In this document: one piece after another, positions 1 through 64,000 of the stretch
Position numbering within the stretch: position 1 is the first letter of the stretch
How the letters are laid out: every line of letters begins with the position of its first letter
Assembly (NCBI RefSeq): GCF_054482595.1
Contig: NZ_CM137008.1
Reading direction: 5' to 3' (one strand)
DNA: 64,000 bases
The notes under the pieces: generated by a model
Told to the model about the DNA's origin: nothing
Database searches by the model: none
The model's input: the letters and a program-made list of their open reading frames with translations, nothing else
Program-made: the position numbers and the translations under genes

Positions 1-22722: not shown

Positions 22723-24396
22723 CCCATTACGTTTTGTATGTTGATAGCAAAGTATCTCTGTCTGCTGAAGCCCTTTTGGCTGCGTAAGAATAATAAAACT
22801 TCAGTGTTGTTAATCATTATTATCCTCGCCATGATCCTTGGCGTGGTTAAAATTCAGGTCTGGTTAAACGACTGGAATAATGATTTTTTCAATGCGCTAA
22901 GCCAGAAAGAAACCGATAAGCTTTGGCAGCTTGTCCTTTGGTTCCCTGCCCTGCTGGGGATCTTTGTATTAATATCCGTAAACAAAACATGGTTAATTAA
23001 ACTGCTGACTATTCGCTGGCGCGAATGGTTAACAGATTACTACCTTAATCGGTGGTTTGCAGATAAAAACTACTACTTCACGCAGATCTACGGCGAGCAT
23101 AAAAATACAGATAACCCTGACCAACGTATCGCTGAAGACATTCTCTTACTGATCAGCAAAACGCTCAGTCTTTCATTTGGCTTCATCCAGTCACTTAGCA
23201 TGCTGATCACCTTTACCGTTATTCTTTGGCAAAGCGCGGGTACGCTCTCATTCACTGTTGGTGGAACAGAATGGAATATCCAGGGGTATATGGTCTATAC
23301 CGTCGTGCTCATTGTGATCGGTGGAACTTTATTTACCCATAAGGTGGGTAAACGTATTCGTCCACTTAATGTGGAAAAACAACGTAGCGAAGCGACATTT
23401 CGAACTAATCTTGTGCAGCATAATAAACAGGCAGAACTGATTGCGCTAAGCAATGCTGAGTCTCTACAACGCCAGGAGTTGAGCGACAATTTTCATACCA
23501 TTAAAGAGAACTGGCATCGTTTAATGAATCGTCAGCGGTGGCTTGATTACTGGCAGAATATTTATTCGCGTTCGCTTAGCGTTCTTCCGTACTTTCTGTT
23601 ATTGCCGCAGTTTATTAGCGGACAGATCAATCTGGGCGGACTGATGAAATCGCGCCAGGCATTTATGCTGGTATCGAACAATTTAAGCTGGTTTATTTAT
23701 AAATATGACGAACTTGCTGAACTGGCTGCGGTTATCGATCGCTTGTATGAGTTCCATCAACTCACCGAACAGCGCCCTACGAATAAGCCTAAAAATTGCC
23801 AACATGCGGTACAAGTGGCTGACGCGAGTATTCGTACCCCTGATAATAAGATCATATTAGAGAACCTGAACTTTCATGTTCCGCCAGGCAAATGGCTATT
23901 ACTGAAAGGTTACTCTGGTGCGGGAAAAACCACACTGCTTAAAACATTATCCCACTGCTGGCCGTGGTTTAAAGGTGATATTTCTTCTCCTGCTGACAGT
24001 TGGTATGTGTCACAAACACCGTTAATCAAAACCGGCTTACTGAAAGAGATTATTTGTAAAGCACTTCCCCTGCCCGTAGACGATAAATCGTTGAGCGAAG
24101 TACTGCATCAGGTTGGTCTTGGGAAATTGGCTGCGCGTATTCATGACCACGATCGCTGGGGAGATATTCTTTCCAGCGGCGAAAAACAACGTATCGCCCT
24201 GGCACGATTAATTTTACGACGTCCGAAATGGATATTTCTTGACGAAACTACCTCTCATCTTGAGGAACAAGAGGCTATCCGCTTACTGCGTTTAGTGCGT
24301 GAAAAACTACCCACAAGCGGCGTCATTATGGTTACACATCAACCCGGTGTCTGGAACCTGGCCGATGATATTTGTGACATTAGCGCGGTTTTATAA
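22711..24396 (+). CDS. yddA: Fused ABC transporter permease/ATPase (561 aa)
   Basis: N-terminal transmembrane domain, C-terminal NBD with Walker A (GYSGAGKTT) and signature motif (LSSGEKQR). Confidence 0.85.
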   Translation: MITIPITFCMLIAKYLCLLKPFWLRKNNKTSVLLIIIILAMILGVVKIQVWLNDWNNDFFNALSQKETDKLWQLVLWFPALLGIFVLISVNKTWLIKLLTIRWREWLTDYYLNRWFADKNYYFTQIYGEHKNTDNPDQRIAEDILLLISKTLSLSFGFIQSLSMLITFTVILWQSAGTLSFTVGGTEWNIQGYMVYTVVLIVIGGTLFTHKVGKRIRPLNVEKQRSEATFRTNLVQHNKQAELIALSNAESLQRQELSDNFHTIKENWHRLMNRQRWLDYWQNIYSRSLSVLPYFLLLPQFISGQINLGGLMKSRQAFMLVSNNLSWFIYKYDELAELAAVIDRLYEFHQLTEQRPTNKPKNCQHAVQVADASIRTPDNKIILENLNFHVPPGKWLLLKGYSGAGKTTLLKTLSHCWPWFKGDISSPADSWYVSQTPLIKTGLLKEIICKALPLPVDDKSLSEVLHQVGLGKLAARIHDHDRWGDILSSGEKQRIALARLILRRPKWIFLDETTSHLEEQEAIRLLRLVREKLPTSGVIMVTHQPGVWNLADDICDISAVL

Positions 24397-24433
24397 AAAC
24401 AATAAAAGCCCTGCTGTACGGAGATATAAATAA

Positions 24434-26806
24434 ATGAAGCGAGTTCTTATTCCTGGCGTCATTTTATGTGGCGCTGATGTGGCGCAGGCCGTCGATGATA
24501 AAAACATGTACATGCATTTTTTTGAAGAGATGACGGTCTATGCTCCTGTCCCTGTACCCGTAAACGGCAACACGCATTACACCAGTGAAAGCATCGAGCG
24601 TTTACCGACCGGGAATGGCAATATCAGCGATCTGCTGAGAACCAACCCTGCGGTACGCATGGATTCAACGCAAAGTACCTCGTTGAACCAGGGAGATATT
24701 CGCCCGGAGAAAATCTCTATTCACGGTGCGTCGCCCTACCAGAATGCCTATTTGATTGATGGTATTAGTGCCACTAATAACCTGAACCCAGCGAATGAGT
24801 CCGATGCCAGTAGTGCAACCAATATTAGCGGGATGTCACAGGGGTATTATCTTGATGTCAGCTTACTGGACAATGTGACGCTTTATGACAGTTTTGTGCC
24901 GGTTGAATTCGGTCGCTTCAATGGCGGGGTAATTGATGCAAAGATCAAACGCTTCAACGCTGATGATAGCAACGTGAAACTGGGTTATCGCACTACGCGT
25001 TCGGACTGGTTAACATCGCATATCGATGAGAATAACAAGAGCGCATTTAATCAAGGTTCTTCAGGAAGTACTTATTACTCTCCAGATTTTAAAAAGAACT
25101 TTTATACCTTGTCGTTTAATCAGGAACTCGCTGATAACTTTGGCGTTACCGCCGGTTTATCGCGCCGCCAGTCTGATATCACCCGCGCGGATTATGTTTC
25201 AAATGACGGCATTGTCGCCGGTCGGGCACAGTATAAAAACGTTATCGATACTGCATTGAGCAAATTTACCTGGTTTGCCAGCGACCTCTTTACCCACGAT
25301 TTAACCTTAAAATATACCGGCTCCAGCCGTGATTATAATACCAGCACCTTCCCGCAGTCTGATCGCGAAATGGGTAATAAATCCTATGGTCTGGCATGGG
25401 ATATGGATACGCAGCTCGCATGGGCCAAACTACGTACCACCGTTGGTTGGGATCATATTAGTGATTATACCCGTCACGATCATGACACCTGGTACACCGA
25501 ACTTTCATGTACATATGGTGATATTACAGGGCGTTGCACCCGTGGCGGATTAGGACACATTTCCCAGGCTGTAGATAATTACACCTTCAAAACACGCCTG
25601 GACTGGCAAAAATTCGCCGTGGGTAATGTTTCGCATCAACCCTACTTCGGCGCGGAATACATCTATTCCGATGCATGGACTGAACGCCATAACCAGTCTG
25701 AATCCTATGTGATTAATGCTGCCGGAAAGAAAACTAACCATACCATTTACCATAAAGGTAAAGGCAGCCTGGGAATTGACAACTACACACTGTATATGGC
25801 GGATCGCATTAGCTGGCGTAATGTGTCATTAATGCCCGGCGTGCGGTATGACTATGACAACTATCTGTCAAACCACAATATCTCCCCGCGCTTTATGACG
25901 GAATGGGATATTTTTGCTGATCAAACCTCAATGATTACCGCAGGTTATAACCGTTACTATGGTGGGAATATTCTTGATATGGGATTACGTGATATCCGCA
26001 ATAGCTGGACGGAATCGGTATCAGGCAATAAAACCCTGACGCGTTATCAGGATTTGAAAACGCCTTATAACGATGAACTGGCAATGGGATTGCAGCAGAA
26101 AATCGGTAAGAACGTTATTGCGCGTGCAAACTATGTTTACCGTGAAGCGCATGATCAAATCAGCAAAAGCAGTCGTACCGACAGCGCGACTAAAACCACT
26201 ATTACTGAATATAACAACGATGGCAAAACCAAAACGCATTCGTTCAACCTCAGTTTTGAGCTGGCCGAACCCCTGCATATCCGCCAGGTAGATATTAACC
26301 CACAAATTGTCTTTAGCTATATCAAGAGCAAGGGCAACTTGTCGTTAAACAATGGTTATGAGGAGAGCAATACCGGTGATAACCAGGTGGTTTATAACGG
26401 TAATCTTGTCTCTTACGATAGCGTTCCAGTGGCAGATTTTAATAACCCATTAAAGATCTCCTTAAACATGGATTTCACGCATCAACCGAGCGGGTTGGTG
26501 TGGGCGAATACGCTGGCCTGGCAAGAAGCGCGTAAAGCTCGCATTATCCTGGGTAAGACGAATGCGCAATACATCAGCGAATATTCAGATTACAAGCAGT
26601 ATGTTGACGAAAAACTGGATAGCAGCCTGACCTGGGACACCCGCTTGTCCTGGACGCCACAATTTCTGAAACAACAAAACCTGACGATCAGTGCCGATAT
26701 TCTCAATGTACTGGATAGCAAAACCGCGGTTGATACAACGAATACCGGTGTGGCGACCTACGCCAGTGGCCGTACTTTCTGGCTTGATGTCAGCATGAAA
26801 TTTTAA
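24434..26806 (+). CDS. yddB: TonB-dependent receptor-like outer-membrane beta-barrel (790 aa)
   Basis: Large OMP-type ORF with C-terminal aromatic residue (ends MKF). Confidence 0.85.
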   Translation: MKRVLIPGVILCGADVAQAVDDKNMYMHFFEEMTVYAPVPVPVNGNTHYTSESIERLPTGNGNISDLLRTNPAVRMDSTQSTSLNQGDIRPEKISIHGASPYQNAYLIDGISATNNLNPANESDASSATNISGMSQGYYLDVSLLDNVTLYDSFVPVEFGRFNGGVIDAKIKRFNADDSNVKLGYRTTRSDWLTSHIDENNKSAFNQGSSGSTYYSPDFKKNFYTLSFNQELADNFGVTAGLSRRQSDITRADYVSNDGIVAGRAQYKNVIDTALSKFTWFASDLFTHDLTLKYTGSSRDYNTSTFPQSDREMGNKSYGLAWDMDTQLAWAKLRTTVGWDHISDYTRHDHDTWYTELSCTYGDITGRCTRGGLGHISQAVDNYTFKTRLDWQKFAVGNVSHQPYFGAEYIYSDAWTERHNQSESYVINAAGKKTNHTIYHKGKGSLGIDNYTLYMADRISWRNVSLMPGVRYDYDNYLSNHNISPRFMTEWDIFADQTSMITAGYNRYYGGNILDMGLRDIRNSWTESVSGNKTLTRYQDLKTPYNDELAMGLQQKIGKNVIARANYVYREAHDQISKSSRTDSATKTTITEYNNDGKTKTHSFNLSFELAEPLHIRQVDINPQIVFSYIKSKGNLSLNNGYEESNTGDNQVVYNGNLVSYDSVPVADFNNPLKISLNMDFTHQPSGLVWANTLAWQEARKARIILGKTNAQYISEYSDYKQYVDEKLDSSLTWDTRLSWTPQFLKQQNLTISADILNVLDSKTAVDTTNTGVATYASGRTFWLDVSMKF

Positions 26807-26850
26807 TAGTTCGGATTTTACTTAACCGGGTAAATTCGCCCGGTTTTCGC

Positions 26851-29646
26851 ATGGAGATAATTATGAGAAACCTCTGTTTCTTACTGACGTTAGTGGCAAC
26901 TCTGTTGCTCCCCGGGCGGCTGATTGCCGCCGCCTTACCGCAGGATGAAAAGTTAATTACCGGGCAATTGGACAATGGCTTGCGATATATGATTTATCCG
27001 CATGCTCATCCAAAGGATCAGGTAAATTTATGGCTGCAAATTCATACCGGTTCATTGCAGGAAGAAGACAATGAGCGCGGCGTGGCTCATTTTGTAGAAC
27101 ATATGATGTTTAACGGCACAAAAACATGGCCGGGTAATAAAGTCATCGAAACATTTGAGTCAATGGGCCTGCGTTTTGGTCGCGATGTTAATGCCTATAC
27201 CAGCTATGACGAAACGGTGTATCAGGTGAGTTTGCCAACTACGCAGAAACAAAATCTGCAACAAGTGATGGCAATCTTCAGTGAATGGAGTAATGCCGCA
27301 ACCTTTGAAAAACTCGAAGTAGACGCTGAACGCGGCGTAATTACTGAGGAATGGCGTGCCCATCAGGATGCGAAATGGCGCACCTCTCAGGCGCGCCGCC
27401 CTTTCCTGCTGGCTAATACCCGTAATTTAGACCGTGAACCTATCGGCCTGATGGATACTGTCGCCACGGTCACACCGGCACAATTGCGCCAATTTTATCA
27501 ACGCTGGTATCAACCAAATAATATGACCTTTATCGTGGTTGGCGATATCGACAGTAAAGAAGCGCTGGCGCTGATAAAGGATAATTTAAGTAAGCTTCCG
27601 GCTAACAAAGCAGCTGAAAATCGCGTCTGGCCGACAAAAGCCGAAAACCACCTGCGCTTTAATATCATTAATGATAAAGAAAACCGGGTGAACGGCATCG
27701 CACTCTATTATCGCCTGCCAATGGTACAAGTGAACGATGAGCAAAGCTTTATCGAACAAGCTGAATGGAGCATGTTAGTTCAGCTGTTCAATCAACGTCT
27801 GCAGGAACGTATACAGTCGGGCGAGTTGAAGACTATTTCTGGCGGCACTGCGCGCAGCGTTAAAATTGCACCCGATTATCAGTCGCTGTTTTTCCGTGTA
27901 AATGCACGAGACGATAATATGCAGGATGCTGCGAATGCATTAATGGCAGAGTTGGCAACCATTGATCAGCATGGTTTTTCTGCTGAAGAACTCGATGATG
28001 TCAAATCTACCCGCCTCACCTGGCTGAAAAATGCGGTTGATCAGCAAGCTGAACGTGATTTACGTATGCTGACCAGTCGCCTGGCATCCAGCTCATTAAA
28101 TAATACGCCGTTCTTGTCGCCGGAAGAGACATATCAACTTTCGAAACGTCTGTGGCAGCAAATTACCGTGCAAAGTCTGGCGGAAAAATGGCAGCAGTTA
28201 AGAAAGAACCAGGACGCATTTTGGGAGCAAATGGTAAACAATGAGGTTGCCGCAAAAAAAGCATTGTCTCCTGCGGCTATCCTGGCGCTGGAAAAAGAGT
28301 ACGCCAACAAAAAGCTGGCGGCTTACATCTTCCCAGGCAGAAATTTATCGTTAACAGTAGACGCTGACCCACAGGCGGAAATTAGCAGCAAAGAAACGCT
28401 GGCTGAGAATCTGACATCATTAACACTTTCCAATGGTGCCAGGGTTATTCTGGCAAAATCCGCGGGTGAAGAGCAAAAGCTACAAATTATTGCCGTATCG
28501 AATAAAGGCGATTTAAGTTTCCCTGCGCAGCAAAAATCACTTATCGCGCTGGCAAATAAAGCAGTTAGCGGAAGCGGCGTTGGCGAACTCTCCTCTTCCA
28601 GCCTGAAACGCTGGAGTGCGGAAAACTCGGTAACCATGAGCAGTAAAGTCAGTGGCATGAATACGTTGCTCTCCGTTAGCGCGCGGACTAATAACCCTGA
28701 ACCTGGTTTCCAGTTGATTAACCAGCGAATCACCCACAGCACGATTAACGACAATATTTGGGCATCGCTACAAAATGCTCAAATTCAGGCGTTGAAAACG
28801 CTCGACCAGCGTCCAGCGGAGAAATTCGCCCAGCAGATGTATGAGACGCGCTATGCTGATGACCGCACGAAATTACTGCAAGAAAATCAGATTGCACAGT
28901 TTACTGCCGCAGATGCGCTGGCTGCCGATCGCCAGTTGTTTTCATCTCCAGCGGATATCACGTTTGTCATTGTCGGTAATGTCGCAGAAGACAAACTCAT
29001 GGCGTTAATTACGCGTTACTTAGGCTCAATCAAACACTCTGATTCGCCATTAGCCGCAGGTAAACCATTAACTCGCGCGACGGACAACGCATCGGTTACT
29101 GTAAAGGAACAAAATGAACCCGTGGCACAGGTTTCACAGTGGAAGCGTTATGATTCCCGGACACCTGTTAATCTGGCGACGCGTATGGCGCTCGATGCTT
29201 TTAACGTCGCACTGGCAAAAGATCTACGCGTTAATATTCGTGAACAGGCATCTGGGGCATACAGCGTTTCTTCTCGCCTCTCGGTTGATCCTCAGGCCAA
29301 AGATATCAGTCATTTGCTGGCTTTTACTTGTCAACCAGAACGACATGATGAACTGTTAACGTTAGCGAATGAAGTGATGGTTAAGCGTCTGGCTAAAGGG
29401 ATCAGTGAGCAAGAACTGAACGAATACCAGCAAAACGTTCAGCGCAGCCTCGATATCCAACAGCGTAGCGTTCAACAATTAGCGAACACTATTGTAAATA
29501 GTCTTATTCAATATGACGATCCTGCAGCATGGACTGAGCAGGAGCAATTGTTGAAACAAATGACGGTAGAGAATGTTAACACTGCCGTTAAACAATATCT
29601 TTCTCATCCGGTAAATACTTATACCGGAGTATTATTGCCTAAATAA
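26851..29646 (+). CDS. pqqL: Periplasmic M16-family zinc metallopeptidase (931 aa)
   Basis: Signal peptide; inverted zinc-binding motif HxxEH (HFVEH). Confidence 0.9.
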   Translation: MEIIMRNLCFLLTLVATLLLPGRLIAAALPQDEKLITGQLDNGLRYMIYPHAHPKDQVNLWLQIHTGSLQEEDNERGVAHFVEHMMFNGTKTWPGNKVIETFESMGLRFGRDVNAYTSYDETVYQVSLPTTQKQNLQQVMAIFSEWSNAATFEKLEVDAERGVITEEWRAHQDAKWRTSQARRPFLLANTRNLDREPIGLMDTVATVTPAQLRQFYQRWYQPNNMTFIVVGDIDSKEALALIKDNLSKLPANKAAENRVWPTKAENHLRFNIINDKENRVNGIALYYRLPMVQVNDEQSFIEQAEWSMLVQLFNQRLQERIQSGELKTISGGTARSVKIAPDYQSLFFRVNARDDNMQDAANALMAELATIDQHGFSAEELDDVKSTRLTWLKNAVDQQAERDLRMLTSRLASSSLNNTPFLSPEETYQLSKRLWQQITVQSLAEKWQQLRKNQDAFWEQMVNNEVAAKKALSPAAILALEKEYANKKLAAYIFPGRNLSLTVDADPQAEISSKETLAENLTSLTLSNGARVILAKSAGEEQKLQIIAVSNKGDLSFPAQQKSLIALANKAVSGSGVGELSSSSLKRWSAENSVTMSSKVSGMNTLLSVSARTNNPEPGFQLINQRITHSTINDNIWASLQNAQIQALKTLDQRPAEKFAQQMYETRYADDRTKLLQENQIAQFTAADALAADRQLFSSPADITFVIVGNVAEDKLMALITRYLGSIKHSDSPLAAGKPLTRATDNASVTVKEQNEPVAQVSQWKRYDSRTPVNLATRMALDAFNVALAKDLRVNIREQASGAYSVSSRLSVDPQAKDISHLLAFTCQPERHDELLTLANEVMVKRLAKGISEQELNEYQQNVQRSLDIQQRSVQQLANTIVNSLIQYDDPAAWTEQEQLLKQMTVENVNTAVKQYLSHPVNTYTGVLLPK

Positions 29647-29908
29647 TAACAGCCCCGTCAACACATCGTTGGCGGGGATTTTAGCAATATTCGCTATTTT
29701 TATGTAATAATTTTATAAATGCGTTCAAAATAATAACCAAGTACTAATAGTGATATTTTAAGGTCTGATTTTTACGTGATAATTCAGGAGGCACAGAATG
29801 CGCATAAAAATAACAGCATAAAACACCTTACCACCACCCAAGAGCTCTCTACTATATTGTTTTTCAATGAAAAAATATTATTCACGCAATATCTCACCAT
29901 AAATAACA

Positions 29909-29928
29909 TTAGGATTTTGTTATTTAAA
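29909..29928 (+). promoter_or_regulatory. gad box (TTAGGATTTTGTTATTTAAA), GadE/GadX-RcsB binding site upstream of gadB
   Basis: Exact match to the 20-bp gad box consensus about 80 bp upstream of the gadB ATG. Confidence 0.7.
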
Positions 29929-30007
29929 CACGAGTCCTTTGCACTTGCTTACTTTATCGATAAATCCTACTTTTTTAATGCGATCCAATCATTTTAAGGA
30001 GTTTAAA

Positions 30008-31408
30008 ATGGATAAGAAGCAAGTAACGGATTTAAGGTCGGAACTACTCGATTCACGTTTTGGTGCGAAGTCTATTTCCACTATCGCAGAATCAAAACGT
30101 TTTCCGCTGCACGAAATGCGCGACGATGTCGCATTTCAGATTATCAATGACGAATTATATCTTGATGGCAACGCTCGTCAGAACCTGGCCACTTTCTGCC
30201 AGACCTGGGACGACGAAAATGTCCACAAGTTGATGGATTTATCCATTAACAAAAACTGGATCGACAAAGAAGAATATCCGCAATCCGCAGCCATCGACCT
30301 GCGTTGCGTAAATATGGTTGCCGATCTGTGGCATGCGCCTGCGCCGAAAAATGGTCAGGCCGTTGGCACCAACACCATTGGTTCTTCCGAGGCCTGTATG
30401 CTCGGCGGGATGGCGATGAAATGGCGTTGGCGCAAGCGTATGGAAGCTGCAGGCAAACCAACGGATAAACCAAACCTGGTGTGCGGTCCGGTACAAATCT
30501 GCTGGCATAAATTCGCCCGCTACTGGGATGTGGAGCTGCGTGAGATCCCTATGCGCCCCGGTCAGTTGTTTATGGACCCGAAACGCATGATTGAAGCCTG
30601 CGACGAAAACACCATCGGCGTGGTGCCGACTTTCGGCGTGACCTACACCGGTAACTATGAGTTCCCGCAACCGCTGCACGATGCGCTGGATAAATTCCAG
30701 GCCGACACCGGTATCGACATCGACATGCACATCGACGCCGCCAGCGGTGGCTTCCTGGCACCGTTCGTCGCCCCGGATATCGTCTGGGACTTCCGCCTGC
30801 CGCGTGTGAAATCGATCAGTGCTTCAGGCCATAAATTCGGTCTGGCTCCGCTGGGCTGCGGCTGGGTTATCTGGCGTGACGAAGAAGCGCTGCCGCAGGA
30901 ACTGGTGTTCAACGTTGACTACCTGGGTGGTCAAATTGGTACTTTTGCCATCAACTTCTCCCGCCCGGCGGGTCAGGTAATTGCACAGTACTATGAATTC
31001 CTGCGCCTCGGTCGTGAAGGCTATACCAAAGTACAGAACGCCTCTTACCAGGTTGCCGCTTATCTGGCGGATGAAATCGCCAAACTGGGGCCGTATGAGT
31101 TCATCTGTACGGGTCGCCCGGACGAAGGCATCCCGGCGGTTTGCTTCAAACTGAAAGAGGGTGAAGATCCGGGATACACCCTGTACGACCTCTCTGAACG
31201 TCTGCGTCTGCGCGGCTGGCAGGTTCCGGCCTTCACTCTCGGCGGTGAAGCCACCGACATCGTGGTGATGCGCATTATGTGTCGTCGCGGCTTCGAAATG
31301 GACTTTGCTGAACTGTTGCTGGAAGACTACAAAGCCTCCCTGAAATATCTCAGTGATCACCCGAAACTGCAGGGTATTGCCCAACAGAACAGCTTTAAAC
31401 ATACCTGA
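30008..31408 (+). CDS. gadB: Glutamate decarboxylase beta (466 aa)
   Basis: Translation [59 protein letters not shown]...; track ORF starts at an upstream TTG, I chose MDKK. Confidence 0.95.
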
Positions 31409-31563
31409 TAACGTTTAACGGTAACGGTGTCCCGAAACGAACCCGTTTCGGGACAATTTCCAAAGTCTGTTCACTGGCATTAGCAACGGAAAATATTGTT
31501 CTGAATACGCTTCAGAACAAAACAGGTGCGGTTCCGACAGGAATACCGTTTTAGGGGGATAAT

Positions 31564-33099
31564 ATGGCTACATCAGTACAGACAGGTAAAGCTAAGCAGC
31601 TCACATTACTCGGCTTTTTTGCCATAACGGCATCGATGGTAATGGCTGTTTATGAATACCCTACCTTCGCAACATCGGGCTTTTCATTAGTCTTCTTCCT
31701 GCTATTAGGCGGGATTTTATGGTTTATTCCCGTGGGACTTTGTGCTGCGGAAATGGCCACCGTCGACGGCTGGGAAGAAGGTGGTGTCTTCGCCTGGGTA
31801 TCAAATACTCTGGGGCCGAGATGGGGATTTGCAGCGATCTCATTTGGCTATCTGCAAATCGCCATTGGTTTTATTCCGATGCTCTATTTCGTGTTAGGGG
31901 CACTCTCCTACATTCTGAAATGGCCAGCGCTGAATGAAGACCCCATTACCAAAACTATTGCAGCACTCATCATTCTTTGGGCGCTGGCATTAACGCAGTT
32001 TGGTGGCACGAAATACACGGCGCGAATTGCTAAAGTTGGCTTCTTCGCCGGTATCCTGTTACCTGCATTTATTTTGATTGCATTAGCGGCTATTTATCTG
32101 CACTCCGGTGCCCCCGTTGCTATCGAAATGGATTCGAAGACCTTCTTCCCTGACTTCTCTAAAGTGGGCACCCTGGTTGTATTTGTTGCCTTCATTTTGA
32201 GTTATATGGGCGTAGAAGCTTCCGCAACCCACGTCAATGAAATGAGTAACCCAGGGCGCGACTATCCACTGGCTATGTTACTGCTGATGGTGGCGGCAAT
32301 CTGCTTAAGCTCTGTTGGCGGTTTGTCTATTGCGATGGTCATTCCGGGTAATGAAATCAACCTCTCCGCAGGGGTAATGCAAACCTTTACCGTTCTGATG
32401 TCCCATGTGGCACCGGAAATTGAGTGGACGGTTCGCGTGATCTCCGCACTGCTGTTGCTGGGTGTTCTGGCGGAAATCGCCTCCTGGATTGTTGGTCCTT
32501 CTCGCGGGATGTATGTCACAGCGCAGAAAAACCTGCTGCCAGCGGCATTCGCTAAAATGAACAAAAATGGCGTACCGGTAACGCTGGTCATTTCACAGCT
32601 GGTGATTACTTCTATCGCGTTGATCATCCTCACCAATACCGGTGGCGGTAACAACATGTCCTTCCTGATCGCACTGGCGCTGACGGTGGTGATTTATCTG
32701 TGTGCTTATTTCATGCTGTTTATTGGCTACATTGTGTTGGTTCTTAAACATCCTGACTTAAAACGCACATTTAATATCCCTGGTGGTAAAGGTGTGAAAC
32801 TGGTCGTGGCTATTGTCGGTCTGCTGACTTCAATTATGGCGTTTATTGTTTCCTTCCTGCCGCCGGATAATATCCAGGGTGACTCTACCGATATGTATGT
32901 TGAATTACTGGTCGTTAGTTTCCTGGTGGTACTTGCCCTGCCCTTTATTCTCTATGCTGTTCATGATCGTAAAGGCAAAGCGAATACCGGCGTCACTCTG
33001 GAGCCAATCAACAGTCAGAACGCACCAAAAGGTCACTTCTTCCTGCACCCGCGTGCACGTTCACCACACTATATTGTGATGAATGACAAGAAACACTAA
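31564..33099 (+). CDS. gadC: Glutamate:GABA antiporter (511 aa)
   Basis: APC-family polytopic membrane protein directly downstream of gadB. Confidence 0.95.
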
Positions 33100-33122
33100 C
33101 CATGTCTGAATGGTTATAAGAC

Positions 33123-33152
33123 AAGGGAGCGATAATTCATCGCTCCCTTTTT
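33123..33152 (+). terminator. Intrinsic terminator after gadC (AAGGGAGCGA...TCGCTCCCTT then TTT)
   Basis: Perfect hairpin with T tract. Confidence 0.6.
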
Positions 33153-33229
33153 CGTGCTTGCTGTCGTATTGACTTAACCGGGATAAGTACGAGAATGAGC
33201 GCACATCTGTTTACCGGAAACCAGCACAT

Positions 33230-34549
33230 ATGGATATCTGCTCCCGAAACAAGAAATTAACGATTAGAAGACCAGCGATACTGGTTGCACTGGCACTTTT
33301 ACTGTGTAGTTGTAAAAGCACGCCTCCAGAGTCCATGGTGACACCACCAGCGGGTTCAAAGCCACCAGCCACGACGCAACAATCGTCACAACCGATGCGT
33401 GGCATCTGGCTGGCCACGGTGTCTCGCCTCGACTGGCCACCGGTTTCCTCGGTTAACATTAGTAACCCCACCAGCCGGGCCCGTGTACAACAACAGGCGA
33501 TGATCGACAAATTGGATCATTTGCAACGTCTCGGTATAAACACGGTCTTTTTCCAGGTCAAGCCGGACGGTACCGCCCTGTGGCCTTCAAAAATTTTGCC
33601 ATGGTCCGATCTTATGACCGGTAAGATTGGTGAAAATCCGGGTTACGATCCGCTGCAATTTATGCTCGACGAAGCCCACAAGCGTGGGATGAAAGTACAC
33701 GCCTGGTTTAACCCCTATCGCGTATCGGTTAATACGAAGCCCGGTACTATCAGGGAACTGAATAGCACTCTGTCTCAACAACCGGCGAGCGTCTATGTGC
33801 AACACCGTGACTGGATCAGAACGTCTGGCGATCGCTTTGTCCTCGACCCGGGCATCCCTGAGGTTCAGGACTGGATCACATCAATAGTCGCAGAAGTGGT
33901 TTCCCGCTATCCGGTAGATGGCGTGCAGTTTGACGACTATTTCTATACTGAGTCACCGGGTTCACGGCTAAATGATAACGAAACGTACCGCAAATACGGA
34001 GGCGCATTTGCGTCAAAAGCAGACTGGCGGCGCAACAATACTCAGCAGTTAATTGCAAAAGTATCGCACACCATTAAAAGCATTAAGCCGGGAGTCGAAT
34101 TTGGTGTTAGCCCGGCAGGCGTGTGGCGTAACCGATCACACGATCCGCTCGGTTCCGATACCCGAGGCGCGGCAGCCTATGACGAATCCTACGCTGACAC
34201 CCGTCGATGGGTGGAACAAGGATTGCTGGATTACATTGCTCCCCAAATTTACTGGCCGTTCTCACGGAGTGCCGCGCGTTATGACGTGTTGGCAAAATGG
34301 TGGGCGGATGTCGTTAAACCGACCAGGACCCGCCTGTATATCGGTATCGCCTTCTATAAAGTGGGTGAACCTTCAAAGATAGAGCCAGACTGGATGATTA
34401 ACGGCGGCGTACCGGAACTGAAAAAGCAGCTCGATCTTAACGATGCGGTACCAGAAATTAGCGGCACCATCTTGTTCCGTGAGGACTATCTGAATAAACC
34501 GCAGACTCAACAAGCGGTCAGCTATCTGCAAAGTCGTTGGGGCAGTTAA
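33230..34549 (+). CDS. yddW: Lipoprotein glycoside hydrolase (YddW/DigH family), 439 aa
   Basis: Signal peptide with Cys-containing lipobox-like segment (LLLCSC) and glycoside-hydrolase-like domain. Confidence 0.8.
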   Translation: MDICSRNKKLTIRRPAILVALALLLCSCKSTPPESMVTPPAGSKPPATTQQSSQPMRGIWLATVSRLDWPPVSSVNISNPTSRARVQQQAMIDKLDHLQRLGINTVFFQVKPDGTALWPSKILPWSDLMTGKIGENPGYDPLQFMLDEAHKRGMKVHAWFNPYRVSVNTKPGTIRELNSTLSQQPASVYVQHRDWIRTSGDRFVLDPGIPEVQDWITSIVAEVVSRYPVDGVQFDDYFYTESPGSRLNDNETYRKYGGAFASKADWRRNNTQQLIAKVSHTIKSIKPGVEFGVSPAGVWRNRSHDPLGSDTRGAAAYDESYADTRRWVEQGLLDYIAPQIYWPFSRSAARYDVLAKWWADVVKPTRTRLYIGIAFYKVGEPSKIEPDWMINGGVPELKKQLDLNDAVPEISGTILFREDYLNKPQTQQAVSYLQSRWGS

Positions 34550-34920
34550 ACTCCCATTCTTACTTTGTAACAAGCCGGTACATTACCCACCGGCTTGTTA
34601 CCCTCTTGAACTATCCCACTACTAATCATGCTTACTAAAGTCAAATTAACCATGCAATTAACCACACTTAGTTAAACAGCCATAAATCCCCTAATACAAA
34701 TGTATGAATATGAAAAAACATACGATATTCGCTGTCACCGAAAAATAATTACGATGGGCTATACTCTTCTGAAGAACAGTAGCGTAGATTGAAACTGTCC
34801 TAAGTCGCTTATTTCTTTTCAGTATATCTTCATATTTCAGGAGAATATGGTGCAGTTAGTCGATCTCGCACGTTGCGTTTTGATTCCGTCTGATTTCCCA
34901 GCCTTATAAGGGTGTGAATT

Positions 34921-36303
34921 ATGGAGATGTATTTTAAAAGAATGAAAGATGAGTGGACCGGACTTGTCGAACAGGCAGATCCGCCCATTCGAGCTAAAGC
35001 CGCGGAAATTGCCGTTGCGCATGCTCATTATCTGAGTATTGAGTTTTATCGAATTGTCCGCATCGACCCGCATGCCGAAGAATTCTTGAGTAATGAACAA
35101 GTTGAGCGGCAGTTGAAAAGTGCGATGGAACGCTGGATTATTAACGTGCTTTCTGCCCAGGTTGACGATGTCGAAAGGCTAATACAAATCCAGCATACCG
35201 TCGCGGAAGTGCATGCCCGCATAGGAATTCCGGTAGAAATTGTCGAGATGGGGTTTCGGGTGCTGAAAAAGATCCTCTATCCGGTAATCTTCTCTTCGGA
35301 TTATTCTGCCGCAGAAAAACTTCAGGTCTACCATTTCTCGATTAACAGTATTGATATCGCTATGGAAGTGATGACCCGCGCGTTTACCTTTAGTGACAGT
35401 AGTGCCTCAAAAGAAGATGAAAACTATCGTATCTTCTCGTTACTGGAAAACGCCGAAGAAGAAAAAGAACGGCAAATAGCCTCAATACTTTCATGGGAAA
35501 TAGATATCATCTATAAAATCCTGCTGGATTCTGATTTAGGCAGTAGTTTGCCTTTAAGCCAGGCTGATTTTGGCCTGTGGTTTAACCATAAAGGTCGACA
35601 TTATTTCAGCGGCATTGCTGAAGTGGGCCATATCTCTCGTCTGATTCAGGATTTCGACGGTATTTTCAATCAAACCATGCGTAACACCAGGAATTTGAAT
35701 AACAGAAGTCTGCGGGTGAAATTTTTATTACAGATAAGAAATACCGTATCGCAAATTATTACCTTGCTGCGTGAATTGTTTGAAGAAGTATCGCGCCACG
35801 AAGTCGGTATGGATGTACTGACGAAATTACTTAACCGCCGTTTCCTGCCGACTATCTTCAAACGCGAAATTGCCCATGCCAACCGGACCGGTACACCGCT
35901 GTCAGTGCTGATTATTGACGTTGATAAATTCAAAGAGATCAACGATACGTGGGGCCATAACACTGGCGATGAAATTCTGCGTAAAGTCTCTCAGGCCTTT
36001 TATGACAACGTCCGCAGTAGTGATTATGTTTTCCGCTACGGGGGCGATGAATTTATCATTGTTTTGACTGAAGCTTCTGAAAACGAAACGTTACGTACCG
36101 CAGAACGTATTCGCAGTCGGGTGGAGAAAACCAAACTGAAAGCCGCAAACGGCGAAGATATTGCCCTCTCACTTTCCATCGGTGCCGCCATGTTTAATGG
36201 TCATCCTGACTATGAGCGCCTCATTCAAATAGCCGATGAAGCTCTGTATATCGCCAAAAGACGAGGTAGAAACCGTGTTGAACTCTGGAAAGCCAGTCTT
36301 TAG
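34921..36303 (+). CDS. dosC: Globin-coupled diguanylate cyclase, oxygen sensor (460 aa)
   Basis: N-terminal sensor globin region, C-terminal GGDEF domain with RYGGDEF. Confidence 0.9.
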   Translation: MEMYFKRMKDEWTGLVEQADPPIRAKAAEIAVAHAHYLSIEFYRIVRIDPHAEEFLSNEQVERQLKSAMERWIINVLSAQVDDVERLIQIQHTVAEVHARIGIPVEIVEMGFRVLKKILYPVIFSSDYSAAEKLQVYHFSINSIDIAMEVMTRAFTFSDSSASKEDENYRIFSLLENAEEEKERQIASILSWEIDIIYKILLDSDLGSSLPLSQADFGLWFNHKGRHYFSGIAEVGHISRLIQDFDGIFNQTMRNTRNLNNRSLRVKFLLQIRNTVSQIITLLRELFEEVSRHEVGMDVLTKLLNRRFLPTIFKREIAHANRTGTPLSVLIIDVDKFKEINDTWGHNTGDEILRKVSQAFYDNVRSSDYVFRYGGDEFIIVLTEASENETLRTAERIRSRVEKTKLKAANGEDIALSLSIGAAMFNGHPDYERLIQIADEALYIAKRRGRNRVELWKASL

Positions 36304-36327
36304 ATGCGCCAGGATGCAGAGGTAATC

Positions 36328-38727
36328 ATGAAGCTAACCGATGCGGATAATGCCGCCGATGGCATTTTTTTCCCCGCCCTTGAGCAAAATATGATGGGTG
36401 CGGTGTTAATTAACGAAAATGATGAAGTGATGTTTTTCAACCCCGCCGCAGAGAAGCTCTGGGGGTACAAACGTGAAGAAGTCATTGGCAATAACATTGA
36501 TATGCTGATTCCGCGGGATTTGCGTCCTGCGCATCCTGAATACATTCGTCATAACCGTGAAGGCGGTAAAGCGCGCGTCGAGGGGATGAGTCGGGAGCTG
36601 CAGCTGGAGAAAAAAGACGGCAGTAAAATCTGGACCCGTTTTGCGCTATCAAAAGTGAGCGCCGAGGGGAAAGTTTATTACCTGGCGCTGGTACGGGATG
36701 CCAGCGTAGAAATGGCGCAAAAAGAACAGACCAGGCAATTGATTATTGCCGTTGACCATCTCGACCGACCGGTGATTGTCCTCGATCCGGAACGCCATAT
36801 TGTGCAGTGCAATCGCGCATTTACCGAAATGTTTGGTTACTGCATTAGCGAAGCCAGCGGTATGCAGCCCGATACACTCCTGAACATTCCTGAATTCCCT
36901 GCCGATAACCGCATTCGTTTACAACAGTTGCTATGGAAAACCGCCCGCGATCAGGACGAATTTCTGCTGTTGACGCGCACCGGTGAAAAAATCTGGATTA
37001 AAGCTTCTATCAGCCCGGTTTATGACGTGCTCGCGCATCTGCAGAACCTGGTAATGACCTTCTCGGATATCACCGAAGAACGGCAAATCCGCCAGCTTGA
37101 AGGCAATATTCTCGCCGCCATGTGCAGCAGCCCGCCATTTCATGAAATGGGGGAAATCATTTGTCGTAATATCGAATCTGTTCTCAACGAATCGCATGTT
37201 TCGCTGTTCGCACTGCGCAACGGGATGCCGATACACTGGGCGTCATCTTCCCACGGTGCAGAAGTTCAAAATGCGCAAAGCTGGTCAGCGACCATTCGTC
37301 AGCGTGATGGCGCGCCTGCGGGGATCCTGCAAATTAAAACCTCGTCAGGAGCAGAAACCAGCGCCTTTATCGAACGCGTGGCAGATATCAGCCAGCATAT
37401 GGCCGCGCTGGCGCTGGAACAGGAAAAAAGCCGTCAGCATATTGAACAACTCATCCAATTTGATCCGATGACCGGTCTGCCAAATCGCAATAACCTGCAC
37501 AATTACCTCGATGACCTGGTCGACAAAGCCGTCTCTCCGGTGGTGTATCTCATCGGTGTTGACCATATTCAGGATGTGATTGATAGCCTTGGCTATGCGT
37601 GGGCCGATCAGGCATTGCTGGAAGTGGTCAATCGCTTTCGTGAAAAACTCAAACCGGATCAGTATCTCTGTCGTATCGAAGGTACGCAGTTTGTCCTCGT
37701 GAGCCTGGAAAACGACGTCAGTAACATTACCCAAATCGCCGATGAGCTACGGAATGTGGTCAGCAAGCCGATAATGATTGACGATAAACCCTTCCCGCTT
37801 ACCTTGAGTATTGGCATCAGCTACGACGTGGGTAAAAACCGCGATTACCTGCTCTCCACTGCTCACAATGCAATGGATTATATTCGCAAGAATGGCGGTA
37901 ACGGCTGGCAGTTCTTCAGCCCGGCGATGAACGAAATGGTAAAAGAGCGTTTGGTTTTAGGCGCAGCGCTGAAAGAGGCGATTAGCAATAACCAACTGAA
38001 ACTGGTTTACCAGCCGCAAATCTTCGCAGAAACGGGTGAACTGTACGGCATCGAAGCCCTTGCTCGCTGGCACGATCCCCAGCATGGTCATGTGCCCCCT
38101 TCACGGTTTATTCCTCTCGCAGAAGAGATTGGTGAAATCGAAAATATTGGGCGCTGGGTCATCGCGGAAGCTTGCCGTCAGTTAGCAGAATGGCGTAGCC
38201 AGAATATTCATATCCCGGCGTTATCCGTGAACTTGTCGGCGCTGCACTTTCGCAGTAATCAACTGCCTAATCAGGTGTCTGATGCAATGCAAGCCTGGGG
38301 TATTGACGGCCACCAGCTGACGGTGGAAATCACGGAAAGCATGATGATGGAACACGATACCGAAATCTTTAAGCGCATTCAGATCCTGCGTGATATGGGC
38401 GTGGGTTTATCGGTAGATGATTTTGGCACGGGCTTTTCCGGATTATCCCGCTTAGTCAGTCTTCCGGTAACGGAAATCAAAATTGACAAAAGTTTTGTCG
38501 ATCGTTGTCTGACGGAAAAACGCATCCTTGCCTTACTTGAAGCCATTACCAGCATTGGGCAAAGCCTCAATTTAACCGTCGTGGCGGAAGGCGTCGAAAC
38601 CAAAGAGCAATTTGAGATGCTACGTAAGATCCACTGTCGAGTTATTCAGGGATATTTCTTTTCCCGCCCCCTACCCGCCGAAGAAATTCCAGGCTGGATG
38701 AGCAGCGTGTTACCGCTGAAAATCTGA
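36328..38727 (+). CDS. dosP: Haem-PAS c-di-GMP phosphodiesterase, oxygen sensor (799 aa)
   Basis: PAS domains, degenerate GGDEF and EAL domain; track ORF begins 8 codons upstream, I chose MKLTDADNAADG. Confidence 0.9.
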   Translation: MKLTDADNAADGIFFPALEQNMMGAVLINENDEVMFFNPAAEKLWGYKREEVIGNNIDMLIPRDLRPAHPEYIRHNREGGKARVEGMSRELQLEKKDGSKIWTRFALSKVSAEGKVYYLALVRDASVEMAQKEQTRQLIIAVDHLDRPVIVLDPERHIVQCNRAFTEMFGYCISEASGMQPDTLLNIPEFPADNRIRLQQLLWKTARDQDEFLLLTRTGEKIWIKASISPVYDVLAHLQNLVMTFSDITEERQIRQLEGNILAAMCSSPPFHEMGEIICRNIESVLNESHVSLFALRNGMPIHWASSSHGAEVQNAQSWSATIRQRDGAPAGILQIKTSSGAETSAFIERVADISQHMAALALEQEKSRQHIEQLIQFDPMTGLPNRNNLHNYLDDLVDKAVSPVVYLIGVDHIQDVIDSLGYAWADQALLEVVNRFREKLKPDQYLCRIEGTQFVLVSLENDVSNITQIADELRNVVSKPIMIDDKPFPLTLSIGISYDVGKNRDYLLSTAHNAMDYIRKNGGNGWQFFSPAMNEMVKERLVLGAALKEAISNNQLKLVYQPQIFAETGELYGIEALARWHDPQHGHVPPSRFIPLAEEIGEIENIGRWVIAEACRQLAEWRSQNIHIPALSVNLSALHFRSNQLPNQVSDAMQAWGIDGHQLTVEITESMMMEHDTEIFKRIQILRDMGVGLSVDDFGTGFSGLSRLVSLPVTEIKIDKSFVDRCLTEKRILALLEAITSIGQSLNLTVVAEGVETKEQFEMLRKIHCRVIQGYFFSRPLPAEEIPGWMSSVLPLKI

Positions 38728-38924
38728 CAAATTCCTCTCGCCCGCACTCGCGGGTTTTCATTTAACGTGACACTGTCACTTAAATACTGTGATTTCAGCT
38801 ACGATTCCGGGAGATTCCTTCCTTAACTTCCCCTCTTGCACCAAAACTGCACTACGCTGCACAAATGTTGATCAAAAGTTAAAAAATATAACTTTAAGCC
38901 AGCATTCTGGCGCTTATCCCGGCA

Positions 38925-38941
38925 TGGCATGAGATCTGCAT
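38925..38941 (+). promoter_or_regulatory. Candidate sigma-54 promoter (TGGCAT-N5-CTGCAT) for the ddp operon
   Basis: GG and GC elements with correct spacing about 45 bp upstream of ddpX; NtrC-like half-site TGCACCA at approx 38837-38863. Confidence 0.5.
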
Positions 38942-38984
38942 AAGCGGAAAGCGCAGCAATTTTTGTCTTATACAGGAACCGTTT

Positions 38985-39566
38985 ATGTCGGATACCACCG
39001 AACTGGTTGATTTAGCCGTGATCTTCCCTGATCTGGAGATCGAATTGAAATACGCCTGCGCTGATAACATCACAGGTAAAGCTATTTATCAGCAAGCGCG
39101 TTGTCTGTTACACAAGGATGCGATTACCGCGCTGGCGAAAAGTATCAGTATCGCCCAGCTCTCAGGCTTACAACTGGTGATTTACGATGCGTACCGCCCA
39201 CAACAAGCACAGGCGATGTTGTGGCAAGCCTGCCCAGACCCGCAATATGTTGTTGATGTGACGGTCGGTTCTAATCACAGCCGTGGCACGGCGATCGACC
39301 TGACGCTTCGTGATGAGCACGGGAACATCCTCGATATGGGCGCAGGGTTCGATGAAATGCACGAGCGCTCCCATGCCTATCACCCTTCCGTCCCGCCCGC
39401 CGCTCAGCGCAATCGCCTGTTGCTGAATGCGATAATGACTGGTGGCGGTTTTGTCGGTATCTCCAGCGAATGGTGGCACTTCGAATTACCCCAGGCAGCG
39501 AGTTACCCACTGCTCGCTGATCAATTCACCTGTTTTATATCCCCTGGCACACAGCACGTCAGTTAA
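38985..39566 (+). CDS. ddpX: D-Ala-D-Ala dipeptidase, VanX homologue (193 aa)
   Basis: Size and family sequence; first gene of the ddp operon. Confidence 0.9.
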   Translation: MSDTTELVDLAVIFPDLEIELKYACADNITGKAIYQQARCLLHKDAITALAKSISIAQLSGLQLVIYDAYRPQQAQAMLWQACPDPQYVVDVTVGSNHSRGTAIDLTLRDEHGNILDMGAGFDEMHERSHAYHPSVPPAAQRNRLLLNAIMTGGGFVGISSEWWHFELPQAASYPLLADQFTCFISPGTQHVS

Positions 39567-39579
39567 TCAGGAAACTGTC

Positions 39580-41130
39580 ATGAAAAGATCGATATCGTTT
39601 CGTCCTACATTGCTCGCGCTCGTCCTTGCCACAACTTTCCCGGTTGCGCACGCCGCCGTACCGAAAGATATGCTGGTGATTGGTAAGGCCGCCGATCCAC
39701 AAACCCTCGACCCGGCGGTAACAATAGATAATAACGACTGGACGGTGACCTACCCGTCTTATCAGCGGCTGGTTCAGTACAAAACGGACGGTGATAAAGG
39801 CTCAACCGACGTTGAAGGCGATCTGGCGAGTGGCTGGAAAGCGTCTGACGATCAAAAAGAGTGGACGTTCACCCTGAAGGACAATGCTAAATTTGCCGAT
39901 GGCACACCCGTCACTGCCGAAGCAGTAAAACTCTCTTTTGAGCGGTTACTAAAAATCGGCCAGGGGCCAGCAGAAGCATTTCCCAAAGATTTAAAGATTG
40001 ATGCTCCCGACGAACATACGGTGAAGTTTACCCTTAGCCAGCCATTTGCACCGTTCCTCTACACGCTGGCGAATGACGGTGCATCCATTATCAATCCGGC
40101 GGTGTTAAAGGAACATGCGGCGGATGATGCCCGCGGCTTCCTCGCGCAAAATACCGCCGGTTCCGGACCATTTATGCTGAAAAGCTGGCAAAAAGGTCAG
40201 CAATTAGTTCTGGTGCCAAATCCGCATTACCCTGGCAATAAACCGAACTTTAAGCGAGTATCGGTAAAAATTATTGGTGAAAGTGCCTCCCGTCGCCTGC
40301 AGCTCTCCCGTGGCGACATTGACATTGCCGATGCGCTGCCGGTGGATCAACTCAACGCCCTGAAGCAGGAAAATAAAGTCAATGTGGCAGAGTATCCGTC
40401 ACTGCGCGTCACCTATCTGTATCTGAATAACAGCAAAGCGCCACTTAATCAGGCGGATCTGCGGCGGGCCATTTCCTGGTCTACCGATTATCAGGGCATG
40501 GTTAACGGCATTCTGAGTGGTAACGGAAAACAGATGCGCGGCCCGATTCCGGAAGGCATGTGGGGCTACGATGCGACGGCAATGCAATACAACCATGACG
40601 AAACGAAAGCCAAAGCTGAATGGGATAAAGTGACGAACAAACCCACCAGCCTGACGTTTCTCTATTCTGATAATGATCCGAACTGGGAGCCTATTGCTCT
40701 GGCGACACAATCCAGTCTCAACAAGCTGGGCATCAATGTGAAGCTGGAAAAGCTGGCGAACGCCACCATGCGCGACAGAGTGGGTAAAGGTGATTACGAC
40801 ATTGCGATTGGCAACTGGAGTCCGGATTTTGCCGACCCGTATATGTTTATGAATTACTGGTTTGAGTCAGACAAAAAAGGTCTGCCGGGTAACCGCTCGT
40901 TCTATGAAAACAGTGAGGTCGATAAGTTACTGCGCAATGCGCTCGCGACCACCGACCAGACGCAGCGTACCCGGAACTACCAGCAGGCACAGAAAATCGT
41001 CATTGATGACGCTGCTTATGTGTACCTGTTCCAGAAAAACTACCAACTGGCGATGAACAAAGAGGTGAAAGGCTTTGTGTTCAATCCCATGCTGGAACAG
41101 GTCTTCAATATCAATACCATGAGTAAATAA
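39580..41130 (+). CDS. ddpA: Dipeptide ABC transporter periplasmic binding protein (516 aa)
   Basis: Signal peptide MKRSISFRPTLLALVLATTFPVAHA; family 5 solute-binding protein; track ORF starts 46 codons upstream. Confidence 0.9.
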   Translation: MKRSISFRPTLLALVLATTFPVAHAAVPKDMLVIGKAADPQTLDPAVTIDNNDWTVTYPSYQRLVQYKTDGDKGSTDVEGDLASGWKASDDQKEWTFTLKDNAKFADGTPVTAEAVKLSFERLLKIGQGPAEAFPKDLKIDAPDEHTVKFTLSQPFAPFLYTLANDGASIINPAVLKEHAADDARGFLAQNTAGSGPFMLKSWQKGQQLVLVPNPHYPGNKPNFKRVSVKIIGESASRRLQLSRGDIDIADALPVDQLNALKQENKVNVAEYPSLRVTYLYLNNSKAPLNQADLRRAISWSTDYQGMVNGILSGNGKQMRGPIPEGMWGYDATAMQYNHDETKAKAEWDKVTNKPTSLTFLYSDNDPNWEPIALATQSSLNKLGINVKLEKLANATMRDRVGKGDYDIAIGNWSPDFADPYMFMNYWFESDKKGLPGNRSFYENSEVDKLLRNALATTDQTQRTRNYQQAQKIVIDDAAYVYLFQKNYQLAMNKEVKGFVFNPMLEQVFNINTMSK

Positions 41131-41131
41131 C

Positions 41132-42154
41132 GTGACCTTCTGGAGTATTTTACGCCAACGCTGCTGGGGGCTGGTGCTCGTGGTGGCGGGCGTCTGCGTG
41201 ATTACGTTTATTATCTCGCATCTGATCCCCGGCGATCCGGCGCGGTTACTGGCGGGTGACCGCGCCAGCGATGCTATCGTGGAAAATATTCGCCAGCAAC
41301 TGGGACTGGACCAGCCACTGTATGTACAGTTTTACCGCTACGTCAGCGACCTGTTTCATGGTGACCTGGGAACATCCATTCGTACCGGGCGTCCGGTGCT
41401 GGAAGAGTTGCGTATATTTTTCCCGGCGACGCTGGAGCTGGCTTTTTGTGCCCTGCTGCTGGCACTCTTGATTGGCATCCCGCTGGGCATACTCTCTGCA
41501 GTCTGGCGAAATCGCTGGCTGGATCATCTGGTGCGAATAATGGCCATTACCGGAATCTCCACACCTGCGTTCTGGCTTGGACTGGGCGTCATTGTGCTGT
41601 TTTATGGTCATCTGCAAATTCTTCCCGGCGGCGGAAGGCTTGATGACTGGCTGGATCCACCAACGCACGTTACCGGCTTTTATCTGCTCGATGCGCTGCT
41701 TGAAGGCAACGGTGAAGTATTCTTCAATGCGTTGCAACATCTCATCTTACCGGCATTAACGCTGGCGTTCGTTCACCTGGGAATTGTCGCTCGCCAGATC
41801 CGCTCAGCGATGCTGGAACAATTGAGTGAAGACTACATTCGTACCGCCCGGGCCAGCGGCTTGCCCGGCTGGTATATCGTTTTATGTTATGCGCTACCCA
41901 ATGCGTTGATCCCATCGATTACCGTATTGGGTCTGGCGCTGGGCGATTTGTTGTATGGCGCAGTGCTCACCGAAACCGTTTTTGCCTGGCCCGGAATGGG
42001 GGCATGGGTAGTGACATCAATACAGGCGCTCGACTTCCCTGCGGTGATGGGATTTGCCGTCGTGGTTTCGTTTGCTTATGTGCTGGTCAACCTGGTAGTG
42101 GATTTGCTCTATTTGTGGATTGATCCGCGTATCGGACGTGGAGGTGATGAATGA
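41132..42154 (+). CDS. ddpB: Dipeptide ABC transporter permease (340 aa), GTG start
   Basis: DppB-like permease with EAA loop region. Confidence 0.9.
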   Translation: MTFWSILRQRCWGLVLVVAGVCVITFIISHLIPGDPARLLAGDRASDAIVENIRQQLGLDQPLYVQFYRYVSDLFHGDLGTSIRTGRPVLEELRIFFPATLELAFCALLLALLIGIPLGILSAVWRNRWLDHLVRIMAITGISTPAFWLGLGVIVLFYGHLQILPGGGRLDDWLDPPTHVTGFYLLDALLEGNGEVFFNALQHLILPALTLAFVHLGIVARQIRSAMLEQLSEDYIRTARASGLPGWYIVLCYALPNALIPSITVLGLALGDLLYGAVLTETVFAWPGMGAWVVTSIQALDFPAVMGFAVVVSFAYVLVNLVVDLLYLWIDPRIGRGGDE

Positions 42155-43047
42155 TGCTAAGCGAGGAAACGTCCGCCGTACGCCCAGCAAAACAAACGCG
42201 ATTTAACGGTGCAAAACTGGTATGGATGCTGAAAGGCAGTCCGCTCACCGTGACCGGCGCAGTCATCATTGTATTAATGCTATTGATGATGATTTTTTCA
42301 CCGTGGCTTGCGACGCATGATCCCAACGCCATTGATTTAACCGCCCGCCTTTTGCCGCCTTCTGCGGCGCACTGGTTTGGCACCGATGAAGTGGGACGCG
42401 ATCTGTTCAGCCGCGTACTGGTCGGCAGTCAGCAATCAATTCTCGCCGGATTAGTCGTGGTTGCCATTGCGGGTATGATTGGTTCGCTACTCGGATGTCT
42501 ATCCGGTGTGCTTGGCGGACGCGCAGACGCCATCATCATGCGCATCATGGACATTATGCTGTCGATTCCTTCGTTGGTACTGACAATGGCACTGGCTGCC
42601 GCTCTCGGGCCGAGTTTATTTAACGCCATGCTGGCGATTGCTATTGTGCGAATTCCCTTTTATGTGCGCCTGGCGCGGGGGCAAGCATTAGTTGTACGCC
42701 AGTATACCTATGTTCAGGCGGCGAAAACCTTTGGTGCGTCGCGTTGGCATCTGATCAGCTGGCATATTTTACGTAACTCCCTGCCGCCGCTGATCGTGCA
42801 GGCATCGCTGGATATCGGTAGCGCGATTTTAATGGCCGCCACGTTGGGATTTATTGGCCTGGGTGCTCAACAACCGAGTGCTGAATGGGGCGCGATGGTA
42901 GCAAATGGTCGCAACTATGTACTCGATCAGTGGTGGTATTGCGTATTTCCGGGGGCAGCGATTTTGCTTACCGCCGTCGGGTTTAATCTCTTTGGTGATG
43001 GTATTCGCGATCTGCTTGACCCGAAAGCAGGAGGAAAGCAGTCATGA
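42151..43047 (+). CDS. ddpC: Dipeptide ABC transporter permease (298 aa)
   Basis: DppC-like permease; 4-bp overlap with ddpB. Confidence 0.9.
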   Translation: MMLSEETSAVRPAKQTRFNGAKLVWMLKGSPLTVTGAVIIVLMLLMMIFSPWLATHDPNAIDLTARLLPPSAAHWFGTDEVGRDLFSRVLVGSQQSILAGLVVVAIAGMIGSLLGCLSGVLGGRADAIIMRIMDIMLSIPSLVLTMALAAALGPSLFNAMLAIAIVRIPFYVRLARGQALVVRQYTYVQAAKTFGASRWHLISWHILRNSLPPLIVQASLDIGSAILMAATLGFIGLGAQQPSAEWGAMVANGRNYVLDQWWYCVFPGAAILLTAVGFNLFGDGIRDLLDPKAGGKQS

Positions 43048-44030
43048 CCCAACCCGTTCTGGACATTCAACAGCTGCATTTGAGTTTCCCCGGTTTTAAC
43101 GGTGATGTTCACGCGCTCAACAATGTGTCCTTGCAGATTAACCGCGGTGAAATTGTCGGTCTGGTGGGAGAATCCGGCTCAGGTAAATCAGTCACCGCAA
43201 TGCTGATTATGCGTCTGCTACCGACGGGCAGTTATTGCGTACATCGGGGGCAGATTTCACTGCTGGGAGACGATGTTCTTAACGCTCGGGAAAAACAGCT
43301 TCGTCAGTGGCGCGGCGCACGAGTGGCGATGATCTTTCAGGAACCGATGACCGCCCTCAATCCGACACGTCGAATAGGTCTTCAGATGATGGACGTGATC
43401 CGCCATCATCAACCAATAAGCCGTCGGGAAGCCAGAGCTAAAGCGATTGACCTGCTGGAAGAGATGCAAATCCCGGATGCCGTGGAAGTTATGTCGCGCT
43501 ATCCGTTTGAGCTTTCAGGTGGTATGCGCCAGCGGGTAATGATTGCGCTGGCATTCTCCTGCGAGCCGCAATTGATTATTGCCGACGAACCGACTACGGC
43601 GCTGGACGTCACGGTACAGTTGCAGGTACTGCGTTTGCTTAAACATAAAGCCCGCGCCAGTGGAACTGCGGTACTGTTCATCAGCCATGATATGGCCGTG
43701 GTATCGCAACTGTGCGATAGCGTTTACGTGATGTATGCCGGAAGCGTAATTGAAAGCGGCGTGACGGCAGACGTTATCCATCATCCCCGGCATCCGTATA
43801 CCATTGGTTTGCTGCAATGCGCACCAGAACATGGAGTACCACGCCAGCCATTACCCGCCATTCCAGGGACGGTACCAAACCTCACCCATTTGCCTGACGG
43901 CTGCGCTTTTCGCGATCGTTGCTATGCGGCAGGTGCACAGTGTGAAAACGTCCCGGCGCTGACAGCGTGTGGTGACAACAACCAGCGCTGCGCCTGTTGG
44001 TATCCGCAGCAGGAGGTCATAAGTGTCTGA
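43044..44030 (+). CDS. ddpD: Dipeptide ABC transporter ATPase (328 aa)
   Basis: Walker A GESGSGKS, signature LSGGMRQR. Confidence 0.9.
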   Translation: MTQPVLDIQQLHLSFPGFNGDVHALNNVSLQINRGEIVGLVGESGSGKSVTAMLIMRLLPTGSYCVHRGQISLLGDDVLNAREKQLRQWRGARVAMIFQEPMTALNPTRRIGLQMMDVIRHHQPISRREARAKAIDLLEEMQIPDAVEVMSRYPFELSGGMRQRVMIALAFSCEPQLIIADEPTTALDVTVQLQVLRLLKHKARASGTAVLFISHDMAVVSQLCDSVYVMYAGSVIESGVTADVIHHPRHPYTIGLLQCAPEHGVPRQPLPAIPGTVPNLTHLPDGCAFRDRCYAAGAQCENVPALTACGDNNQRCACWYPQQEVISV

Positions 44031-44949
44031 CACGTTATTAACGTTACGCGACGTCCATATCAATTTCCCGGCCCGTAAAAACTGGCTTGGTAAAACTACG
44101 GAACATGTTCATGCCATTAATGGTATTGATTTACAGATCCGCCGTGGTGAAACCTTAGGGATCGTCGGCGAGTCAGGCTGCGGCAAAAGCACCCTCGCAC
44201 AGCTTTTAATGGGTATGCTGCAACCGAGCCACGGGCAATACATCCGTTCTGGCTCACAACGCATTTTGCAGATGGTGTTTCAGGACCCGCTCTCTTCGCT
44301 CAATCCGCGCTTACCGGTGTGGCGCATCATCACAGAACCGCTCTGGATAGCTAAGCGTAGTAGTGAACAACAGCGGCGAGCGTTGGCAGAGGAGCTGGCT
44401 GTGCAGGTGGGTATTCGTCCGGAGTATCTCGACCGCCTGCCTCATGCGTTCTCCGGCGGGCAGCGGCAACGCATCGCCATTGCCAGAGCACTCTCTTCGC
44501 AGCCTGACGTGATTGTGCTTGATGAGCCAACCTCAGCGCTGGATATCTCCGTGCAGGCGCAGATCCTCAATTTACTGGTAACGCTACAGGAAAATCACGG
44601 GCTGACTTATGTGCTGATTTCACACAATGTCTCGGTGATACGTCATATGAGCGATCGGGTGGCGGTGATGTATCTCGGGCAGATTGTGGAATTAGGGGAA
44701 GCGCAACAGGTGCTAACGGCTCCGGCACATCCATACACCCGATTATTGCTGGATTCTCTCCCCGCCATTGATAAACCGCTGGAGGAAGAATGGGCATTAC
44801 GTAAAACGGATCTGCCGGGAAACCGCACGTTGCCGCAAGGCTGTTTTTTCTACGAACGTTGCCCTCTGGCAACCCACGGATGTGAAGTCCGGCAATCATT
44901 AGCAATAAGGGAGGACGGACGTGAGCTCCGGTGCTGGCGGGCGCTGTAG
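44023..44949 (+). CDS. ddpF: Dipeptide ABC transporter ATPase (308 aa)
   Basis: Walker A GESGCGKST, signature FSGGQRQR. Confidence 0.9.
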   Translation: MSDTLLTLRDVHINFPARKNWLGKTTEHVHAINGIDLQIRRGETLGIVGESGCGKSTLAQLLMGMLQPSHGQYIRSGSQRILQMVFQDPLSSLNPRLPVWRIITEPLWIAKRSSEQQRRALAEELAVQVGIRPEYLDRLPHAFSGGQRQRIAIARALSSQPDVIVLDEPTSALDISVQAQILNLLVTLQENHGLTYVLISHNVSVIRHMSDRVAVMYLGQIVELGEAQQVLTAPAHPYTRLLLDSLPAIDKPLEEEWALRKTDLPGNRTLPQGCFFYERCPLATHGCEVRQSLAIREDGRELRCWRAL

Positions 44950-45004
44950 AGATGCTAACAACGCATCAGGCATTCACGCGCCTGACGCGTCATCCGGCAA
45001 TGCT

Positions 45005-45436
45005 TTACGATTTCAACTGGTAATCCAGCGTAATTTCCGCTTTCAGTACCTGAGAGACCGGGCATCCTGCTTTTGCTTTCTGGATGATGCCGTCAAAGGT
45101 AGAGGCATCAATACCCGGCACCGCAACTTCACTCTTCAGTGCGATTTTCGTAATCGCAAAACCGGCATCCACTTTATCCAGCGACACATCGGCGGTGGTA
45201 TCAATCGATGTTGGCGTAAATCCCGCTTCCCCCAGCATTAATGAAAGCGCCATTGAGAAACATGCGGCATGCGCTGCGCCAATCAGTTCTTCAGGGTTAG
45301 TTCCTTTTTCGCCTTCAAAACGCGTGTTAAATCCATACGGCTGTTGGTTCAGCACACCACTCTCGGTGGATACTGTTCCCTTCCCGCGTTTGATATCGCC
45401 TTCCCAGTGTGCCTGACCTTTCTTATGGATTGTCAT
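45005..45436 (-). CDS. osmC: Osmotically inducible peroxiredoxin OsmC (143 aa)
   Basis: Translation MTIHKKGQAHWEGDIKRGKGTVSTESGVLNQQPYGFNTRFEGEKGTNPEELIGAAHAACF... Confidence 0.93.
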   Translation of the reverse strand: MTIHKKGQAHWEGDIKRGKGTVSTESGVLNQQPYGFNTRFEGEKGTNPEELIGAAHAACFSMALSLMLGEAGFTPTSIDTTADVSLDKVDAGFAITKIALKSEVAVPGIDASTFDGIIQKAKAGCPVSQVLKAEITLDYQLKS

Positions 45437-45781
45437 TGTTGCTCTCCTGTGGGCTTAAAAAGGAAATTATAGACTACGTGAGAAACAGCACGAGGATAAG
45501 CAGGATATTCCGAATAAAAATCCGGCAGAAATATTACTTCTGCACTTAAATTAAATTTCCACAATAGATAACCGGGAATATATAACCCAAGAGATATTGC
45601 ATTAATATTAATCAACTCACCACAATAATAATACCTATCAATATCATGAGGTTAAAATATAAAAATCATCAACCAGGACTAATCTTAACAACGAAGCGGC
45701 AAATATTTGCCATGCTGAATGTGCTTTATAAATCTGCGATCCGTAGCAGACACCATAAATACACAGACACGGAGAATCACT

Positions 45782-45997
45782 ATGTTTACTTATTATCAGG
45801 CAGAAAATTCAACAGCAGAACCCGCTCTGGTTAATGCCATTGAGCAAGGCCTTCGGGCAGAGCACGGTGTTGTCACTGAAGATGACATTCTCATGGAGCT
45901 GACCAAATGGGTGGAAGCTTCTGATAACGACATCCTCAGTGATATCTACCAGCAAACGATCAATTATGTGGTCAGTGGCCAGCACCCTACGCTTTAA
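45782..45997 (+). CDS. bdm: Biofilm-dependent modulation protein (71 aa)
   Basis: Translation MFTYYQAENSTAEPALVNAIEQGLRAEHGVVTEDDILMELTKWVEASDNDILSDIYQQTINYVVSGQHPTL inside a longer track ORF. Confidence 0.8.
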   Translation: MFTYYQAENSTAEPALVNAIEQGLRAEHGVVTEDDILMELTKWVEASDNDILSDIYQQTINYVVSGQHPTL

Positions 45998-46098
45998 GGT
46001 GCTATGCTTGATCGGCAACCTAATTTAGGGGTTTAGCACGTGTTTCTTCGCTACGGCGATGTTGTCCTTAAAACTAGCAACAGGATTGAGGAGTTAAA

Positions 46099-46236
46099 AT
46101 GAAATCGAACCGTCAGGCACGTCATATTCTTGGACTGGACCATAAAATTTCTAACCAGCGCAAAATAGTTACCGAAGGTGACAAATCCAGCGTGGTAAAT
46201 AATCCAACCGGCAGAAAACGCCCCGCTGAAAAGTAA
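46099..46236 (+). CDS. sra: Stationary-phase ribosome-associated protein Sra (45 aa); below the track length cut-off
   Basis: ATG with GGAG Shine-Dalgarno; translation [45 protein letters not shown]; followed by a terminator. Confidence 0.75.
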
Positions 46237-46265
46237 TTCATAACCATCAGTCCTCAATGACGATT

Positions 46266-46301
46266 AAACACCATTGCCTGCGCAATGGTGTTTTTGTTTT
46301 T
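46266..46301 (+). terminator. Intrinsic terminator after sra (AAACACCATTG...CAATGGTGTTT then T tract)
   Basis: Perfect hairpin followed by TTTTGTTTTT. Confidence 0.6.
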
Positions 46302-46392
46302 ATCTGCTTTATACTTGGGGCCGACGCCCTGGTGGTAAAGCAAAGACGATAAAAGCGTGCCAGGGATGGATATTCAAAAAAGAGTGAGTGAC

Positions 46393-48090
46393 ATGGAACC
46401 AAAAACAAAAAAACAGCGTTCGCTTTATATCCCTTACGCTGGCCCTGTACTGCTGGAATTTCCGTTGTTGAATAAAGGCAGTGCCTTCAGCATGGAAGAA
46501 CGCCGTAACTTCAACCTGCTGGGGTTACTGCCGGAAGTGGTCGAAACCATCGAAGAACAAGCGGAACGAGCATGGATCCAGTATCAGGGATTCAAAACCG
46601 AAATCGACAAACACATCTACCTGCGTAACATCCAGGACACTAACGAAACCCTCTTCTACCGTCTGGTAAACAATCATCTTGATGAGATGATGCCTGTTAT
46701 TTATACCCCAACCGTCGGCGCAGCCTGTGAGCGTTTTTCTGAGATCTACCGCCGTTCACGCGGCGTGTTTATCTCTTACCAGAACCGGCACAATATGGAC
46801 GATATTCTGCAAAACGTGCCGAACCATAATATTAAAGTGATTGTGGTGACTGACGGTGAACGTATTCTGGGGCTTGGTGACCAGGGCATCGGTGGGATGG
46901 GCATTCCAATCGGTAAACTGTCGCTCTATACCGCCTGTGGCGGCATCAGCCCGGCGTATACCCTTCCGGTGGTGCTGGATGTCGGGACCAACAACCAGCA
47001 GCTGCTTAACGATCCGCTGTATATGGGCTGGCGTAATCCACGTATCACTGACGATGAATACTATGAATTCGTTGATGAATTTATCCAGGCTGTGAAACAA
47101 CGCTGGCCGGACGTGCTGTTGCAGTTTGAAGACTTTGCTCAAAAAAATGCGATGCCGTTACTTAACCGCTATCGCAATGAAATTTGTTCTTTTAACGATG
47201 ACATTCAGGGCACTGCGGCGGTAACAGTCGGCACACTGATCGCAGCCAGCCGCGCGGCAGGTGGTCAGTTAAGCGAGAAAAAAATCGTCTTCCTTGGCGC
47301 AGGTTCAGCGGGATGCGGCATTGCCGAAATGATCATTTCCCAGACCCAGCGCGAAGGATTAAGCGAGGAAGCGGCGCGGCAGAAAGTCTTTATGGTCGAT
47401 CGCTTTGGCTTGCTGACCGACAAGATGCCGAACCTGCTGCCTTTCCAGACCAAACTGGTGCAGAAGCGCGAAAACCTCAGTGACTGGGATACCGACAGCG
47501 ATGTGTTGTCACTGCTGGATGTGGTGCGCAATGTAAAACCAGATATTCTGATTGGCGTCTCAGGACAGACCGGGCTGTTTACGGAAGAGATCATTCGTGA
47601 GATGCATAAACACTGTCCGCGTCCGATCGTGATGCCGCTGTCTAACCCGACGTCACGCGTGGAAGCCACACCGCAGGACATTATCGCCTGGACCGAAGGT
47701 AACGCGCTGGTCGCCACTGGCAGCCCGTTTAATCCAGTGGTATGGAAAGATAAAATCTACCCTATCGCCCAGTGTAACAACGCCTTTATTTTCCCGGGCA
47801 TCGGCCTGGGGGTTATTGCTTCCGGCGCGTCACGTATCACCGATGAGATGCTGATGTCGGCAAGTGAAACGCTTGCTCAGTATTCGCCGCTGGTCCTGAA
47901 CGGCGAAGGTCTGGTACTACCGGAACTGAAAGATATTCAGAAAGTCTCCCGCGCAATTGCGTTTGCGGTTGGCAAAATGGCGCAGCAGCAAGGCGTGGCG
48001 GTGAAAACGTCTGCCGAAGCTCTGCAACAGGCCATTGATGATAATTTCTGGCAAGCCGAATACCGCGACTACCGCCGTACCTCCATCTAA
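46393..48090 (+). CDS. maeA: NAD-dependent malic enzyme (565 aa)
   Basis: Translation [47 protein letters not shown]...; track ORF begins 12 codons upstream. Confidence 0.93.
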
Positions 48091-48096
48091 GCCTGC

Positions 48097-48127
48097 GCCC
48101 GGTAGTGAAGGCTACCGGGCAATTTTC
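48097..48127 (+). terminator. Intrinsic terminator after maeA (GCCCGGTAG...CTACCGGGC then AATTTT)
   Basis: Perfect 9-bp stem. Confidence 0.55.
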
Positions 48128-48223
48128 CTCTCCCTTTTTCAGATCTCATCCATACTGGGTAGTGGCGAATAAATCTCATTTGCCTCACCTGCTATGCAGA
48201 ACATCATCCGAAAAGGAGGAACT

Positions 48224-49234
48224 ATGAAGGCTGCAGTTGTTACGAAGGATCATCATGTTGACGTTACGGATAAAACACTGCGCTCACTGAAACATGGCGA
48301 AGCCCTGCTGAAAATGGAGTGTTGTGGTGTATGTCATACCGATCTTCATGTTAAGAATGGCGATTTTGGTGACAAAACCGGCGTAATTCTGGGCCATGAA
48401 GGCATCGGTGTGGTGGCAGAAGTGGGTCCAGGTGTCACCTCATTAAAACCAGGCGATCGTGCCAGCGTGGCGTGGTTTTACGAAGGATGCGGTCATTGCG
48501 AATACTGTAACAGTGGTAACGAAACGCTCTGCCGTTCAGTTAAAAATGCCGGATACAGCGTTGATGGCGGGATGGCGGAAGAGTGCATCGTGGTCGCCGA
48601 TTACGCGGTAAAAGTGCCAGATGGTCTGGACTCGGCGGCGGCCAGCAGCATTACCTGTGCGGGGGTCACCACCTACAAAGCCGTTAAGCTGTCAAAAATT
48701 CGTCCCGGGCAGTGGATTGCTATCTACGGTCTTGGCGGTCTGGGTAACCTTGCCCTGCAATACGCGAAGAATGTCTTTAACGCGAAAGTGATCGCCATTG
48801 ATGTCAATGATGAGCAGTTAAAACTGGCAACCGAAATGGGTGCAGATTTAGCGATTAACTCACGCACCGAAGACGCCGCCAAAATTGTGCAGGAGAAAAC
48901 CGGTGGCGCTCACGCTGCGGTGGTAACAGCGGTAGCTAAAGCTGCGTTTAACTCGGCAGTTGATGCTGTCCGTGCAGGTGGGCGTGTTGTGGCAGTCGGT
49001 CTGCCGCCGGAGTCTATGAGCCTGGATATCCCACGCCTTGTGCTGGATGGCATTGAAGTGGTCGGTTCGCTGGTCGGCACGCGCCAGGATCTAACCGAAG
49101 CCTTCCAGTTTGCCGCCGAAGGCAAAGTGGTGCCGAAAGTCGCCCTGCGTCCGTTAGCGGACATCAACACCATCTTTACCGAGATGGAAGAAGGCAAAAT
49201 CCGTGGCCGAATGGTGATTGATTTCCGCCGCTAA
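48224..49234 (+). CDS. adhP: Zn-dependent alcohol dehydrogenase, propanol-preferring (336 aa)
   Basis: Translation [42 protein letters not shown]...; zinc ligand motifs. Confidence 0.93.
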
Positions 49235-49380
49235 GAGGCCTTTGCTGCGACTGCCAGTCCTGGTGTCGCAGCATCGCACACTCTCCAACATGAAATGGCT
49301 AAATGGATTATTGTTGCGTAGGAAGGAACAATAATGATAGTGTTCCCAGAGAAGGAACGCTACTGAGAGTAAAGACACTA

Positions 49381-49665
49381 ATGAAAATGGCCAATCATCC
49401 CCGCCCGGGGGACATTATTCAGGAATCACTGGACGAACTTAATGTCAGCCTGCGCGAGTTTGCCAGAGCAATGGAAATTGCGCCCTCAACGGCAAGCCGA
49501 TTGCTGACCGGAAAAGCAGCTTTGACGCCAGAAATGGCAATTAAACTTTCCGTGGTGATCGGCAGTTCGCCGCAAATGTGGCTGAATCTGCAAAACGCCT
49601 GGAGTCTGGCAGAGGCTGAAAAAACGGTGGATGTGTCACGATTACGCCGTCTGGTTACGCAATAA
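49381..49665 (+). CDS. yddM: HigA-family Xre HTH protein without an adjacent toxin gene (94 aa)
   Basis: Translation [74 protein letters not shown]...; only about 146 bp separates it from adhP. Confidence 0.8.
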
Positions 49666-49717
49666 AAAAATGGCACCTTATAAAGCGCCATTTGAAACTG
49701 ATGACAAACGCAACATT

Positions 49718-49830
49718 GCCTGATGCGCTACGCTTATCAGGCCTACACGTTCACTGCAATCTATTGGATTTGAACGGTTTGTAGGCCGGATAAGGCGTTC
49801 ACGCCGCATCCGGCATGAACAAAGCCTACG
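49718..49830. repeat. REP/BIME cluster between convergent yddM and fdnI
   Basis: REP-like palindromes GCCTGATGCGCTACGCTTATCAGGCCTAC and GTAGGCCGGATAAGGCGTTCACGCCGCATCCGGC, flanked by hairpins at approx 49667-49695 and 49853-49878 that can serve as terminators. Confidence 0.75.
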
Positions 49831-49893
49831 TTGTCTACAATATGAAAATGGCGCTTCTTATAGCGCCATTTTCAGCTTAAAGTTCAAAAGAGA

Positions 49894-50547
49894 TTATATC
49901 CCTTCTTCACTCTCTTTTTTCGCTTCTGCCTTCTCGATTTCACGATACCAGCGTGGATGGTGTTTCTTCGCCCAGCGACGGCTCACCTTCCCTTCGATCA
50001 TCCCTTTAATCGATCCTTTCACCCAAAATGCCATATACATATGGATCAGGATGGCGTGGATCAGGATGATACCCGCAGCCGCGTGGATCAGCAGGCTATA
50101 ACGGACAACCTGCATCGGGAAGTACTGCGCAAAGTACGGACGCCAGATAATCACCCCGGTCACCAACAGCACGAAAATCATGCTCATGATCGACCAGAAC
50201 ATCATCTTTTGCCCGGCGTTGTACTTACCGACATCCGCCACTTTGTGCTCATTGCCTTTTAATACTTCGACAATGTTCAACAGCCACGGAATATCTTTCT
50301 TATCCGGGATGTTGTGATGCACAAAACGCACAAACATAAACATCAGTGCGACGAAAATCGCAATGCCGAAGAATGGGTGCAAAATACGTCCCATCTGCGG
50401 CGTACCGAAGGTTTGCGTCAGCCATTGCAGCGTCGGGAAGAAGAACGAAATCCCGGACAGCGCCACCAGGAAGAAGCAAATCACCACGGTCCAGTGACAG
50501 GCGCGATCAATAAATTTGGTGCGCACAATCATTTTCGACTTACTCAT
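49894..50547 (-). CDS. fdnI: Formate dehydrogenase-N gamma subunit, cytochrome b556 (217 aa)
   Basis: Translation [32 protein letters not shown]...; start overlaps the fdnH stop. Confidence 0.93.
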
Positions 50548-51424
50548 GATGATCCTCCTCGTCATCGTCCACTTCCTTATTCGGGCCAATACCGATGTAG
50601 TGGAAAATCAACCCGGCAAAAGTGGCAATAAAGCCAGCCGCTGCCAGCGGTTTCAACGCGCCTTTCCACAGGCTTACCGAGGTGTCGATCTTCGGATCTT
50701 TCGGCAGACCGTGATACAGCTCCGGCTGATCGGCGTGATGCAGCACGTACATAACGTGCGTACCACCGACCCCTTCCGGGTTGTAGACGCCAGCATGTTC
50801 GTAACCACGCGCTTTCAGTTTCGCCACGCGCTGTTCCGCCAGCTCCAGCATCTCCTTCTTGGTGCCGAAGTGGATAGCCCCGGTCGGACAGGTTTTCACA
50901 CAAGCCGGTTCCTGGCCGACGCTGACGCGATCGACGCAGAGCGTGCATTTATATACCCGGTTATCCTCTTTGTTGAGGCGCGGAATATTAAACGGACACC
51001 CGGCAATGCAGTAACCACAGCCGATGCAGTTTTCCGACTGGAAATCGACAATCCCGTTAGCGTACTGAATGATTGCACCAGCAGACGGGCACGCCTTCAG
51101 GCAGCCGGGATCTTCACAGTGCATACAGCCGTCTTTACGGATCAGCCACTCCAGCTTGCCGTTCTGTTCGGTTTCGCTAAAGCGCATCACCGTCCAGGAC
51201 TTGGCGCTCAGATCGGCGGGGTTATCGTAAACCCCGACGCAGTGCCCCACTTCATCACGGATGTCGTTCCACTCCGAACACGCCACCTGACAGGCTTTAC
51301 AGCCGATACAGGTGGAAACGTCGATAAGTTTTGCGACTTCTGCTTTGTAATCACGCACCTGAGAAGGCGGCGTGATGGAGTTAGTTGCGGACCTTTTGAT
51401 AATGTCCTGCGTTTCCATAGCCAT
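50540..51424 (-). CDS. fdnH: Formate dehydrogenase-N beta subunit, 4x[4Fe-4S] ferredoxin (294 aa)
   Basis: Four CxxCxxCxxxCP clusters and C-terminal membrane anchor. Confidence 0.93.
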
Positions 51425-51436
51425 CTGTTCGCCCCC

Positions 51437-54400
51437 TTACGCCTTCTCGATGTTGACTAAGAACGCTTTATATTCCGGCGTTTGCGAGTTTGCATCACCG
51501 ACATTCGGCGTCAGAGTGTTAGCGATATAACCTTTACGCGCGACACCCTCAAAGCCCCAGTGGATTGGAATACCCACCGTTTCAACCTGCTGACCATTTA
51601 CATTCAGTGGTTTCAGACGACGCGTTACCACAGCCACCGCGCGGATAAAGCCACGCTTGCTTGAGACAGTGACACGATCGCCATTATTAATGCCTTTCGC
51701 CGCCGCCAGCGTTTCGCTGATTTCCACAAACTGTTCCGGCTGAGCAATTGCGTTGAGCAATGCGTGCTTGGTCCAGGTGTGGAAGTGCTCGGTCAGACGA
51801 TAGGTCGTACCCACATACGGGAACTGCTCTTTTTTACCCATCCGCAGTGCGTCTTGTTCATACAGACGAACAACCGGGTTAGACACCACGTTCGGATGCA
51901 GCGGGTTAGTGCCCAGCGGCGTTTCAATCGGCTCGTAGTGTTCCGGGAACGGACCTTCCGCCATTTTGTTGATGGCAAACAGGCGTCCCATCCCTTCCGG
52001 CTGCATGATAAACGGCCCGGTTGGCGTACCCGGTGCGGCATTGCCGAAGTCAGGAATATCGTTACCCGTCCACTTGCTGCCGTTCCACTGGATCAGCATC
52101 CGTTTCGGATCCCACGGTTTACCGTTGATATCCGCCGAAGCACGGTTGTACAGCACGCGACGGTTGAGCGGCCACGCCCAGGCCCATCCCAGCGTATTCC
52201 CCAGACCGGACGGGTCGGAGTTATCGCGGTTAGCCATCTGGTTGCCCTGCTCTGTCCAGCTACCGGTGTAGATCCAGCAAGAAGATGCGGTTGTACCGTC
52301 ATCACGCAGATGCGCAAAGCTACTCAGCAACTGACCTTTCTTCGCAATCAGCACGCCATTAGCATCATAGAGATCTTCCAGCGCATAGCCGTTGTTCTCT
52401 TTAGCTACTTCGTCAGATTGCGGTTCGTGCGGCTGCTTGTAGTTCCAGCTCATCTTCATCAGCGGTTCTACGCCTTTACCACCTTCGGCCTGGTACAGCT
52501 CGCGCAGGTGATGGTAGATACCCGCCAGAATTTCACCGTCGTTACGCGCTTCGCCCGGCGCATCCTGACCTTTCCAGTGCCACTGCAGCCAGCGACCGGA
52601 GTTAGCAATAGAACCATCTTCTTCAGCAAAGCAGGTCGAAGGCAGACGGAATACTTCAGTCTGAATAGACGCCGGATCGACATCGTTCGACTCGCCGTGG
52701 TTCTGCCAGAAGGTTGAGGTTTCAGTCACCAGCGGATCGATAACCACCATGTACTTCAGCTTGCTTAGGCAGCTCACCACTTTGTTTTTGTCCGGGAAGG
52801 ACGCAACCGGGTTAAAGCCCTGGCAGAAATAACCGGTGACTTTGCCTTCATCCATCATGTTGAAATACTTGATGACGTCGTAGGTCTGGTCCCACTTCGG
52901 CAGCCAGTCATAGCCCCAGTTGTTCTCTTTCTGCGCGGCATCGCCATAGAAAGATTTCATCAGGCTAACGAAGAACTTCGGATAGTTGCTCCAGTAGTTC
53001 ACCTGACCAGCCAGCGTCGCTTTCGGCGTGTTCGCTTCCAGATACGACTGCAAATCAACCTGTTTTTCTGACGGCAGCGTCAGATAACCTGGCAGGCTGG
53101 TAGAGAGCAGACCTAAGTCAGTCAGACCCTGAATGTTGGAGTGACCACGCAATGCATTCACGCCGCCACCGGCCATACCCATGTTACCGAGCAGCAACTG
53201 GATCATCGCCATAGTACGGATGTTCTGCGCACCCACGGTGTGCTGCGTCCAGCCCAGCGCGTACAGGAAGGTGGTTGTGCGATTCGGTGCGCTGGTGGAG
53301 GCCAGCACTTCACACACTTTCAGGAAGTCGGCTTTTGGCGTACCACAGATGTTTTCAACAACGTCCGGCGTGTAGCGGGAAACGTGCGCTTTCAGCAGGT
53401 TCCACACACAGCGCGGATGAGTCAGTGTTTCATCGCGTTTCGCATAGCCGTTTTCATCGAACTGATAGTTCCAGGACGATTTATCGTATTGCCGTTTTTC
53501 AGCGTCGTAGCCGCTGAACAGACCGTCTTCGAAAGCAAAATCATCACGCACCAGCAGGCTGGCGTTGGTGTAATGCTTAACGTATTCGGCGTTGATTTTG
53601 TCGTTTTCGATCAGGTAGCGCAAAACGCCAGACAGGAACGTAATGTCCGTACCGGAACGAATAGGTGCGTAAATATCCGCCACAGAAGCGGTACGCGTAA
53701 AACGAGGATCGACAACGATCAAGGTTGCATCGTTGTTGTTTTTCGCTTCCATCGCCCAGCGGAAACCGACGGGATGCGCTTCAGCAGCGTTACCGCCCAT
53801 TACCATTACGACGTTAGCGTTTTTGATATCCACCCAGTGGTTGGTCATCGCACCGCGACCAAATGTTGGAGCAAGACTTGCTACCGTTGGTCCGTGTCAG
53901 ACGCGCGCCTGGTTGTCTACCGCCAGCATCCCGAGGGAGCGGGCAAATTTCTGTGTCAGCATCCCGGTTTCGTTGCTGGCACCGGAGGCACACAGCATAC
54001 CGGTAGAAAGCCAACGGTTTACCGTTACGCCCTGCTCGTTCTTTTCAATAAAGTTAGCGTCACGGTCAGCTTTCATCAGCTTTGCAATACGGGAGAATGC
54101 TTCTTCCCAGCTAATGCGCTGCCATTTGTCAGAACCTGGCGCACGATATTCCGGGTAGCGCAGACGGTTTTCGCTGTTGACGTAATCCAGCAAACCGGCC
54201 CCTTTTGGGCACAGCGCACCACGGCTTACCGGATGATCCGGGTCACCTTCAATGTGATAAATCGCTTCTCTGGCGTTTTTCGCGCCATCACCCAGGCTAT
54301 ACATCAATAGCCCGCAACCTACGGAACAGTATGTGCAGGTGTTACGGATCTCTTTAGCGCGTAATAATTTGTAGTTTCGCGCCTGAGCCAGTGCTTGCTT

Positions 54401-54484
54401 CGGGGCAAAGCCCAATGCCGCTACCGTTGTTCCAGCCATACCGCCCGCGCAGATTTTAAAAAATTGTCTGCGACTGACGTCCAT
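51437..54484 (-). CDS. fdnG: Formate dehydrogenase-N alpha subunit, selenoprotein (1015 aa) with in-frame UGA (Sec) at codon 196 (plus-strand 53897-53899)
   Basis: Track ORFs 53897-54484 and 51437-53848 are in the same frame, separated only by one TGA; N-terminal Tat motif SRRQFFK; molybdopterin domains. Confidence 0.92.
53855..53896 (-). other. Candidate SECIS stem-loop directly 3-prime of the fdnG UGA
   Basis: mRNA segment immediately after UGA contains the hairpin GCAAGUCUUGC at the position expected for a bacterial SECIS. Confidence 0.55.
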
Positions 54485-54548
54485 TGCTTTCCTCTTTTTT
54501 CAGGGGTATTACTGCGCGAGGAAACTAACAGTAAAATTCTGAATCTTT

Positions 54549-54625
54549 TTGCGCGAAATCAAAAAGAACACGTGTTTGCCACAAAATAATCCGCCTGCGC
54601 AAATTGACCTACCTCAATAGCGGTA
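54549..54625 (-). promoter_or_regulatory. fdnG promoter region: FNR-like site (TTGCGCGAAATCAA, approx 54549-54562) and NarL 7-2-7 heptamer pair (TACCTCA-AT-AGCGGTA, approx 54610-54625)
   Basis: Matches to TTGAT-N4-ATCAA and TACYYMT consensus in the fdnG/yddG divergent intergenic region. Confidence 0.5.
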
Positions 54626-54715
54626 GAAAAACGCACCACTGCCTGACAGGCCAGTTAAAAAAATGCTATAAAATTCAGCTTAATTTTTAACGGCAAGAGA
54701 GACAAAACAGCGAGC

Positions 54716-55597
54716 ATGACACGACAAAAAGCAACGCTCATAGGGCTAATAGCGATCGTCCTGTGGAGCACGATGGTAGGATTGATTCGCGGTGTCAGCG
54801 AGGGGCTCGGCCCGGTCGGCGGCGCAGCTGCTATCTATTCATTAAGCGGGCTGCTGTTAATCTTCACGGTTGGATTTCCGCGTATTCGGCAGATTCCGAA
54901 AGGCTATTTACTCGCCGGGAGTCTGTTATTCGTCAGCTATGAAATCTGTCTGGCGCTTTCCTTAGGGTATGCGGCGACCCGTCATCAGGCGATTGAAGTG
55001 GGTATGGTGAACTATCTATGGCCCAGCCTGACAATTCTCTTTGCCATTCTGTTTAATGGTCAGAAAACCAACTGGCTGATTGTACCAGGATTATTATTAG
55101 CCCTGGTCGGCGTCTGCTGGGTGTTAGGCGGTGATAATGGGTTACATTATGATGAAATCATCAATAATATTACCACCAGCCCATTGAGTTATTTCCTGGC
55201 GTTTATTGGTGCGTTTATCTGGGCAGCCTATTGCACAGTAACGAATAAATACGCACGCGGATTTAACGGAATTACCGTTTTTGTCCTGCTAACGGGAGCA
55301 AGTCTGTGGGTTTACTATTTTCTCACGCCACAACCAGAAATGGTATTTAGCACGCCCGTCATGATTAAACTCATCTCTGCGGCATTTACCTTAGGATTTG
55401 CTTATGCTGCATGGAATGTCGGTATATTGCATGGCAATGTCACCATAATGGCGGTAGGCTCGTATTTTACACCTGTACTTTCCTCAGCGCTTGCAGCCGT
55501 GCTGCTCAGCGCCCCACTGTCGTTCTCGTTCTGGCAAGGCGCGCTAATGGTCTGCGGCGGTTCCCTGCTCTGCTGGCTGGCGACACGTCGTGGTTAA
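54716..55597 (+). CDS. yddG: DMT-family aromatic amino acid exporter (293 aa)
   Basis: 10-TM EamA-like membrane protein of expected length. Confidence 0.88.
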   Translation: MTRQKATLIGLIAIVLWSTMVGLIRGVSEGLGPVGGAAAIYSLSGLLLIFTVGFPRIRQIPKGYLLAGSLLFVSYEICLALSLGYAATRHQAIEVGMVNYLWPSLTILFAILFNGQKTNWLIVPGLLLALVGVCWVLGGDNGLHYDEIINNITTSPLSYFLAFIGAFIWAAYCTVTNKYARGFNGITVFVLLTGASLWVYYFLTPQPEMVFSTPVMIKLISAAFTLGFAYAAWNVGILHGNVTIMAVGSYFTPVLSSALAAVLLSAPLSFSFWQGALMVCGGSLLCWLATRRG

Positions 55598-55602
55598 AAT
55601 AA

Positions 55603-55626
55603 TTGCCGGGTCTACGGCCCGGCAGT
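55603..55626 (+). terminator. Hairpin after yddG (TGCCGGG...CCCGGCA)
   Basis: 7-bp perfect stem directly after the stop. Confidence 0.4.
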
Positions 55627-55855
55627 TAATCAGATAAATTCCGACAATATTAAAAAATAAATTTCAAATACCAGTAATTCACCTTATATCTCATTTCGAC
55701 TTCGATCACATATCGATAAATAATATTATTTCATCTATTTTTCTCATTGTTTTTAATCACCATTCTATTTTAAAAACAGTATGTCATTTATAAATGACGC
55801 CGTTTAAAATTCGTTTAGAAAATACGTTTAACGATAATTAAAAGGATTCTGTTAA

Positions 55856-56146
55856 ATGAAATTAAAAATAGTTGCGGTGGTTGTAACTGGTTTGTTAGCT
55901 GCGAACGTAGCACACGCTGCCGAAGTCTATAACAAGGATGGTAATAAACTCGACCTTTATGGCAAGGTTACCGCTCTACGTTATTTTACTGATGATAAGC
56001 GTGAAGATGGTGATAAAACTTATGCCCGTCTCGGCTTTAAAGGAGAAACGCAAATCAATGATCAAATGATTGGTTTTGGTCACTGGGAATATGATTTTAA
56101 AGGCTATAACGATGAAGCCAACGGCTCGCGCGGCAAGAATCTCTGA
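55856..56146 (+). pseudogene. yddL: OmpC/PhoE-type porin N-terminal fragment (96 codons)
   Basis: Translation [38 protein letters not shown]... is a porin signal peptide and first strands, then terminates. Confidence 0.75.
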
Positions 56147-56169
56147 TTGAGTTAAGTGCCCATCACAAT

Positions 56170-64000: not shown

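Follow-up and report, generated by a model that had tools for sequence, protein, structure and literature searches.

Which regulators does the 20-bp element in front of gadBC serve: the GadE-RcsB pair, GadX, or both? The gad box is the cis-element that turns on the strongest acid-resistance system of Escherichia coli and Shigella, a glutamate decarboxylase together with an antiporter, and it thereby matters for survival in the stomach. An initial annotation of the 64-kb stretch of DNA analysed here, which we call the window, had placed an exact copy of this box about 80 bp 5' of the gadB start and near -63, and had described it as a binding site of GadE-RcsB and of GadX alike. Here, we ask what the element is, how it is embedded in its promoter and which part of this assignment stands.

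The locus and its gene content

The window is E. coli chromosome at the pqqL / gadB-gadC locus. A 701-bp query around the motif was 100% identical in several complete E. coli chromosomes, e.g. XH990 and O157:H16 Santai, and it matched 5,425 of the 5,426 complete E. coli genomes searched, always at a place annotated pqqL / gadB. The window is collinear with XH990 at 99.99% identity over 38.9 kb, and the annotated order in XH990 is ydeP, safA, ydeO, ydeN, ydeM, yddA, yddB, pqqL, gadB, gadC, digH. The gene 3' of the box is gadB and not gadA, with pqqL before it and gadC after it. Profile searches above the curated cut-offs identified GadB (TIGR01788), GadC (TIGR00910), YdeP (NF007406) and YdeO (NF007407); SafA, for which there is no NCBIfam model, was assigned via the XH990 annotation of the 99.99% identical region. 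The profiles and the XH990 annotation together bear out the initial listing of ydeP, safA-ydeO and gadBC in the window. The coordinates of the gadBC features are collected in Table 1.

Table 1. Features of the gadBC locus, in window coordinates
Feature	Position	Strand	Basis and remarks
pqqL intrinsic terminator hairpin (probable), followed by AUUUU	29653-29677	+	10-bp stem, 5-nt loop
GadX/GadW consensus match AGGTCTGATTTTTACGTGAT	29761-29780	+	about -220 to -201; invariant in sampled E. coli
Equivalent of the K-12 GadE ChIP-exo peak	29902-29933		PMC4918353 Supplementary Table 1, via gap-free alignment of window and K-12
gad box TTAGGATTTTGTTATTTAAA	29909-29928	+	GadE-RcsB activator site; exact and unique; identical to the published string (PMC4918353)
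-35 element TTGCTT	29945-29950	+	3/6 to the sigma-70 consensus; 16-bp rule of PMC2887963
RcsB box CGATAAATCCTA	29958-29969	+	repression at high RcsB; right boundary approximate; PMC2887963 and gadA alignment
-10 element TACTTT	29968-29973	+	3/6; 17 bp from -35, 6-7 nt to the TSS
gadBC TSS, +/-1 nt	29980-29981	+	derived from the table of PMC4918353 and 'centred 63 bp' of PMC2887963
Shine-Dalgarno sequence AAGGAG	29996-30001	+	6 nt 5' of the ATG; invariant across aligned Escherichia gad promoters
gadB, glutamate decarboxylase, 466 aa	30008-31408	+	TIGR01788, 692 bits (cut-off 380)
gadC, glutamate/GABA antiporter, 511 aa	31564-33099	+	TIGR00910, 1030 bits (cut-off 673)

Several features elsewhere in the window were recorded on the way. 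A 1,331-bp IS3-family (IS2-like) element at 9961-11291 sits inside a fimbrial usher gene upstream of ydeS/R/Q. Its ORFs of 136 and 301 aa overlap, its terminal inverted repeats of 32 nt are imperfect, and 5 bp of the target are duplicated; XH990, although 99.99% identical otherwise, lacks the element. At 7769/7770, 877 bp are missing relative to XH990; an HTH pseudogene is lost with them, as are the initial 231 bp of a fimA-like major subunit gene, and the homology to K-12 breaks at the same point. With this deletion and the IS insertion, the fimbrial operon looks doubly inactivated. On the minus strand, at 53844-53902 within fdnG, the Rfam model SECIS_3 matched with 84 bits, above its gathering score, which is the selenocysteine insertion element one expects for formate dehydrogenase-N.

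The genes ydeP and safA-ydeO are two EvgA-activated units. An inverted repeat, TTCYTACANNTGTARGAA, which we take to be an EvgA-box-like consensus, is matched with one mismatch each at 15308-15325 and 17967-17984, and these matches sit 5' of ydeP and of safA-ydeO. They are the only two in the window at up to three mismatches; at least two matches were also obtained in 16 of 100 shuffles. Farther along, the K-12 ChIP-exo data contain two GadX peaks 5' of ydeN, at -69 and -233.5, and report that GadX represses this gene (PMC4918353, Table S3). The equivalents of these peaks should fall within the ydeO-ydeN intergenic region, 19129-19529.

A single exact gad box in front of gadB

The 20-mer TTAGGATTTTGTTATTTAAA is present exactly where the initial annotation had put it, on the plus strand. 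It is the sole match in the 64-kb window when both strands are searched with up to three mismatches, and none of 100 dinucleotide-preserving shuffles of the window contained a match at this threshold. All 20 of its positions agree with the published GadE site TTAGGAttTTgTTATTTAAa, an asymmetric site that had been characterised earlier (PMC4918353), and the conserved G residues of TTAGGA are present.

The position of the element agrees with the literature as well as the sequence does. The gap between its end and the gadB ATG (30008-30010) measures 79 nt, in line with the distance of about 80 bp annotated initially, and the spacer to the TTGCTT -35 element is exactly 16 bp long (29929-29944). 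The GAD box has indeed been described as a 20-bp element that lies 16 bp 5' of the -35 element and is centred 63 bp 5' of the gadA and gadBC transcription start sites (TSSs) (PMC2887963). With the TSS at 29980-29981, a position borrowed from K-12 data, the box of the window extends from about -72 to -53 and has its centre at -61.5 to -62.5, which reproduces the annotated position near -63. The 20-bp element is thus the textbook gad box in the promoter of E. coli gadBC and already fully described, and its intactness signals just a normally wired gadBC promoter in this strain.

A weak core promoter behind a probable terminator

The assigned TSS depends on two closely agreeing values. Primer extension reportedly placed the gadB TSS 27 nt 5' of the ATG, and a distance of 28 nt is implied by the K-12 ChIP-exo table (PMC4918353). 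A scan for the sigma-70 consensus found no plus-strand promoter at gadB, and the published hexamers score 3/6 and 3/6 against this consensus. That a core promoter this weak is missed by a consensus scan fits activator dependence rather than the absence of a promoter. Judged by the C at -13 before TACTTT, the -10 element may be sigma-S-like.

The RcsB box is located just 5' of the -10 element, and gadB is reported to carry C at its left end where gadA has G (PMC2887963); our alignment of gadB with gadA contains this C/G difference, in agreement with that report. RcsB alone protects solely this -10-proximal box, and does so at high concentration only (PMC2887963). The two boxes of the promoter are related in sequence: the gad box has TAGGATT in its left half (29910-29916), and the RcsB box repeats this heptamer in inverted orientation as AATCCTA (29963-29969). 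The inversion is in line with PMC2887963, which points out a similarity between the GAD box's left half and an RcsB half-site, with the critical conserved G in common.

Does gadBC depend on this promoter, or could transcription enter from pqqL? The stem-loop directly 3' of pqqL has a fold energy of -21.2 kcal/mol (z = -5.06), which none of 200 shuffles equalled, and it probably terminates pqqL transcription. If this terminator is functional, gadBC expression relies on its own promoter. A second terminator-like hairpin in a simple scan, at 29607-29628, is weaker and falls within the end of pqqL. Rfam, run over the entire window, gave no RNA family between pqqL and gadB. A 73-aa ORF at 29776-29997 overlaps the promoter, and the matching RefSeq genomes annotate no gene there.

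GadE and RcsB at the gad box

Which proteins bind this box? A heterodimer of RcsB and GadE binds to the GAD box, with a footprint from -50 to -76, while GadE alone does not bind it (PMC2887963). Both ends of the window's box, at about -72 and -53, fall inside this range. The heterodimer footprint, the EMSA and the G-to-C mutagenesis (M1) were performed on the gadA copy, in which the M1 point mutation abolishes activation by GadE (PMC2887963). For gadBC itself, ChIP-exo in K-12 reported a modest GadE peak at 1570144-1570175, -62.5 from the TSS, with a signal-to-noise ratio (S/N) of 2.78 (PMC4918353).

The window and K-12 align without gaps from the box to the ATG. Converted with an offset of 1,976 bp, which we take to separate versions 2 and 3 of the MG1655 coordinates, the peak maps to an interval of the window that contains the box (Table 1). 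The same offset puts the gadA box inside the GadE peak at gadA, so the mapping is self-consistent. Upon deletion of gadE, gadB expression fell from 2532 to 29 FPKM (log2 -6.44, about 87-fold), compared with a change of less than 2-fold (log2 -0.60) upon deletion of gadX (PMC4918353). These occupancy and expression data are K-12 literature for the identical sequence. From the sequence identity with gadA and the in-vivo occupancy by GadE, we infer that the heterodimer also binds at gadB.

The ChIP-exo motif of GadE was of little help in recognising the site. In its text form, TTARGAWWWWAAATA, it has no match at the box at up to two mismatches, the right half of the box disagreeing with it, and its seven matches in the window at this threshold correspond to chance level. 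The K-12 acid fitness island contains no match to it at up to one mismatch. We dropped this motif as a discriminator on account of its chance-level matches and its missing of the known box. One of the two-mismatch matches, TTAGGATTTGTAATA at 15527-15541 (-), lies on the strand opposite to ydeP, 28 bp 5' of its ATG, and is probably meaningless.

The place of GadX and GadW

The initial annotation had assigned the box to GadX as well. Could the 20-mer, alone or in addition to its role for GadE, be an operator of the AraC-family regulators GadX and GadW, which would contact the box or its surroundings in competition with GadE? According to PMC6128205, which relates it at second hand, older in-vitro papers show such a competition of GadX/GadW at the gad box. 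Furthermore, an in-vitro gel shift with MalE-GadX was obtained on a gadB fragment that spans -173 to +77 (PMC3050690) and excludes the GadX/GadW motif match at about -220 to -201.

The in-vivo mapping points elsewhere. At gadBC, ChIP-exo in K-12 reported four GadX peaks, at +66, -184, -225 and -268, with S/N of 42-50 (PMC4918353). Their equivalents in the window are 30026-30066, 29776-29816, 29735-29775 and 29692-29732, respectively, and none of the four overlaps the gad box or sits at -63. Of these peaks, the fragment used in the gel shift retains that at +66 and the edge of that at -184, and the shift therefore does not implicate the box. The sequence agrees with this placement: the GadX/GadW consensus AKGKCTGWTWTTWWYMYVAK finds no match at the box at up to two mismatches, and its sole match in the window at this threshold starts 148 bp 5' of the box and straddles the junction of the equivalents of GadX peaks P6 and P7 (29735-29816). 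The shared GadX/GadW site reportedly has its centre near -220 in the gadBC promoter and near -110 in that of gadA. A model published in NAR in 2010 draws three elements apart from one another, the GadXW, GAD and RcsB boxes, and the response of gadB to the gadX deletion was small against that to the gadE deletion, as given above. On this evidence, we consider a GadX/GadW operator at the 20-mer unlikely.

Thus, of the double assignment made initially, the GadE-RcsB part holds, by its placement in the literature, whereas the best mapping available, with its ChIP-exo peaks and the consensus match elsewhere, gives the GadX part no support. We suggest amending the annotation such that the box is the GadE-RcsB site and GadX/GadW have a site of their own about 150 bp farther 5'.

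Conservation of the box within and beyond E. coli

Is the box itself maintained, or is its sequence shared for other reasons? In K-12, the boxes of gadA and gadB are identical (20/20), which answers the comparison proposed in the initial annotation. One could attribute this identity to a recent duplication or gene conversion of the paralogues, which are about 98% identical, instead of selection. Indeed, the GadA and GadB proteins are 98.7% identical, and similarity extends to the promoter-proximal 60 bp of both genes. However, the 16 bp that follow the box agree at 2/16 positions and the upstream flank is unalignable, so that a conversion tract does not cross the box; an identical box amid diverged flanks is not the product of a simple conversion tract. 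The same island pattern is repeated in other Escherichia species, the region from -205 to -85 is polymorphic within E. coli where the box is not, and the identical gadA box loses its GadE activation by a point mutation (PMC2887963). A mere by-product of duplication or conversion is hence very improbable as the origin of the shared box.

To follow the box across species, the 20-mer was searched by exact match in one genome per species (298 Gb). It occurred at 11 loci, 8 of which belong to Escherichia: two copies each in two E. coli representative genomes and in Escherichia sp. E1V33, and one each in E. albertii and E. whittamii. A GadA/B homologue follows the box after 79-80 nt in all 8 Escherichia loci. 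That the box does not vary among these 8 loci is given by construction, as they were retrieved by exact match, and what the set reveals is a fixed position and divergent flanks. The remaining three exact copies, in metagenome-assembled genomes (MAGs) of Lentisphaeria/Bacteroidales, have no gad homologue nearby and were rejected; their number is about that expected by chance for 298 Gb.

A more sceptical reading would take the element for mere AT-rich DNA upstream of a promoter, a tract that is UP-element-like or bound by H-NS and matches the motif by chance. The box has 85% A+T in an intergenic region of 68%, gadA is among the listed H-NS targets, and the copies in unrelated MAGs show that the 20-mer does arise by chance. 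The shuffled windows yielded no match even at three mismatches, though, the distance to the gad ORF is always the same 79-80 nt in the Escherichia loci found, and GadE occupies the box in vivo in K-12 (PMC4918353). Binding of H-NS would moreover be compatible with an activator site. The positional conservation effectively refutes this reading, to which we attach next to no credence.

The unbiased part of the conservation evidence comes from counts in complete genomes and from the location of single-nucleotide differences. In the 5,426 complete E. coli genomes, the 701-bp query found 10,846 places at gad promoters and 5' coding sequences, and a 40-mer centred on the box found 10,804; about 99.6% of the E. 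coli gad copies thus keep the box. The 40-mer reaches the gadA copies solely via an uninterrupted match of 19-20 bp to the box, as in H55 (query positions 11-30, 100%). The three 40-mer variants sampled, at 97.5% and 95% identity, carry their SNPs in the flanks only. No differences among the sampled E. coli fall in the box, the GadX/GadW motif or any part of the core promoter.

Between the strain and K-12, about 8 positions differ around 29846-29858. These SNPs fall in the spacer between the GadX/GadW motif and the box (about -150 to -85), e.g. GAGCTCTCTACTATATTG against GAATTTCATATTGTATTG in K-12, and one more base differs 5' of the box. The cluster belongs to the segment that is polymorphic across E. 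coli. One might speculate that such spacer SNPs tune silencing of gadBC by H-NS or anti-silencing by GadX, with strain-specific levels of acid resistance, and that GadX/GadW contact the box under conditions outside the ChIP-exo sampling. We rate this as a slim possibility.

A model for the activation of gadBC

Taken together, we are close to certain that the gad box is a class-I-type upstream activator site that is bound by the GadE-RcsB heterodimer and switches on gadBC. GadE, the master regulator of acid resistance, and RcsB at its basal level, both with a helix-turn-helix of the LuxR/FixJ type, would assemble as a heterodimer on the box. The bound heterodimer would recruit or stabilise RNA polymerase, as sigma-S or sigma-70 holoenzyme, at the weak TTGCTT-17-TACTTT promoter, and the geometry, with a centre near -62.5, suggests a class I contact with RNA polymerase. 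Both gadB and gadC would thereby be turned on at acid pH and in stationary phase. When RcsB activity is high, an RcsB homodimer on the second box, by the -10 element, would bring about repression. GadX and GadW would act from their own site farther 5' and also indirectly, via gadE.

Comparison with known systems

How does this promoter compare with other members of the acid-resistance network? GadE also has sites at the hdeA, hdeD and gadE promoters, at -54 and -55 in the case of hdeD and gadE; unlike the gad box, these sites are degenerate. In the 15-kb acid fitness island of K-12, nothing beyond the gadA box lies within three mismatches of the 20-mer. The 42-bp site of GadX/GadW (Tramonti et al. 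2006, 2008; motif AtGtcTGATtTttatattat) shares the promoter region and the regulon with the gad box and acts on gadBC, but it has another sequence and another position and belongs to AraC-family regulators. The RcsB/RcsAB box, a site of LuxR/FixJ-type response regulators, has the inverted AATCCTA in common with the left half of the gad box, whereas the gad box is asymmetric and requires GadE as a partner.

The closest relative outside this locus is the gad box of gadA in the acid fitness island, which has the same 20 bases, the same 16 bp to TTGCTT and the same 79 nt to the ATG; the gadA promoter, like that of gadB, has an RcsB box before its -10 element. The two promoters differ in both flanks of the box, which are unrelated, and in the start of the GadX/GadW motif, 59 bp 5' of the box in gadA and 148 bp in gadB. 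The gadBC gad box of K-12 (Castanie-Cornet & Foster 2001; Ma et al. 2003; cited in PMC2887963 and PMC4918353) is the same element at the same distance from the ATG: the box is without differences, and the core promoter is identical to that of the window from 3 bp past the box to the ATG.

What the first reader, a model, noticed from the sequence alone, without database searches (positions are those of the whole stretch)
34921..38727. dosC-dosP oxygen-sensing c-di-GMP module
A globin-coupled GGDEF cyclase is followed 25 bp later by a haem-PAS EAL phosphodiesterase, a matched synthesis/degradation pair. Upstream, a hairpin after yddW (approx 34573-34606) and an AT-rich leader precede dosC. Well known, but it is a self-contained signalling system in the window.
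Basis: established knowledge. Interest (0 to 1): 0.25.

Follow-up and report, generated by a model that had tools for sequence, protein, structure and literature searches.

The report
Intact E. coli dosC-dosP oxygen-sensing operon
This stretch is the ordinary, intact Escherichia coli dosC-dosP operon, a well-studied pair of haem enzymes that make and break the bacterial signal molecule c-di-GMP in response to oxygen. Nothing about the two genes here is new.

Summary
Window 34921-36303 (+) encodes DosC, 460 aa and 100% identical in protein to E. coli K-12. It has a sensor globin, the DosC middle domain and a GGDEF domain. Window 36328-38727 (+) encodes DosP, 799 aa with four conservative differences from K-12. 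It has a haem-PAS, a second PAS, a silent EGTQF domain and an EAL domain. The dosP start lies 25 nt after the dosC stop.

All haem ligands and catalytic motifs are intact: DosC Y43, H98, RSSD365-368 and GGDEF374-378; DosP H77, M95, R97 and the full EAL metal and catalytic set. The flanking genes (gadC, digH/yddW, ddpX, ddpA) match K-12. The DNA is 100% identical to several sequenced E. coli chromosomes. The hairpin after digH and the AT-rich leader are real.

Side observations:
- The leader carries the small ORF yddY, here a 20-aa allele instead of K-12's 13 aa. Its start site is conserved across Escherichia but its coding sequence is not.
- A predicted long-range helix covers the dosC start codon. 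It has no covariation support.
- About a fifth of complete E. coli genomes have lost dosC. This window has not.

The parts
34567..34601 (+). Stable hairpin 18 nt after the digH (yddW) stop. It marks the upstream boundary of the dosCP control region. It is probably the digH 3' end or terminator, but has no U-tract.
   Evidence: 13-bp stem, 9-nt loop, -21 kcal/mol, z -6.5; the terminator scan does not pick it up; the core gccggt/accggc is conserved across Escherichia lineages, and the K-12 differences lie only in the loop.
34602..34846 (+). AT-rich intergenic region and leader (GC 0.34). The block from about 34680 to 34846 is highly conserved across Escherichia species and presumably holds the dosCP promoter.
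   Evidence: GC content and alignment of 7 Escherichia sequences. Expression reported as RpoS-dependent (PMC11543664). The regulatory region of yddY is reported as PhoQP-dependent (PMC11429745).
34759..34765 (+). CTATACT, which resembles a sigma-S type -10 element. This is inferred, not shown.
   Evidence: Invariant in all 7 Escherichia sequences. The motif alone is not significant: 3 hits in the window against 4.2 expected. The general sigma-70 scan found no promoter in the intergenic region.
34847..34909 (+). yddY leader small ORF, 20-aa allele ([20 protein letters not shown]). K-12 has 13 aa ([13 protein letters not shown]). A 5-nt deletion relative to K-12 shifts the frame, so the stop lies 11 nt before the dosC ATG.
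   Evidence: K-12 annotation b4746. (alignment and ORFs); the window form is >=99% identical in 1171 of 5403 records. Expression of the K-12 protein is reported in 10.1101/511675 and PMC11429745.
34921..36303 (+). dosC (dgcO, yddV): globin-coupled diguanylate cyclase, 460 aa.
   Evidence: 0 aa differences from K-12, 19 nt differences; matches PDB 4zva/4zvb, 4zvc and 4zve.
34921..35430 (+). DosC sensor globin domain (aa 1-170), with distal Tyr43 and proximal His98.
   Evidence: Protoglobin, aa 27-155. (4zva covers aa 8-170). (Y43, H98). Residue roles from PMC5549716.
35437..35814 (+). DosC middle domain (aa 173-298), a helical linker domain.
   Evidence: PF21118 DosC_2nd, 166.7 bits against a cut-off of 31. 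(4zvc covers aa 173-298).
35809..36300 (+). DosC GGDEF catalytic domain (aa 297-460). The GGDEF motif is aa 374-378 (nt 36040-36054). The I-site RSSD is aa 365-368.
   Evidence: GGDEF, 5e-51. (4zve). (motifs).
36304..36327 (+). dosC-dosP spacer of 24 nt. It holds the dosP Shine-Dalgarno GAGG. It is also the 8 extra codons (MRQDAEVI) of the historical 807-aa DosP numbering.
   Evidence: sequence. PMC11543664 methods (historical numbering). (RefSeq start at 36328).
36328..38727 (+). dosP (pdeO, yddU, EcDOS): haem-PAS c-di-GMP phosphodiesterase, 799 aa.
   Evidence: NCBIfam equivalog NF008467, 1646.5 bits against a cut-off of 857; full-length PDB entries 9bgv and 9cdr, E = 0.
36400..36699 (+). 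DosP haem-binding PAS domain, with His77, Met95 and Arg97 (807 numbering).
   Evidence: PAS_9, aa 25-124. (1v9y, 1s66).. (these residues are invariant in 9 orthologues).
36748..37086 (+). DosP second PAS (PAS-PAC) domain.
   Evidence: PAS_4, aa 142-253; PAS_8, aa 141-192.
37459..37902 (+). DosP silent GGDEF-like domain, with EGTQF in place of GGDEF.
   Evidence: GGDEF, 6e-22, aa 378-525. (EGTQF at aa 451 in 799 numbering). [quoted passage not shown]
37966..38670 (+). DosP EAL phosphodiesterase domain, with all catalytic and metal-binding residues present.
   Evidence: EAL, 1.5e-70. (4hu3). (807 numbering): E584, R588, N643, E675, E678, D705, D706, K726, E762, Q782.
38740..38765 (+). Terminator-like hairpin (GCCCGC-ACTC-GCGGGT) followed by TTTTCATTT, 13 nt after the dosP stop. 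Probably the end of the operon.
   Evidence: scan. (-11.4 kcal/mol, z -3.1).

Best explanation
This is the intact dosCP operon of a non-K-12 E. coli strain.

Shown here: two complete ORFs with every domain and every haem-binding and catalytic residue that the characterised proteins need, in the native chromosomal context.

Taken from the literature on near-identical proteins:
- DosC binds O2 at a globin haem (proximal His98, distal Tyr43) and makes c-di-GMP from two GTP at its GGDEF site.
- DosP holds a His77-Fe-Met95 haem in its N-terminal PAS domain. O2, stabilised by Arg97, displaces Met95. The change travels along the elongated dimer and switches on the distant EAL domain, which cuts c-di-GMP to pGpG using two Mg2+ ions and Lys726.
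- The two enzymes are made together in stationary phase under RpoS. They are proposed to act as a push-pull rheostat for a local c-di-GMP pool associated with PNPase.

Inferred from sequence: transcription starts in the conserved AT-rich block upstream of yddY and ends at the hairpin after dosP, and dosP is translated from its own Shine-Dalgarno sequence in the 24-nt spacer.
For: -: DosC is identical in protein to K-12. DosP differs by I313V, L501V, L585Q and H655Q (799 numbering).
- at all four DosP sites the window residue matches other Escherichia lineages, and none is a catalytic position.
- the Pfam architectures fit both proteins.
- DosP scores 1646 bits against the NCBIfam DosP equivalog (cut-off 857).
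- top PDB matches are DosC and DosP themselves, including full-length DosP (E = 0).
- all motifs are located.
- the DNA is 100% identical over 4.3 kb to chromosomes annotated digH-dosC-dosP.
- dosC-dosP adjacency is kept in other Escherichia lineages, Citrobacter sedlakii and C. amalonaticus, Phytobacter and some Trabulsiella paralogues.
- Mechanism and regulation: PMC11543664 and PMC5549716.
Against: Nothing found here argues against identity or integrity. Three uncertainties remain:
- The sign of DosC's response to O2 is described differently by different groups. PMC11543664 says the unliganded form produces c-di-GMP. From my own knowledge, Kitanishi et al. 2010 reported the O2-bound form as active.
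- No expression data exist for this strain.
- The promoter and the digH terminator are inferred only. The sigma-70 scan found no promoter in the intergenic region.
Confidence: 0.97

Rival explanations
1. One or both genes are decayed or inactive copies, as happens in many E. coli and in E. albertii, so the 'matched pair' would be only nominal.
For: Decay of this locus is common. About 1150 of 5413 genomes cover only 72% of the query, and the one such record examined in detail keeps only a 164-nt dosC remnant beside an intact dosP. The E. albertii type strain carries an out-of-frame dosC-dosP deletion with an internal stop. Loss of DosC is also reported in PMC5635171.
Against: In the window both ORFs are full length. 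DosC is 100% identical to active K-12 DosC. All DosP catalytic and haem residues are present.
Confidence: 0.02
2. dosP starts at the ATG at 36304, directly abutting the dosC stop codon. That would give the 807-aa protein used in structural work, translated by termination-reinitiation coupling rather than from a start 25 nt later.
For: The in-frame ATG at 36304 follows the TAG immediately. The 807-aa form is the construct used for the PDB entries, and it folds and is active (PMC11543664).
Against: No Shine-Dalgarno sequence precedes 36304, whereas GAGG lies 7 nt before 36328. RefSeq, UniProt and the NCBIfam equivalog model use the 799-aa form (profile positions 1-800 match residues 1-799).
Confidence: 0.15
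3. The transcription unit is really yddY-dosC-dosP. In this view the leader small ORF and a long-range RNA helix control dosC translation, so the first reader missed a regulatory layer of the module.
For: - The yddY Shine-Dalgarno sequence and ATG are invariant across Escherichia, while the ORF varies from 2 to 20 codons.
- In the window allele the stop lies 11 nt before the dosC ATG.
- A predicted helix pairs 34809-34839 with 34915-34945 and buries the dosC start (z -2.9).
- YddY is translated in K-12 and its regulatory region is PhoQP-dependent (10.1101/511675; PMC11429745).
Against: - The helix has no covariation support, and most variation breaks pairs.
- Citrobacter, Kluyvera, Phytobacter and Enterobacter leaders have no counterpart.
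- The 3' arm is coding sequence and would be conserved anyway.
- Deleting or overexpressing yddY gave no phenotype (PMC11429745, Table 1).
Confidence: 0.15

Closest known systems
E. coli K-12 dosCP operon (b1490 dosC/dgcO/yddV, b1489 dosP/pdeO/yddU/EcDOS)
   Same: Same genes, order, 24-nt spacer, flanking genes (gadC, digH, ddpX, ddpA) and domain architecture. DosC protein is identical and DosP is 795/799 identical. DNA identity is about 98.6-98.9%.
   Different: - DosP has four substitutions (I313V, L501V, L585Q, H655Q).
- A 5-nt deletion in the leader makes yddY 20 aa instead of 13 aa.
- A 12-nt tandem copy (aattaaccatgc) is present in the intergenic region.
- The window shows the locus in the opposite orientation to the K-12 map.
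Globin-coupled diguanylate cyclases (BpeGReg of Bordetella pertussis, Pectobacterium DgcO)
   Same: The globin, middle domain and GGDEF architecture, with distal Tyr43 and an RxxD I-site (PMC5549716; PDB 6m9a, 4uii and 4uiq matched).
   Different: These are distant in sequence. Other full-length globin-GGDEF proteins recovered here are only about 35-37% identical. According to PMC5549716, BpeGReg may cooperate with an HD-GYP protein rather than an adjacent DosP.
Haem-PAS O2 sensors FixL and Gluconacetobacter PDE-A1
   Same: The haem-PAS fold with the conserved Arg that hydrogen-bonds bound O2. PDE-A1 also couples it to an EAL output (PMC11543664). The FixL equivalog matches DosP residues 26-136 weakly.
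   Different: FixL drives a histidine kinase. In DosP the unliganded haem is six-coordinate (His-Fe-Met95).
dosC-less E. coli genomes and the E. albertii pseudogene
   Same: The same chromosomal site and the same dosP.
   Different: In those genomes dosC is reduced to remnants or fused out of frame, and in NZ_CP184025 the ddp operon is also absent. The window keeps everything.

Membership tests
DosC / DgcO (globin-coupled diguanylate cyclase) | N-terminal sensor globin with proximal His98 and distal Tyr43 | tested here: met
   Pfam Protoglobin, 41.5 bits against a cut-off of 25. PDB 4zva and 4zvb at E 1e-101 and 3.5e-96. Y43 and H98 present. Residue roles from PMC5549716.
DosC / DgcO (globin-coupled diguanylate cyclase) | DosC-specific middle domain (PF21118), with His223 and Lys224 | tested here: met
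   DosC_2nd, 166.7 bits against a cut-off of 31. The protein is identical to K-12, so H223 and K224 are present.
DosC / DgcO (globin-coupled diguanylate cyclase) | Catalytically competent GGDEF domain (GGDEF motif, A-site residues) with an RxxD I-site five residues upstream | tested here: met
   GGDEF at aa 374-378 and RSSD at aa 365-368. GGDEF domain 173 bits. 100% identical to the K-12 enzyme.
DosC / DgcO (globin-coupled diguanylate cyclase) | Haem binding and O2-dependent cyclase activity | not testable with these tools
   Inferred from protein identity with the characterised K-12 enzyme.
DosP / PdeO / EcDOS (haem-PAS c-di-GMP phosphodiesterase) | Full-length match to the curated DosP equivalog model | tested here: met
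   NF008467, 1646.5 bits against a cut-off of 857, covering residues 1-799.
DosP / PdeO / EcDOS (haem-PAS c-di-GMP phosphodiesterase) | Haem-PAS with axial ligands His77 and Met95, and the O2-stabilising Arg97 (807 numbering) | tested here: met
   Residues located and invariant in 9 orthologues. PDB 1v9y and 1s66 matched.
DosP / PdeO / EcDOS (haem-PAS c-di-GMP phosphodiesterase) | Second PAS domain and a silent GGDEF-like (EGTQF) domain between sensor and output | tested here: met
   PAS_4 at aa 142-253 and GGDEF at aa 378-525. EGTQF motif found.
DosP / PdeO / EcDOS (haem-PAS c-di-GMP phosphodiesterase) | Active-type EAL domain: E584(AL)xR588, N643, E675xxE678, D705-D706-FGTG, K726, E762, Q782 | tested here: met
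   All are present in the window and invariant across Escherichia and Citrobacter orthologues. The roles of K726, E584 and R588 come from PMC11543664. The other positions were assigned by me from the standard EAL signature motifs (own knowledge).
DosP / PdeO / EcDOS (haem-PAS c-di-GMP phosphodiesterase) | O2-stimulated hydrolysis of c-di-GMP to pGpG | not testable with these tools
   Inferred. The four substitutions relative to K-12 lie outside the catalytic and haem positions.
dosCP operon | dosC immediately upstream of dosP on the same strand with a short spacer, in the gadC-digH ... ddpX context | tested here: met
   24-nt spacer. Synteny with K-12 and strain Santai. Adjacency is conserved in other genera.
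dosCP operon | Co-transcription from an RpoS-dependent promoter | not testable with these tools
   Literature only (PMC11543664). Here there is only a conserved CTATACT look-alike and a terminator-like site after dosP.

The most novel reading that the evidence does not exclude
The conserved start site of the yddY mini-ORF may form a translational control device for dosC, together with a predicted 28-pair helix that pairs the region just upstream of it (34809-34839) with the dosC start codon and first eight codons (34915-34945). Natural yddY alleles might then set different DosC:DosP ratios: 2-3 codons in other Escherichia lineages, 13 aa in K-12, and 20 aa here with the stop 11 nt before the dosC ATG. 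In this window's allele, a ribosome terminating at yddY would sit on the 3' arm of the helix and could open the dosC start site.
Probability: 0.12. Interest if true: 0.35.

Novelty: already known. Interest (0 to 1): 0.1.

Why it matters
The dosCP module is a textbook example of haem-based gas sensing coupled to c-di-GMP turnover, so finding an intact copy in an E. coli chromosome adds nothing new. Its value here is as a correctly read landmark. It fixes the window as E. coli, in the gadC-digH-dosCP-ddp region, with a complete O2/c-di-GMP pair. That is unlike roughly a fifth of sequenced strains, which have lost dosC. The leader observations (a yddY of variable length with a conserved start site, and a possible helix masking the start codon) could matter modestly for how the DosC:DosP ratio is set. 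They are unproven.

Tried and rejected
- Rfam scan of 33000-40000 at E <= 1 found no RNA family, so there is no known riboswitch or sRNA in the leader or spacer.
- The sigma-70 promoter scan found nothing in the digH-dosC intergenic region. The three hits inside the genes are fewer than chance expects (3 against 6.4).
- The terminator-like sites inside dosC and dosP (35558, 36349 and two on the minus strand) are at chance frequency (6 against 4.9) and were ignored.
- The spacer and early dosP region (36290-36375) has no notable structure (z +0.78).
- The CTATACT motif is not statistically distinguishable from chance on its own.
- The leader helix was tested for covariation in six Escherichia sequences and for counterparts in five other genera. 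Neither test supported it.
- A literature search for a mapped dosCP promoter found nothing in the held library.
- Locus L002 was not exported to the script machine, so K-12 was fetched again as L003.
- No structure prediction was run, because solved structures of essentially the same proteins exist.
Full report
**Observation**

The ORF table shows a 460-aa ORF at 34921-36303 (+). An 807-aa ORF follows immediately at 36304-38727 (+). RefSeq annotation of identical DNA (strain Santai) and of K-12 places the dosP start at the internal ATG equivalent to 36328, giving 799 aa. The dosC stop is TAG at 36301-36303, and 24 nt separate it from that ATG. GAGG lies 7 nt upstream of 36328, and no Shine-Dalgarno sequence precedes 36304. 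The extra eight codons (MRQDAEVI) are the 'historical numbering' used in DosP structural papers (PMC11543664).

**Identity**

A megablast of 34500-38800 against 5426 complete E. coli genomes found a match in 5413. Several were 100% identical over the full 4301 nt and annotated digH-dosC-dosP.

Compared with K-12 MG1655:
- DosC has 0 amino-acid differences (19 nt differences, all silent).
- DosP has four: I313V, L501V, L585Q and H655Q (799 numbering).
- The neighbours are also the K-12 neighbours: digH (0 differences), gadC (0) and ddpX (1).

In an alignment with other Escherichia lineages and Citrobacter, the window residue at each of the four DosP sites matches other Escherichia lineages. None of the four is a functional position.

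**Domains and catalytic integrity**

- Pfam: DosC has Protoglobin, DosC_2nd and GGDEF. DosP has two PAS domains, GGDEF and EAL.
- NCBIfam: DosP scores 1646.5 bits against the DosP equivalog (cut-off 857). DosC passed only the generic GGDEF domain model in that library, and no DosC-specific model appeared among its hits. The Pfam DosC_2nd domain is the specific marker for it.
- PDB sequence searches return the DosC globin, middle and GGDEF crystal structures. For DosP they return the haem-PAS, the EAL domain and the full-length cryo-EM entries.
- DosC motifs: Y43, H98, the I-site R365-S-S-D368 and G374GDEF378.
- DosP motifs in 807 numbering: H77, M95, R97, E584-A-L, R588, N643, E675-I-T-E678, D705-D706-FGTGF, K726, E762 and Q782. 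The central domain carries EGTQF in place of GGDEF.
- These DosP residues are invariant across nine orthologues.

**Mechanism (from the literature, applied by identity)**

DosP is an elongated dimer. The unliganded haem is His-Fe-Met95 coordinated. O2 displaces Met95 and is held by Arg97. The signal travels about 180 Å to the EAL domain, where two Mg2+ ions and Lys726 catalyse cleavage of c-di-GMP to pGpG. O2 controls catalysis, not substrate binding (PMC11543664).

The operon is RpoS-controlled. [quoted passage not shown] The pair is proposed to work as a push-pull rheostat near PNPase (PMC11543664). Which haem state of DosC is the active one is described differently by different groups. I flag this and do not resolve it.

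**Flanking features**

- The hairpin after digH is real: 34567-34601, a 13-bp stem, -21 kcal/mol and z -6.5. It has no U-tract and was not called by the terminator scan. Its core is conserved in other Escherichia lineages.
- The leader is AT-rich: GC is 0.34 against 0.48 for the window.
- A terminator-like hairpin with a T-run follows dosP at 38740-38765.
- No Rfam family matches anywhere in 33000-40000.

**Beyond the finding: the leader**

K-12 annotates a 13-aa protein, YddY, whose stop lies 37 nt upstream of the dosC start. In the window a 5-nt deletion changes it to a 20-aa ORF (34847-34909) whose stop lies 11 nt before the dosC ATG. The window form is >=99% identical in 1171 of 5403 records, and the K-12-length form is the commonest among the sampled rows.

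Across six Escherichia lineages:
- The Shine-Dalgarno sequence and ATG are invariant.
- The 170-nt block upstream of them, including gggCTATACTctt, is highly conserved.
- The ORF is only 2-3 codons long in the outgroups.

So the start site is conserved and the peptide is not.

YddY is translated at a low level in K-12 (10.1101/511675). It is induced at low Mg2+ in a PhoQP-dependent way, and neither deletion nor overexpression gave a phenotype (PMC11429745).

RNA folding predicts a 28-pair helix between 34809-34839 and 34915-34945 that buries the dosC start codon (z -2.9). The Escherichia alignment gives no covariation for it, and other genera show no counterpart. I treat it as a lead only.

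**Population context**

About 1150 genomes cover only 72% of the query. In the example examined, dosC is reduced to two small remnants, dosP is intact and the ddp operon is absent. Loss of DosC in natural isolates is already documented (PMC5635171, citing Povolotsky & Hengge 2016). The E. albertii type strain has an out-of-frame dosC-dosP deletion.

DosC orthologues in Enterobacter and Kluyvera have no dosP within 4 kb downstream. The pair is adjacent in Escherichia, Citrobacter sedlakii and C. amalonaticus, Phytobacter and some Trabulsiella paralogues.

**Verdict**

The system is already known, and interest is low. The only slightly novel thread is the possibility of leader-ORF and helix control of dosC translation, which I rate as unlikely (about 0.12) and of modest interest.

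Noticed in passing
window 34847-34909: The yddY small ORF is a 20-aa allele here ([20 protein letters not shown]), where K-12 has 13 aa. A 5-nt deletion causes the change, and the stop now lies 11 nt before the dosC ATG. About 22% of E. coli records carry this form. In other Escherichia lineages the ORF is only 2-3 codons long, although its Shine-Dalgarno sequence and ATG are invariant.
   Followed up: partly
window 34809-34839 paired with 34915-34945: A predicted 28-pair long-range helix (4 G-U pairs) covers the dosC start codon and first eight codons. The 150-nt fold has z -2.9. It has no covariation support in six Escherichia sequences and no counterpart in Citrobacter, Kluyvera, Phytobacter or Enterobacter.
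   Followed up: partly
window 34756-34768: gggCTATACTctt is invariant in seven Escherichia sequences and resembles a sigma-S type -10 element. The motif alone occurs at chance frequency in the window.
   Followed up: partly
window 34635-34657: A 12-nt tandem duplication (aattaaccatgc followed by aattaaccaca) is present in the intergenic region. K-12 has one copy. The B2-like strain 1435 has both copies.
   Followed up: partly
L004 (NZ_CP184025.1) 2928-3091, and about 1150 other E. coli genomes: dosC is reduced to a short frameshifted remnant: a roughly 45-nt piece of the middle domain joined to the last ~160 nt. dosP stays intact. In this strain osmC follows dosP in place of the ddp operon. 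The left edge of the deletion lies inside yddY, at the same spot as the 5-nt indel.
   Followed up: partly
L013 (Escherichia albertii NBRC 107761) about 4001-6080: dosC codons 1 to about 356 are joined out of frame to dosP from about codon 453, between the two GGDEF-type domains. There is also an internal stop in the dosP part, so this is a pseudogene.
   Followed up: partly
L011, L014-L018 (Kluyvera, Enterobacter and one Citrobacter sp. isolate): DosC orthologues (67-78% identity) have no dosP within 4 kb downstream, so the matched pair is not universal among enteric bacteria that have DosC.
   Followed up: no
L030 (Oceanospirillum linum NZ_MTSD02000211.1, a 398-nt contig): A very short, low-coverage contig in a marine bacterium's assembly encodes DosC residues 1-79 at 100% identity to E. 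coli. This is probably E. coli contamination of that assembly.
   Followed up: no

What the first reader, a model, noticed from the sequence alone, without database searches (positions are those of the whole stretch)
38837..44949. ddp operon appears to be driven by a sigma-54 promoter: VanX-like dipeptidase fused to a dipeptide ABC importer
TGGCAT-N5-CTGCAT (approx 38925-38941) matches the -24/-12 sigma-54 consensus, and a TGCACCA NtrC-like half-site lies about 80 bp upstream. Six tightly coupled genes follow, with 4-bp and 8-bp overlaps. This supports nitrogen-limitation control of D-Ala-D-Ala scavenging. The promoter call is a sequence match, not a demonstrated site.
Basis: partly seen in the sequence, partly recalled or inferred. 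Interest (0 to 1): 0.4.

Follow-up and report, generated by a model that had tools for sequence, protein, structure and literature searches.

The report
Known sigma-54/NtrC promoter of ddpXABCDF

Summary
The window is E. coli chromosome (dosC-dosP-ddpXABCDF-osmC). TGGCAT-N5-CTGCAT is at 38925-38941, as stated. Predicted start is 38951, 34 nt before the ddpX ATG at 38985. TGCACCA is at 38837-38843. Six genes follow with 4-, 4- and 8-bp overlaps.

A loose consensus match is not significant on its own. A sigma-54 matrix built without the ddpX site ranks it first of 127,968 window positions. TGGCA and TGC are invariant in 65 of 65 orthologous promoters from a dozen or more enterobacterial genera, while the spacer varies.

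- a sigma-54 ChIP-seq peak on exactly this 17-mer;
- an NtrC ChIP-seq peak;
- gSELEX and gel shifts with NtrC and RpoN holoenzyme;
- about 100-fold ddpX induction on nitrogen depletion.

Two refinements:
- The half-site belongs to two degenerate NtrC-like boxes (38837-38853 and 38858-38874). Their counterparts in other genera are near-consensus palindromes.
- Outside Escherichia the same promoter drives a seven-gene operon that starts with a SapR/RpiR-like regulator gene. Escherichia lacks that gene.

About a fifth of complete E. coli genomes lack the whole unit.

Verdict: observation confirmed, interpretation supported, already known, low interest.

The parts
38740..38764 (+). Terminator-like hairpin (GCCCGC-ACTC-GCGGGT) plus T-rich tail, 13 nt after the dosP stop codon. 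It separates the dosCP unit from ddp.
   Evidence: Pattern scan. RNA fold -11.4 kcal/mol, z = -3.1.
38837..38853 (+). Distal NtrC-like box, TGCACCAAAACTGCACT. It has 5 mismatches to TGCACCAnnnTGGTGCA. Its centre is about -106 from the predicted start.
   Evidence: Conserved in Escherichia, Citrobacter, Enterobacter and Mixta. This stretch is also the second-best sigma-54 matrix hit in the window (38835-38851, 12.9 bits, lacks GG).
38858..38874 (+). Proximal NtrC-like box, TGCACAAATGTTGATCA. It has 4 mismatches to the consensus. Its centre is about -85, 21 bp (two helical turns) from the distal box.
   Evidence: The homologous position carries boxes with 2-3 mismatches in Raoultella, unnamed Enterobacteriaceae and Serratia. 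The T-G-C and T-T-G columns are invariant or nearly so across 32 aligned promoters. Chance expectation for 4 or fewer mismatches in 200 nt is 0.07.
38875..38905 (.). A+T-rich spacer between the boxes and the promoter (AAAGTTAAAAAATATAACTTTAAG...). It may be a bend that helps looping. It is about 11 bp shorter than in Citrobacter and Enterobacter.
   Evidence: Sequence. Box-to-promoter distances are 58 versus 68-70 nt. The bend or IHF role is inference only and was not tested.
38925..38941 (+). Sigma-54 core promoter TGGCAT-GAGAT-CTGCAT, with the -24 GG at 38926-38927 and the -12 GC at 38938-38939.
   Evidence: Published sigma-54 ChIP-seq site OS16. gSELEX and gel shift.
38951..38951 (+). Predicted transcription start. 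It is 19 nt downstream of the motif centre, 12 nt after the C of the -12 GC, and 34 nt before the ATG.
   Evidence: Prediction rule and the 34-nt distance come from PMC4591121. Not experimentally mapped in any source read.
38974..38977 (+). AGGA ribosome-binding site, 7 nt before the ddpX ATG.
   Evidence: Sequence. The last ~27 nt before the ATG align with the spacer between the regulator gene and ddpX in Citrobacter.
38985..39566 (+). ddpX, a VanX-type zinc D-Ala-D-Ala dipeptidase (193 aa).
   Evidence: Pfam PF01427, E = 4e-79. Aligns to VanX 1R44 with SxHSRGxAIDLT and EWWH conserved. RefSeq annotation.
39580..41130 (+). ddpA, periplasmic substrate-binding protein (family 5).
   Evidence: PF00496, E = 1.5e-100. 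Annotation.
41132..42154 (+). ddpB, permease.
   Evidence: PF00528 and PF19300. Annotation.
42151..43047 (+). ddpC, permease. Overlaps ddpB by 4 bp.
   Evidence: PF00528 and PF12911. Annotation.
43044..44030 (+). ddpD, ATPase. Overlaps ddpC by 4 bp.
   Evidence: PF00005 and PF08352. Annotation.
44023..44949 (+). ddpF, ATPase. Overlaps ddpD by 8 bp.
   Evidence: PF00005 and PF08352. Annotation.
44945..45010 (.). Stable hairpin filling the 55-nt gap between the convergent ddpF and osmC genes. Probable end of both transcripts.
   Evidence: RNA fold -25.5 kcal/mol, z = -3.6. It has no T-run, so the simple terminator scan did not list it.

Best explanation
Window 38837-44949 is the E. coli ddpXABCDF transcription unit with its known NtrC-activated sigma-54 promoter.

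Proposed mechanism:
1. RNA polymerase carrying sigma-54 sits as a closed complex on TGGCAT-N5-CTGCAT (38925-38941) under all conditions.
2. On nitrogen limitation, phosphorylated NtrC (GlnG) assembles on an upstream element. That element is most likely the two degenerate TGCAC boxes centred near -106 and -85.
3. NtrC contacts the polymerase by DNA looping across an A+T-rich spacer and uses ATP to open the promoter. Transcription is predicted to start near 38951.
4. The mRNA encodes a cytoplasmic VanX-type D-Ala-D-Ala dipeptidase and an Opp/Dpp-type ABC importer.
5. The cell can therefore take up D-Ala-D-Ala released from peptidoglycan, split it, and obtain ammonium and pyruvate from D-alanine through the separately encoded D-amino-acid dehydrogenase.

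Shown experimentally, in published work: sigma-54 occupancy of this exact motif; NtrC occupancy of the region; binding of both proteins in vitro; strong induction by nitrogen depletion.

Shown here: exceptional matrix score, cross-genus invariance of the -24 and -12 elements, and homology of the upstream boxes to near-consensus NtrC boxes elsewhere.

Inferred: the exact start site, which boxes NtrC uses, looping and bending, and the physiological substrate flow.
For: - Identity of the locus.
- Motif and geometry.
- Leave-one-out matrix rank 1 of 127,968 positions.
- Sigma-54 ChIP-seq site OS16 with the identical 17-mer.
- NtrC ChIP-seq peak.
- gSELEX, gel shift with NtrC and RpoN holoenzyme, and RT-qPCR (104.5-fold for ddpX).
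- TGGCA and TGC invariant in 65 of 65 orthologous promoters, with a variable spacer.
- High-scoring sigma-54 motifs (13.8-17.9 bits) also lie upstream of ddpX homologues that lack the regulator gene, in Erwinia endophytica, [Erwinia] mediterraneensis, a Pantoea species and an Enterobacterales metagenome-assembled genome.
- Burkholderia cenocepacia ddpX and its transporter are sigma-54/NtrC dependent.
- The upstream boxes are homologous to boxes with 2-3 mismatches in other genera.
- Terminator-like hairpin after dosP.
- No sigma-70-type promoter match in the intergenic region.
- Protein families and catalytic motifs.
Against: - E. coli has no NtrC palindrome with 3 or fewer mismatches upstream of ddpX. 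The two boxes have 4 and 5 mismatches. One 5-mismatch hit per 200 nt is not unusual (0.43 expected).
- The NtrC ChIP-seq bin corresponds to window 38904-38984. That lies over the promoter, not the boxes. The same offset is seen for glnK, glnH, nac and astC, so the data do not resolve the binding site.
- No mapped 5' end was found.
- ddpF rose only 2.2-fold while ddpX rose 104.5-fold, and an RpoD gSELEX study lists an internal promoter at ddpA/ddpB. The six genes are therefore not expressed as one uniform unit.
- ddpXA also depend on RpoS in stationary phase, which this mechanism does not explain.
Confidence: 0.93

Rival explanations
1. The operon is mainly driven by a stationary-phase (RpoS) or housekeeping sigma-70-type promoter, and the sigma-54 site contributes little.
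For: ddpXA transcripts depend on RpoS in E. coli O157:H7 EDL933 (PMC2907692). From my own knowledge, Lessard et al. 1998 (Chem Biol) reported RpoS-dependent stationary-phase expression of ddpX; I could not read that paper here.
Against: No -35/-10 match was found in 38650-39050. The RpoD-holoenzyme gSELEX lists only an internal site at ddpA/ddpB, not the ddpX upstream region. The ~100-fold nitrogen response and sigma-54/NtrC binding are direct. The RpoS effect could be indirect. As an additional input this is plausible (about 0.3); as the main driver it is unlikely.
Confidence: 0.05
2. The TGCAC cluster at 38837-38874 is not the NtrC enhancer. It is a second, weak sigma-54 binding site or the target of another protein, and NtrC acts from elsewhere or from solution.
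For: 38835-38851 is the second-best sigma-54 matrix hit in the window (12.9 bits). [quoted passage not shown] The boxes are poor NtrC matches.
Against: The site lacks the GG that is invariant in all 65 orthologous promoters. The homologous position in other genera is a good NtrC palindrome and is not sigma-54-like, for example TGCACCTTCTTTGTGCA. NtrC alone shifts a probe containing it. The spacing and distance are typical of NtrC enhancers (established knowledge of glnAp2).
Confidence: 0.1
3. The motif is a chance or non-productive sigma-54 binding site. Many ChIP-seq sites are not promoters, and ddp would then be transcribed by read-through from dosCP.
For: The loose consensus alone is not significant in 64 kb. 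Bonocora et al. stress that binding sites need not be promoters.
Against: The site has the right orientation and sits 34 nt from the first gene. It is rank 1 of 127,968 positions and is conserved across genera. Nitrogen-dependent induction is about 100-fold. A terminator-like hairpin follows dosP.
Confidence: 0.02

Closest known systems
E. coli K-12 ddpXp, the sigma-54/NtrC promoter of ddpXABCDF (b1488-b1483). It is listed in EcoCyc/RegulonDB and mapped by ChIP-seq in PMC4591121.
   Same: It is the same locus. The 17-mer ATGGCATGAGATCTGCA is identical, the distance to ddpX is the same, and so are the genes and neighbours.
   Different: Nothing of substance. The window comes from a strain 100% identical over the operon to XH990 and others, and about 98% identical to a spread of other E. 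coli complete genomes.
Classical NtrC-activated sigma-54 promoters: glnAp2, glnHp2, glnK, nac, astC.
   Same: GG-N10-GC core; activator sites about 80-140 bp upstream on the same helical face; induction on nitrogen limitation. These promoters appear in the same ChIP-seq tables.
   Different: From established knowledge, glnAp2 has two strong near-consensus NtrC palindromes. The ddpX boxes have 4 and 5 mismatches and keep mainly the TGCAC left halves.
Seven-gene sapR-like-ddpXABCDF operons of Citrobacter, Enterobacter, Serratia, Pantoea, Raoultella, Brenneria and others, and the SapR-adjacent ddpX-like cluster of Burkholderia pseudomallei.
   Same: Orthologous ddpXABCDF genes in the same order. 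The sigma-54 promoter and upstream boxes are homologous. Nitrogen/NtrC control of ddpX is also reported in B. cenocepacia.
   Different: There the promoter is followed by conserved TTGTTA-N5-TAACA-type repeats and a ~289-aa RpiR/SapR-like regulator gene before ddpX. Escherichia lacks both. In B. pseudomallei the neighbouring ddp-like genes fall in a sapR mutant.
VanX of the enterococcal vanHAX vancomycin-resistance operon.
   Same: Same M15D dipeptidase fold and the same zinc and catalytic motifs.
   Different: VanX is controlled by VanRS and serves resistance by removing D-Ala-D-Ala. DdpX is linked to an importer and to nitrogen-starvation control, which points to a nutritional role.

Membership tests
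Sigma-54 (RpoN)-dependent promoter | GG and GC doublets exactly 10 nt apart within TGGCAC-N5-TTGCW, oriented towards the gene. | tested here: met
   TGGCAT-GAGAT-CTGCAT at 38925-38941. 15.8 bits in a matrix trained without it, rank 1 of 127,968.
Sigma-54 (RpoN)-dependent promoter | Conservation of the -24 and -12 elements at orthologous loci while flanks and spacer drift. | tested here: met
   TGGCA and TGC are invariant in 65 of 65 promoters, 30 distinct 17-mers, a dozen or more genera.
Sigma-54 (RpoN)-dependent promoter | Occupancy by sigma-54 holoenzyme. | not testable with these tools
   Published: ChIP-seq site OS16 with fold-above-threshold 10; gSELEX and gel shift.
Sigma-54 (RpoN)-dependent promoter | Expression requires rpoN and an enhancer-binding ATPase. 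| not testable with these tools
   Published RT-qPCR in wild type and in rpoN and ntrC mutants; the authors conclude that activation needs both. I did not see the numerical mutant values for ddpX.
Sigma-54 (RpoN)-dependent promoter | Transcription start about 12 nt downstream of the GC. | not tested
   Only predicted (38951). No mapped 5' end was found in the papers read.
NtrC (GlnG) enhancer | One or more 17-bp palindromes TGCACCAnnnTGGTGCA about 80-150 bp upstream. | tested here: inconclusive
   No match with 3 or fewer mismatches. The best are 4 mismatches (38858-38874) and 5 (38837-38853), 21 bp apart. Homologous boxes in other genera have 2-3 mismatches.
NtrC (GlnG) enhancer | NtrC binding and nitrogen-limitation response. 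| not testable with these tools
   Published NtrC ChIP-seq, 24-fold enrichment, and a gel shift on a probe spanning 38653-39062. The resolution is too low to assign the boxes.
VanX/DdpX D-Ala-D-Ala dipeptidase (MEROPS M15D, Pfam PF01427) | Full-length match to the family profile, with His-Asp-His zinc ligands and a catalytic Glu. | tested here: met
   PF01427 at 265 bits versus a cut-off of 27. SNHSRGTAIDLT and EWWH align with the corresponding VanX 1R44 motifs. Residue roles come from established VanX knowledge.
Opp/Dpp-type peptide ABC importer | A family-5 binding protein, two permeases, and two ATPases with the oligo_HPY C-terminal extension. | tested here: met
   PF00496; PF00528 twice; PF00005 plus PF08352 twice.
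Opp/Dpp-type peptide ABC importer | Substrate is D-Ala-D-Ala. | not testable with these tools
   Inferred from the linkage to ddpX, which is conserved in about 66 of the 80 species loci, and from the annotation 'D,D-dipeptide ABC transporter'.

The most novel reading that the evidence does not exclude
The Escherichia ddp promoter is the remnant of an ancestral seven-gene operon: sigma-54 promoter, operator-like TTGTTA/TAACA repeats, a SapR/RpiR-like regulator gene, then ddpXABCDF. A deletion of roughly 0.9 kb, starting right after the -12 element, removed the pathway-specific regulator and its presumed operator. E. coli ddp is therefore left under general nitrogen (NtrC) control alone. I found no description of this in the searchable literature.
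Probability: 0.7. Interest if true: 0.3.

Novelty: already known. Interest (0 to 1): 0.1.

Why it matters
For the finding as stated, it matters little. The ddp operon has been cited as NtrC-regulated since 2000. Its sigma-54 site has been mapped genome-wide and bound in vitro. The proposed experiment (wild type versus rpoN and ntrC mutants under nitrogen limitation) has largely been done at the mRNA level.

Two things remain open. No published 5' end or NtrC footprint was found. Why do weak, half-palindromic boxes suffice?

The comparative result adds modest value. It shows that sigma-54 control of D-Ala-D-Ala salvage is ancient and widespread in Enterobacterales. It also shows that E. coli is an atypical, regulator-less version of the system, which is relevant when K-12 is used as the reference for this pathway.

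Tried and rejected
- Searched for a canonical NtrC palindrome with up to 3 mismatches. None lies upstream of ddpX; the two window hits are elsewhere and below chance.
- Scanned 38650-39050 for a sigma-70-type promoter. None was found, so there is no sequence support for an RpoS or RpoD promoter.
- Ran Rfam over the whole window. Nothing turned up in the ddp region.
- Folded the predicted 5' UTR. It is no more stable than shuffles, so a leader structure is not supported.
- Tried to use the NtrC ChIP-seq bin to locate the enhancer. Rejected, because the bins sit on the promoters even at glnK, glnH, nac and astC.
- Tried to read Reitzer & Schneider 2001 (PMC99035) and Zimmer et al. 2000. Neither is held. 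Those papers and Lessard et al. 1998 are cited only from memory or second hand.
- Compared 38870-38882 by eye with the IHF consensus WATCAANNNNTTR. There are two mismatches, so I did not pursue it.
- My first scan of 400 nt upstream of ddpX homologues gave low sigma-54 scores in most genera. That was misleading: an extra gene lies in between, and the promoter is upstream of it.
- I first assumed the whole window was collinear with strain XH990. That is wrong for positions 1-11291.


Full report
**What the locus is**

- Window 38600-45100 is 100% identical to several complete E. coli chromosomes, and all or part of it matches 5,410 of 5,426 complete E. coli genomes.
- RefSeq annotation of an identical genome gives dosC, dosP, ddpX, ddpA, ddpB, ddpC, ddpD, ddpF, then convergent osmC, then bdm, sra and maeA.
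- Pfam agrees:
  - DdpX is a Peptidase_M15 D-Ala-D-Ala dipeptidase (E = 4e-79).
  - DdpA is a family-5 binding protein.
  - DdpB and DdpC are permeases.
  - DdpD and DdpF are ATPases with the oligopeptide-type C-terminal domain.
- DdpX aligns to VanX (PDB 1R44) with the SxHSRGxAIDLT and EWWH motifs intact.

**Checking the observation**

- The sequence reads TGGCAT (38925-38930), GAGAT, CTGCAT (38936-38941). TGCACCA is at 38837-38843, 88 bp upstream.
- 'Fused' is true only in the sense of one operon.
- A degenerate consensus match is not significant in 64 kb: 1 found against 0.51 expected.
- I built a log-odds matrix from the 41 other intergenic sense sigma-54 ChIP-seq sites in Table 1 of PMC4591121 and scanned both strands.
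  - The ddpX site scores 15.8 bits, the best of 127,968 positions.
  - The runner-up scores 12.9 bits.
  - The ddpX score sits in the middle of the range for genuine sites.

**What is already published**

- Bonocora et al. 2015 list site OS16. It is a sigma-54 ChIP-seq peak with the motif ATGGCATGAGATCTGCA, and its predicted start is 34 nt upstream of ddpX. EcoCyc marked it as predicted. That is exactly window 38924-38940, with a predicted start at 38951.
- Brown et al. 2014 report a 24-fold NtrC ChIP-seq peak at ddpXABCDF in nitrogen-starved cells. They cite earlier expression evidence.
- Shimada et al. 2021 recovered the site by genomic SELEX.
  - NtrC alone, RpoN holoenzyme alone, and both together shifted a probe that I mapped to window 38653-39062 from their primers.
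  - They measured 104.5-fold (ddpX) and 2.2-fold (ddpF) increases on nitrogen depletion, in an experiment that included rpoN and ntrC mutants.

**Independent comparative test**

- I fetched 80 loci encoding DdpX relatives from species-representative genomes.
- The ddpXABCDF order is conserved in Citrobacter, Enterobacter, Lelliottia, Mixta, Pantoea, Brenneria, Serratia, Raoultella, Rahnella, Lonsdalea and others.
- Scanning directly upstream of ddpX gave good sigma-54 scores only in Escherichia and a few Erwiniaceae. In 64 loci a ~289-aa gene lies immediately upstream of ddpX.
- Scanning upstream of that gene finds a sigma-54 motif of 12.5-18.6 bits, 50-59 nt from its start (70 nt in Serratia), in all 64 loci. 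One of the 64 was confirmed by eye.
- Across the 65 promoters, T-G-G-C-A and T-G-C are invariant, while the spacer and flanks give 30 distinct 17-mers. This is a clear phylogenetic footprint of the -24 and -12 elements.
- In Burkholderia cenocepacia, ddpX and its transporter are also sigma-54/NtrC dependent.

**The upstream element**

- E. coli has no canonical NtrC palindrome with 3 or fewer mismatches here.
- The stretch TTGCACCAAAACTGCACTACGCTGCACAAATGTTGATCA (38836-38874) is identical in Citrobacter amalonaticus. It is nearly so in Citrobacter and Enterobacter generally.
- It contains two box-like 17-mers:
  - 38837-38853, with 5 mismatches to TGCACCAnnnTGGTGCA.
  - 38858-38874, with 4 mismatches.
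  - Their centres are 21 bp apart, at about -106 and -85.
- At the position homologous to the proximal box, other genera carry much better palindromes:
  - TGCACCTTCTTTGTGCA and TGCACCGATTTTGTGCA, 2 mismatches (a Raoultella species, Enterobacter sp. 10-1 and an unnamed enterobacterium).
  - TGCCCAAATGTTGTGCA, 3 mismatches (Serratia).
  - Pantoea has two boxes about 31 bp apart.
- A box with 2 or fewer mismatches is expected 0.0006 times per 200 nt. A box with 4 or fewer is expected 0.07 times.
The proximal box is the more widely conserved one, and assignment to NtrC in E. coli rests on low-resolution binding data.
- The published NtrC ChIP bins sit on the core promoters even at glnK, glnH, nac and astC. 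They cannot discriminate between candidate sites.

**Mechanism**

- Closed-complex sigma-54 holoenzyme sits at 38925-38941.
- NtrC-phosphate oligomerises on the boxes at about -106 and -85 and loops across an A+T-rich spacer.
- ATP-dependent opening follows, with a start near 38951, an AGGA ribosome-binding site at 38974-38977 and the ATG at 38985.
- A terminator-like hairpin after dosP (38740-38755 plus a T-run; -11.4 kcal/mol, z = -3.1) argues against read-through from dosCP.
- A strong hairpin fills the ddpF-osmC gap (-25.5 kcal/mol, z = -3.6).
- The products import and cleave D-Ala-D-Ala. Release of ammonium from D-alanine by D-amino-acid dehydrogenase is established E. coli biochemistry, not tested here.

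**Caveats and rivals**

- ddpXA are RpoS-dependent in stationary phase.
  - No sigma-70-type promoter match exists in the intergenic region.
  - The RpoD SELEX study lists only an internal ddpA/ddpB site.
  - I treat RpoS as a possible extra or indirect input.
- The large difference between ddpX and ddpF induction shows that tight coding overlap does not mean uniform expression.
- The second-best matrix hit in the window (38835-38851) overlaps the distal box and lacks GG. It may explain the extra holoenzyme bands reported, or it may only reflect the similarity of TGCAC to both consensus sequences.

**What Escherichia lacks**

- The extra upstream gene in other genera carries an RpiR-type HTH.
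- It matches NCBIfam NF046014 'SapR' at 380-425 bits, below the 500-bit equivalog cut-off.
- In B. pseudomallei, sapR is the neighbour of a ddpX-like gene, and that gene and the adjacent ABC genes fall in a sapR mutant.
- Downstream of the -12 element, the non-Escherichia promoters share TTGTTA-N5-TAACA and TGACAG-N5-TAACA repeats. These are a candidate operator.
- E. coli aligns with Citrobacter up to TGCAT, and again over the last ~27 nt before the ddpX ATG, but not in between.
- No complete E. coli genome contains DNA resembling the Citrobacter gene.
- The simplest reading is a deletion in the Escherichia lineage.
- No paper in the searchable library mentions ddpX together with RpiR.

**Population note**

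About 1,140 of 5,410 E. coli complete genomes (for example NC101 and GmF052) lack window 38804-44960. That stretch covers the boxes, the promoter and all six genes. About 70 nt of unrelated sequence sits there between dosP and osmC.

**Verdict**

The feature is real and already known. The comparative refinements are new to me but modest. Interest is 0.1.

Noticed in passing
L015:6117-6986 (Citrobacter amalonaticus) and 63 other loci; absent from window 38942-38984: Outside Escherichia, a ~289-aa RpiR/SapR-like regulator gene lies between the conserved sigma-54 promoter and ddpX. It matches NCBIfam SapR at 380-425 bits, below the 500-bit cut-off. Escherichia lacks the gene, and no complete E. 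coli genome has similar DNA.
   Followed up: yes
L015:6063-6115 and the aligned columns of alignment A1: The non-Escherichia promoters share TTGTTA-N5-TAACA and TGACAG-N5-TAACA repeats just downstream of the -12 element. These are a candidate operator for the SapR-like regulator and are missing in E. coli.
   Followed up: partly
window 38804-44960: About a fifth of complete E. coli genomes (for example NC101 and GmF052) lack this whole stretch: upstream boxes, promoter and ddpXABCDF. They carry ~70 nt of unrelated sequence between dosP and osmC instead.
   Followed up: partly
window 38835-38851: CTTGCACCAAAACTGCA is the second-best sigma-54 matrix hit in the 64-kb window (12.9 bits) although it lacks the GG. 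It overlaps the distal NtrC-like box. A published gel shift showed several RpoN-holoenzyme bands on a probe covering it.
   Followed up: partly
window 38985-44949: Published RT-qPCR shows ddpX up 104.5-fold but ddpF only 2.2-fold on nitrogen depletion. An RpoD SELEX study lists an internal promoter at ddpA/ddpB. Expression along the 'tightly coupled' operon is therefore uneven.
   Followed up: no
window 9961-11291: A 1.33-kb IS3-family element (IS2-like) interrupts the fimbrial usher gene relative to strain XH990. It has two overlapping transposase ORFs (HTH_Tnp_1 and rve), 32-nt imperfect terminal inverted repeats and an apparent 5-bp target duplication.
   Followed up: partly
window about 7769: Relative to strain XH990, the window lacks about 880 bp just downstream of hipA. 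In XH990 that stretch holds an HTH pseudogene and the start of a fimA-like gene.
   Followed up: no
window 53844-53902 (- strand): Rfam SECIS_3 selenocysteine insertion element (84 bits) inside fdnG. This is expected for formate dehydrogenase-N.
   Followed up: no
L041, L046, L049, L075 (upstream of ddpX homologues without a sapR-like gene): Strong sigma-54 motifs (13.8-17.9 bits) lie 39-155 nt upstream of ddpX homologues that have no sapR-like gene upstream. Three of them (L041, L046, L075) also lack a detectable ddpA-F downstream; L049 has the full ddpABCDF. The loci come from Erwinia endophytica, [Erwinia] mediterraneensis, a Pantoea species and an Enterobacterales metagenome-assembled genome. 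This suggests sigma-54 control is kept in different gene arrangements.
   Followed up: no

Follow-up and report, generated by a model that had tools for sequence, protein, structure and literature searches.

The window (the whole stretch of DNA that was analysed, 64 kb long) comes from an E. coli chromosome. Around the gene studied here, it carries maeA, adhP, yddM, a REP cluster and fdnI, in this order and with fdnI on the minus strand. The adhP gene ends with a TAA stop codon at 49232-49234 and yddM extends from an ATG at 49381 to its last base at 49665, which leaves a spacer of 146 bp between them (49235-49380), the length previously counted from the sequence alone. The features of the locus are the following.

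48224-49234, plus strand: adhP (alcohol dehydrogenase), upstream neighbour; placed by tblastn and ORF coordinates, and annotated as adhP in matching RefSeq genomes
49243-49273, no strand assigned: perfect 9-nt inverted repeat TGCTGCGAC / GTCGCAGCA without a T-run, just 3' of adhP; present in toxin-bearing and toxin-less alleles (alignments A1 and A4)
49274-49312, no strand assigned: 5' part of the spacer, strongly diverged and about 50 nt shorter than in the toxin-bearing allele (alignments A1 and A2)
49313-49329, no strand assigned: putative HigA operator O1, dyad GTTGC-N7-GGAAC (GTTGCGTAGGAAGGAAC); pattern count and conservation
49330-49341, plus strand: A/T-rich stretch AATAATGATAGT between the operators, a candidate -10 region, conserved in alignment A2
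49342-49358, no strand assigned: putative HigA operator O2, dyad GTTCC-N7-GGAAC (GTTCCCAGAGAAGGAAC); pattern count and conservation
49359-49380, no strand assigned: 22-nt linker, the deletion scar, where toxin-bearing alleles have 290 nt (alignments A1 and A3)
49381-49665, plus strand: yddM, 94-aa HigA-family antitoxin / HTH repressor; TIGR02607 match and identity with PDB 2ICP/2ICT
49668-49693, no strand assigned: terminator-like hairpin AAATGGCAC..GCGCCATTT just 3' of yddM, first of a duplicated pair (alignment A5)
49703-49820, no strand assigned: REP pair (BIME); sub-threshold Rfam naRNA4/ES036 matches, multi-copy in E. coli
49845-49872, no strand assigned: second hairpin copy AAAATGGCGCTTCTTATAGCGCCATTTT (sequence and alignment A5)
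49894-50547, minus strand: fdnI (formate dehydrogenase-N gamma subunit), downstream neighbour; adjoins the higBA/yddM locus across genera

The description of YddM as a small Xre/HigA-like HTH protein is borne out by profile searches. YddM matches TIGR02607 (antidote_HigA) with 93.7 bits (cutoff 47.7, E 4.5e-27), the match covering 80 of the 81 model positions, and contains a Pfam HTH_3 domain (39.1 bits, cutoff 23). It is identical over 94 of 94 residues (100%) to the crystallised HigA of strain CFT073, deposited as "antitoxin HigA" (PDB 2ICP/2ICT) and named YddM in the literature (PMC3968373), so that its HigA fold is given by a solved structure. The segment 49100-49900 (801 bp) was used as a query against 5426 complete E. 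coli genomes, 5333 of which carry the yddM locus. The same protein, WP_000781370.1, is encoded by every intact allele inspected, toxin-bearing and toxin-less alike. YddM thus belongs to the HigA family by sequence match, but the window has no HigB ORF or remnant immediately upstream that could be co-transcribed with it, whereas 1331 E. coli genomes and several outgroup species do have such a gene at the orthologous position. The window therefore carries the antitoxin alone, not a complete type II toxin-antitoxin module.

Downstream, yddM and fdnI are convergent and the repeats between them are extragenic. The presence of a REP cluster at this place, already noticed in the sequence, is supported by two observations: part of the 801-bp query containing the REP stretch recurs at a median of at least 39 places per E. 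coli genome, and the stretch matches the REP-derived Rfam family naRNA4 with 38 bits, under the gathering score. The cluster thus consists of repeated extragenic imperfect palindromes, as expected of REP/BIME elements. The yddM-fdnI spacer (49666-49893) varies in its number of copies of a unit of about 178 bp, made of the terminator-like hairpin and the REP pair. There is no copy in strains 165 and AVS0969 (one shared hairpin, about 50 bp), one copy in the window and in ECO_1_S, and two in a K-12-like strain (406 bp). In strains without REP, the single hairpin, equivalent to AAAATGGCGCTTCTTATAGCGCCATTTT, is shared by yddM and fdnI.

The adhP-yddM spacer and its putative operators

The sequence-only reading had seen no credible toxin ORF on either strand of the spacer, and had held that a HigB/RelE-like ORF or remnant beside yddM would speak against a solitary antitoxin. 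We looked for both, and no coding remnant turned up. On either strand, the ORFs lying within or extending over the spacer have no Pfam match at E<=1, and the HigB toxin of other strains, used as a tblastn query, has no match at E<=1e-3 in the whole 64-kb window. An Rfam scan found no RNA family in the spacer, and no sigma-70 consensus promoter was found in a scan of 49150-49950; an RpoD-holoenzyme site is listed in the adhP-yddM spacer by Shimada 2014 (PMC3946193). The frame-2 translation of the spacer (19 aa) contains a series of residues resembling a degenerate C-terminal end of HigB (W R I T F .. Y E D Y H *). This candidate was rejected because the corresponding DNA aligns with the operator region located upstream of the toxin gene, not with the toxin 3' end.

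What the spacer does contain is a pair of 17-bp dyads, O1 and O2, which are 29 bp apart, O2 ending 22 nt before the yddM start. Only two matches to the pattern GTTSC-N7-GSAAC exist in the 64-kb window, and both lie in the spacer; the expected number is 0.25, and only 1 of 100 shuffled sequences reaches two. Across 14 aligned loci, the dyad arms are invariant and the spacers are free. Among 30 enterobacterial loci (L005-L034), 22 show just this dyad pair upstream of higB, 28-29 bp apart, one shows the pair plus a chance match elsewhere, and two show a single dyad. The pair is found upstream of higB in Escherichia, Citrobacter, Buttiauxella, Enterobacter, Pluralibacter, Xenorhabdus, Chimaeribacter and Erwinia. 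As conserved arms separated by free 7-nt spacers fit the half-sites of a dimeric HTH protein, the dyads are most likely HigA operators, and YddM would be expected to bind them. YddM is one of ten K-12 candidates that Gao 2018 (PMC6237786) reports as confirmed DNA-binding proteins by ChIP-exo, with a motif derived.

Two variants of this control region deserve mention. In another toxin-less allele, carried by about 1000 genomes (90-95% identity band; strain 165, L049:433-449), O1 reads GTTCCTTCCTACGCAAC, which is the exact reverse complement of the window O1 GTTGCGTAGGAAGGAAC, with unchanged flanks; judging from this alignment, the imperfect palindrome is inverted over 17 bp. In strains WP4-S18-ESBL-07 (L050) and 19AR0646 (L051), a 29-bp deletion (window equivalent 49322-49350) has the length of exactly one O1-O2 period. 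It merges the two operators, leaving one dyad with the O1 sequence, and the A/T-rich stretch is lost. In WP4-S18-ESBL-07, yddM is moreover interrupted by a nonsense mutation at codon 40; in 19AR0646 it is intact. By subtraction, we estimate that up to about 180 genomes may have a shortened control region.

A 10-codon ORF overlaps O2 (window 49334-49366) and is found at the same position in loci L001 and L009-L019. It reads MIAFLLKEQG* or MVVFLLKEQG* in Citrobacter and, with a GTG start, VIVFLSREQG* in toxin-bearing E. coli. Where the toxin gene is present, the stop codon of this short ORF is the TGA within AAGGATGA, the ribosome-binding region of the toxin. The ORF is absent from Enterobacter and Pluralibacter, and is probably a by-product of operator conservation.

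Toxin alleles in E. coli and related species

Comparison with strains carrying a full pair had been proposed as a check. Some strains have, between adhP and yddM, a further gene described in its annotation as a toxin of the RelE/ParE family. ECO_1_S and ST95-32 carry it as an intact ORF of 92 aa, with a stop codon overlapping the yddM start (ATGA). The encoded protein, WP_000605676.1 for the CFT073-type toxin, matches Pfam HigB-like_toxin (1.4e-17). It also matches P. vulgaris HigB (4MCT, 8e-32), and in that alignment both the LHPL histidine and the YEDYH at the C-terminus are conserved. Toxin DNA was detected in 1331 of the 5426 E. coli genomes, always as a single copy, and the carriers include CFT073, 536, UM146, Nissle 1917, APEC IMT5155 and ST95. 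In 24 of 60 evenly sampled carriers (about 40%), the toxin gene is 278 nt long instead of 279 nt; this allele, annotated as frameshifted by RefSeq, occurs in ST131 and JJ1887 among others. From this sample of 60 carriers, we estimate that the toxin is intact in only about 15% of E. coli genomes. The toxin-less junction of the window type is present in 3819 of the 5426 genomes.

Toxin-less and toxin-bearing alleles are 97-99% identical in the flanking adhP and yddM genes. Where the window has the 22-nt linker, toxin-bearing alleles have 290 nt, which comprise the higB leader and the entire higB ORF. The original ribosome-binding site of yddM (GAGG, within the toxin 3' end) went with the toxin, and the promoter-operator region is the only surviving trace of the module besides yddM itself. 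Aligned to the full allele, the linker scores 13, for a shuffle mean of 13.8, and its similarity to any part of that allele does not exceed chance. MAFFT places a junction at a shared ATGAA (toxin codon 3 / yddM start), as if 272 bp had been lost through a clean microhomology deletion; this scenario was set aside, since neither end shows significant similarity to the linker. Immediately upstream of the yddM ATG, the strain-165 allele has ACACTGAT, 8 nt of which 7 agree with the 3' end of the toxin gene.

The 5' part of the spacer tells a less simple story. Despite nearly identical flanks, 49274-49312 is only about half identical to its counterpart in a toxin-bearing allele (L001:773-862). A short CGCACA(A/C)T motif in this part is shared with outgroups. 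Because of this heavy divergence and of the indel of about 50 nt, the alignments suggest that the toxin loss is old, or did not occur as one clean deletion. The diverged and shorter 5' spacer itself suggests either an old split between alleles or rapid change after the loss.

One genome, O157:H7 TR01 (L046), carries a mosaic allele in which a 5' spacer of the toxin-bearing type is followed by an O1 of the K-12 type and by the last 47 nt of the toxin gene joined to yddM. We considered it as a second deletion type, in which 47 nt of the toxin 3' end are kept, and set it aside, as it is unique to one of the 5426 genomes; other O157:H7 genomes have the window allele. The TR01 allele may be a rare recombinant or an assembly artefact.

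The direction of change was addressed with a scan for YddM in one genome per species, which yielded 41 loci on which tblastn was then run. Toxin and yddM lie directly beside fdnI in E. albertii, in Escherichia sp. MOD1-EC7003 (a cryptic lineage), in about 13 Citrobacter species or isolates, and in an Enterobacter, a Pluralibacter and another Enterobacteriaceae isolate; in several of these fdnI-adjacent loci, adhP is also immediately upstream. The two genes are also paired in the more distant Cedecea, Buttiauxella, Chimaeribacter, Erwinia and Xenorhabdus. As outgroups carry both toxin and yddM at the same fdnI-adjacent position, these comparisons identify the full higBA pair as ancestral at this site and the window allele as a derived loss.

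Outside E. coli, decayed toxin genes also occur beside an intact yddM: the toxin gene of Citrobacter sp. FP75 has an internal deletion, that of C. portucalensis is disrupted, as are copies in Xenorhabdus, and in Chimaeribacter californicus only the last 15 or so toxin codons remain. These decays are independent events. The scan also returned a 214-bp contig of about 1x coverage (L035) in the assembly of "Clostridium sp. CMCC3677", which carries the E. coli toxin-less yddM promoter and start with both dyads, and which is almost certainly E. coli contamination.

Origin and persistence of the solitary antitoxin

We propose that yddM is the surviving antitoxin of an ancestral higBA operon, from which the toxin gene was deleted while the control region was kept, and that it probably acts as an autorepressor (estimated probability of about 0.85). 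The starting point would be a chromosomal higB-higA operon, with the toxin gene first, located between adhP and fdnI. As the comparison shows, most E. coli outside the CFT073/ST95/ST131 group descend from a lineage that lost higB together with its leader (290 nt) and kept the 22-nt linker in their place. The operon control region with its two dyads was retained and now stands directly upstream of yddM. By analogy with HigA at the P. vulgaris Rts1 hig operon, one YddM dimer would bind each dyad and repress yddM's own transcription. With no toxin left to neutralise in cis, YddM would persist as a small Xre-type protein that binds DNA and controls its own gene. Its identity with the HigA of intact pairs in other strains leads us to expect that it can still neutralise its former partner. 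Under this proposal, two possibilities which the sequence-only reading had opposed, a relic of a lost module and a stand-alone repressor, are both supported at once: the former by the full pair found at the exact site in other strains and by outgroups showing that the pair is ancestral, the latter, as a repressor most likely still working, by the two retained operator dyads and the purely synonymous changes among toxin-less alleles.

These changes were counted between three toxin-less alleles of yddM, those of the window, of a K-12-like strain and of strain 165. They are separated by 5-7 synonymous substitutions and 0 non-synonymous ones (pS 0.07-0.10, pN 0), while about 19 non-synonymous changes would be expected under neutrality (pS of about 0.09, 213 sites). 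As the divergence among toxin-less alleles is purely synonymous, the pattern indicates that YddM is still constrained and that some function is probably selected. However, yddM alleles are not sorted by toxin state: the window allele is one site away from that of the toxin-bearing ECO_1_S and six sites away from that of the toxin-less K-12. Recombination could therefore import yddM copies that evolved beside a toxin, which may weaken the argument for constraint after toxin loss.

A stronger version of the proposal, which we regard as tentative, is that YddM has been domesticated, with purifying selection keeping it for one of two roles: that of a small transcription factor which also has targets elsewhere in the host, or that of standing immunity against incoming HigB-carrying elements. 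The rearrangements of the control region would then represent expression tuning, through the O1 inversion (about 1000 genomes) and through the O1-O2 fusion (a smaller group).

Immunity can also be considered in its own right, the orphan being kept to neutralise HigB toxins brought by plasmids or mobile elements and thus to spare the host post-segregational killing. Such a role is compatible with autorepression, orphan antitoxins have been discussed as candidates for it (PMC7354431), and YddM is identical to the working partner of a chromosomal HigB. HigB-family toxins are found on 539 plasmid records, 99 of them from Escherichia. However, no true plasmid homologue of HigB exceeds about 57% identity with the lost toxin, and type II antitoxins are usually specific for their own toxin. 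In addition, the three plasmid records at >=90% identity include at least one mislabelled chromosome. We thus find this explanation rather unlikely. The mislabelled entry is PLSDB record NZ_CP141089.1 (H176), a 4.94-Mb "plasmid" carrying the chromosomal toxin at 100% identity.

Toxin loss takes away the only obligatory task of an antitoxin, and yddM might accordingly be a functionless relic drifting towards a pseudogene, with no selected role. The genome combining a yddM nonsense codon with a control-region deletion would fit such a drift, as would the estimated 180 or so genomes with less than the full window-type control region, and the main text of the K-12 transcription-factor study gives YddM no phenotype (PMC6237786). 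This view is nevertheless difficult to reconcile with 0 non-synonymous changes where about 19 are expected, with a single protein accession in all intact alleles inspected and a locus present in 5333 of 5426 genomes, or with intact operator arms and the in vivo DNA binding reported in the same study (PMC6237786). We therefore consider it improbable.

As toxin-less genomes form the E. coli majority, yddM could also have been a stand-alone gene originally, the toxin having been inserted later in the CFT073/ST95/ST131 group. This is very improbable, as E. albertii, cryptic Escherichia, Citrobacter, Enterobacter, Pluralibacter and others have the fdnI-adjacent pair with the same operators upstream of the toxin, and as recognisable toxin decay is seen beside an intact yddM in Citrobacter sp. 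FP75, C. portucalensis, Chimaeribacter californicus and the ST131 frameshift. Finally, a cryptic toxin persisting in the spacer, or on the strand opposite yddM, is hardly credible: mechanical ORFs do exist (one of 74 aa at 49154-49378 on the minus strand, one of 90 aa antisense to yddM, and the 10 codons over O2), but they overlap adhP, yddM or the operators, none matches Pfam at E<=1, and the HigB tblastn search finds nothing in the window.

Under the favoured reading of a surviving antitoxin, yddM should be annotated as the orphan HigA of a degraded higBA operon, not as part of a complete toxin-antitoxin system or as a regulator of obscure origin. Beyond correct annotation, the finding matters little. 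The locus nonetheless offers a natural series of type II module decay, toxin first, within one species and its relatives: intact pair, frameshifted toxin, internal toxin deletions, full toxin loss with operators kept, operator fusion and antitoxin nonsense. As the orphan is expressed in K-12 laboratory strains, it could also affect assays of HigB-family toxins or hig promoters conducted in them.

Comparison with known systems

Several elements of this picture are already known, namely the orphan state of yddM in K-12 (PMC7232551), the protein structure, and DNA binding by YddM (PMC6237786). The increments added here are the polarity of the change, allele frequencies in 5426 genomes, the conserved operator pair, the synonymous-only divergence and the series of decay states.

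The closest known relative is the CFT073 HigA (2ICP/2ICT), to which YddM is identical over its 94 residues and which, with its toxin, is called the ParE-2/HigA-2 pair in AIEC NRG857c (PMC7232551). The CFT073/NRG857c locus resembles that of the window in its position between adhP and fdnI and in its upstream dyad pair. The difference lies in the gene for the 92-aa toxin and its leader, which are missing from the window and leave yddM there as the first and sole gene behind the operators. The chromosomal HigB-HigA module of E. coli K-12 (ygjN-ygjM, in the fadH-rlmG region) bears the same family name and is likewise a type II module showing presence/absence variation, but it is a separate locus, outside the window. 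It provides a mirror image of the yddM locus, as K-12 keeps the ygjN-ygjM pair intact while NRG857c and CFT073 have only its higA (PMC7232551).

The HigB-HigA system of P. vulgaris Rts1 (4MCT/4MCX, 6CHV) shows the same toxin-first order as the ancestral locus, and its HigA is matched by YddM in a PDB search (1.3e-18); unlike the window locus, it is plasmid-borne and complete. Two operators overlap its promoter Phig, and HigA alone represses about 211-fold through O1 and O2 (PMC12266136). The locus studied here similarly has two putative operators in its promoter region, whose sequence and spacing are defined by comparison among the present loci. More generally, yddM joins a class of orphan antitoxins whose genes are retained after degradation of the toxin. 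In the Klebsiella pneumoniae complex, 2253 orphan antitoxins have been predicted, most of which were judged to be remnants of canonical pairs (PMC7354431). Unlike the class in general, yddM has its ancestral pair, the deletion and the kept operators directly shown, and in a large part of the species the orphan is close to fixation.

What the first reader, a model, noticed from the sequence alone, without database searches (positions are those of the whole stretch)
49667..49880. REP/BIME cluster with flanking hairpins between convergent yddM and fdnI
Two or more REP-like palindromes in alternating orientation are bracketed by perfect hairpins (AAATGGCGC-loop-GCGCCATTT type) that can terminate yddM on the plus strand and fdnI on the minus strand. 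A second REP-like palindrome pair sits between convergent ddpF and osmC (approx 44960-44990).
Basis: partly seen in the sequence, partly recalled or inferred. Interest (0 to 1): 0.2.

Follow-up and report, generated by a model that had tools for sequence, protein, structure and literature searches.

The report
BIME-1 repeat flanked by duplicated terminator
The yddM-fdnI spacer holds an ordinary E. coli BIME-1 repeat, but its two flanking hairpins are copies of the single terminator hairpin seen in strains lacking the repeat, a footprint that shows how this long-known repeat family inserts.

Summary
Window 49667-49874 contains two inverted REP palindromes (Y 49718-46, Z 49781-815) around a 34-nt IHF-type linker. 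This is one BIME-1 (RIB/RIP) element, between convergent yddM and fdnI of E. coli.

About 44% of 5,426 E. coli genomes have only one hairpin and no BIME here, exactly 178 bp shorter. About 38% have one unit, like the window. About 18%, including K-12, have two tandem units.

The same signature recurs elsewhere. A 151-154 bp element with terminal inverted repeats sits between two copies of the local terminator hairpin (16-28 nt). I saw it at about 16 other loci in Escherichia and Pseudocitrobacter. At rutG-ymdF there are empty alleles plus two independent insertions in opposite orientations.

BIME-1 therefore behaves like a miniature transposon that targets terminator hairpins and duplicates them. 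The cutting mechanism is inferred, not shown.

The left hairpin is imperfect. The ddpF-osmC "REP pair" is a single palindrome that fails the REP tests.

The parts
49381..49665 (+). yddM (HigA-family antitoxin-like regulator). Its stop codon TAA at 49663-49665 runs into the A-run of the left hairpin.
   Evidence: RefSeq annotation of the 100% identical strain XH990; ORF list.
49667..49693 (.). Left copy of the duplicated terminator hairpin (AAAATGGCACCTTATAAAGCGCCATTT). It is imperfect and keeps the upstream A-run, which is the U-tract for the - strand (fdnI) transcript.
   Evidence: Inverted and direct repeats; folds of -8.2 (+) and -13.9 (-) kcal/mol; flagged as terminator-like on the - strand; single copy in empty alleles.
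49694..49717 (+). Left end of the element (GAAACTGATGACAAACGCAACATT). It is the left terminal inverted repeat. From memory this is probably the 'A' extra-PU motif of BIME-1.
   Evidence: Recurs next to Y REPs at other loci; consensus and TIR alignment.
49718..49746 (-). Y-type REP (GTAG head on the - strand; CTAC at 49743-49746 on +).
   Evidence: (I2); ES036 partial hit.
49747..49780 (.). Long linker (L) between the two REP heads. The IHF-like core CAATCTATTGGAT lies at 49757-49769. Its reverse complement ATCCAATAGATTG matches 7 of 9 specified positions of WATCAANNNNTTR; the family consensus matches 8 of 9.
   Evidence: Direct reading; family consensus. The BIME-1 L linker frequently carries an IHF site (PMC3333891).
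49781..49815 (+). Z-type REP (GTAG at 49781-49784).
   Evidence: (I4); naRNA4 partial hit at 38.2 bits.
49816..49844 (+). Right end of the element (TGAACAAAGCCTACGTTGTCTACAATATG). It is the right terminal inverted repeat. From memory this is probably the 'B' motif.
49845..49871 (.). Right copy of the duplicated terminator hairpin (AAAATGGCGCTTCTTATAGCGCCATTT). The full perfect stem-loop spans 49843-49874. It keeps the downstream TTTT, the U-tract for yddM.
   Evidence: 22/27 identical to the left copy, both abutting the element ends.
49894..50547 (-). fdnI (formate dehydrogenase-N gamma subunit), convergent with yddM.
44962..44989 (.). Single palindrome between ddpF and osmC (CGCATCAGGC-ATTCACGC-GCCTGACGCG). 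It is REP-like only in its arm sequence and is not part of the BIME.

Best explanation
SHOWN. Window 49694-49844 is one copy of BIME-1 (RIB/RIP), a known E. coli repeat. It is a 151-bp non-coding element: left end, Y REP, 34-nt IHF-type linker, Z REP, right end. The whole element is an imperfect long palindrome whose ends are inverted repeats of each other.

The element lies inside what used to be the single bidirectional intrinsic terminator shared by the convergent genes yddM and fdnI. That 27-nt hairpin is now present once on each side of it. Natural E. coli alleles carry 0, 1 or 2 units of exactly 178 bp (element plus one hairpin).

The same footprint occurs at many unrelated loci and in several species. 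The element is bracketed by two direct copies of the local terminator hairpin, 16-28 nt long. The duplication is symmetric about the hairpin dyad and abuts the element ends. One hairpin (rutG-ymdF) has been hit independently in both orientations.

INFERRED. BIME-1 is, or was, a non-autonomous transposable element whose preferred target is a terminator hairpin. Integration uses two cuts, one per strand, placed symmetrically at the foot of the hairpin. This geometry is easiest to picture on an extruded cruciform or on hairpins folded on each strand. Gap repair then copies the whole hairpin, giving a target duplication as long as the hairpin. On non-hairpin DNA only 6-8 bp is duplicated.

The enzyme is unknown. 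TnpA-REP (RAYT) is the obvious candidate because it binds the REPs in the element. IHF bending of the linker would bring the two ends together.

Extra units, as in K-12, arise by unequal exchange between hairpin copies or by re-insertion. Hairpin copies are also homogenised by gene conversion.

CONSEQUENCE AT THIS LOCUS (inferred). Termination is preserved for both genes, but only the distal hairpin keeps each gene's original U-tract. Transcripts that read through the proximal hairpin therefore carry the BIME in their 3' UTR.
For: Anatomy.

Alleles at yddM-fdnI:
- Empty allele: one hairpin and a 50-bp spacer.
- K-12: two 178-bp units.
- 3035 of 5426 genomes carry at least 1 unit.
- 2069 genomes carry the one-unit form.
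- About 950-970 carry two units (minus 4).

The flanks of the insert recur at other loci next to the same REPs.

The genome-collection scan returned 48 loci. Of 54 scorable copies, 24 have flanking direct repeats above the 99th percentile of a shuffled-pair null (null mean 11.4, 99th percentile 25.5). All 24 repeats lie within 0-5 nt of the element ends and all fold as hairpins. Loop sequences are in direct, not inverted, orientation.

Duplications are dyad-symmetric and 16-28 nt long.

Empty/filled pairs:
- rutG-ymdF has empty alleles, a reverse insertion (K-12) and a forward insertion (SCPM-O-B-8794, CUVET18-1475), each with the hairpin duplicated.
- recA-recX has a single hairpin in K-12 against 6 hairpins and 5 elements in Escherichia sp. 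MOD1-EC7003.
- uspB-pitA in a K-12-like genome shows the same footprint.

Short anchored duplications occur at non-hairpin sites: CCATAC and (G)ATAGCAT.

The family consensus is 154 bp including the ambiguous terminal T and A, with ends TGAGACTGATGACAA and, for the reverse-complemented right end, TCAGATTGTTGACAA. The window copy folds as a long DNA hairpin with z=-5.0. At least 36 copies per E. coli genome match at E<=1e-22.

Literature: BIME-1 is about 140 bp and is present or absent among isolates (PMC1187871). BIME-1 is z1 plus y with a long L linker that frequently carries an IHF site (PMC3333891).

Hairpin energies and terminator scan.
Against: No transposition event, enzyme or intermediate was observed; everything is comparative.

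HUH/Y1 transposases such as TnpA-REP act on single strands and are not known to make target duplications. The published model proposes integration into existing REP/BIME targets, not terminators (PMC3333891).

About 9 of roughly 33 non-array loci show no duplication, or show a truncated element.

Polarity at this particular locus is unresolved:
- E. albertii and a divergent E. coli-like species carry an orthologous insertion, so the empty E. coli allele could be a secondary loss.
- Gene conversion between the hairpin copies blurs the record (O157 and B2 alleles).

The window's IHF core is degenerate (7 of 9). No RAYT gene lies next to the large arrays examined.

The right hairpin was not flagged by the simple terminator scan, because it has only 4 T.
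Confidence: 0.8

Rival explanations
1. The hairpin-BIME-hairpin arrangement arose locally. A BIME inserted beside the terminator without any duplication. A later partial tandem duplication, by slippage or unequal crossing-over, then copied the hairpin to the other side. The duplication would be unrelated to the insertion mechanism.
For: Unit number does change by local processes at this locus. K-12 and AMA1167 have two units whose copies share lineage-specific variants. The 5-unit recA-recX array shows block-wise patterns. Hairpin copies undergo gene conversion.
Against: This would need the same two-step accident at about 16 or more unrelated loci with different hairpins, always ending exactly at the element ends and never giving hairpin-BIME-hairpin-BIME remnants. 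At rutG-ymdF the same hairpin is duplicated around elements in both orientations, and empty alleles have one hairpin. Non-hairpin sites have short anchored duplications typical of transposition.
Confidence: 0.08
2. At the yddM-fdnI locus the filled state is ancestral. On this reading the 44% 'empty' alleles are secondary precise losses, by recombination or slippage between the two hairpin copies or by excision. They would not be pre-insertion sites.
For: An orthologous insertion with the same unusual linker is present in E. albertii (L010) and in a divergent E. coli-like species (L014). A 27-nt direct repeat 151 bp apart is a good substrate for deletion. Older work, as cited in PMC1187871, reports BIME-1 as present or absent among isolates. 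I recall that work describing whole-BIME-1 excision, from memory of an abstract I could not read.
Against: All three sampled empty alleles, from different backgrounds, share one hairpin (TTCTTAAA loop). That hairpin is not the left-of-L plus right-of-R chimera expected from any sampled filled allele. Conversion between copies weakens this argument. This rival concerns polarity at one locus only. It does not remove the duplication signature at other loci.
Confidence: 0.35
3. The two hairpins are independent, selected features: a dedicated terminator for each convergent gene. On this reading the REPs between them are a static structural or insulator module, and nothing here was ever mobile.
For: Convergent genes commonly each have a terminator. 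REP/BIMEs have reported roles in mRNA stability, gyrase and IHF binding (PMC3333891).
Against: The hairpins are 22/27 identical including loop residues and have identical register to the element ends. The 178-bp unit is present or absent as a block. O157 has two identical copies. Different loci duplicate different hairpins.
Confidence: 0.02

Closest known systems
BIME-1 / RIB / RIP elements of E. coli (Gilson, Bachellier, Hofnung; Boccard & Prentki; Oppenheim)
   Same: One Y and one Z REP in inverse orientation around a long conserved linker with an IHF-type site. About 140-150 bp, extragenic, at 3' ends of transcription units, dozens of copies per genome, and present or absent between isolates.
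   Different: The texts I could read describe BIME-1 as occurring in single copies and give no target duplication. Here the element is bracketed by a duplicated terminator hairpin. It forms tandem arrays with hairpin spacers: 2 units in K-12, 5 at recA-recX and at least 8 at another locus in Escherichia sp. MOD1-EC7003.
REPIN / RAYT (TnpA-REP) system
   Same: Two inverted REPs with GTAG heads form a long hairpin-capable unit. TnpA-REP binds and cleaves y, z1 and z2 REP substrates in vitro (PMC3333891).
   Different: Y1/HUH single-strand transposition is not expected to give target duplications, and the published model has existing REP/BIMEs as targets. The footprint here is a long, structure-defined duplication of a non-REP hairpin. 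No link to RAYT was tested.
MITEs (miniature inverted-repeat transposable elements)
   Same: Short, non-coding, with terminal inverted repeats, flanking direct repeats, many copies and insertion polymorphism (definition in PMC3184786).
   Different: MITE target duplications have a fixed short length set by the transposase. Here the length follows the target hairpin (16-28 nt) and drops to 6-8 bp at non-hairpin sites. No autonomous partner with the same ends was identified.
CRISPR spacer integration by Cas1-Cas2 (analogy only, from general knowledge)
   Same: Insertion next to a partly palindromic repeat by two staggered attacks at its two borders, followed by gap fill that duplicates the whole repeat. 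In E. coli this is assisted by IHF. Repeated events give arrays of insert and repeat.
   Different: No Cas proteins are implicated. The duplicated unit is whatever terminator hairpin is hit, not a fixed repeat measured by a ruler. The inserted DNA is always the same element.
Mobile elements that target hairpins: class C group II introns after terminators (from memory), IS1397/IS621/ISPpu9 in REPs, REP dimers inside palindromes in other phyla (PMC3733652)
   Same: Structure-directed choice of extragenic stem-loops as safe insertion sites.
   Different: Those elements insert beside or inside the hairpin with no duplication or a 3-4 bp one. None duplicates the entire hairpin.

Membership tests
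REP (palindromic unit) sequences of enterobacteria | 30-40 nt imperfect palindrome | tested here: met
   Y at 49718-49746 and Z at 49781-49815. Inverted repeats I2 and I4.
REP (palindromic unit) sequences of enterobacteria | Conserved GTAG tetranucleotide 5' of the palindrome foot (definition: PMC3333891) | tested here: met
   GTAG at 49781-49784 (+). CTAC at 49743-49746, which is GTAG on the - strand. The K-12 allele has lost the Z-REP GTAG (TTTTCATG).
REP (palindromic unit) sequences of enterobacteria | Highly repeated in the genome, extragenic | tested here: met
Located between two stop codons. Partial hits to REP-derived Rfam models.
BIME-1 | One y and one z1 REP in inverse orientation | tested here: inconclusive
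   Y-type versus Z-type is clear from the diagnostic T/A versus G/C positions. I could not test z1 versus z2, because the published consensus figure is not held as text.
BIME-1 | Long, conserved L linker that frequently carries an IHF site | tested here: met
   34-nt linker homologous to the family consensus. The IHF core matches 7/9 in the window and 8/9 in the consensus, by direct reading against WATCAANNNNTTR recalled from memory. Binding was not tested.
BIME-1 | Occurs as single copies, not tandem arrays | tested here: met
   The window has one unit. The same locus in K-12 has two tandem units, and other Escherichia have 5 to at least 8. This feature is therefore not general.
BIME-1 | Size about 140 bp; presence/absence polymorphism between isolates (PMC1187871) | tested here: met
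   151 bp. 0, 1 or 2 units across 5,426 genomes.
Intrinsic (rho-independent) terminator | G+C-rich stem-loop immediately followed by a U-tract on the transcribed strand | tested here: inconclusive
   The left hairpin on the - strand passes the scan (11 pairs, TTTTTTT). The right hairpin is very stable (-20.8/-20.4) but has only 4 U and was not flagged. No 3'-end data were available.
MITE-type non-autonomous transposon | Terminal inverted repeats plus flanking target-site duplication; empty and filled sites | tested here: met
   TIR alignment. Duplications exceed the shuffled-pair null in 24 of 54 copies. Empty/filled pairs occur at three loci, including both orientations at one hairpin.
MITE-type non-autonomous transposon | A cognate transposase acting in trans | not tested
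   No autonomous element with these ends was searched for successfully. ORFs next to the arrays are recA, recX and a porin, among others.
REPIN mobilised by RAYT (Y1/HUH single-strand transposition) | Insertion without target duplication | tested here: not met
   Long hairpin duplications, or 6-8 bp duplications, flank most copies.
REP (second site, 44962-44989) | GTAG head, family-level similarity, multiple copies | tested here: not met
   No GTAG. No Rfam REP-model hit at E<=10. Single copy. Only an 11-nt arm match.

The most novel reading that the evidence does not exclude
BIME-1 is a still-active miniature transposon of Escherichia and relatives that integrates specifically at intrinsic-terminator hairpins. 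It does so by two dyad-symmetric cuts at the hairpin foot, so that repair duplicates the whole hairpin. This would be a structure-measured target duplication of 16-28 nt, formally like CRISPR repeat duplication. It would explain why BIME-1/RIB elements sit at 3' ends of transcription units without destroying termination. The footprint has not been described before.
Probability: 0.35. Interest if true: 0.75.

Novelty: new variant of a known kind. Interest (0 to 1): 0.45.

Why it matters
How REP/BIME repeats spread has been an open question since the 1980s. They make up about 1% of the E. coli genome. The proposed RAYT mechanism has never been tied to a genomic insertion footprint.

This locus, and the roughly 16 others like it, supply such a footprint, with natural empty, filled and re-filled alleles. 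The target is a terminator hairpin and the duplication is the hairpin itself. That turns the question into testable experiments on hairpin or cruciform targets, on TnpA-REP and IHF dependence, and on a lineage where the element looks recently active.

It also explains two features of these elements. They accumulate at gene 3' ends, and they do so without abolishing termination. A practical consequence is that terminator and 3'-UTR annotation in E. coli differs between strains by whole 178-bp units.

If the footprint is already described in the 1990s literature I could not read, the finding is simply a textbook BIME-1.

Tried and rejected
- The fixed-spacing Stern REP consensus gave no match within 3 mismatches, because loop lengths differ. 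I replaced it with the head motif and the Rfam models.
- The K-12 RefSeq table shows no repeat features, so the annotation gave no REP names.
- Gilson 1991, Bachellier 1997 and Boccard & Prentki 1993 could not be opened. Full-text searches and reading of nine papers found no description of terminator-hairpin duplication.
- The 34-nt direct repeat over-extends the duplication. The extra 'CAATA' is similarity between the element's right end (CAATCTGA) and the yddM stop region. The real duplication is the 27-nt hairpin.
- An inverted-duplication (strand-switch) origin is rejected, because the loops are in direct orientation.
- The zapB locus of strain SCPM-O-B-8794 is not a simple empty/filled pair with typical E. 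coli. ridA-mgtA is nearly fixed, with no empty allele.
- Inferring insertion-versus-deletion polarity from the hairpin sequences failed, because the copies convert each other.
- I looked for a RAYT or transposase gene beside the large arrays and found none.
- A search for yddM literature and 3'-end data gave nothing useful.

Full report
**1. What is in the sequence**

The window is E. coli. The region is 100% identical to strain XH990. That strain's RefSeq annotation places yddM (+, window 49381-49665) and fdnI (-, 49894-50547) convergently around a 228-bp spacer.

Reading the spacer with the repeat finder gives, from left to right:
- a hairpin at 49667-49693;
- 24 nt of unique-looking sequence;
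- a Y-type REP (49718-49746, head CTAC at its right end);
- a 34-nt linker;
- a Z-type REP (49781-49815, head GTAG at its left end);
- 29 nt;
- a second hairpin at 49845-49871, whose full perfect stem spans 49843-49874.

The REP head motif occurs twice here against 0.03 expected. Both REPs hit REP-derived Rfam models below threshold. The region matches about 39 places per E. coli genome, which is the reporting cap.

The right hairpin is perfect (13 bp; -20.8/-20.4 kcal/mol; z about -6). The left one has one mismatch (-8.2 on +, -13.9 on -).

**2. The hairpins are one terminator, duplicated**

The two hairpins are direct repeats of each other, 178 bp apart. In many E. coli genomes the yddM-fdnI spacer is only 50 bp. 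There it holds a single hairpin, AAAAAAATGGCGCTTCTTAAAGCGCCATTTT, with an A-run on one side and a T-run on the other. This is a textbook bidirectional terminator.

The window equals that allele plus exactly 178 bp. K-12 equals it plus 2 x 178 bp, giving three hairpins and two BIMEs.

Counts over 5,426 complete genomes:

| Allele | Genomes | Source |
|---|---|---|
| At least one unit | 3035 | |
| One unit | 2069 | |
| Two units | about 950-970 | difference of the above; 946 records at >=99% identity to the K-12 inter-unit junction, |
| Empty | about 2,390 | remainder; includes an allele with IS200 inserted beside the hairpin, |

**3. The same footprint occurs elsewhere**

The 'unique' 24- and 29-nt flanks of the REPs recur at other loci next to the same REPs. 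At ridA-mgtA the whole block is again bracketed by two copies of a different, local hairpin.

I scanned one genome per species with the left-end-plus-Y-REP pattern. This returned 48 loci in E. albertii, E. coli, E. whittamii, two unnamed Escherichia species and Pseudocitrobacter.

The element is 153-154 bp in this count, which includes an ambiguous terminal T and A, and its junctions are precise. Of 54 scorable copies, 24 have flanking direct repeats above the 99th percentile of a shuffled-pair control. Every one of these repeats lies within 0-5 nt of the element ends (0-2 nt except at ridA-mgtA) and folds as a hairpin. Loops are in direct orientation, which excludes a strand-switch inverted duplication.

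Collapsing arrays and orthologues, I classified the roughly 33 non-array loci by eye:
- about 15 loci show a clean hairpin duplication;
- about 6 show a decayed one;
- 2-4 show a short anchored duplication (CCATAC; (G)ATAGCAT);
- about 9 show none, or a truncated element.

The duplications are 16-28 nt and symmetric about the hairpin dyad. They usually take the G+C stem plus one or two A.T pairs.

**4. Direct evidence that insertion makes the duplication**

- At rutG-ymdF, empty alleles have one hairpin (AACCGCCGGGGTTACCGGCGGTG).
- K-12 there has the element in reverse orientation between two copies of that hairpin.
- Strains SCPM-O-B-8794 and CUVET18-1475 have it in forward orientation between two copies.
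- These are two independent hits on the same hairpin.
- At recA-recX, K-12 has the single recA terminator. Escherichia sp. MOD1-EC7003 has six copies of it separated by five elements, and only the last copy keeps the T-run.
- uspB-pitA in a K-12-like genome shows the footprint too.
- In MOD1-EC7003, arrays of at least 8 units carry spacers that are terminator hairpins from other loci. This is what movement of composite element-hairpin-element blocks would produce.

**5. The element**

The consensus is:

TGAGACTGATGACAAACGCAAAATTGCCTGATGCGCTACGCTTATCAGGCCTACGTAATCTCTGCAATCTATTGAATTTGCATGATTTTGTAGGCCGGATAAGGCGTTCACGCCGCATCCGGCATGAACAAAGCGCACTTTGTCAACAATCTGA

- Its two halves align as inverted repeats right to the tips.
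- The window copy folds as a long DNA hairpin (z=-5.0).
- The linker carries an IHF-type core: 8 of 9 in the consensus, 7 of 9 in the window.
- At E<=1e-22 every E. coli genome has at least 13 copies, with a median of at least 36.
- This 150-bp unit is therefore BIME-1 itself, not a rare subfamily.

**6. Mechanism: what is shown and what is inferred**

Shown:
- presence/absence as a block;
- locus-specific hairpin duplication abutting the element ends;
- independence of orientation;
- dyad symmetry;
- short duplications at non-hairpin sites;
- tandem growth;
- gene conversion between hairpin copies (O157 has two identical copies; B2 strains have converted the right junction).

Inferred:
- Integration uses one cut per strand, placed symmetrically at the hairpin foot. 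These sites are close together if the terminator is extruded as a cruciform or folded on each strand.
- Gap repair then copies the hairpin.
- The enzyme is unknown. TnpA-REP binds and cuts these REPs in vitro, but it is a single-strand HUH enzyme. Its published model targets existing BIMEs and predicts no duplication (PMC3333891).
- IHF bending the linker would juxtapose the two ends.

I put about 0.8 on 'BIME-1 inserted in the terminator with hairpin duplication'. I put about 0.4 on the specific cruciform/dyad-cut mechanism.

**7. Consequence at this locus (inferred)**

yddM transcripts first meet the weakened left hairpin, which is followed by GAAACUG, and then the BIME. They then reach the strong right hairpin with UUUU.

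fdnI transcripts first meet the strong right hairpin, followed by UUUUCAUAUU, and then the BIME. They then reach the left hairpin with seven U, the only site the simple scan flags.

Termination capacity is thus kept for both genes, while the BIME can become part of both 3' UTRs.

**8. Polarity at this locus is unresolved**

E. albertii and a divergent E. coli-like species carry an orthologous insertion. The insertion is therefore old, and the empty E. coli allele may be a secondary loss.

Against that, all sampled empty alleles share one hairpin, and it is not the expected left/right chimera of any sampled filled allele. Conversion between copies makes this argument weak. I leave it at about 35% for secondary loss.

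**9. Comparison with what is known**

The element is a member of BIME-1 (RIB/RIP). Its size, composition, linker, location and insertion polymorphism all fit published descriptions (PMC3333891; PMC1187871).

I did not find the terminator-hairpin duplication, the terminal inverted repeats as transposon ends, or BIME-1 tandem arrays with hairpin spacers in any paper I could read. BIME-1 is stated to occur as single copies.

The nearest precedent is that some REP dimers in other phyla lie inside palindromes (PMC3733652). The key 1990s papers could not be opened, so prior description cannot be excluded.

**10. Second site**

Between ddpF and osmC, 44962-44989 is a single 10-bp-stem palindrome. Its arm matches a Y-REP tail 11/11. 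It has no GTAG, no REP-model hit and no other copies. It is not a REP pair.

Noticed in passing
window 53844-53902 (- strand): Rfam SECIS_3 at 84.3 bits, above its gathering score. This is the selenocysteine insertion element inside fdnG, and the only gathering-level Rfam hit in the 64-kb window.
   Followed up: no
window 49235-49380; loci L063, L064, L068: yddM is an orphan HigA-type antitoxin in the window. In B2-type strains (DLL557, Nissle derivative, U12A) a RelE/ParE-family toxin gene sits immediately upstream and overlaps its start. In U12A that gene is frameshifted. In the window and K-12 the toxin gene is absent.
   Followed up: partly
locus L002 1606-2320 (yddM-fdnI allele of isolate 68): An IS200/IS605-family element (tnpA on the - strand) is inserted in the A-run immediately upstream of the single terminator hairpin of an otherwise empty allele. 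From the spread sample this allele is in roughly 7% of genomes.
   Followed up: partly
locus L066 (strain AHB12): IS4 is inserted into the left hairpin copy, and no yddM is annotated on that side.
   Followed up: no
locus L006 600-660 (aspC downstream, strain D5): IS621 (IS110 family) interrupts the Y REP of a BIME-1 that sits directly after the aspC terminator hairpin.
   Followed up: no
loci L043 7440-8320, L054 1-1270, L044-L046 (Escherichia sp. MOD1-EC7003): There are long tandem arrays of the 154-bp element with a 167-173 bp period: 5 units between recA and recX and at least 8 units at another locus. The spacers within one array are different terminator hairpins, some identical to the local terminator of other loci. 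The family looks recently expanded in this lineage.
   Followed up: partly
locus L061 (O157:H7) and L063/L064 (B2 strains), yddM-fdnI: In O157:H7 the two hairpin copies are identical (GGCGCCTTTTACAGCGCC). In B2 strains the right junction reads CAATAAAAAAATGG like the left flank. Both indicate gene conversion between the duplicated copies. K-12's two units both carry TTTTCATG in place of the Z-REP TTTGTAGG, whereas AMA1167's two units keep GTAG.
   Followed up: partly
window 44961 and locus L069 (ST131); locus L070 120-160: In ST131-type genomes ddpF is not annotated upstream of osmC and dosP lies on that side. Similarity to the window starts exactly at the palindrome (window 44961). Another strain has a 17-bp tandem duplication (GCTGTAGAGATGCTAAC x2) at the ddpF stop.
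   Followed up: partly
locus L060 12797-13072 (beyond fdnG/yddG): yddL is annotated as a truncated porin pseudogene in the strain identical to the window.
   Followed up: no

What the first reader, a model, noticed from the sequence alone, without database searches (positions are those of the whole stretch)
53855..53899. fdnG in-frame UGA with candidate SECIS hairpin
The fdnG frame is continuous for 1016 codons except for a single TGA at codon 196 (plus-strand 53897-53899), which the ORF track therefore splits into two ORFs. The mRNA immediately downstream can form the stem-loop GCAAGUCUUGC at the position expected for SelB recognition. Any automated annotation of this window will miscall fdnG as two genes unless the Sec codon is recognised.
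Basis: partly seen in the sequence, partly recalled or inferred. Interest (0 to 1): 0.45.

Follow-up and report, generated by a model that had tools for sequence, protein, structure and literature searches.

The report
E. coli fdnG selenocysteine codon and SECIS
The in-frame TGA in this gene is the well-known selenocysteine codon of E. coli formate dehydrogenase-N, and the RNA hairpin just after it is the known signal that makes the ribosome insert selenocysteine instead of stopping; this is real but ordinary.

Summary
Window 51437-54484 (minus strand) is E. coli fdnG, 100% identical to RefSeq copies. It has exactly one internal stop, a TGA at codon 196 (53897-53899). Rfam's SECIS_3 model matches 53844-53902 (-) at 84.3 bits (gathering score 63, E about 1e-19), the only gathering-level RNA hit in the 64 kb window. 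Bulged U17 and loop G23/U24 sit in the same register as in fdhF. The folding energy of this one sequence is not better than shuffles; the real evidence is comparative. In 109 distinct homologous elements from many phyla the upper stem covaries. Two stem pairs made only of synonymous codon positions are paired in 70 of 70 sequences, using several pair types. A 71-nt block is identical in fdoG and in seven other Enterobacterales species, where third-codon positions elsewhere are mostly 43-59% identical (82% in E. albertii). In solved structure 1KQF the residue aligned with the TGA is non-standard. The annotation warning is half right: RefSeq/PGAP calls one CDS, yet the split 195-aa and 803-aa products are common in public collections. 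Novelty: already known.

The parts
51437..54484 (-). fdnG, alpha (catalytic) subunit of formate dehydrogenase-N; 1015 residues including Sec196, plus the stop codon
   Evidence: One frame with a single internal TGA. 100% identical to RefSeq fdnG, which is annotated as one CDS. TIGR01553 matches at 279.5 and 1316.1 bits on the two halves. 1kqf_A matches residues 1-1015 at 2391 bits.
53897..53899 (-). UGA codon 196, decoded as selenocysteine (motif U-H-G-P)
   Evidence: It falls on the missing TIGR01553 profile position 195. It aligns with the non-standard residue X196 of 1kqf_A and with the X of the 'selenocysteine-containing' Desulfovibrio FdhA chains. The UHxP motif is listed for this family in PMC13188914.
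53844..53902 (-). SECIS element as delimited by Rfam SECIS_3 (RF01989)
   Evidence: 84.3 bits against a gathering score of 63, E = 1.8e-19, full-length match 1-59 of 59.
53868..53885 (-). Upper stem-loop, nt 15-32 after the U of UGA (GGUAGCAAGUCUUGCUCC); the inferred SelB-binding hairpin
   Evidence: Folds as ((.(((((...))))))) in every context tried. 5 of 7 pairs show changes on both sides across 109 sequences. The synonymous-site pairs are paired in 70 of 70. It corresponds to the 17-nt fdhF upper stem-loop, nt 15-31, described in PMC8659212.
53883..53883 (-). Bulged U17
   Evidence: Unpaired in all folds and in the same position as fdhF U17. Described as a SelB contact in PMC8659212. Its invariance in alignment A1 was forced by my search pattern and is not evidence.
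53875..53877 (-). Apical loop G23 U24 C25
   Evidence: G23 and U24 are held at the RNA level: codon 203 is GGU in 56 of 59 Gly cases and AGU in 30 of 31 Ser cases, while two other Gly codons in the same sequences end in U in only 9 and 13 of 59.
53854..53896 (-). Full paired extent, including the lower stem (register uncertain)
   Evidence: The Rfam consensus pairs model positions 7-49. The ViennaRNA fold uses a different lower-stem register. The lower helix is only 68.6% paired across homologues, with little covariation.
53832..53902 (-). 71-nt block with no substitutions across Enterobacterales fdnG/fdoG genes
   Evidence: It is the longest identical run between fdnG and fdoG and starts at codon 195. 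The same block is identical in Yersinia, Photorhabdus, Providencia, Citrobacter, Enterobacter and Superficieibacter, where third-position identity elsewhere is 43-59%.
54386..54484 (-). N-terminal signal peptide with a twin-arginine motif (S-R-R-Q-F-F-K), residues 1-33
   Evidence: Read from the translation. Calling it a Tat signal rests on general knowledge of FDH-N and was not tested here.
50540..51424 (-). fdnH, iron-sulfur beta subunit
   Evidence: TIGR01582 at 482 bits against a cut-off of 334.7; RefSeq annotation.
49894..50547 (-). fdnI, cytochrome b gamma subunit
   Evidence: NF007558 at 486.5 bits against a cut-off of 339, with the match starting at residue 15 of the mechanical ORF. 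The RefSeq CDS is 654 nt.

Best explanation
This is the selenocysteine recoding site of E. coli fdnG. The mRNA just 3' of UGA-196 folds into a SECIS hairpin. Its upper stem-loop (nt 15-32 after the U of UGA) presents bulged U17 and loop bases G23/U24. The specialised elongation factor SelB, carrying GTP and Sec-tRNA(Sec), binds that hairpin and is held next to the approaching ribosome. When UGA reaches the A site, SelB delivers Sec-tRNA(Sec) in competition with release factor 2, and translation continues to give the 1015-residue subunit. Sec196 is the residue assigned to the molybdenum active site in the solved FDH-N structure. Shown here: the single in-frame UGA; the gene's identity; the match to the curated SECIS model; the fdhF-like register of U17/G23/U24; RNA-level covariation and freezing of synonymous sites; and a non-standard residue at position 196 in the solved protein. 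Inferred from established knowledge (reviews PMC13188914 and PMC8659212, and Berg et al. 1991 as cited there): SelB binding, competition with RF2, and actual selenium incorporation.
For: There is one internal stop only, at codon 196. The DNA is 100% identical to RefSeq fdnG, annotated as one CDS in the fdnGHI context. Rfam SECIS_3 scores 84.3 bits against 63. The 59-nt element is in 5425 of 5426 complete E. coli genomes, with a median of two places per genome, at >=99% identity in 5432 of 5433 records. The fdoG element is identical and the fdhF element matches SECIS_2 at 87.1 bits. U17, G23 and U24 are in the same register as fdhF, with 21 of the first 25 nt identical. In 109 distinct elements from many phyla, found with a pattern that fixed only protein-constrained positions, the upper helix has 5 of 7 pairs with changes on both sides. 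The covariation score is 0.245 against 0.135 in shuffles (0 of 500 reach it) and at most 0.112 with slid partners. Pairs 21-33 and 24-30, made only of synonymous third positions, are paired in 70 of 70 sequences that encode the same amino acids, using 4 and 2 Watson-Crick types (0 of 20000 shuffles reach this). Codon choice keeps G23 and U24. The 71-nt block has 19 of 19 synonymous-capable codons identical to fdoG, against 57% gene-wide, and is identical in seven other Enterobacterales species. Chain 1kqf_A has a non-standard residue at 196. All four criteria of the published bacterial SECIS model are met.
Against: Nothing contradicts it. Limits: the folding energy of the single sequence is not significantly lower than shuffles. 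The lower stem is poorly supported by covariation, and its register differs between Rfam and ViennaRNA. About 19 of the 109 homologues (the Desulfovibrio-type VAALAESFG class) do not fit this upper-stem register and fold with the loop 4 nt further 3'. The invariance of U17 in my alignment is an artefact of the search pattern. The sequences are related, so the shuffle controls overstate significance; the slid-partner control does not have this problem. SelB binding and selenium incorporation were not, and cannot be, tested with these tools. No tRNA(Sec) gene or other sel gene lies in the window.
Confidence: 0.97

Rival explanations
1. The TGA is a genuine nonsense mutation and fdnG is a broken gene (pseudogene) in this strain.
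For: A mechanical ORF finder splits the gene, and split products are deposited in public databases.
Against: The same TGA-bearing 59-mer is in 5425 of 5426 complete E. coli genomes and in both paralogues. The frame is intact for 819 codons after the TGA. The TGA falls on the one missing position of the family profile and on the non-standard residue of the solved structure. More than 100 homologues from many phyla carry TGA at the same codon.
Confidence: 0.005
2. The hairpin is a by-product of protein-coding constraint on a conserved active-site peptide (V-U-H-G-P-T-V-A-S-L-A-P-T-F-G-R-G-A-M), not a selected RNA structure.
For: The peptide is highly conserved. The fold energy is not better than shuffles.
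Against: Pairs made only of synonymous third positions covary perfectly, 70 of 70, with up to four Watson-Crick types. Amino-acid changes come in compensating pairs that keep the stem, for example Ala/Ala to Ser/Gly and Val/Thr. Gly-203 uses GGU in 56 of 59 cases, against 9-13 of 59 at other Gly codons in the same sequences. Synonymous sites are frozen across genera.
Confidence: 0.01
3. The 71-nt identity between fdnG and fdoG comes from recent gene conversion between the paralogues, not from selection on the RNA.
For: It is the longest identical run between two genes that are 74.7% identical overall. Both copies sit in one genome, so conversion is possible.
Against: The same 71 nt are identical in Yersinia, Photorhabdus, Providencia and Citrobacter genes, whose third positions elsewhere are only 43-56% identical to E. 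coli fdnG. That requires long-term purifying selection. Conversion could still add to it locally.
Confidence: 0.05
4. UGA-196 acts mainly as a selenium-sensing terminator, so that the 195-residue N-terminal fragment is a meaningful product.
For: By general knowledge, Sec insertion competes with release factor 2, and termination dominates without selenium. The fragment would carry the signal peptide and the first Fe-S cysteine motif.
Against: There is no evidence here for a function of the fragment. It lacks the cofactor-binding bulk of the enzyme. This would add to, not replace, the Sec-insertion reading.
Confidence: 0.02

Closest known systems
E. coli K-12 fdnG Sec codon and SECIS (Berg et al. 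1991, as cited in PMC13188914; Rfam RF01989 SECIS_3)
   Same: It is the same element. The gene is 100% identical to RefSeq fdnG copies and gives a full-length match to RF01989 at 84.3 bits.
   Different: Nothing of substance. The window is simply another E. coli strain.
E. coli fdoG SECIS (formate dehydrogenase-O)
   Same: The 59-nt element is identical, with the same Rfam score, and Sec is also at codon 196. The identity extends to 71 nt.
   Different: The surrounding gene is only 74.7% identical in nucleotides and 76.9% in amino acids. The operon context differs (fdoGHI-fdhE), and the gamma subunit matches a different model.
E. coli fdhF SECIS (formate dehydrogenase-H; Rfam RF01988 SECIS_2), the experimentally dissected prototype
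   Same: The hairpin starts right after the UGA. U17 is bulged, G23 and U24 are in the apical loop at the same distance from the UGA, and 21 of the first 25 nt are identical.
   Different: The apical loop is GGUC (4 nt) in fdhF and GUC (3 nt) here. The upper stem-loop is 17 nt there and 18 nt here. The 3' half and the lower stem are unrelated in sequence. The window element scores only 28.8 bits on SECIS_2, below its gathering score of 70. Sec is at codon 140 of a 715-residue cytoplasmic enzyme.
Desulfovibrio-type FdhA SECIS (periplasmic Sec-containing FDH, e.g. PDB 8cm4, 1h0h)
   Same: A homologous enzyme with TGA at the homologous codon and a hairpin just downstream.
   Different: The peptide is VAALAESFG. 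The predicted hairpin (GCGGCUCUGGCAGAGUCGU) has its loop 4 nt further 3', and the sequence does not fit the E. coli upper-stem register.

Membership tests
Rfam RF01989 (SECIS_3) | Covariance-model score at or above the curated gathering score (63 bits) | tested here: met
   84.3 bits, E = 1.8e-19, model positions 1-59 of 59, not truncated.
Bacterial SECIS consensus model (as summarised in PMC13188914, Fig. 2A) | (i) Apical loop of 3-9 nt and upper stem of 4-16 bp | tested here: met
   The loop is GUC (3 nt). The upper stem is 5 bp, then bulged U17, then 2 bp; the criteria are taken.
Bacterial SECIS consensus model (as summarised in PMC13188914, Fig. 2A) | (ii) G in one of the first two loop positions, usually followed by G or U | tested here: met
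   The loop begins G23 U24. G is kept in 89 of 109 homologues and U in 105 of 109 at these columns, which the search pattern left free.
Bacterial SECIS consensus model (as summarised in PMC13188914, Fig. 2A) | (iii) 16-37 nt between the UGA and the apical loop | tested here: met
   19 nt (positions 4-22) lie between the A of UGA and G23.
Bacterial SECIS consensus model (as summarised in PMC13188914, Fig. 2A) | (iv) Minimum free energy of -7.5 kcal/mol or lower | tested here: met
   -10.3 kcal/mol for the 40 nt after the UGA and -11.9 for 45 nt. Shuffles reach similar values, so this criterion discriminates weakly.
E. coli fdhF-type SelB recognition hairpin | Bulged U17 and loop G23/U24 at a fixed distance from the UGA, on an upper stem-loop starting at nt 15 | tested here: met
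   U17, G23 and U24 are in the same positions as in fdhF. The determinants are as described in PMC8659212.
E. coli fdhF-type SelB recognition hairpin | Physical binding by the C-terminal domains of SelB | not testable with these tools
   Needs a gel-shift or footprinting experiment. Inferred from the identity with the known E. coli element.
Selenoprotein formate dehydrogenase alpha subunit (TIGR01553; motif UHxP) | Family profile matched on both sides of the TGA, with the TGA at the catalytic Sec/Cys position, and the motif U-H-x-P | tested here: met
   Profile positions 1-194 and 196-1009 are matched by the two halves, and the C-terminal half alone scores 1316 bits against a cut-off of 814. 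The motif is U-H-G-P. The TGA aligns with X196 in 1kqf_A.
Selenoprotein formate dehydrogenase alpha subunit (TIGR01553; motif UHxP) | Selenium actually incorporated at this codon | not testable with these tools
   Needs 75Se labelling or mass spectrometry. Reported for E. coli fdnG according to the title of Berg et al. 1991, cited in PMC13188914.
FDH-N (fdnGHI) rather than FDH-O (fdoGHI) | FDH-N-specific gamma subunit and the fdn chromosomal context | tested here: met
   NF007558 (FDH-N gamma) scores 486.5 bits against a cut-off of 339, while the FDH-O-type model NF007924 scores 268 bits, below its cut-off of 341. The neighbours are narU, yddG, yddM, adhP and maeA, and there is no fdhE as there is at the fdo locus.

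The most novel reading that the evidence does not exclude
The block with no substitutions across Enterobacterales is 71 nt long (53832-53902). It runs 12 nt past the 3' end of the Rfam model and far beyond the 18-nt hairpin thought sufficient for SelB binding. The lower stem, by contrast, shows little covariation across phyla. This could mean that, in this lineage, the sequence and not just the structure of the whole region is constrained by something beyond SelB recognition, such as contacts with the ribosome's mRNA entry channel, unwinding kinetics that time Sec delivery, or a second RNA or protein partner. The plainer explanation is that the three extra frozen synonymous sites (ACC, AAC, CAC) are simply the preferred codons of a highly conserved peptide.
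Probability: 0.1. Interest if true: 0.3.

Novelty: already known. Interest (0 to 1): 0.05.

Why it matters
It matters mainly for annotation quality. The site is one of the three classic E. coli selenoprotein genes, and nothing about it is new. A gene caller that does not handle selenocysteine reports two genes here, and the public collections do hold those split products in large numbers. Anyone annotating this window should join 53897..54484 and 51437..53896 into one CDS with a Sec exception at codon 196. A by-product of the check may be useful for teaching or benchmarking: the synonymous-site covariation, and the 71-nt block frozen across Enterobacterales, give a clean demonstration of RNA-level selection inside a coding sequence.

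Tried and rejected
(1) Single-sequence folding as a test of significance. The hairpin is the minimum-free-energy structure, but z-scores against dinucleotide shuffles are only -0.8 to -2.1, so I dropped it as evidence. (2) A longer 95-nt fold, to see whether the extra conserved 3' bases extend the lower stem. A CCAG/CUGG closing helix appears, but z = 0.0, so there is no support. (3) The Rfam lower-stem register. It contains A-G and A-C oppositions in E. coli, ViennaRNA prefers another register, and neither register covaries across phyla. The lower stem stays unresolved. (4) U17 conservation in alignment A1. I rejected it as evidence because my search pattern fixed the 'GT' of the Val codon. 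(5) Treating all 109 homologues as one structural class. About 19 Desulfovibrio-type sequences fold differently, so I give statistics both with and without them. (6) Literature. The primary papers on the fdnG hairpin are not in the held library. PMC6103685 is not held and PMC7590224 has nothing specific. I used the reviews PMC13188914 and PMC8659212 instead. (7) Looking for the Sec machinery in the window. There are no tRNA genes and no other Rfam hit at gathering level. selABCD lie elsewhere in E. coli, by general knowledge. I repeated them with X.
Full report
1. What is in the sequence.

On the minus strand, 51437-54484 translates as one frame of 1016 codons. The only internal stop is at codon 196, and the frame ends in a terminal stop. 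The TGA is at 53897-53899. A mechanical ORF list splits the gene into 53897..54484 (195 aa) and 51437..53848 (803 aa, counted from the first ATG after the stop). The coordinates and the description are correct.

2. What the gene is.

The 3048 nt are 100% identical to fdnG of several RefSeq E. coli genomes. 5425 of 5426 complete genomes hold a match covering at least 80% of the query. In RefSeq the gene is a single CDS flanked by narU, yddG, fdnH, fdnI, yddM, adhP and maeA. The two protein halves match NCBIfam TIGR01553 at profile positions 1-194 and 196-1009, so the TGA sits on the one position left uncovered. The C-terminal half alone scores 1316 bits, against a cut-off of 814.

The next two genes are the beta subunit (TIGR01582, 482 bits) and a gamma subunit. 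The gamma subunit passes the FDH-N-specific model (NF007558, 486.5 bits, cut-off 339) but not the FDH-O-type model (268 bits, cut-off 341). This is therefore fdnGHI and not the paralogous fdoGHI.

The solved FDH-N chain 1kqf_A (1015 residues) matches end to end. It shows a non-standard residue, printed 'X', at position 196, aligned with the TGA. The Desulfovibrio chains that their depositors call 'selenocysteine-containing' show the same.

3. The RNA element.

Rfam's SECIS_3 model (RF01989) matches 53844-53902 (-) over its full length. The score is 84.3 bits against a gathering score of 63, with E = 1.8e-19. It is the only family to reach its gathering score anywhere in the 64 kb.

ViennaRNA places the same upper hairpin at the top of the minimum-free-energy structure for 18, 40, 45, 59 and 95 nt. 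The hairpin is G15-C32, G16-C31, bulged U17, A18-U30, G19-C29, C20-G28, A21-U27 and A22-U26, with the loop G23 U24 C25.

I compared it with fdhF, the experimentally dissected prototype, which matches SECIS_2 at 87.1 bits. Of the first 25 nt, 21 are identical, and U17, G23 and U24 fall at the same positions. The review PMC8659212 describes these bases as the bulge and loop determinants, with U17 and G23 as the SelB contacts, on an upper stem-loop spanning nt 15-31. All four criteria of the published bacterial SECIS model (PMC13188914) are met: a 3-nt loop on a 5+2 bp stem, G first in the loop and followed by U, 19 nt of spacing, and a free energy of -10.3 to -11.9 kcal/mol.

4. Is it more than chance?

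Folding energy alone says no. Z-scores against dinucleotide-preserving shuffles run from 0.0 to -2.1.

(a) Within E. coli. The 59-mer occurs in 5425 of 5426 genomes, with a median of two places per genome (fdnG and fdoG), and at >=99% identity in 5432 of 5433 records. The one variant I looked at carries a synonymous CAC-to-CAU change at +6, outside the upper stem.

(b) Between paralogues. fdnG and fdoG are 74.7% identical in nucleotides. Their longest identical run, 71 nt, starts at codon 195 and covers the element. All 19 synonymous-capable codons in codons 195-214 are identical, against 57% gene-wide (binomial P about 2.5e-5).

(c) Between genera. The same 59-mer is identical in Yersinia aldovae, Photorhabdus, Providencia, Citrobacter, Enterobacter, E. 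albertii and Superficieibacter. In six of these seven species, third-codon positions elsewhere in the gene are only 43-59% identical to E. coli fdnG; E. albertii is at 82%. In those six the longest identical run again covers the element, at 71 or 83 nt. This makes gene conversion between the two E. coli paralogues an insufficient explanation.

(d) Across phyla. I scanned 100,044 species genomes with a pattern that fixes only protein-constrained positions (U-H-x3-V-x2-L-x3-F-G-R-G-A-M-T).
- On the Rfam structure, the upper helix has 5 of 7 pairs with changes on both sides. Pair 21-33 alone appears as G-C 55, C-G 16, U-A 14 and A-U 7.
- The covariation score is 0.245, against 0.135 +/- 0.006 in shuffles (0 of 500 reach it) and at most 0.112 when partners are slid by 1-3 columns.
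- The cleanest test uses sequences that encode the same V-A-x-L-A residues as E. coli. There, the two pairs built only from synonymous third positions are paired in 70 of 70, with four and two Watson-Crick types. The shuffle mean is 37-41, and 0 of 20000 shuffles reach 70.
- Where amino acids do change, they change in compensating pairs, for example Ala/Ala to Ser/Gly and to Val/Thr.
- G23 and U24 are held by codon choice. Gly-203 is GGU in 56 of 59 sequences, while two other Gly codons in the same sequences end in U in 9 and 13 of 59. Ser-203 is AGU in 30 of 31.

Caveats. The sequences are related, so the shuffle controls overstate significance. U17 was fixed by my pattern and cannot count as evidence. 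The lower helix is only 68.6% paired, shows little covariation, and has an uncertain register. About 19 Desulfovibrio-type sequences form a different hairpin, shifted 4 nt towards the 3' end.

5. Mechanism.

The best-supported reading is the established one. SelB, carrying GTP and Sec-tRNA(Sec), binds the upper hairpin. When UGA-196 enters the A site, SelB delivers selenocysteine in competition with release factor 2. The ribosome then unwinds the hairpin and goes on to complete the 1015-residue subunit. Sec196 is at the molybdenum site.

Shown here are the codon, the element, its register, the selection on it at the RNA level, and the non-standard residue in the crystal structure. SelB binding and selenium incorporation are inferred from the literature. 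PMC13188914 states that the best-characterised bacterial SECIS elements are those of the three E. coli formate dehydrogenases, and it cites Berg et al. 1991 for fdnG.

6. The annotation claim.

RefSeq/PGAP annotates one CDS through the TGA, so 'any automated annotation will miscall' is too strong. The risk is real, however. The exact 803-aa product has GenBank accessions such as ANE62139.1 and was seen on 194 contigs. Both belong to a cluster of 7496 members, and the members read include fragments of many lengths.

7. Verdict.

The feature is already known: it is the same element as in E. coli K-12, and it is a curated Rfam family. Interest is low.

The only loose end is that the frozen block is 71 nt long, extending 12 nt beyond the 3' end of the Rfam model, while the lower stem shows little covariation. 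The three extra frozen synonymous sites are all preferred codons (ACC, AAC, CAC), so this probably means nothing more.

Noticed in passing
window 53832-53902 (-): The block with zero substitutions among ten Enterobacterales fdnG/fdoG genes is 71 nt long. It extends 12 nt (CAACCACUGGGU) past the 3' end of the Rfam SECIS_3 model, and third positions vary at the usual rate immediately on both sides. A longer fold gives no significant extra structure (z = 0.0).
   Followed up: partly
L007, L012, L016, L020, L027, L035, L036, L047, L058, L061, L067, L072, L075, L079, L092, L102, L105, L106, L109 (elements as listed): A second class of FdhA Sec sites, with the peptide V-A/P-A-L-A-E-S-F-G, mostly from Desulfobacterota and Chloroflexi. 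It does not fit the E. coli upper-stem register. It folds instead into a 9-bp hairpin (GCGGCUCUGGCAGAGUCGU) whose loop lies 4 nt further from the UGA.
   Followed up: partly
window 49703-49820, between fdnI and the next gene: Sub-threshold matches to naRNA4 (38.2 bits against a gathering score of 59.5) and to ES036. They look like REP/BIME-type palindromic repeats (GGCCGGAUAAGGCGUU.ACGCCGCAUCCGGCA). The K-12 fdhF neighbourhood (L003 912-1432) holds five full naRNA4 matches in tandem.
   Followed up: no
protein P0004, a 195-aa N-terminal fragment of FdnG: One GenBank record (EFN8991448.1) names a 195-aa member of the split-FdnG cluster 'sulfate ABC transporter substrate-binding protein'. This looks like an annotation error that follows from the split.
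   Followed up: no
L125 (NZ_CP061758.1, E. coli O68:H12 strain 97.3): This is the only record whose best 59-mer match is not >=99% identical. It has a synonymous CAC-to-CAU change at +6 after the UGA. The record has just one match instead of two. The CDS is 3051 nt, the length of K-12 fdoG, but is labelled fdnG, which suggests that PGAP gives both paralogues the same name and that this strain lacks one of them.
   Followed up: partly
E. coli genome searches: 7-8 of about 10,800 matches to fdnG or its SECIS lie on records typed as plasmids, and one of the 5426 complete genomes has no match at all.
   Followed up: no
window 49894-50589 (-): The mechanical ORF for fdnI starts at a TTG 14 codons upstream of the annotated start. 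The family model matches from residue 15, and the annotated fdnI (49894-50547) overlaps the end of fdnH (50540-51424) by 8 nt.
   Followed up: partly
window 53854-53896 (-): The Rfam consensus and ViennaRNA disagree on the register of the lower stem. Rfam bulges C14 and opposes A12-G44 and A8-C48 in E. coli. ViennaRNA pairs C13-G44, C14-G43 and A12-U45 and bulges G47. Neither register covaries across phyla.
   Followed up: partly

What the first reader, a model, noticed from the sequence alone, without database searches (positions are those of the whole stretch)
54485..54715. Divergent fdnG/yddG intergenic region carries anaerobic and nitrate control sites
An FNR-like half-palindrome (TTGCGCGAAATCAA) and a NarL 7-2-7 inverted heptamer pair (TACCTCA-AT-AGCGGTA) lie about 65 bp and 130 bp upstream of the fdnG start codon respectively. 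This spacing is consistent with the FNR site at about -42 and a NarL site near -100 described for fdnG.
Basis: partly seen in the sequence, partly recalled or inferred. Interest (0 to 1): 0.3.

Follow-up and report, generated by a model that had tools for sequence, protein, structure and literature searches.

The report
Known fdnG anaerobic/nitrate control region

Summary
The window is E. coli chromosome. The 231-bp gap 54485-54715 separates fdnG (- strand) from yddG (+ strand) and differs from K-12 MG1655 at 3 bases, none inside a site.

Both motifs are present: TTGCGCGAAATCAA at 54549-54562 and TACCTCA-AT-AGCGGTA at 54610-54625.

A single transcription start, 54513, places the first motif at -42.5 and the two heptamers at -100 and -109. 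It also places further heptamer-like sequences at -77 and -124. This is the published map of the fdnG control region.

Motif matching alone is no better than chance. The real evidence is conservation: in 62 distinct orthologous gaps from Enterobacteriaceae, the weak FNR site, the 7-2-7 repeat, a -10 block and their spacings are all kept.

Verdict: observation confirmed, interpretation supported, already known, low interest.

It overlaps the -100 NarL heptamer, is the site a published ChIP-seq study assigned to this gap, and occurs only in Escherichia. Its role is unknown.

The parts
51437..54484 (-). fdnG coding sequence (formate dehydrogenase-N alpha subunit). ATG at 54482-54484, in-frame UGA selenocysteine codon at 53897-53899.
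   Evidence: ORFs 53897..54484 and 51437..53848; RefSeq annotation of identical DNA; UGA read directly; SECIS_3 match at 53844-53902, 84 bits.
54485..54513 (-). Inferred 29-nt fdnG leader, running from the inferred start at 54513 (A on the fdnG strand) to the ATG. The Shine-Dalgarno GAGGA is at 54490-54494.
   Evidence: The start is inferred, not mapped here. It is the only position that reconciles all published site coordinates with the sequence. Leader length varies from 33 to 182 nt between the -10 block and the ATG across orthologs, as expected for transcribed but unconstrained sequence.
54522..54530 (-). Likely extended -10 element of the fdnG promoter: TGtTAGTTT on the fdnG strand, with the hexamer at -14 to -9.
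   Evidence: The block GAAACTAACAG (54520-54531) is nearly invariant in 62 orthologs. Its distance to the FNR site is 27 bp in 58 of 62. Assigning it as the -10 is my reading of the sequence.
54549..54562 (.). The left half is weak and the right half is consensus.
   Evidence: 10.3 bits, rank 11. Present as TTGCGnnAAATCAA in 62 of 62 orthologs. Exact in 5406 of the 5426 E. coli genomes searched. Published position -42.5 (PMC3349551).
54587..54593 (+). Accessory NarL heptamer at -77: TAATCCG, 5 of 7 matches to TACYYMT.
   Evidence: Coordinate reconstruction and published position. It lies in a strongly conserved block, consensus CTTAATAGTC at 54583-54592, from which E. coli itself deviates.
54604..54617 (.). 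Second FNR-like site: TTGACCTACCTCAA, centre 54610.5, which is -97.5. It overlaps the -100 NarL heptamer by 8 bp.
   Evidence: Best FNR weight-matrix score in the whole window: 15.6 bits, with 0.08 expected per 64 kb. It is the site listed for yddG/fdnG in Myers 2013 Table S6, at 1545292, which maps to window 54604-54617. It is absent outside four Escherichia sequences. It is exact in 5357 E. coli genomes.
54610..54625 (.). NarL/NarP 7-2-7 site. Heptamer -100 is TACCTCA (54610-54616). Heptamer -109 is AGCGGTA (54619-54625, inverted). The centre is at -104.5.
   Evidence: The aligned position in 62 orthologs keeps a mean of 6.0 and 5.6 of 7 matches to TACYYMT in the two halves. It keeps 4.35 of 7 palindromic pairs against 1.7 for background, with 50 distinct 16-mers. 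The spacing to the FNR site is 61 bp in 59 of 62. fdnG is listed among genes with a reported 7-2-7 site.
54634..54640 (+). Accessory NarL heptamer at -124: CACCACT, 5 of 7 matches.
   Evidence: Coordinate reconstruction and published position. Not conserved across genera.
54643..54672 (+). Predicted yddG promoter: -35-like CTGACA (54643-54648), an 18-bp spacer, and extended -10 TGCTATAAA (54664-54672).
   Evidence: The extended -10 is nearly invariant in 62 orthologs. The anaerobic sigma-70 ChIP-seq peak at 1545240 in Myers 2013 Table S1 maps to window 54669. The consensus scan missed this promoter because its hexamer ends in A.
54716..55597 (+). yddG coding sequence (aromatic amino acid exporter), transcribed divergently from fdnG.
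   Evidence: ORF; RefSeq annotation. The divergent yddG-fdnG arrangement is kept in 63 Enterobacteriaceae loci.

Best explanation
This is the known control region of the E. coli fdnGHI operon. It acts as a promoter that requires both absence of oxygen and presence of nitrate.

RNA polymerase uses a promoter with an extended -10 (TGtTAGTTT) and no usable -35. An FNR dimer, active only without oxygen, binds the weak site TTGCGCGAAATCAA centred at -42.5. From there it activates as a class II activator, overlapping the -35 position. Because that site is weak, FNR alone gives little expression.

Phosphorylated NarL, formed when nitrate is sensed, binds the 7-2-7 inverted repeat at -100/-109 as a dimer, helped by single heptamers at -77 and -124. 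It then raises transcription strongly. NarP can bind the same 7-2-7.

What is shown here:
- The sequences are present.
- They agree exactly with the published coordinates.
- The sites and their spacing are conserved across genera.

What is taken from the literature:
- That FNR and NarL bind here.
- That expression depends on both.

What is inferred:
- The -10 assignment.
- That the conserved weakness of the FNR site is what makes the promoter depend on NarL.
- That the fixed 62-bp centre-to-centre distance (about 5.9 helical turns) keeps NarL and FNR on one face of the DNA.
For: - The window is E. coli, and the gap differs from MG1655 at 3 of 231 bases, all outside the sites.
- The published map has FNR at -42.5 and NarL heptamers at -77, -100, -109 and -124 (PMC3349551). 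Only a start at 54513 satisfies all five positions.
- fdnG is listed among four genes with a reported 7-2-7 site (PMC2718512).
- FNR ChIP peaks fall in this gap (Grainger 2007; Myers 2013). Myers lists fdnG among operons with an FNR peak but no FNR-dependent expression change in glucose minimal medium, noting it as 'Activated by FNR in NO3- and by NarL'.
- Federowicz 2014 reports an Fnr ChIP-chip signal of 6.2 under fermentation against 106.7 with nitrate, with fdnGHI activated.
- Across 62 distinct orthologous gaps from many Enterobacteriaceae genera, the FNR site is present in 62 of 62 and keeps the same weak TTGCG half in 59. The -10 to FNR spacing is 27 bp in 58 of 62. The FNR to 7-2-7 spacing is 61 bp in 59 of 62. 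The 7-2-7 keeps its pattern through 50 sequence variants.
- The FNR site is exact in 5406 of the 5426 E. coli genomes searched, while a 14-nt control spacer is exact in 5073.
Against: - The -42.5 FNR site is a poor match. It scores 10.3 bits, below all 61 ChIP-seq-supported training sites (minimum 11.6), and 4.4 equally good sites are expected by chance per 64 kb.
- The published ChIP-seq summit maps to window 54600. That is 44.5 bp from this site but only 10.5 bp from the stronger upstream site.
- I could not read the primary footprinting and start-mapping papers or find independent start-site data. The start at 54513 is therefore reconstructed, not observed.
- A simple sigma-70 scan finds no promoter in the gap.
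Confidence: 0.93

Rival explanations
1. In E. coli a second FNR dimer also binds the strong upstream site TTGACCTACCTCAA at -97.5. This would make a tandem-FNR promoter in which upstream FNR and NarL/NarP compete for, or cooperate on, overlapping DNA, since 8 bp are shared with the -100 heptamer. It adds to the classical model rather than replacing it.
For: - It is the best FNR weight-matrix hit in the 64-kb window: 15.6 bits, above the training median of 14.8, with 0.08 expected by chance.
- Myers 2013 Table S6 lists it as a predicted site at a ChIP-seq peak with no overlap with nucleoid-protein enrichment.
- The ChIP-seq summit lies 10.5 bp from its centre.
- It is exact in 5357 E. coli genomes, against 5073 for a control spacer.
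- It lies 55 bp from the -42.5 site.
Against: - It is absent from every non-Escherichia ortholog, so it is not part of the conserved mechanism.
- The ChIP-seq assignment was computational: the best matrix score within 200 bp of the summit.
- Summit-to-site offsets of 42-77 bp occur at 4 of 7 other peaks I could compare (fnr, fnrS, ydfZ, ynfE), so the summit cannot separate the two sites.
- Its conservation within E. coli cannot be separated from that of the NarL heptamer it overlaps.
- I found no published footprint or mutation for it.
Confidence: 0.3
2. The upstream site at -97.5, not the reader's site, is the FNR site that activates fdnG. On this view the reader's motif is a chance match.
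For: It has a much better matrix score and lies nearer the ChIP-seq summit.
Against:
- The published assignment is -42.5.
- A centre at -97.5 is not a position from which FNR is known to activate on its own (my own knowledge).
Confidence: 0.03
3. The 7-2-7 and nearby sites also, or instead, control the divergent yddG promoter. The 7-2-7 centre lies about 61-62 bp upstream of the predicted yddG start, which is a typical activator position.
For: - The predicted yddG extended -10 is conserved and coincides with a sigma-70 ChIP-seq peak.
- The distance from the 7-2-7 to the yddG -10 stays within 53-57 bp in all 62 orthologs.
Against: - That distance varies more than the fdnG-side spacings do.
- Federowicz 2014 scores yddG as N/D for Fnr-dependent regulation under both conditions.
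- The only paper that mentions both yddG and NarL is an unrelated Salmonella transcriptome study.
Confidence: 0.08
4. Both motifs are chance matches to degenerate consensus sequences and have no regulatory role.
For: Consensus-match counts in the window equal chance expectation. A better 7-2-7 match lies inside the pqqL coding sequence.
Against: The sites and spacings are conserved across genera in otherwise diverged sequence. They coincide exactly with five published coordinates. ChIP evidence places FNR in this gap.
Confidence: 0.01

Closest known systems
E. coli K-12 fdnGHI operon control region (Stewart and Gunsalus laboratories, 1992-2003)
   Same: It is the same locus. 228 of 231 intergenic bases are identical and every site is identical. 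FNR at -42.5 and NarL heptamers at -77, -100, -109 and -124 coincide with the sequence.
   Different: Nothing of substance. The three base differences at 54571, 54572 and 54597 fall between sites.
narGHJI promoter (FNR near -41.5 plus distant NarL sites and IHF)
   Same: It uses the same logic: a class II FNR site combined with upstream NarL-phosphate gives joint anaerobic and nitrate induction.
   Different: According to PMC4549865, the narG NarL sites lie around -89 and -195, include no 7-2-7 pair, and work together with an IHF site. At fdnG a 7-2-7 pair sits at -104.5, and I found no IHF consensus between it and the FNR site.
7-2-7 NarL/NarP sites of nirB, nrfA and napF
   Same: They share the inverted TACYYMT heptamers with a 2-bp spacer, bound by NarL or NarP dimers. 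These genes are listed together with fdnG in PMC2718512.
   Different: The position differs. The napF and yeaR sites are centred near -44, whereas the fdnG pair is at -104.5, well upstream of the FNR site.
Tandem-FNR promoters such as yfiD (from my own knowledge; not checked against a paper here)
   Same: There are two FNR-like sites about 53-55 bp apart, one near -41 and one in the -90s. Myers Table S6 lists two yfiD sites 53 bp apart.
   Different: At fdnG the upstream site overlaps a NarL heptamer, is restricted to Escherichia, and has no demonstrated binding or effect.

Membership tests
Class II FNR-activated promoter | A 14-bp inverted repeat resembling TTGAT-N4-ATCAA | tested here: met
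   TTGCGCGAAATCAA matches 8 of 10 specified positions. It is a weak match: 10.3 bits, below all 61 training sites.
Class II FNR-activated promoter | Site centred near -41.5 relative to the transcription start, with a -10 element at the matching distance | tested here: inconclusive
   The centre falls at -42.5 if the start is 54513. That start is reconstructed from published coordinates, not mapped here. A conserved TGtTAGTTT block lies 27 bp from the site. No start-site data could be retrieved.
Class II FNR-activated promoter | FNR occupies the region in vivo | tested here: met
   [quoted passage not shown] The resolution does not separate the two FNR-like sites.
Class II FNR-activated promoter | Anaerobic induction depends on FNR and on this site | not testable with these tools
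   Stated in the literature. The primary mutational paper was not readable.
NarL/NarP 7-2-7 binding site | Two TACYYMT heptamers in inverted orientation separated by 2 bp | tested here: met
   TACCTCA-AT-AGCGGTA matches 6 of 7 in each half.
NarL/NarP 7-2-7 binding site | The pattern is retained under sequence turnover in orthologs | tested here: met
   62 orthologs carry 50 distinct 16-mers. Mean matches are 6.0 and 5.6 of 7. Palindromic pairs number 4.35 of 7, against 0.9-2.5 when the frame is slid and 1.7 for background.
NarL/NarP 7-2-7 binding site | Bound by phosphorylated NarL or NarP and required for nitrate induction | not testable with these tools
   Reported for fdnG according to PMC2718512 and PMC3349551. 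The primary papers were not readable.
Tandem-FNR promoter | A second FNR site upstream that is occupied and alters expression | tested here: inconclusive
   A high-scoring site exists at -97.5 and lies under the ChIP-seq summit. However, the summit cannot resolve the two sites and no functional data were found.
Tandem-FNR promoter | The second site is conserved in related genera | tested here: not met
   It is present only in 4 Escherichia sequences. Aligned positions in the other 58 orthologs score from -38.5 to +3.7 bits.

The most novel reading that the evidence does not exclude
Escherichia has acquired a second, high-affinity FNR site at -97.5 that shares 8 bp with the -100 NarL heptamer. 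On this reading FNR and NarL/NarP compete or cooperate on the same DNA and reshape how fdnG responds to nitrate or nitrite. This lineage-specific layer is not part of the classical model and is absent from other enterobacteria.
Probability: 0.25. Interest if true: 0.35.

Novelty: already known. Interest (0 to 1): 0.1.

Why it matters
It matters little as a discovery.

Three minor points are useful:
- The deliberately weak FNR half-site and the exact spacing of the sites are conserved across many genera. This fits the idea that weak FNR binding is what makes the promoter depend on NarL.
- The site a genome-wide ChIP-seq study assigned to this gap is not the classical site. It is a stronger, Escherichia-only site that overlaps a NarL heptamer, so anyone using such tables as ground truth for FNR sites should be aware of the discrepancy.
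- Motif matching by itself was no better than chance here, which is a caution for scans of this type.

Tried and rejected
- **Sigma-70 and terminator scan of 54400-54800.** It found nothing. Both promoters are non-canonical, and the yddG hexamer TATAAA fails the scan's rule that the last base be T.
- **Rfam scan of 53700-55000.** It found no RNA element in the gap, only a chance mir-129 hit (E = 0.28) and the expected SECIS inside fdnG.
- **Primary papers.** PMC180993, PMC206306 and PMC3068693 are not held. A search for '104.5' found nothing, and the MotifAdjuster supplements do not mention fdnG.
- **Independent start-site data.** PMC4288677 is not held. The Kim 2012 supplements hold only an ortholog table for these genes and no nearby coordinates.
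- **Using the ChIP-seq summit to choose between the two FNR-like sites.** Rejected, because offsets of 42-77 bp between summit and best site occur at 4 of 7 other peaks I could compare.
- **The Federowicz motif tables S5 and S6.** They list the same ArcA-like 15-mer under both the ArcA and the Fnr headings, so they say nothing about FNR site choice.
- **A known-factor match for the conserved block CTTAATAGTC.** By eye I considered IHF, Fis, ArcA, Fur, ModE and OxyR. None was convincing, and a relaxed NarL heptamer (ACTATTA on the fdnG strand) is the best guess.

Full report
**What is there.** The region 54400-54800 is 100% identical to several complete E. coli chromosomes. RefSeq annotates it as fdnG (formate dehydrogenase-N alpha subunit) and yddG (aromatic amino acid exporter), and it is found in 5413 of 5426 genomes. 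fdnG runs on the minus strand from the ATG at 54484. It has an in-frame UGA at 53897-53899 followed by a SECIS element. yddG runs on the plus strand from 54716. The gap 54485-54715 is 231 bp and differs from K-12 MG1655 at three bases (54571, 54572, 54597), none inside any site discussed here. Published K-12 work therefore applies directly.

**The observation.** Both motifs are present. TTGCGCGAAATCAA lies at 54549-54562, with its near edge 65 bp from the A of the ATG. TACCTCA-AT-AGCGGTA lies at 54610-54625, 126-141 bp from the ATG.

**Is it more than chance?** Motif matching alone says no.
- The FNR consensus with up to two mismatches occurs 51 times in the window against 40.6 expected.
- The 7-2-7 consensus with up to two mismatches occurs 4 times against 4.07 expected. 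The best match, with one mismatch, lies inside the pqqL coding sequence.
- I built a weight matrix from 61 FNR sites that lie under ChIP-seq peaks (Myers 2013 Table S6), leaving out the fdnG entry. That is rank 11 in the window, below every training site (minimum 11.6), and 4.4 equally good sites are expected per 64 kb.

**Agreement with the published map.** PMC3349551 quotes the E. coli fdnG map as an FNR site at -42.5 and NarL heptamers at -77, -100, -109 and -124. I tried every start from 54505 to 54522. Only 54513 places the FNR motif at -42.5 and puts all four positions on heptamer-like sequences:

| Position | Sequence | Matches to TACYYMT |
|---|---|---|
| -77 | TAATCCG | 5 of 7 |
| -100 | TACCTCA | 6 of 7 |
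| -109 | AGCGGTA (inverted) | 6 of 7 |
| -124 | CACCACT | 5 of 7 |

The total is 22 of 28, against at most 17 for any other start. fdnG is named among four genes with a reported 7-2-7 site (PMC2718512). The start itself is reconstructed, not observed. The primary papers and independent start-site data were not available.

**Conservation.** The divergent yddG-fdnG arrangement is kept in 63 loci from Escherichia, Citrobacter, Salmonella, Klebsiella, Raoultella, Enterobacter, Leclercia, Lelliottia, Kluyvera, Kosakonia, Phytobacter and others. An alignment of 62 distinct gaps shows five conserved islands in otherwise diverged sequence:
- GAAACTAACAG at 54520-54531. On the fdnG strand this reads TGtTAGTTT, which I take to be an extended -10.
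- The FNR site.
- A block with consensus CTTAATAGTC at 54583-54592.
- The 7-2-7 repeat.
- TGCTATAAA at 54664-54672, the likely yddG extended -10.

The FNR site is present in 62 of 62 and keeps the same weak TTGCG half in 59. The spacing from the -10 to the FNR site is 27 bp in 58 of 62, and from the FNR site to the 7-2-7 it is 61 bp in 59 of 62. The leader between the -10 and the ATG, by contrast, varies from 33 to 182 nt. The 7-2-7 position carries 50 different 16-mers yet keeps mean matches of 6.0 and 5.6 of 7 to TACYYMT. It also keeps 4.35 of 7 palindromic pairs, against 1.7 for other 16-mers in the same gaps. Within E. coli the 14-nt FNR site is exact in 5406 genomes, while a control spacer is exact in 5073.

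**How it most likely works.** FNR, active without oxygen, binds the weak -42.5 site and activates a promoter that has an extended -10 but no -35. Phosphorylated NarL binds the 7-2-7 and the accessory heptamers and raises expression strongly. NarP can use the same 7-2-7. Published in vivo data fit this picture:
- Myers 2013 found an FNR peak here but no FNR-dependent expression change in glucose minimal medium without nitrate, and lists fdnG as 'Activated by FNR in NO3- and by NarL'.
- Federowicz 2014 reports an Fnr ChIP-chip signal of 6.2 under fermentation and 106.7 with nitrate, with fdnGHI activated.

Two steps are my inference. First, the conserved weakness of the FNR site is what makes the promoter depend on NarL. 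Second, the fixed 62-bp centre-to-centre distance, about 5.9 helical turns, keeps the two proteins on one face of the DNA.

The best FNR weight-matrix match in the whole window is TTGACCTACCTCAA at 54604-54617, with 15.6 bits and 0.08 expected per 64 kb. It is centred at -97.5 and shares 8 bp with the -100 heptamer. It is the site that Myers 2013 Table S6 lists for yddG/fdnG. Their coordinate 1545292 maps exactly to this 14-mer, and their ChIP-seq summit 1545309 maps to window 54600. That summit is 10.5 bp from this site and 44.5 bp from the classical one.

Three points weaken the case for this site. The assignment was computational, taking the best score within 200 bp of the summit. Offsets of 42-77 bp occur at 4 of 7 other peaks I could compare. 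And the site is absent from all 58 non-Escherichia orthologs. I therefore treat it as a possible Escherichia-specific addition, not a replacement for the classical site.

**The yddG side.** The conserved TGCTATAAA coincides with an anaerobic sigma-70 ChIP-seq peak at 1545240, which maps to window 54669. The 7-2-7 centre lies about 61-62 bp upstream of the predicted yddG start. However, that spacing varies between 53 and 57 bp, and there is no evidence that nitrate or FNR controls yddG.

**Verdict.** The feature is the already known fdnG control region, so interest is low.

Noticed in passing
window 54604-54617: TTGACCTACCTCAA is the strongest FNR-like site in the whole window. It overlaps the -100 NarL heptamer, is the site a published ChIP-seq study assigned to this gap, and occurs only in Escherichia sequences.
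   Followed up: yes
window 54583-54592: A block with consensus CTTAATAGTC is as conserved across genera as the FNR site, yet E. coli itself reads CAAAATAATCC here. It coincides with the published -77 NarL heptamer, but its strict conservation is not explained.
   Followed up: partly
window 54643-54672: A predicted yddG promoter with a nearly invariant extended -10 (TGCTATAAA) coincides with a published anaerobic sigma-70 ChIP-seq peak that maps to 54669. The consensus promoter scan missed it.
   Followed up: partly
window 53844-53902 (- strand): A SECIS element (Rfam SECIS_3, 84 bits) lies directly downstream of the in-frame UGA at 53897-53899 in fdnG, as expected for this selenoprotein.
   Followed up: yes
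L012, L022, L039, L056 (region between the fdnG -10 block and the ATG): The fdnG leader carries insertions in some genera. It is about 93 nt in several Citrobacter, 85 in Salmonella arizonae and diarizonae, 143 in Phytobacter diazotrophicus and 182 in Enterobacter wuhouensis, against 33-41 nt in most others. The nature of the inserts was not examined.
   Followed up: no
window 54654-54668: GTTAAAAAAATGCTA resembles an ArcA box and overlaps the yddG promoter. It is listed (as TAGCATTTTTTTAAC, 1545241-1545255) in the Federowicz 2014 motif tables, but fdnG/yddG is not in that paper's ArcA-bound region tables.
   Followed up: no
window 29616-29631: TACTTATACCGGAGTA matches the 7-2-7 consensus better (one mismatch) than the real fdnG site does, yet it lies inside the pqqL coding sequence. 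This shows that consensus matching alone is unreliable.
   Followed up: yes
window 58776-58789: GTGACGTTGATCAA is the second-best FNR matrix hit in the window. It corresponds to the Myers 2013 predicted site at 1541120 (upstream of narZ, within narU), which has no ChIP-seq peak and lies in H-NS- and Fis-enriched DNA.
   Followed up: partly
window 54613-56918: A published anaerobic H-NS ChIP-chip region (1542991-1545296) maps here. It covers yddG and ends at the 7-2-7 site.
   Followed up: no
window 54400-54800: Six of the matching places in complete E. coli genomes lie on records typed as plasmids rather than chromosomes. This was not examined.
   Followed up: no
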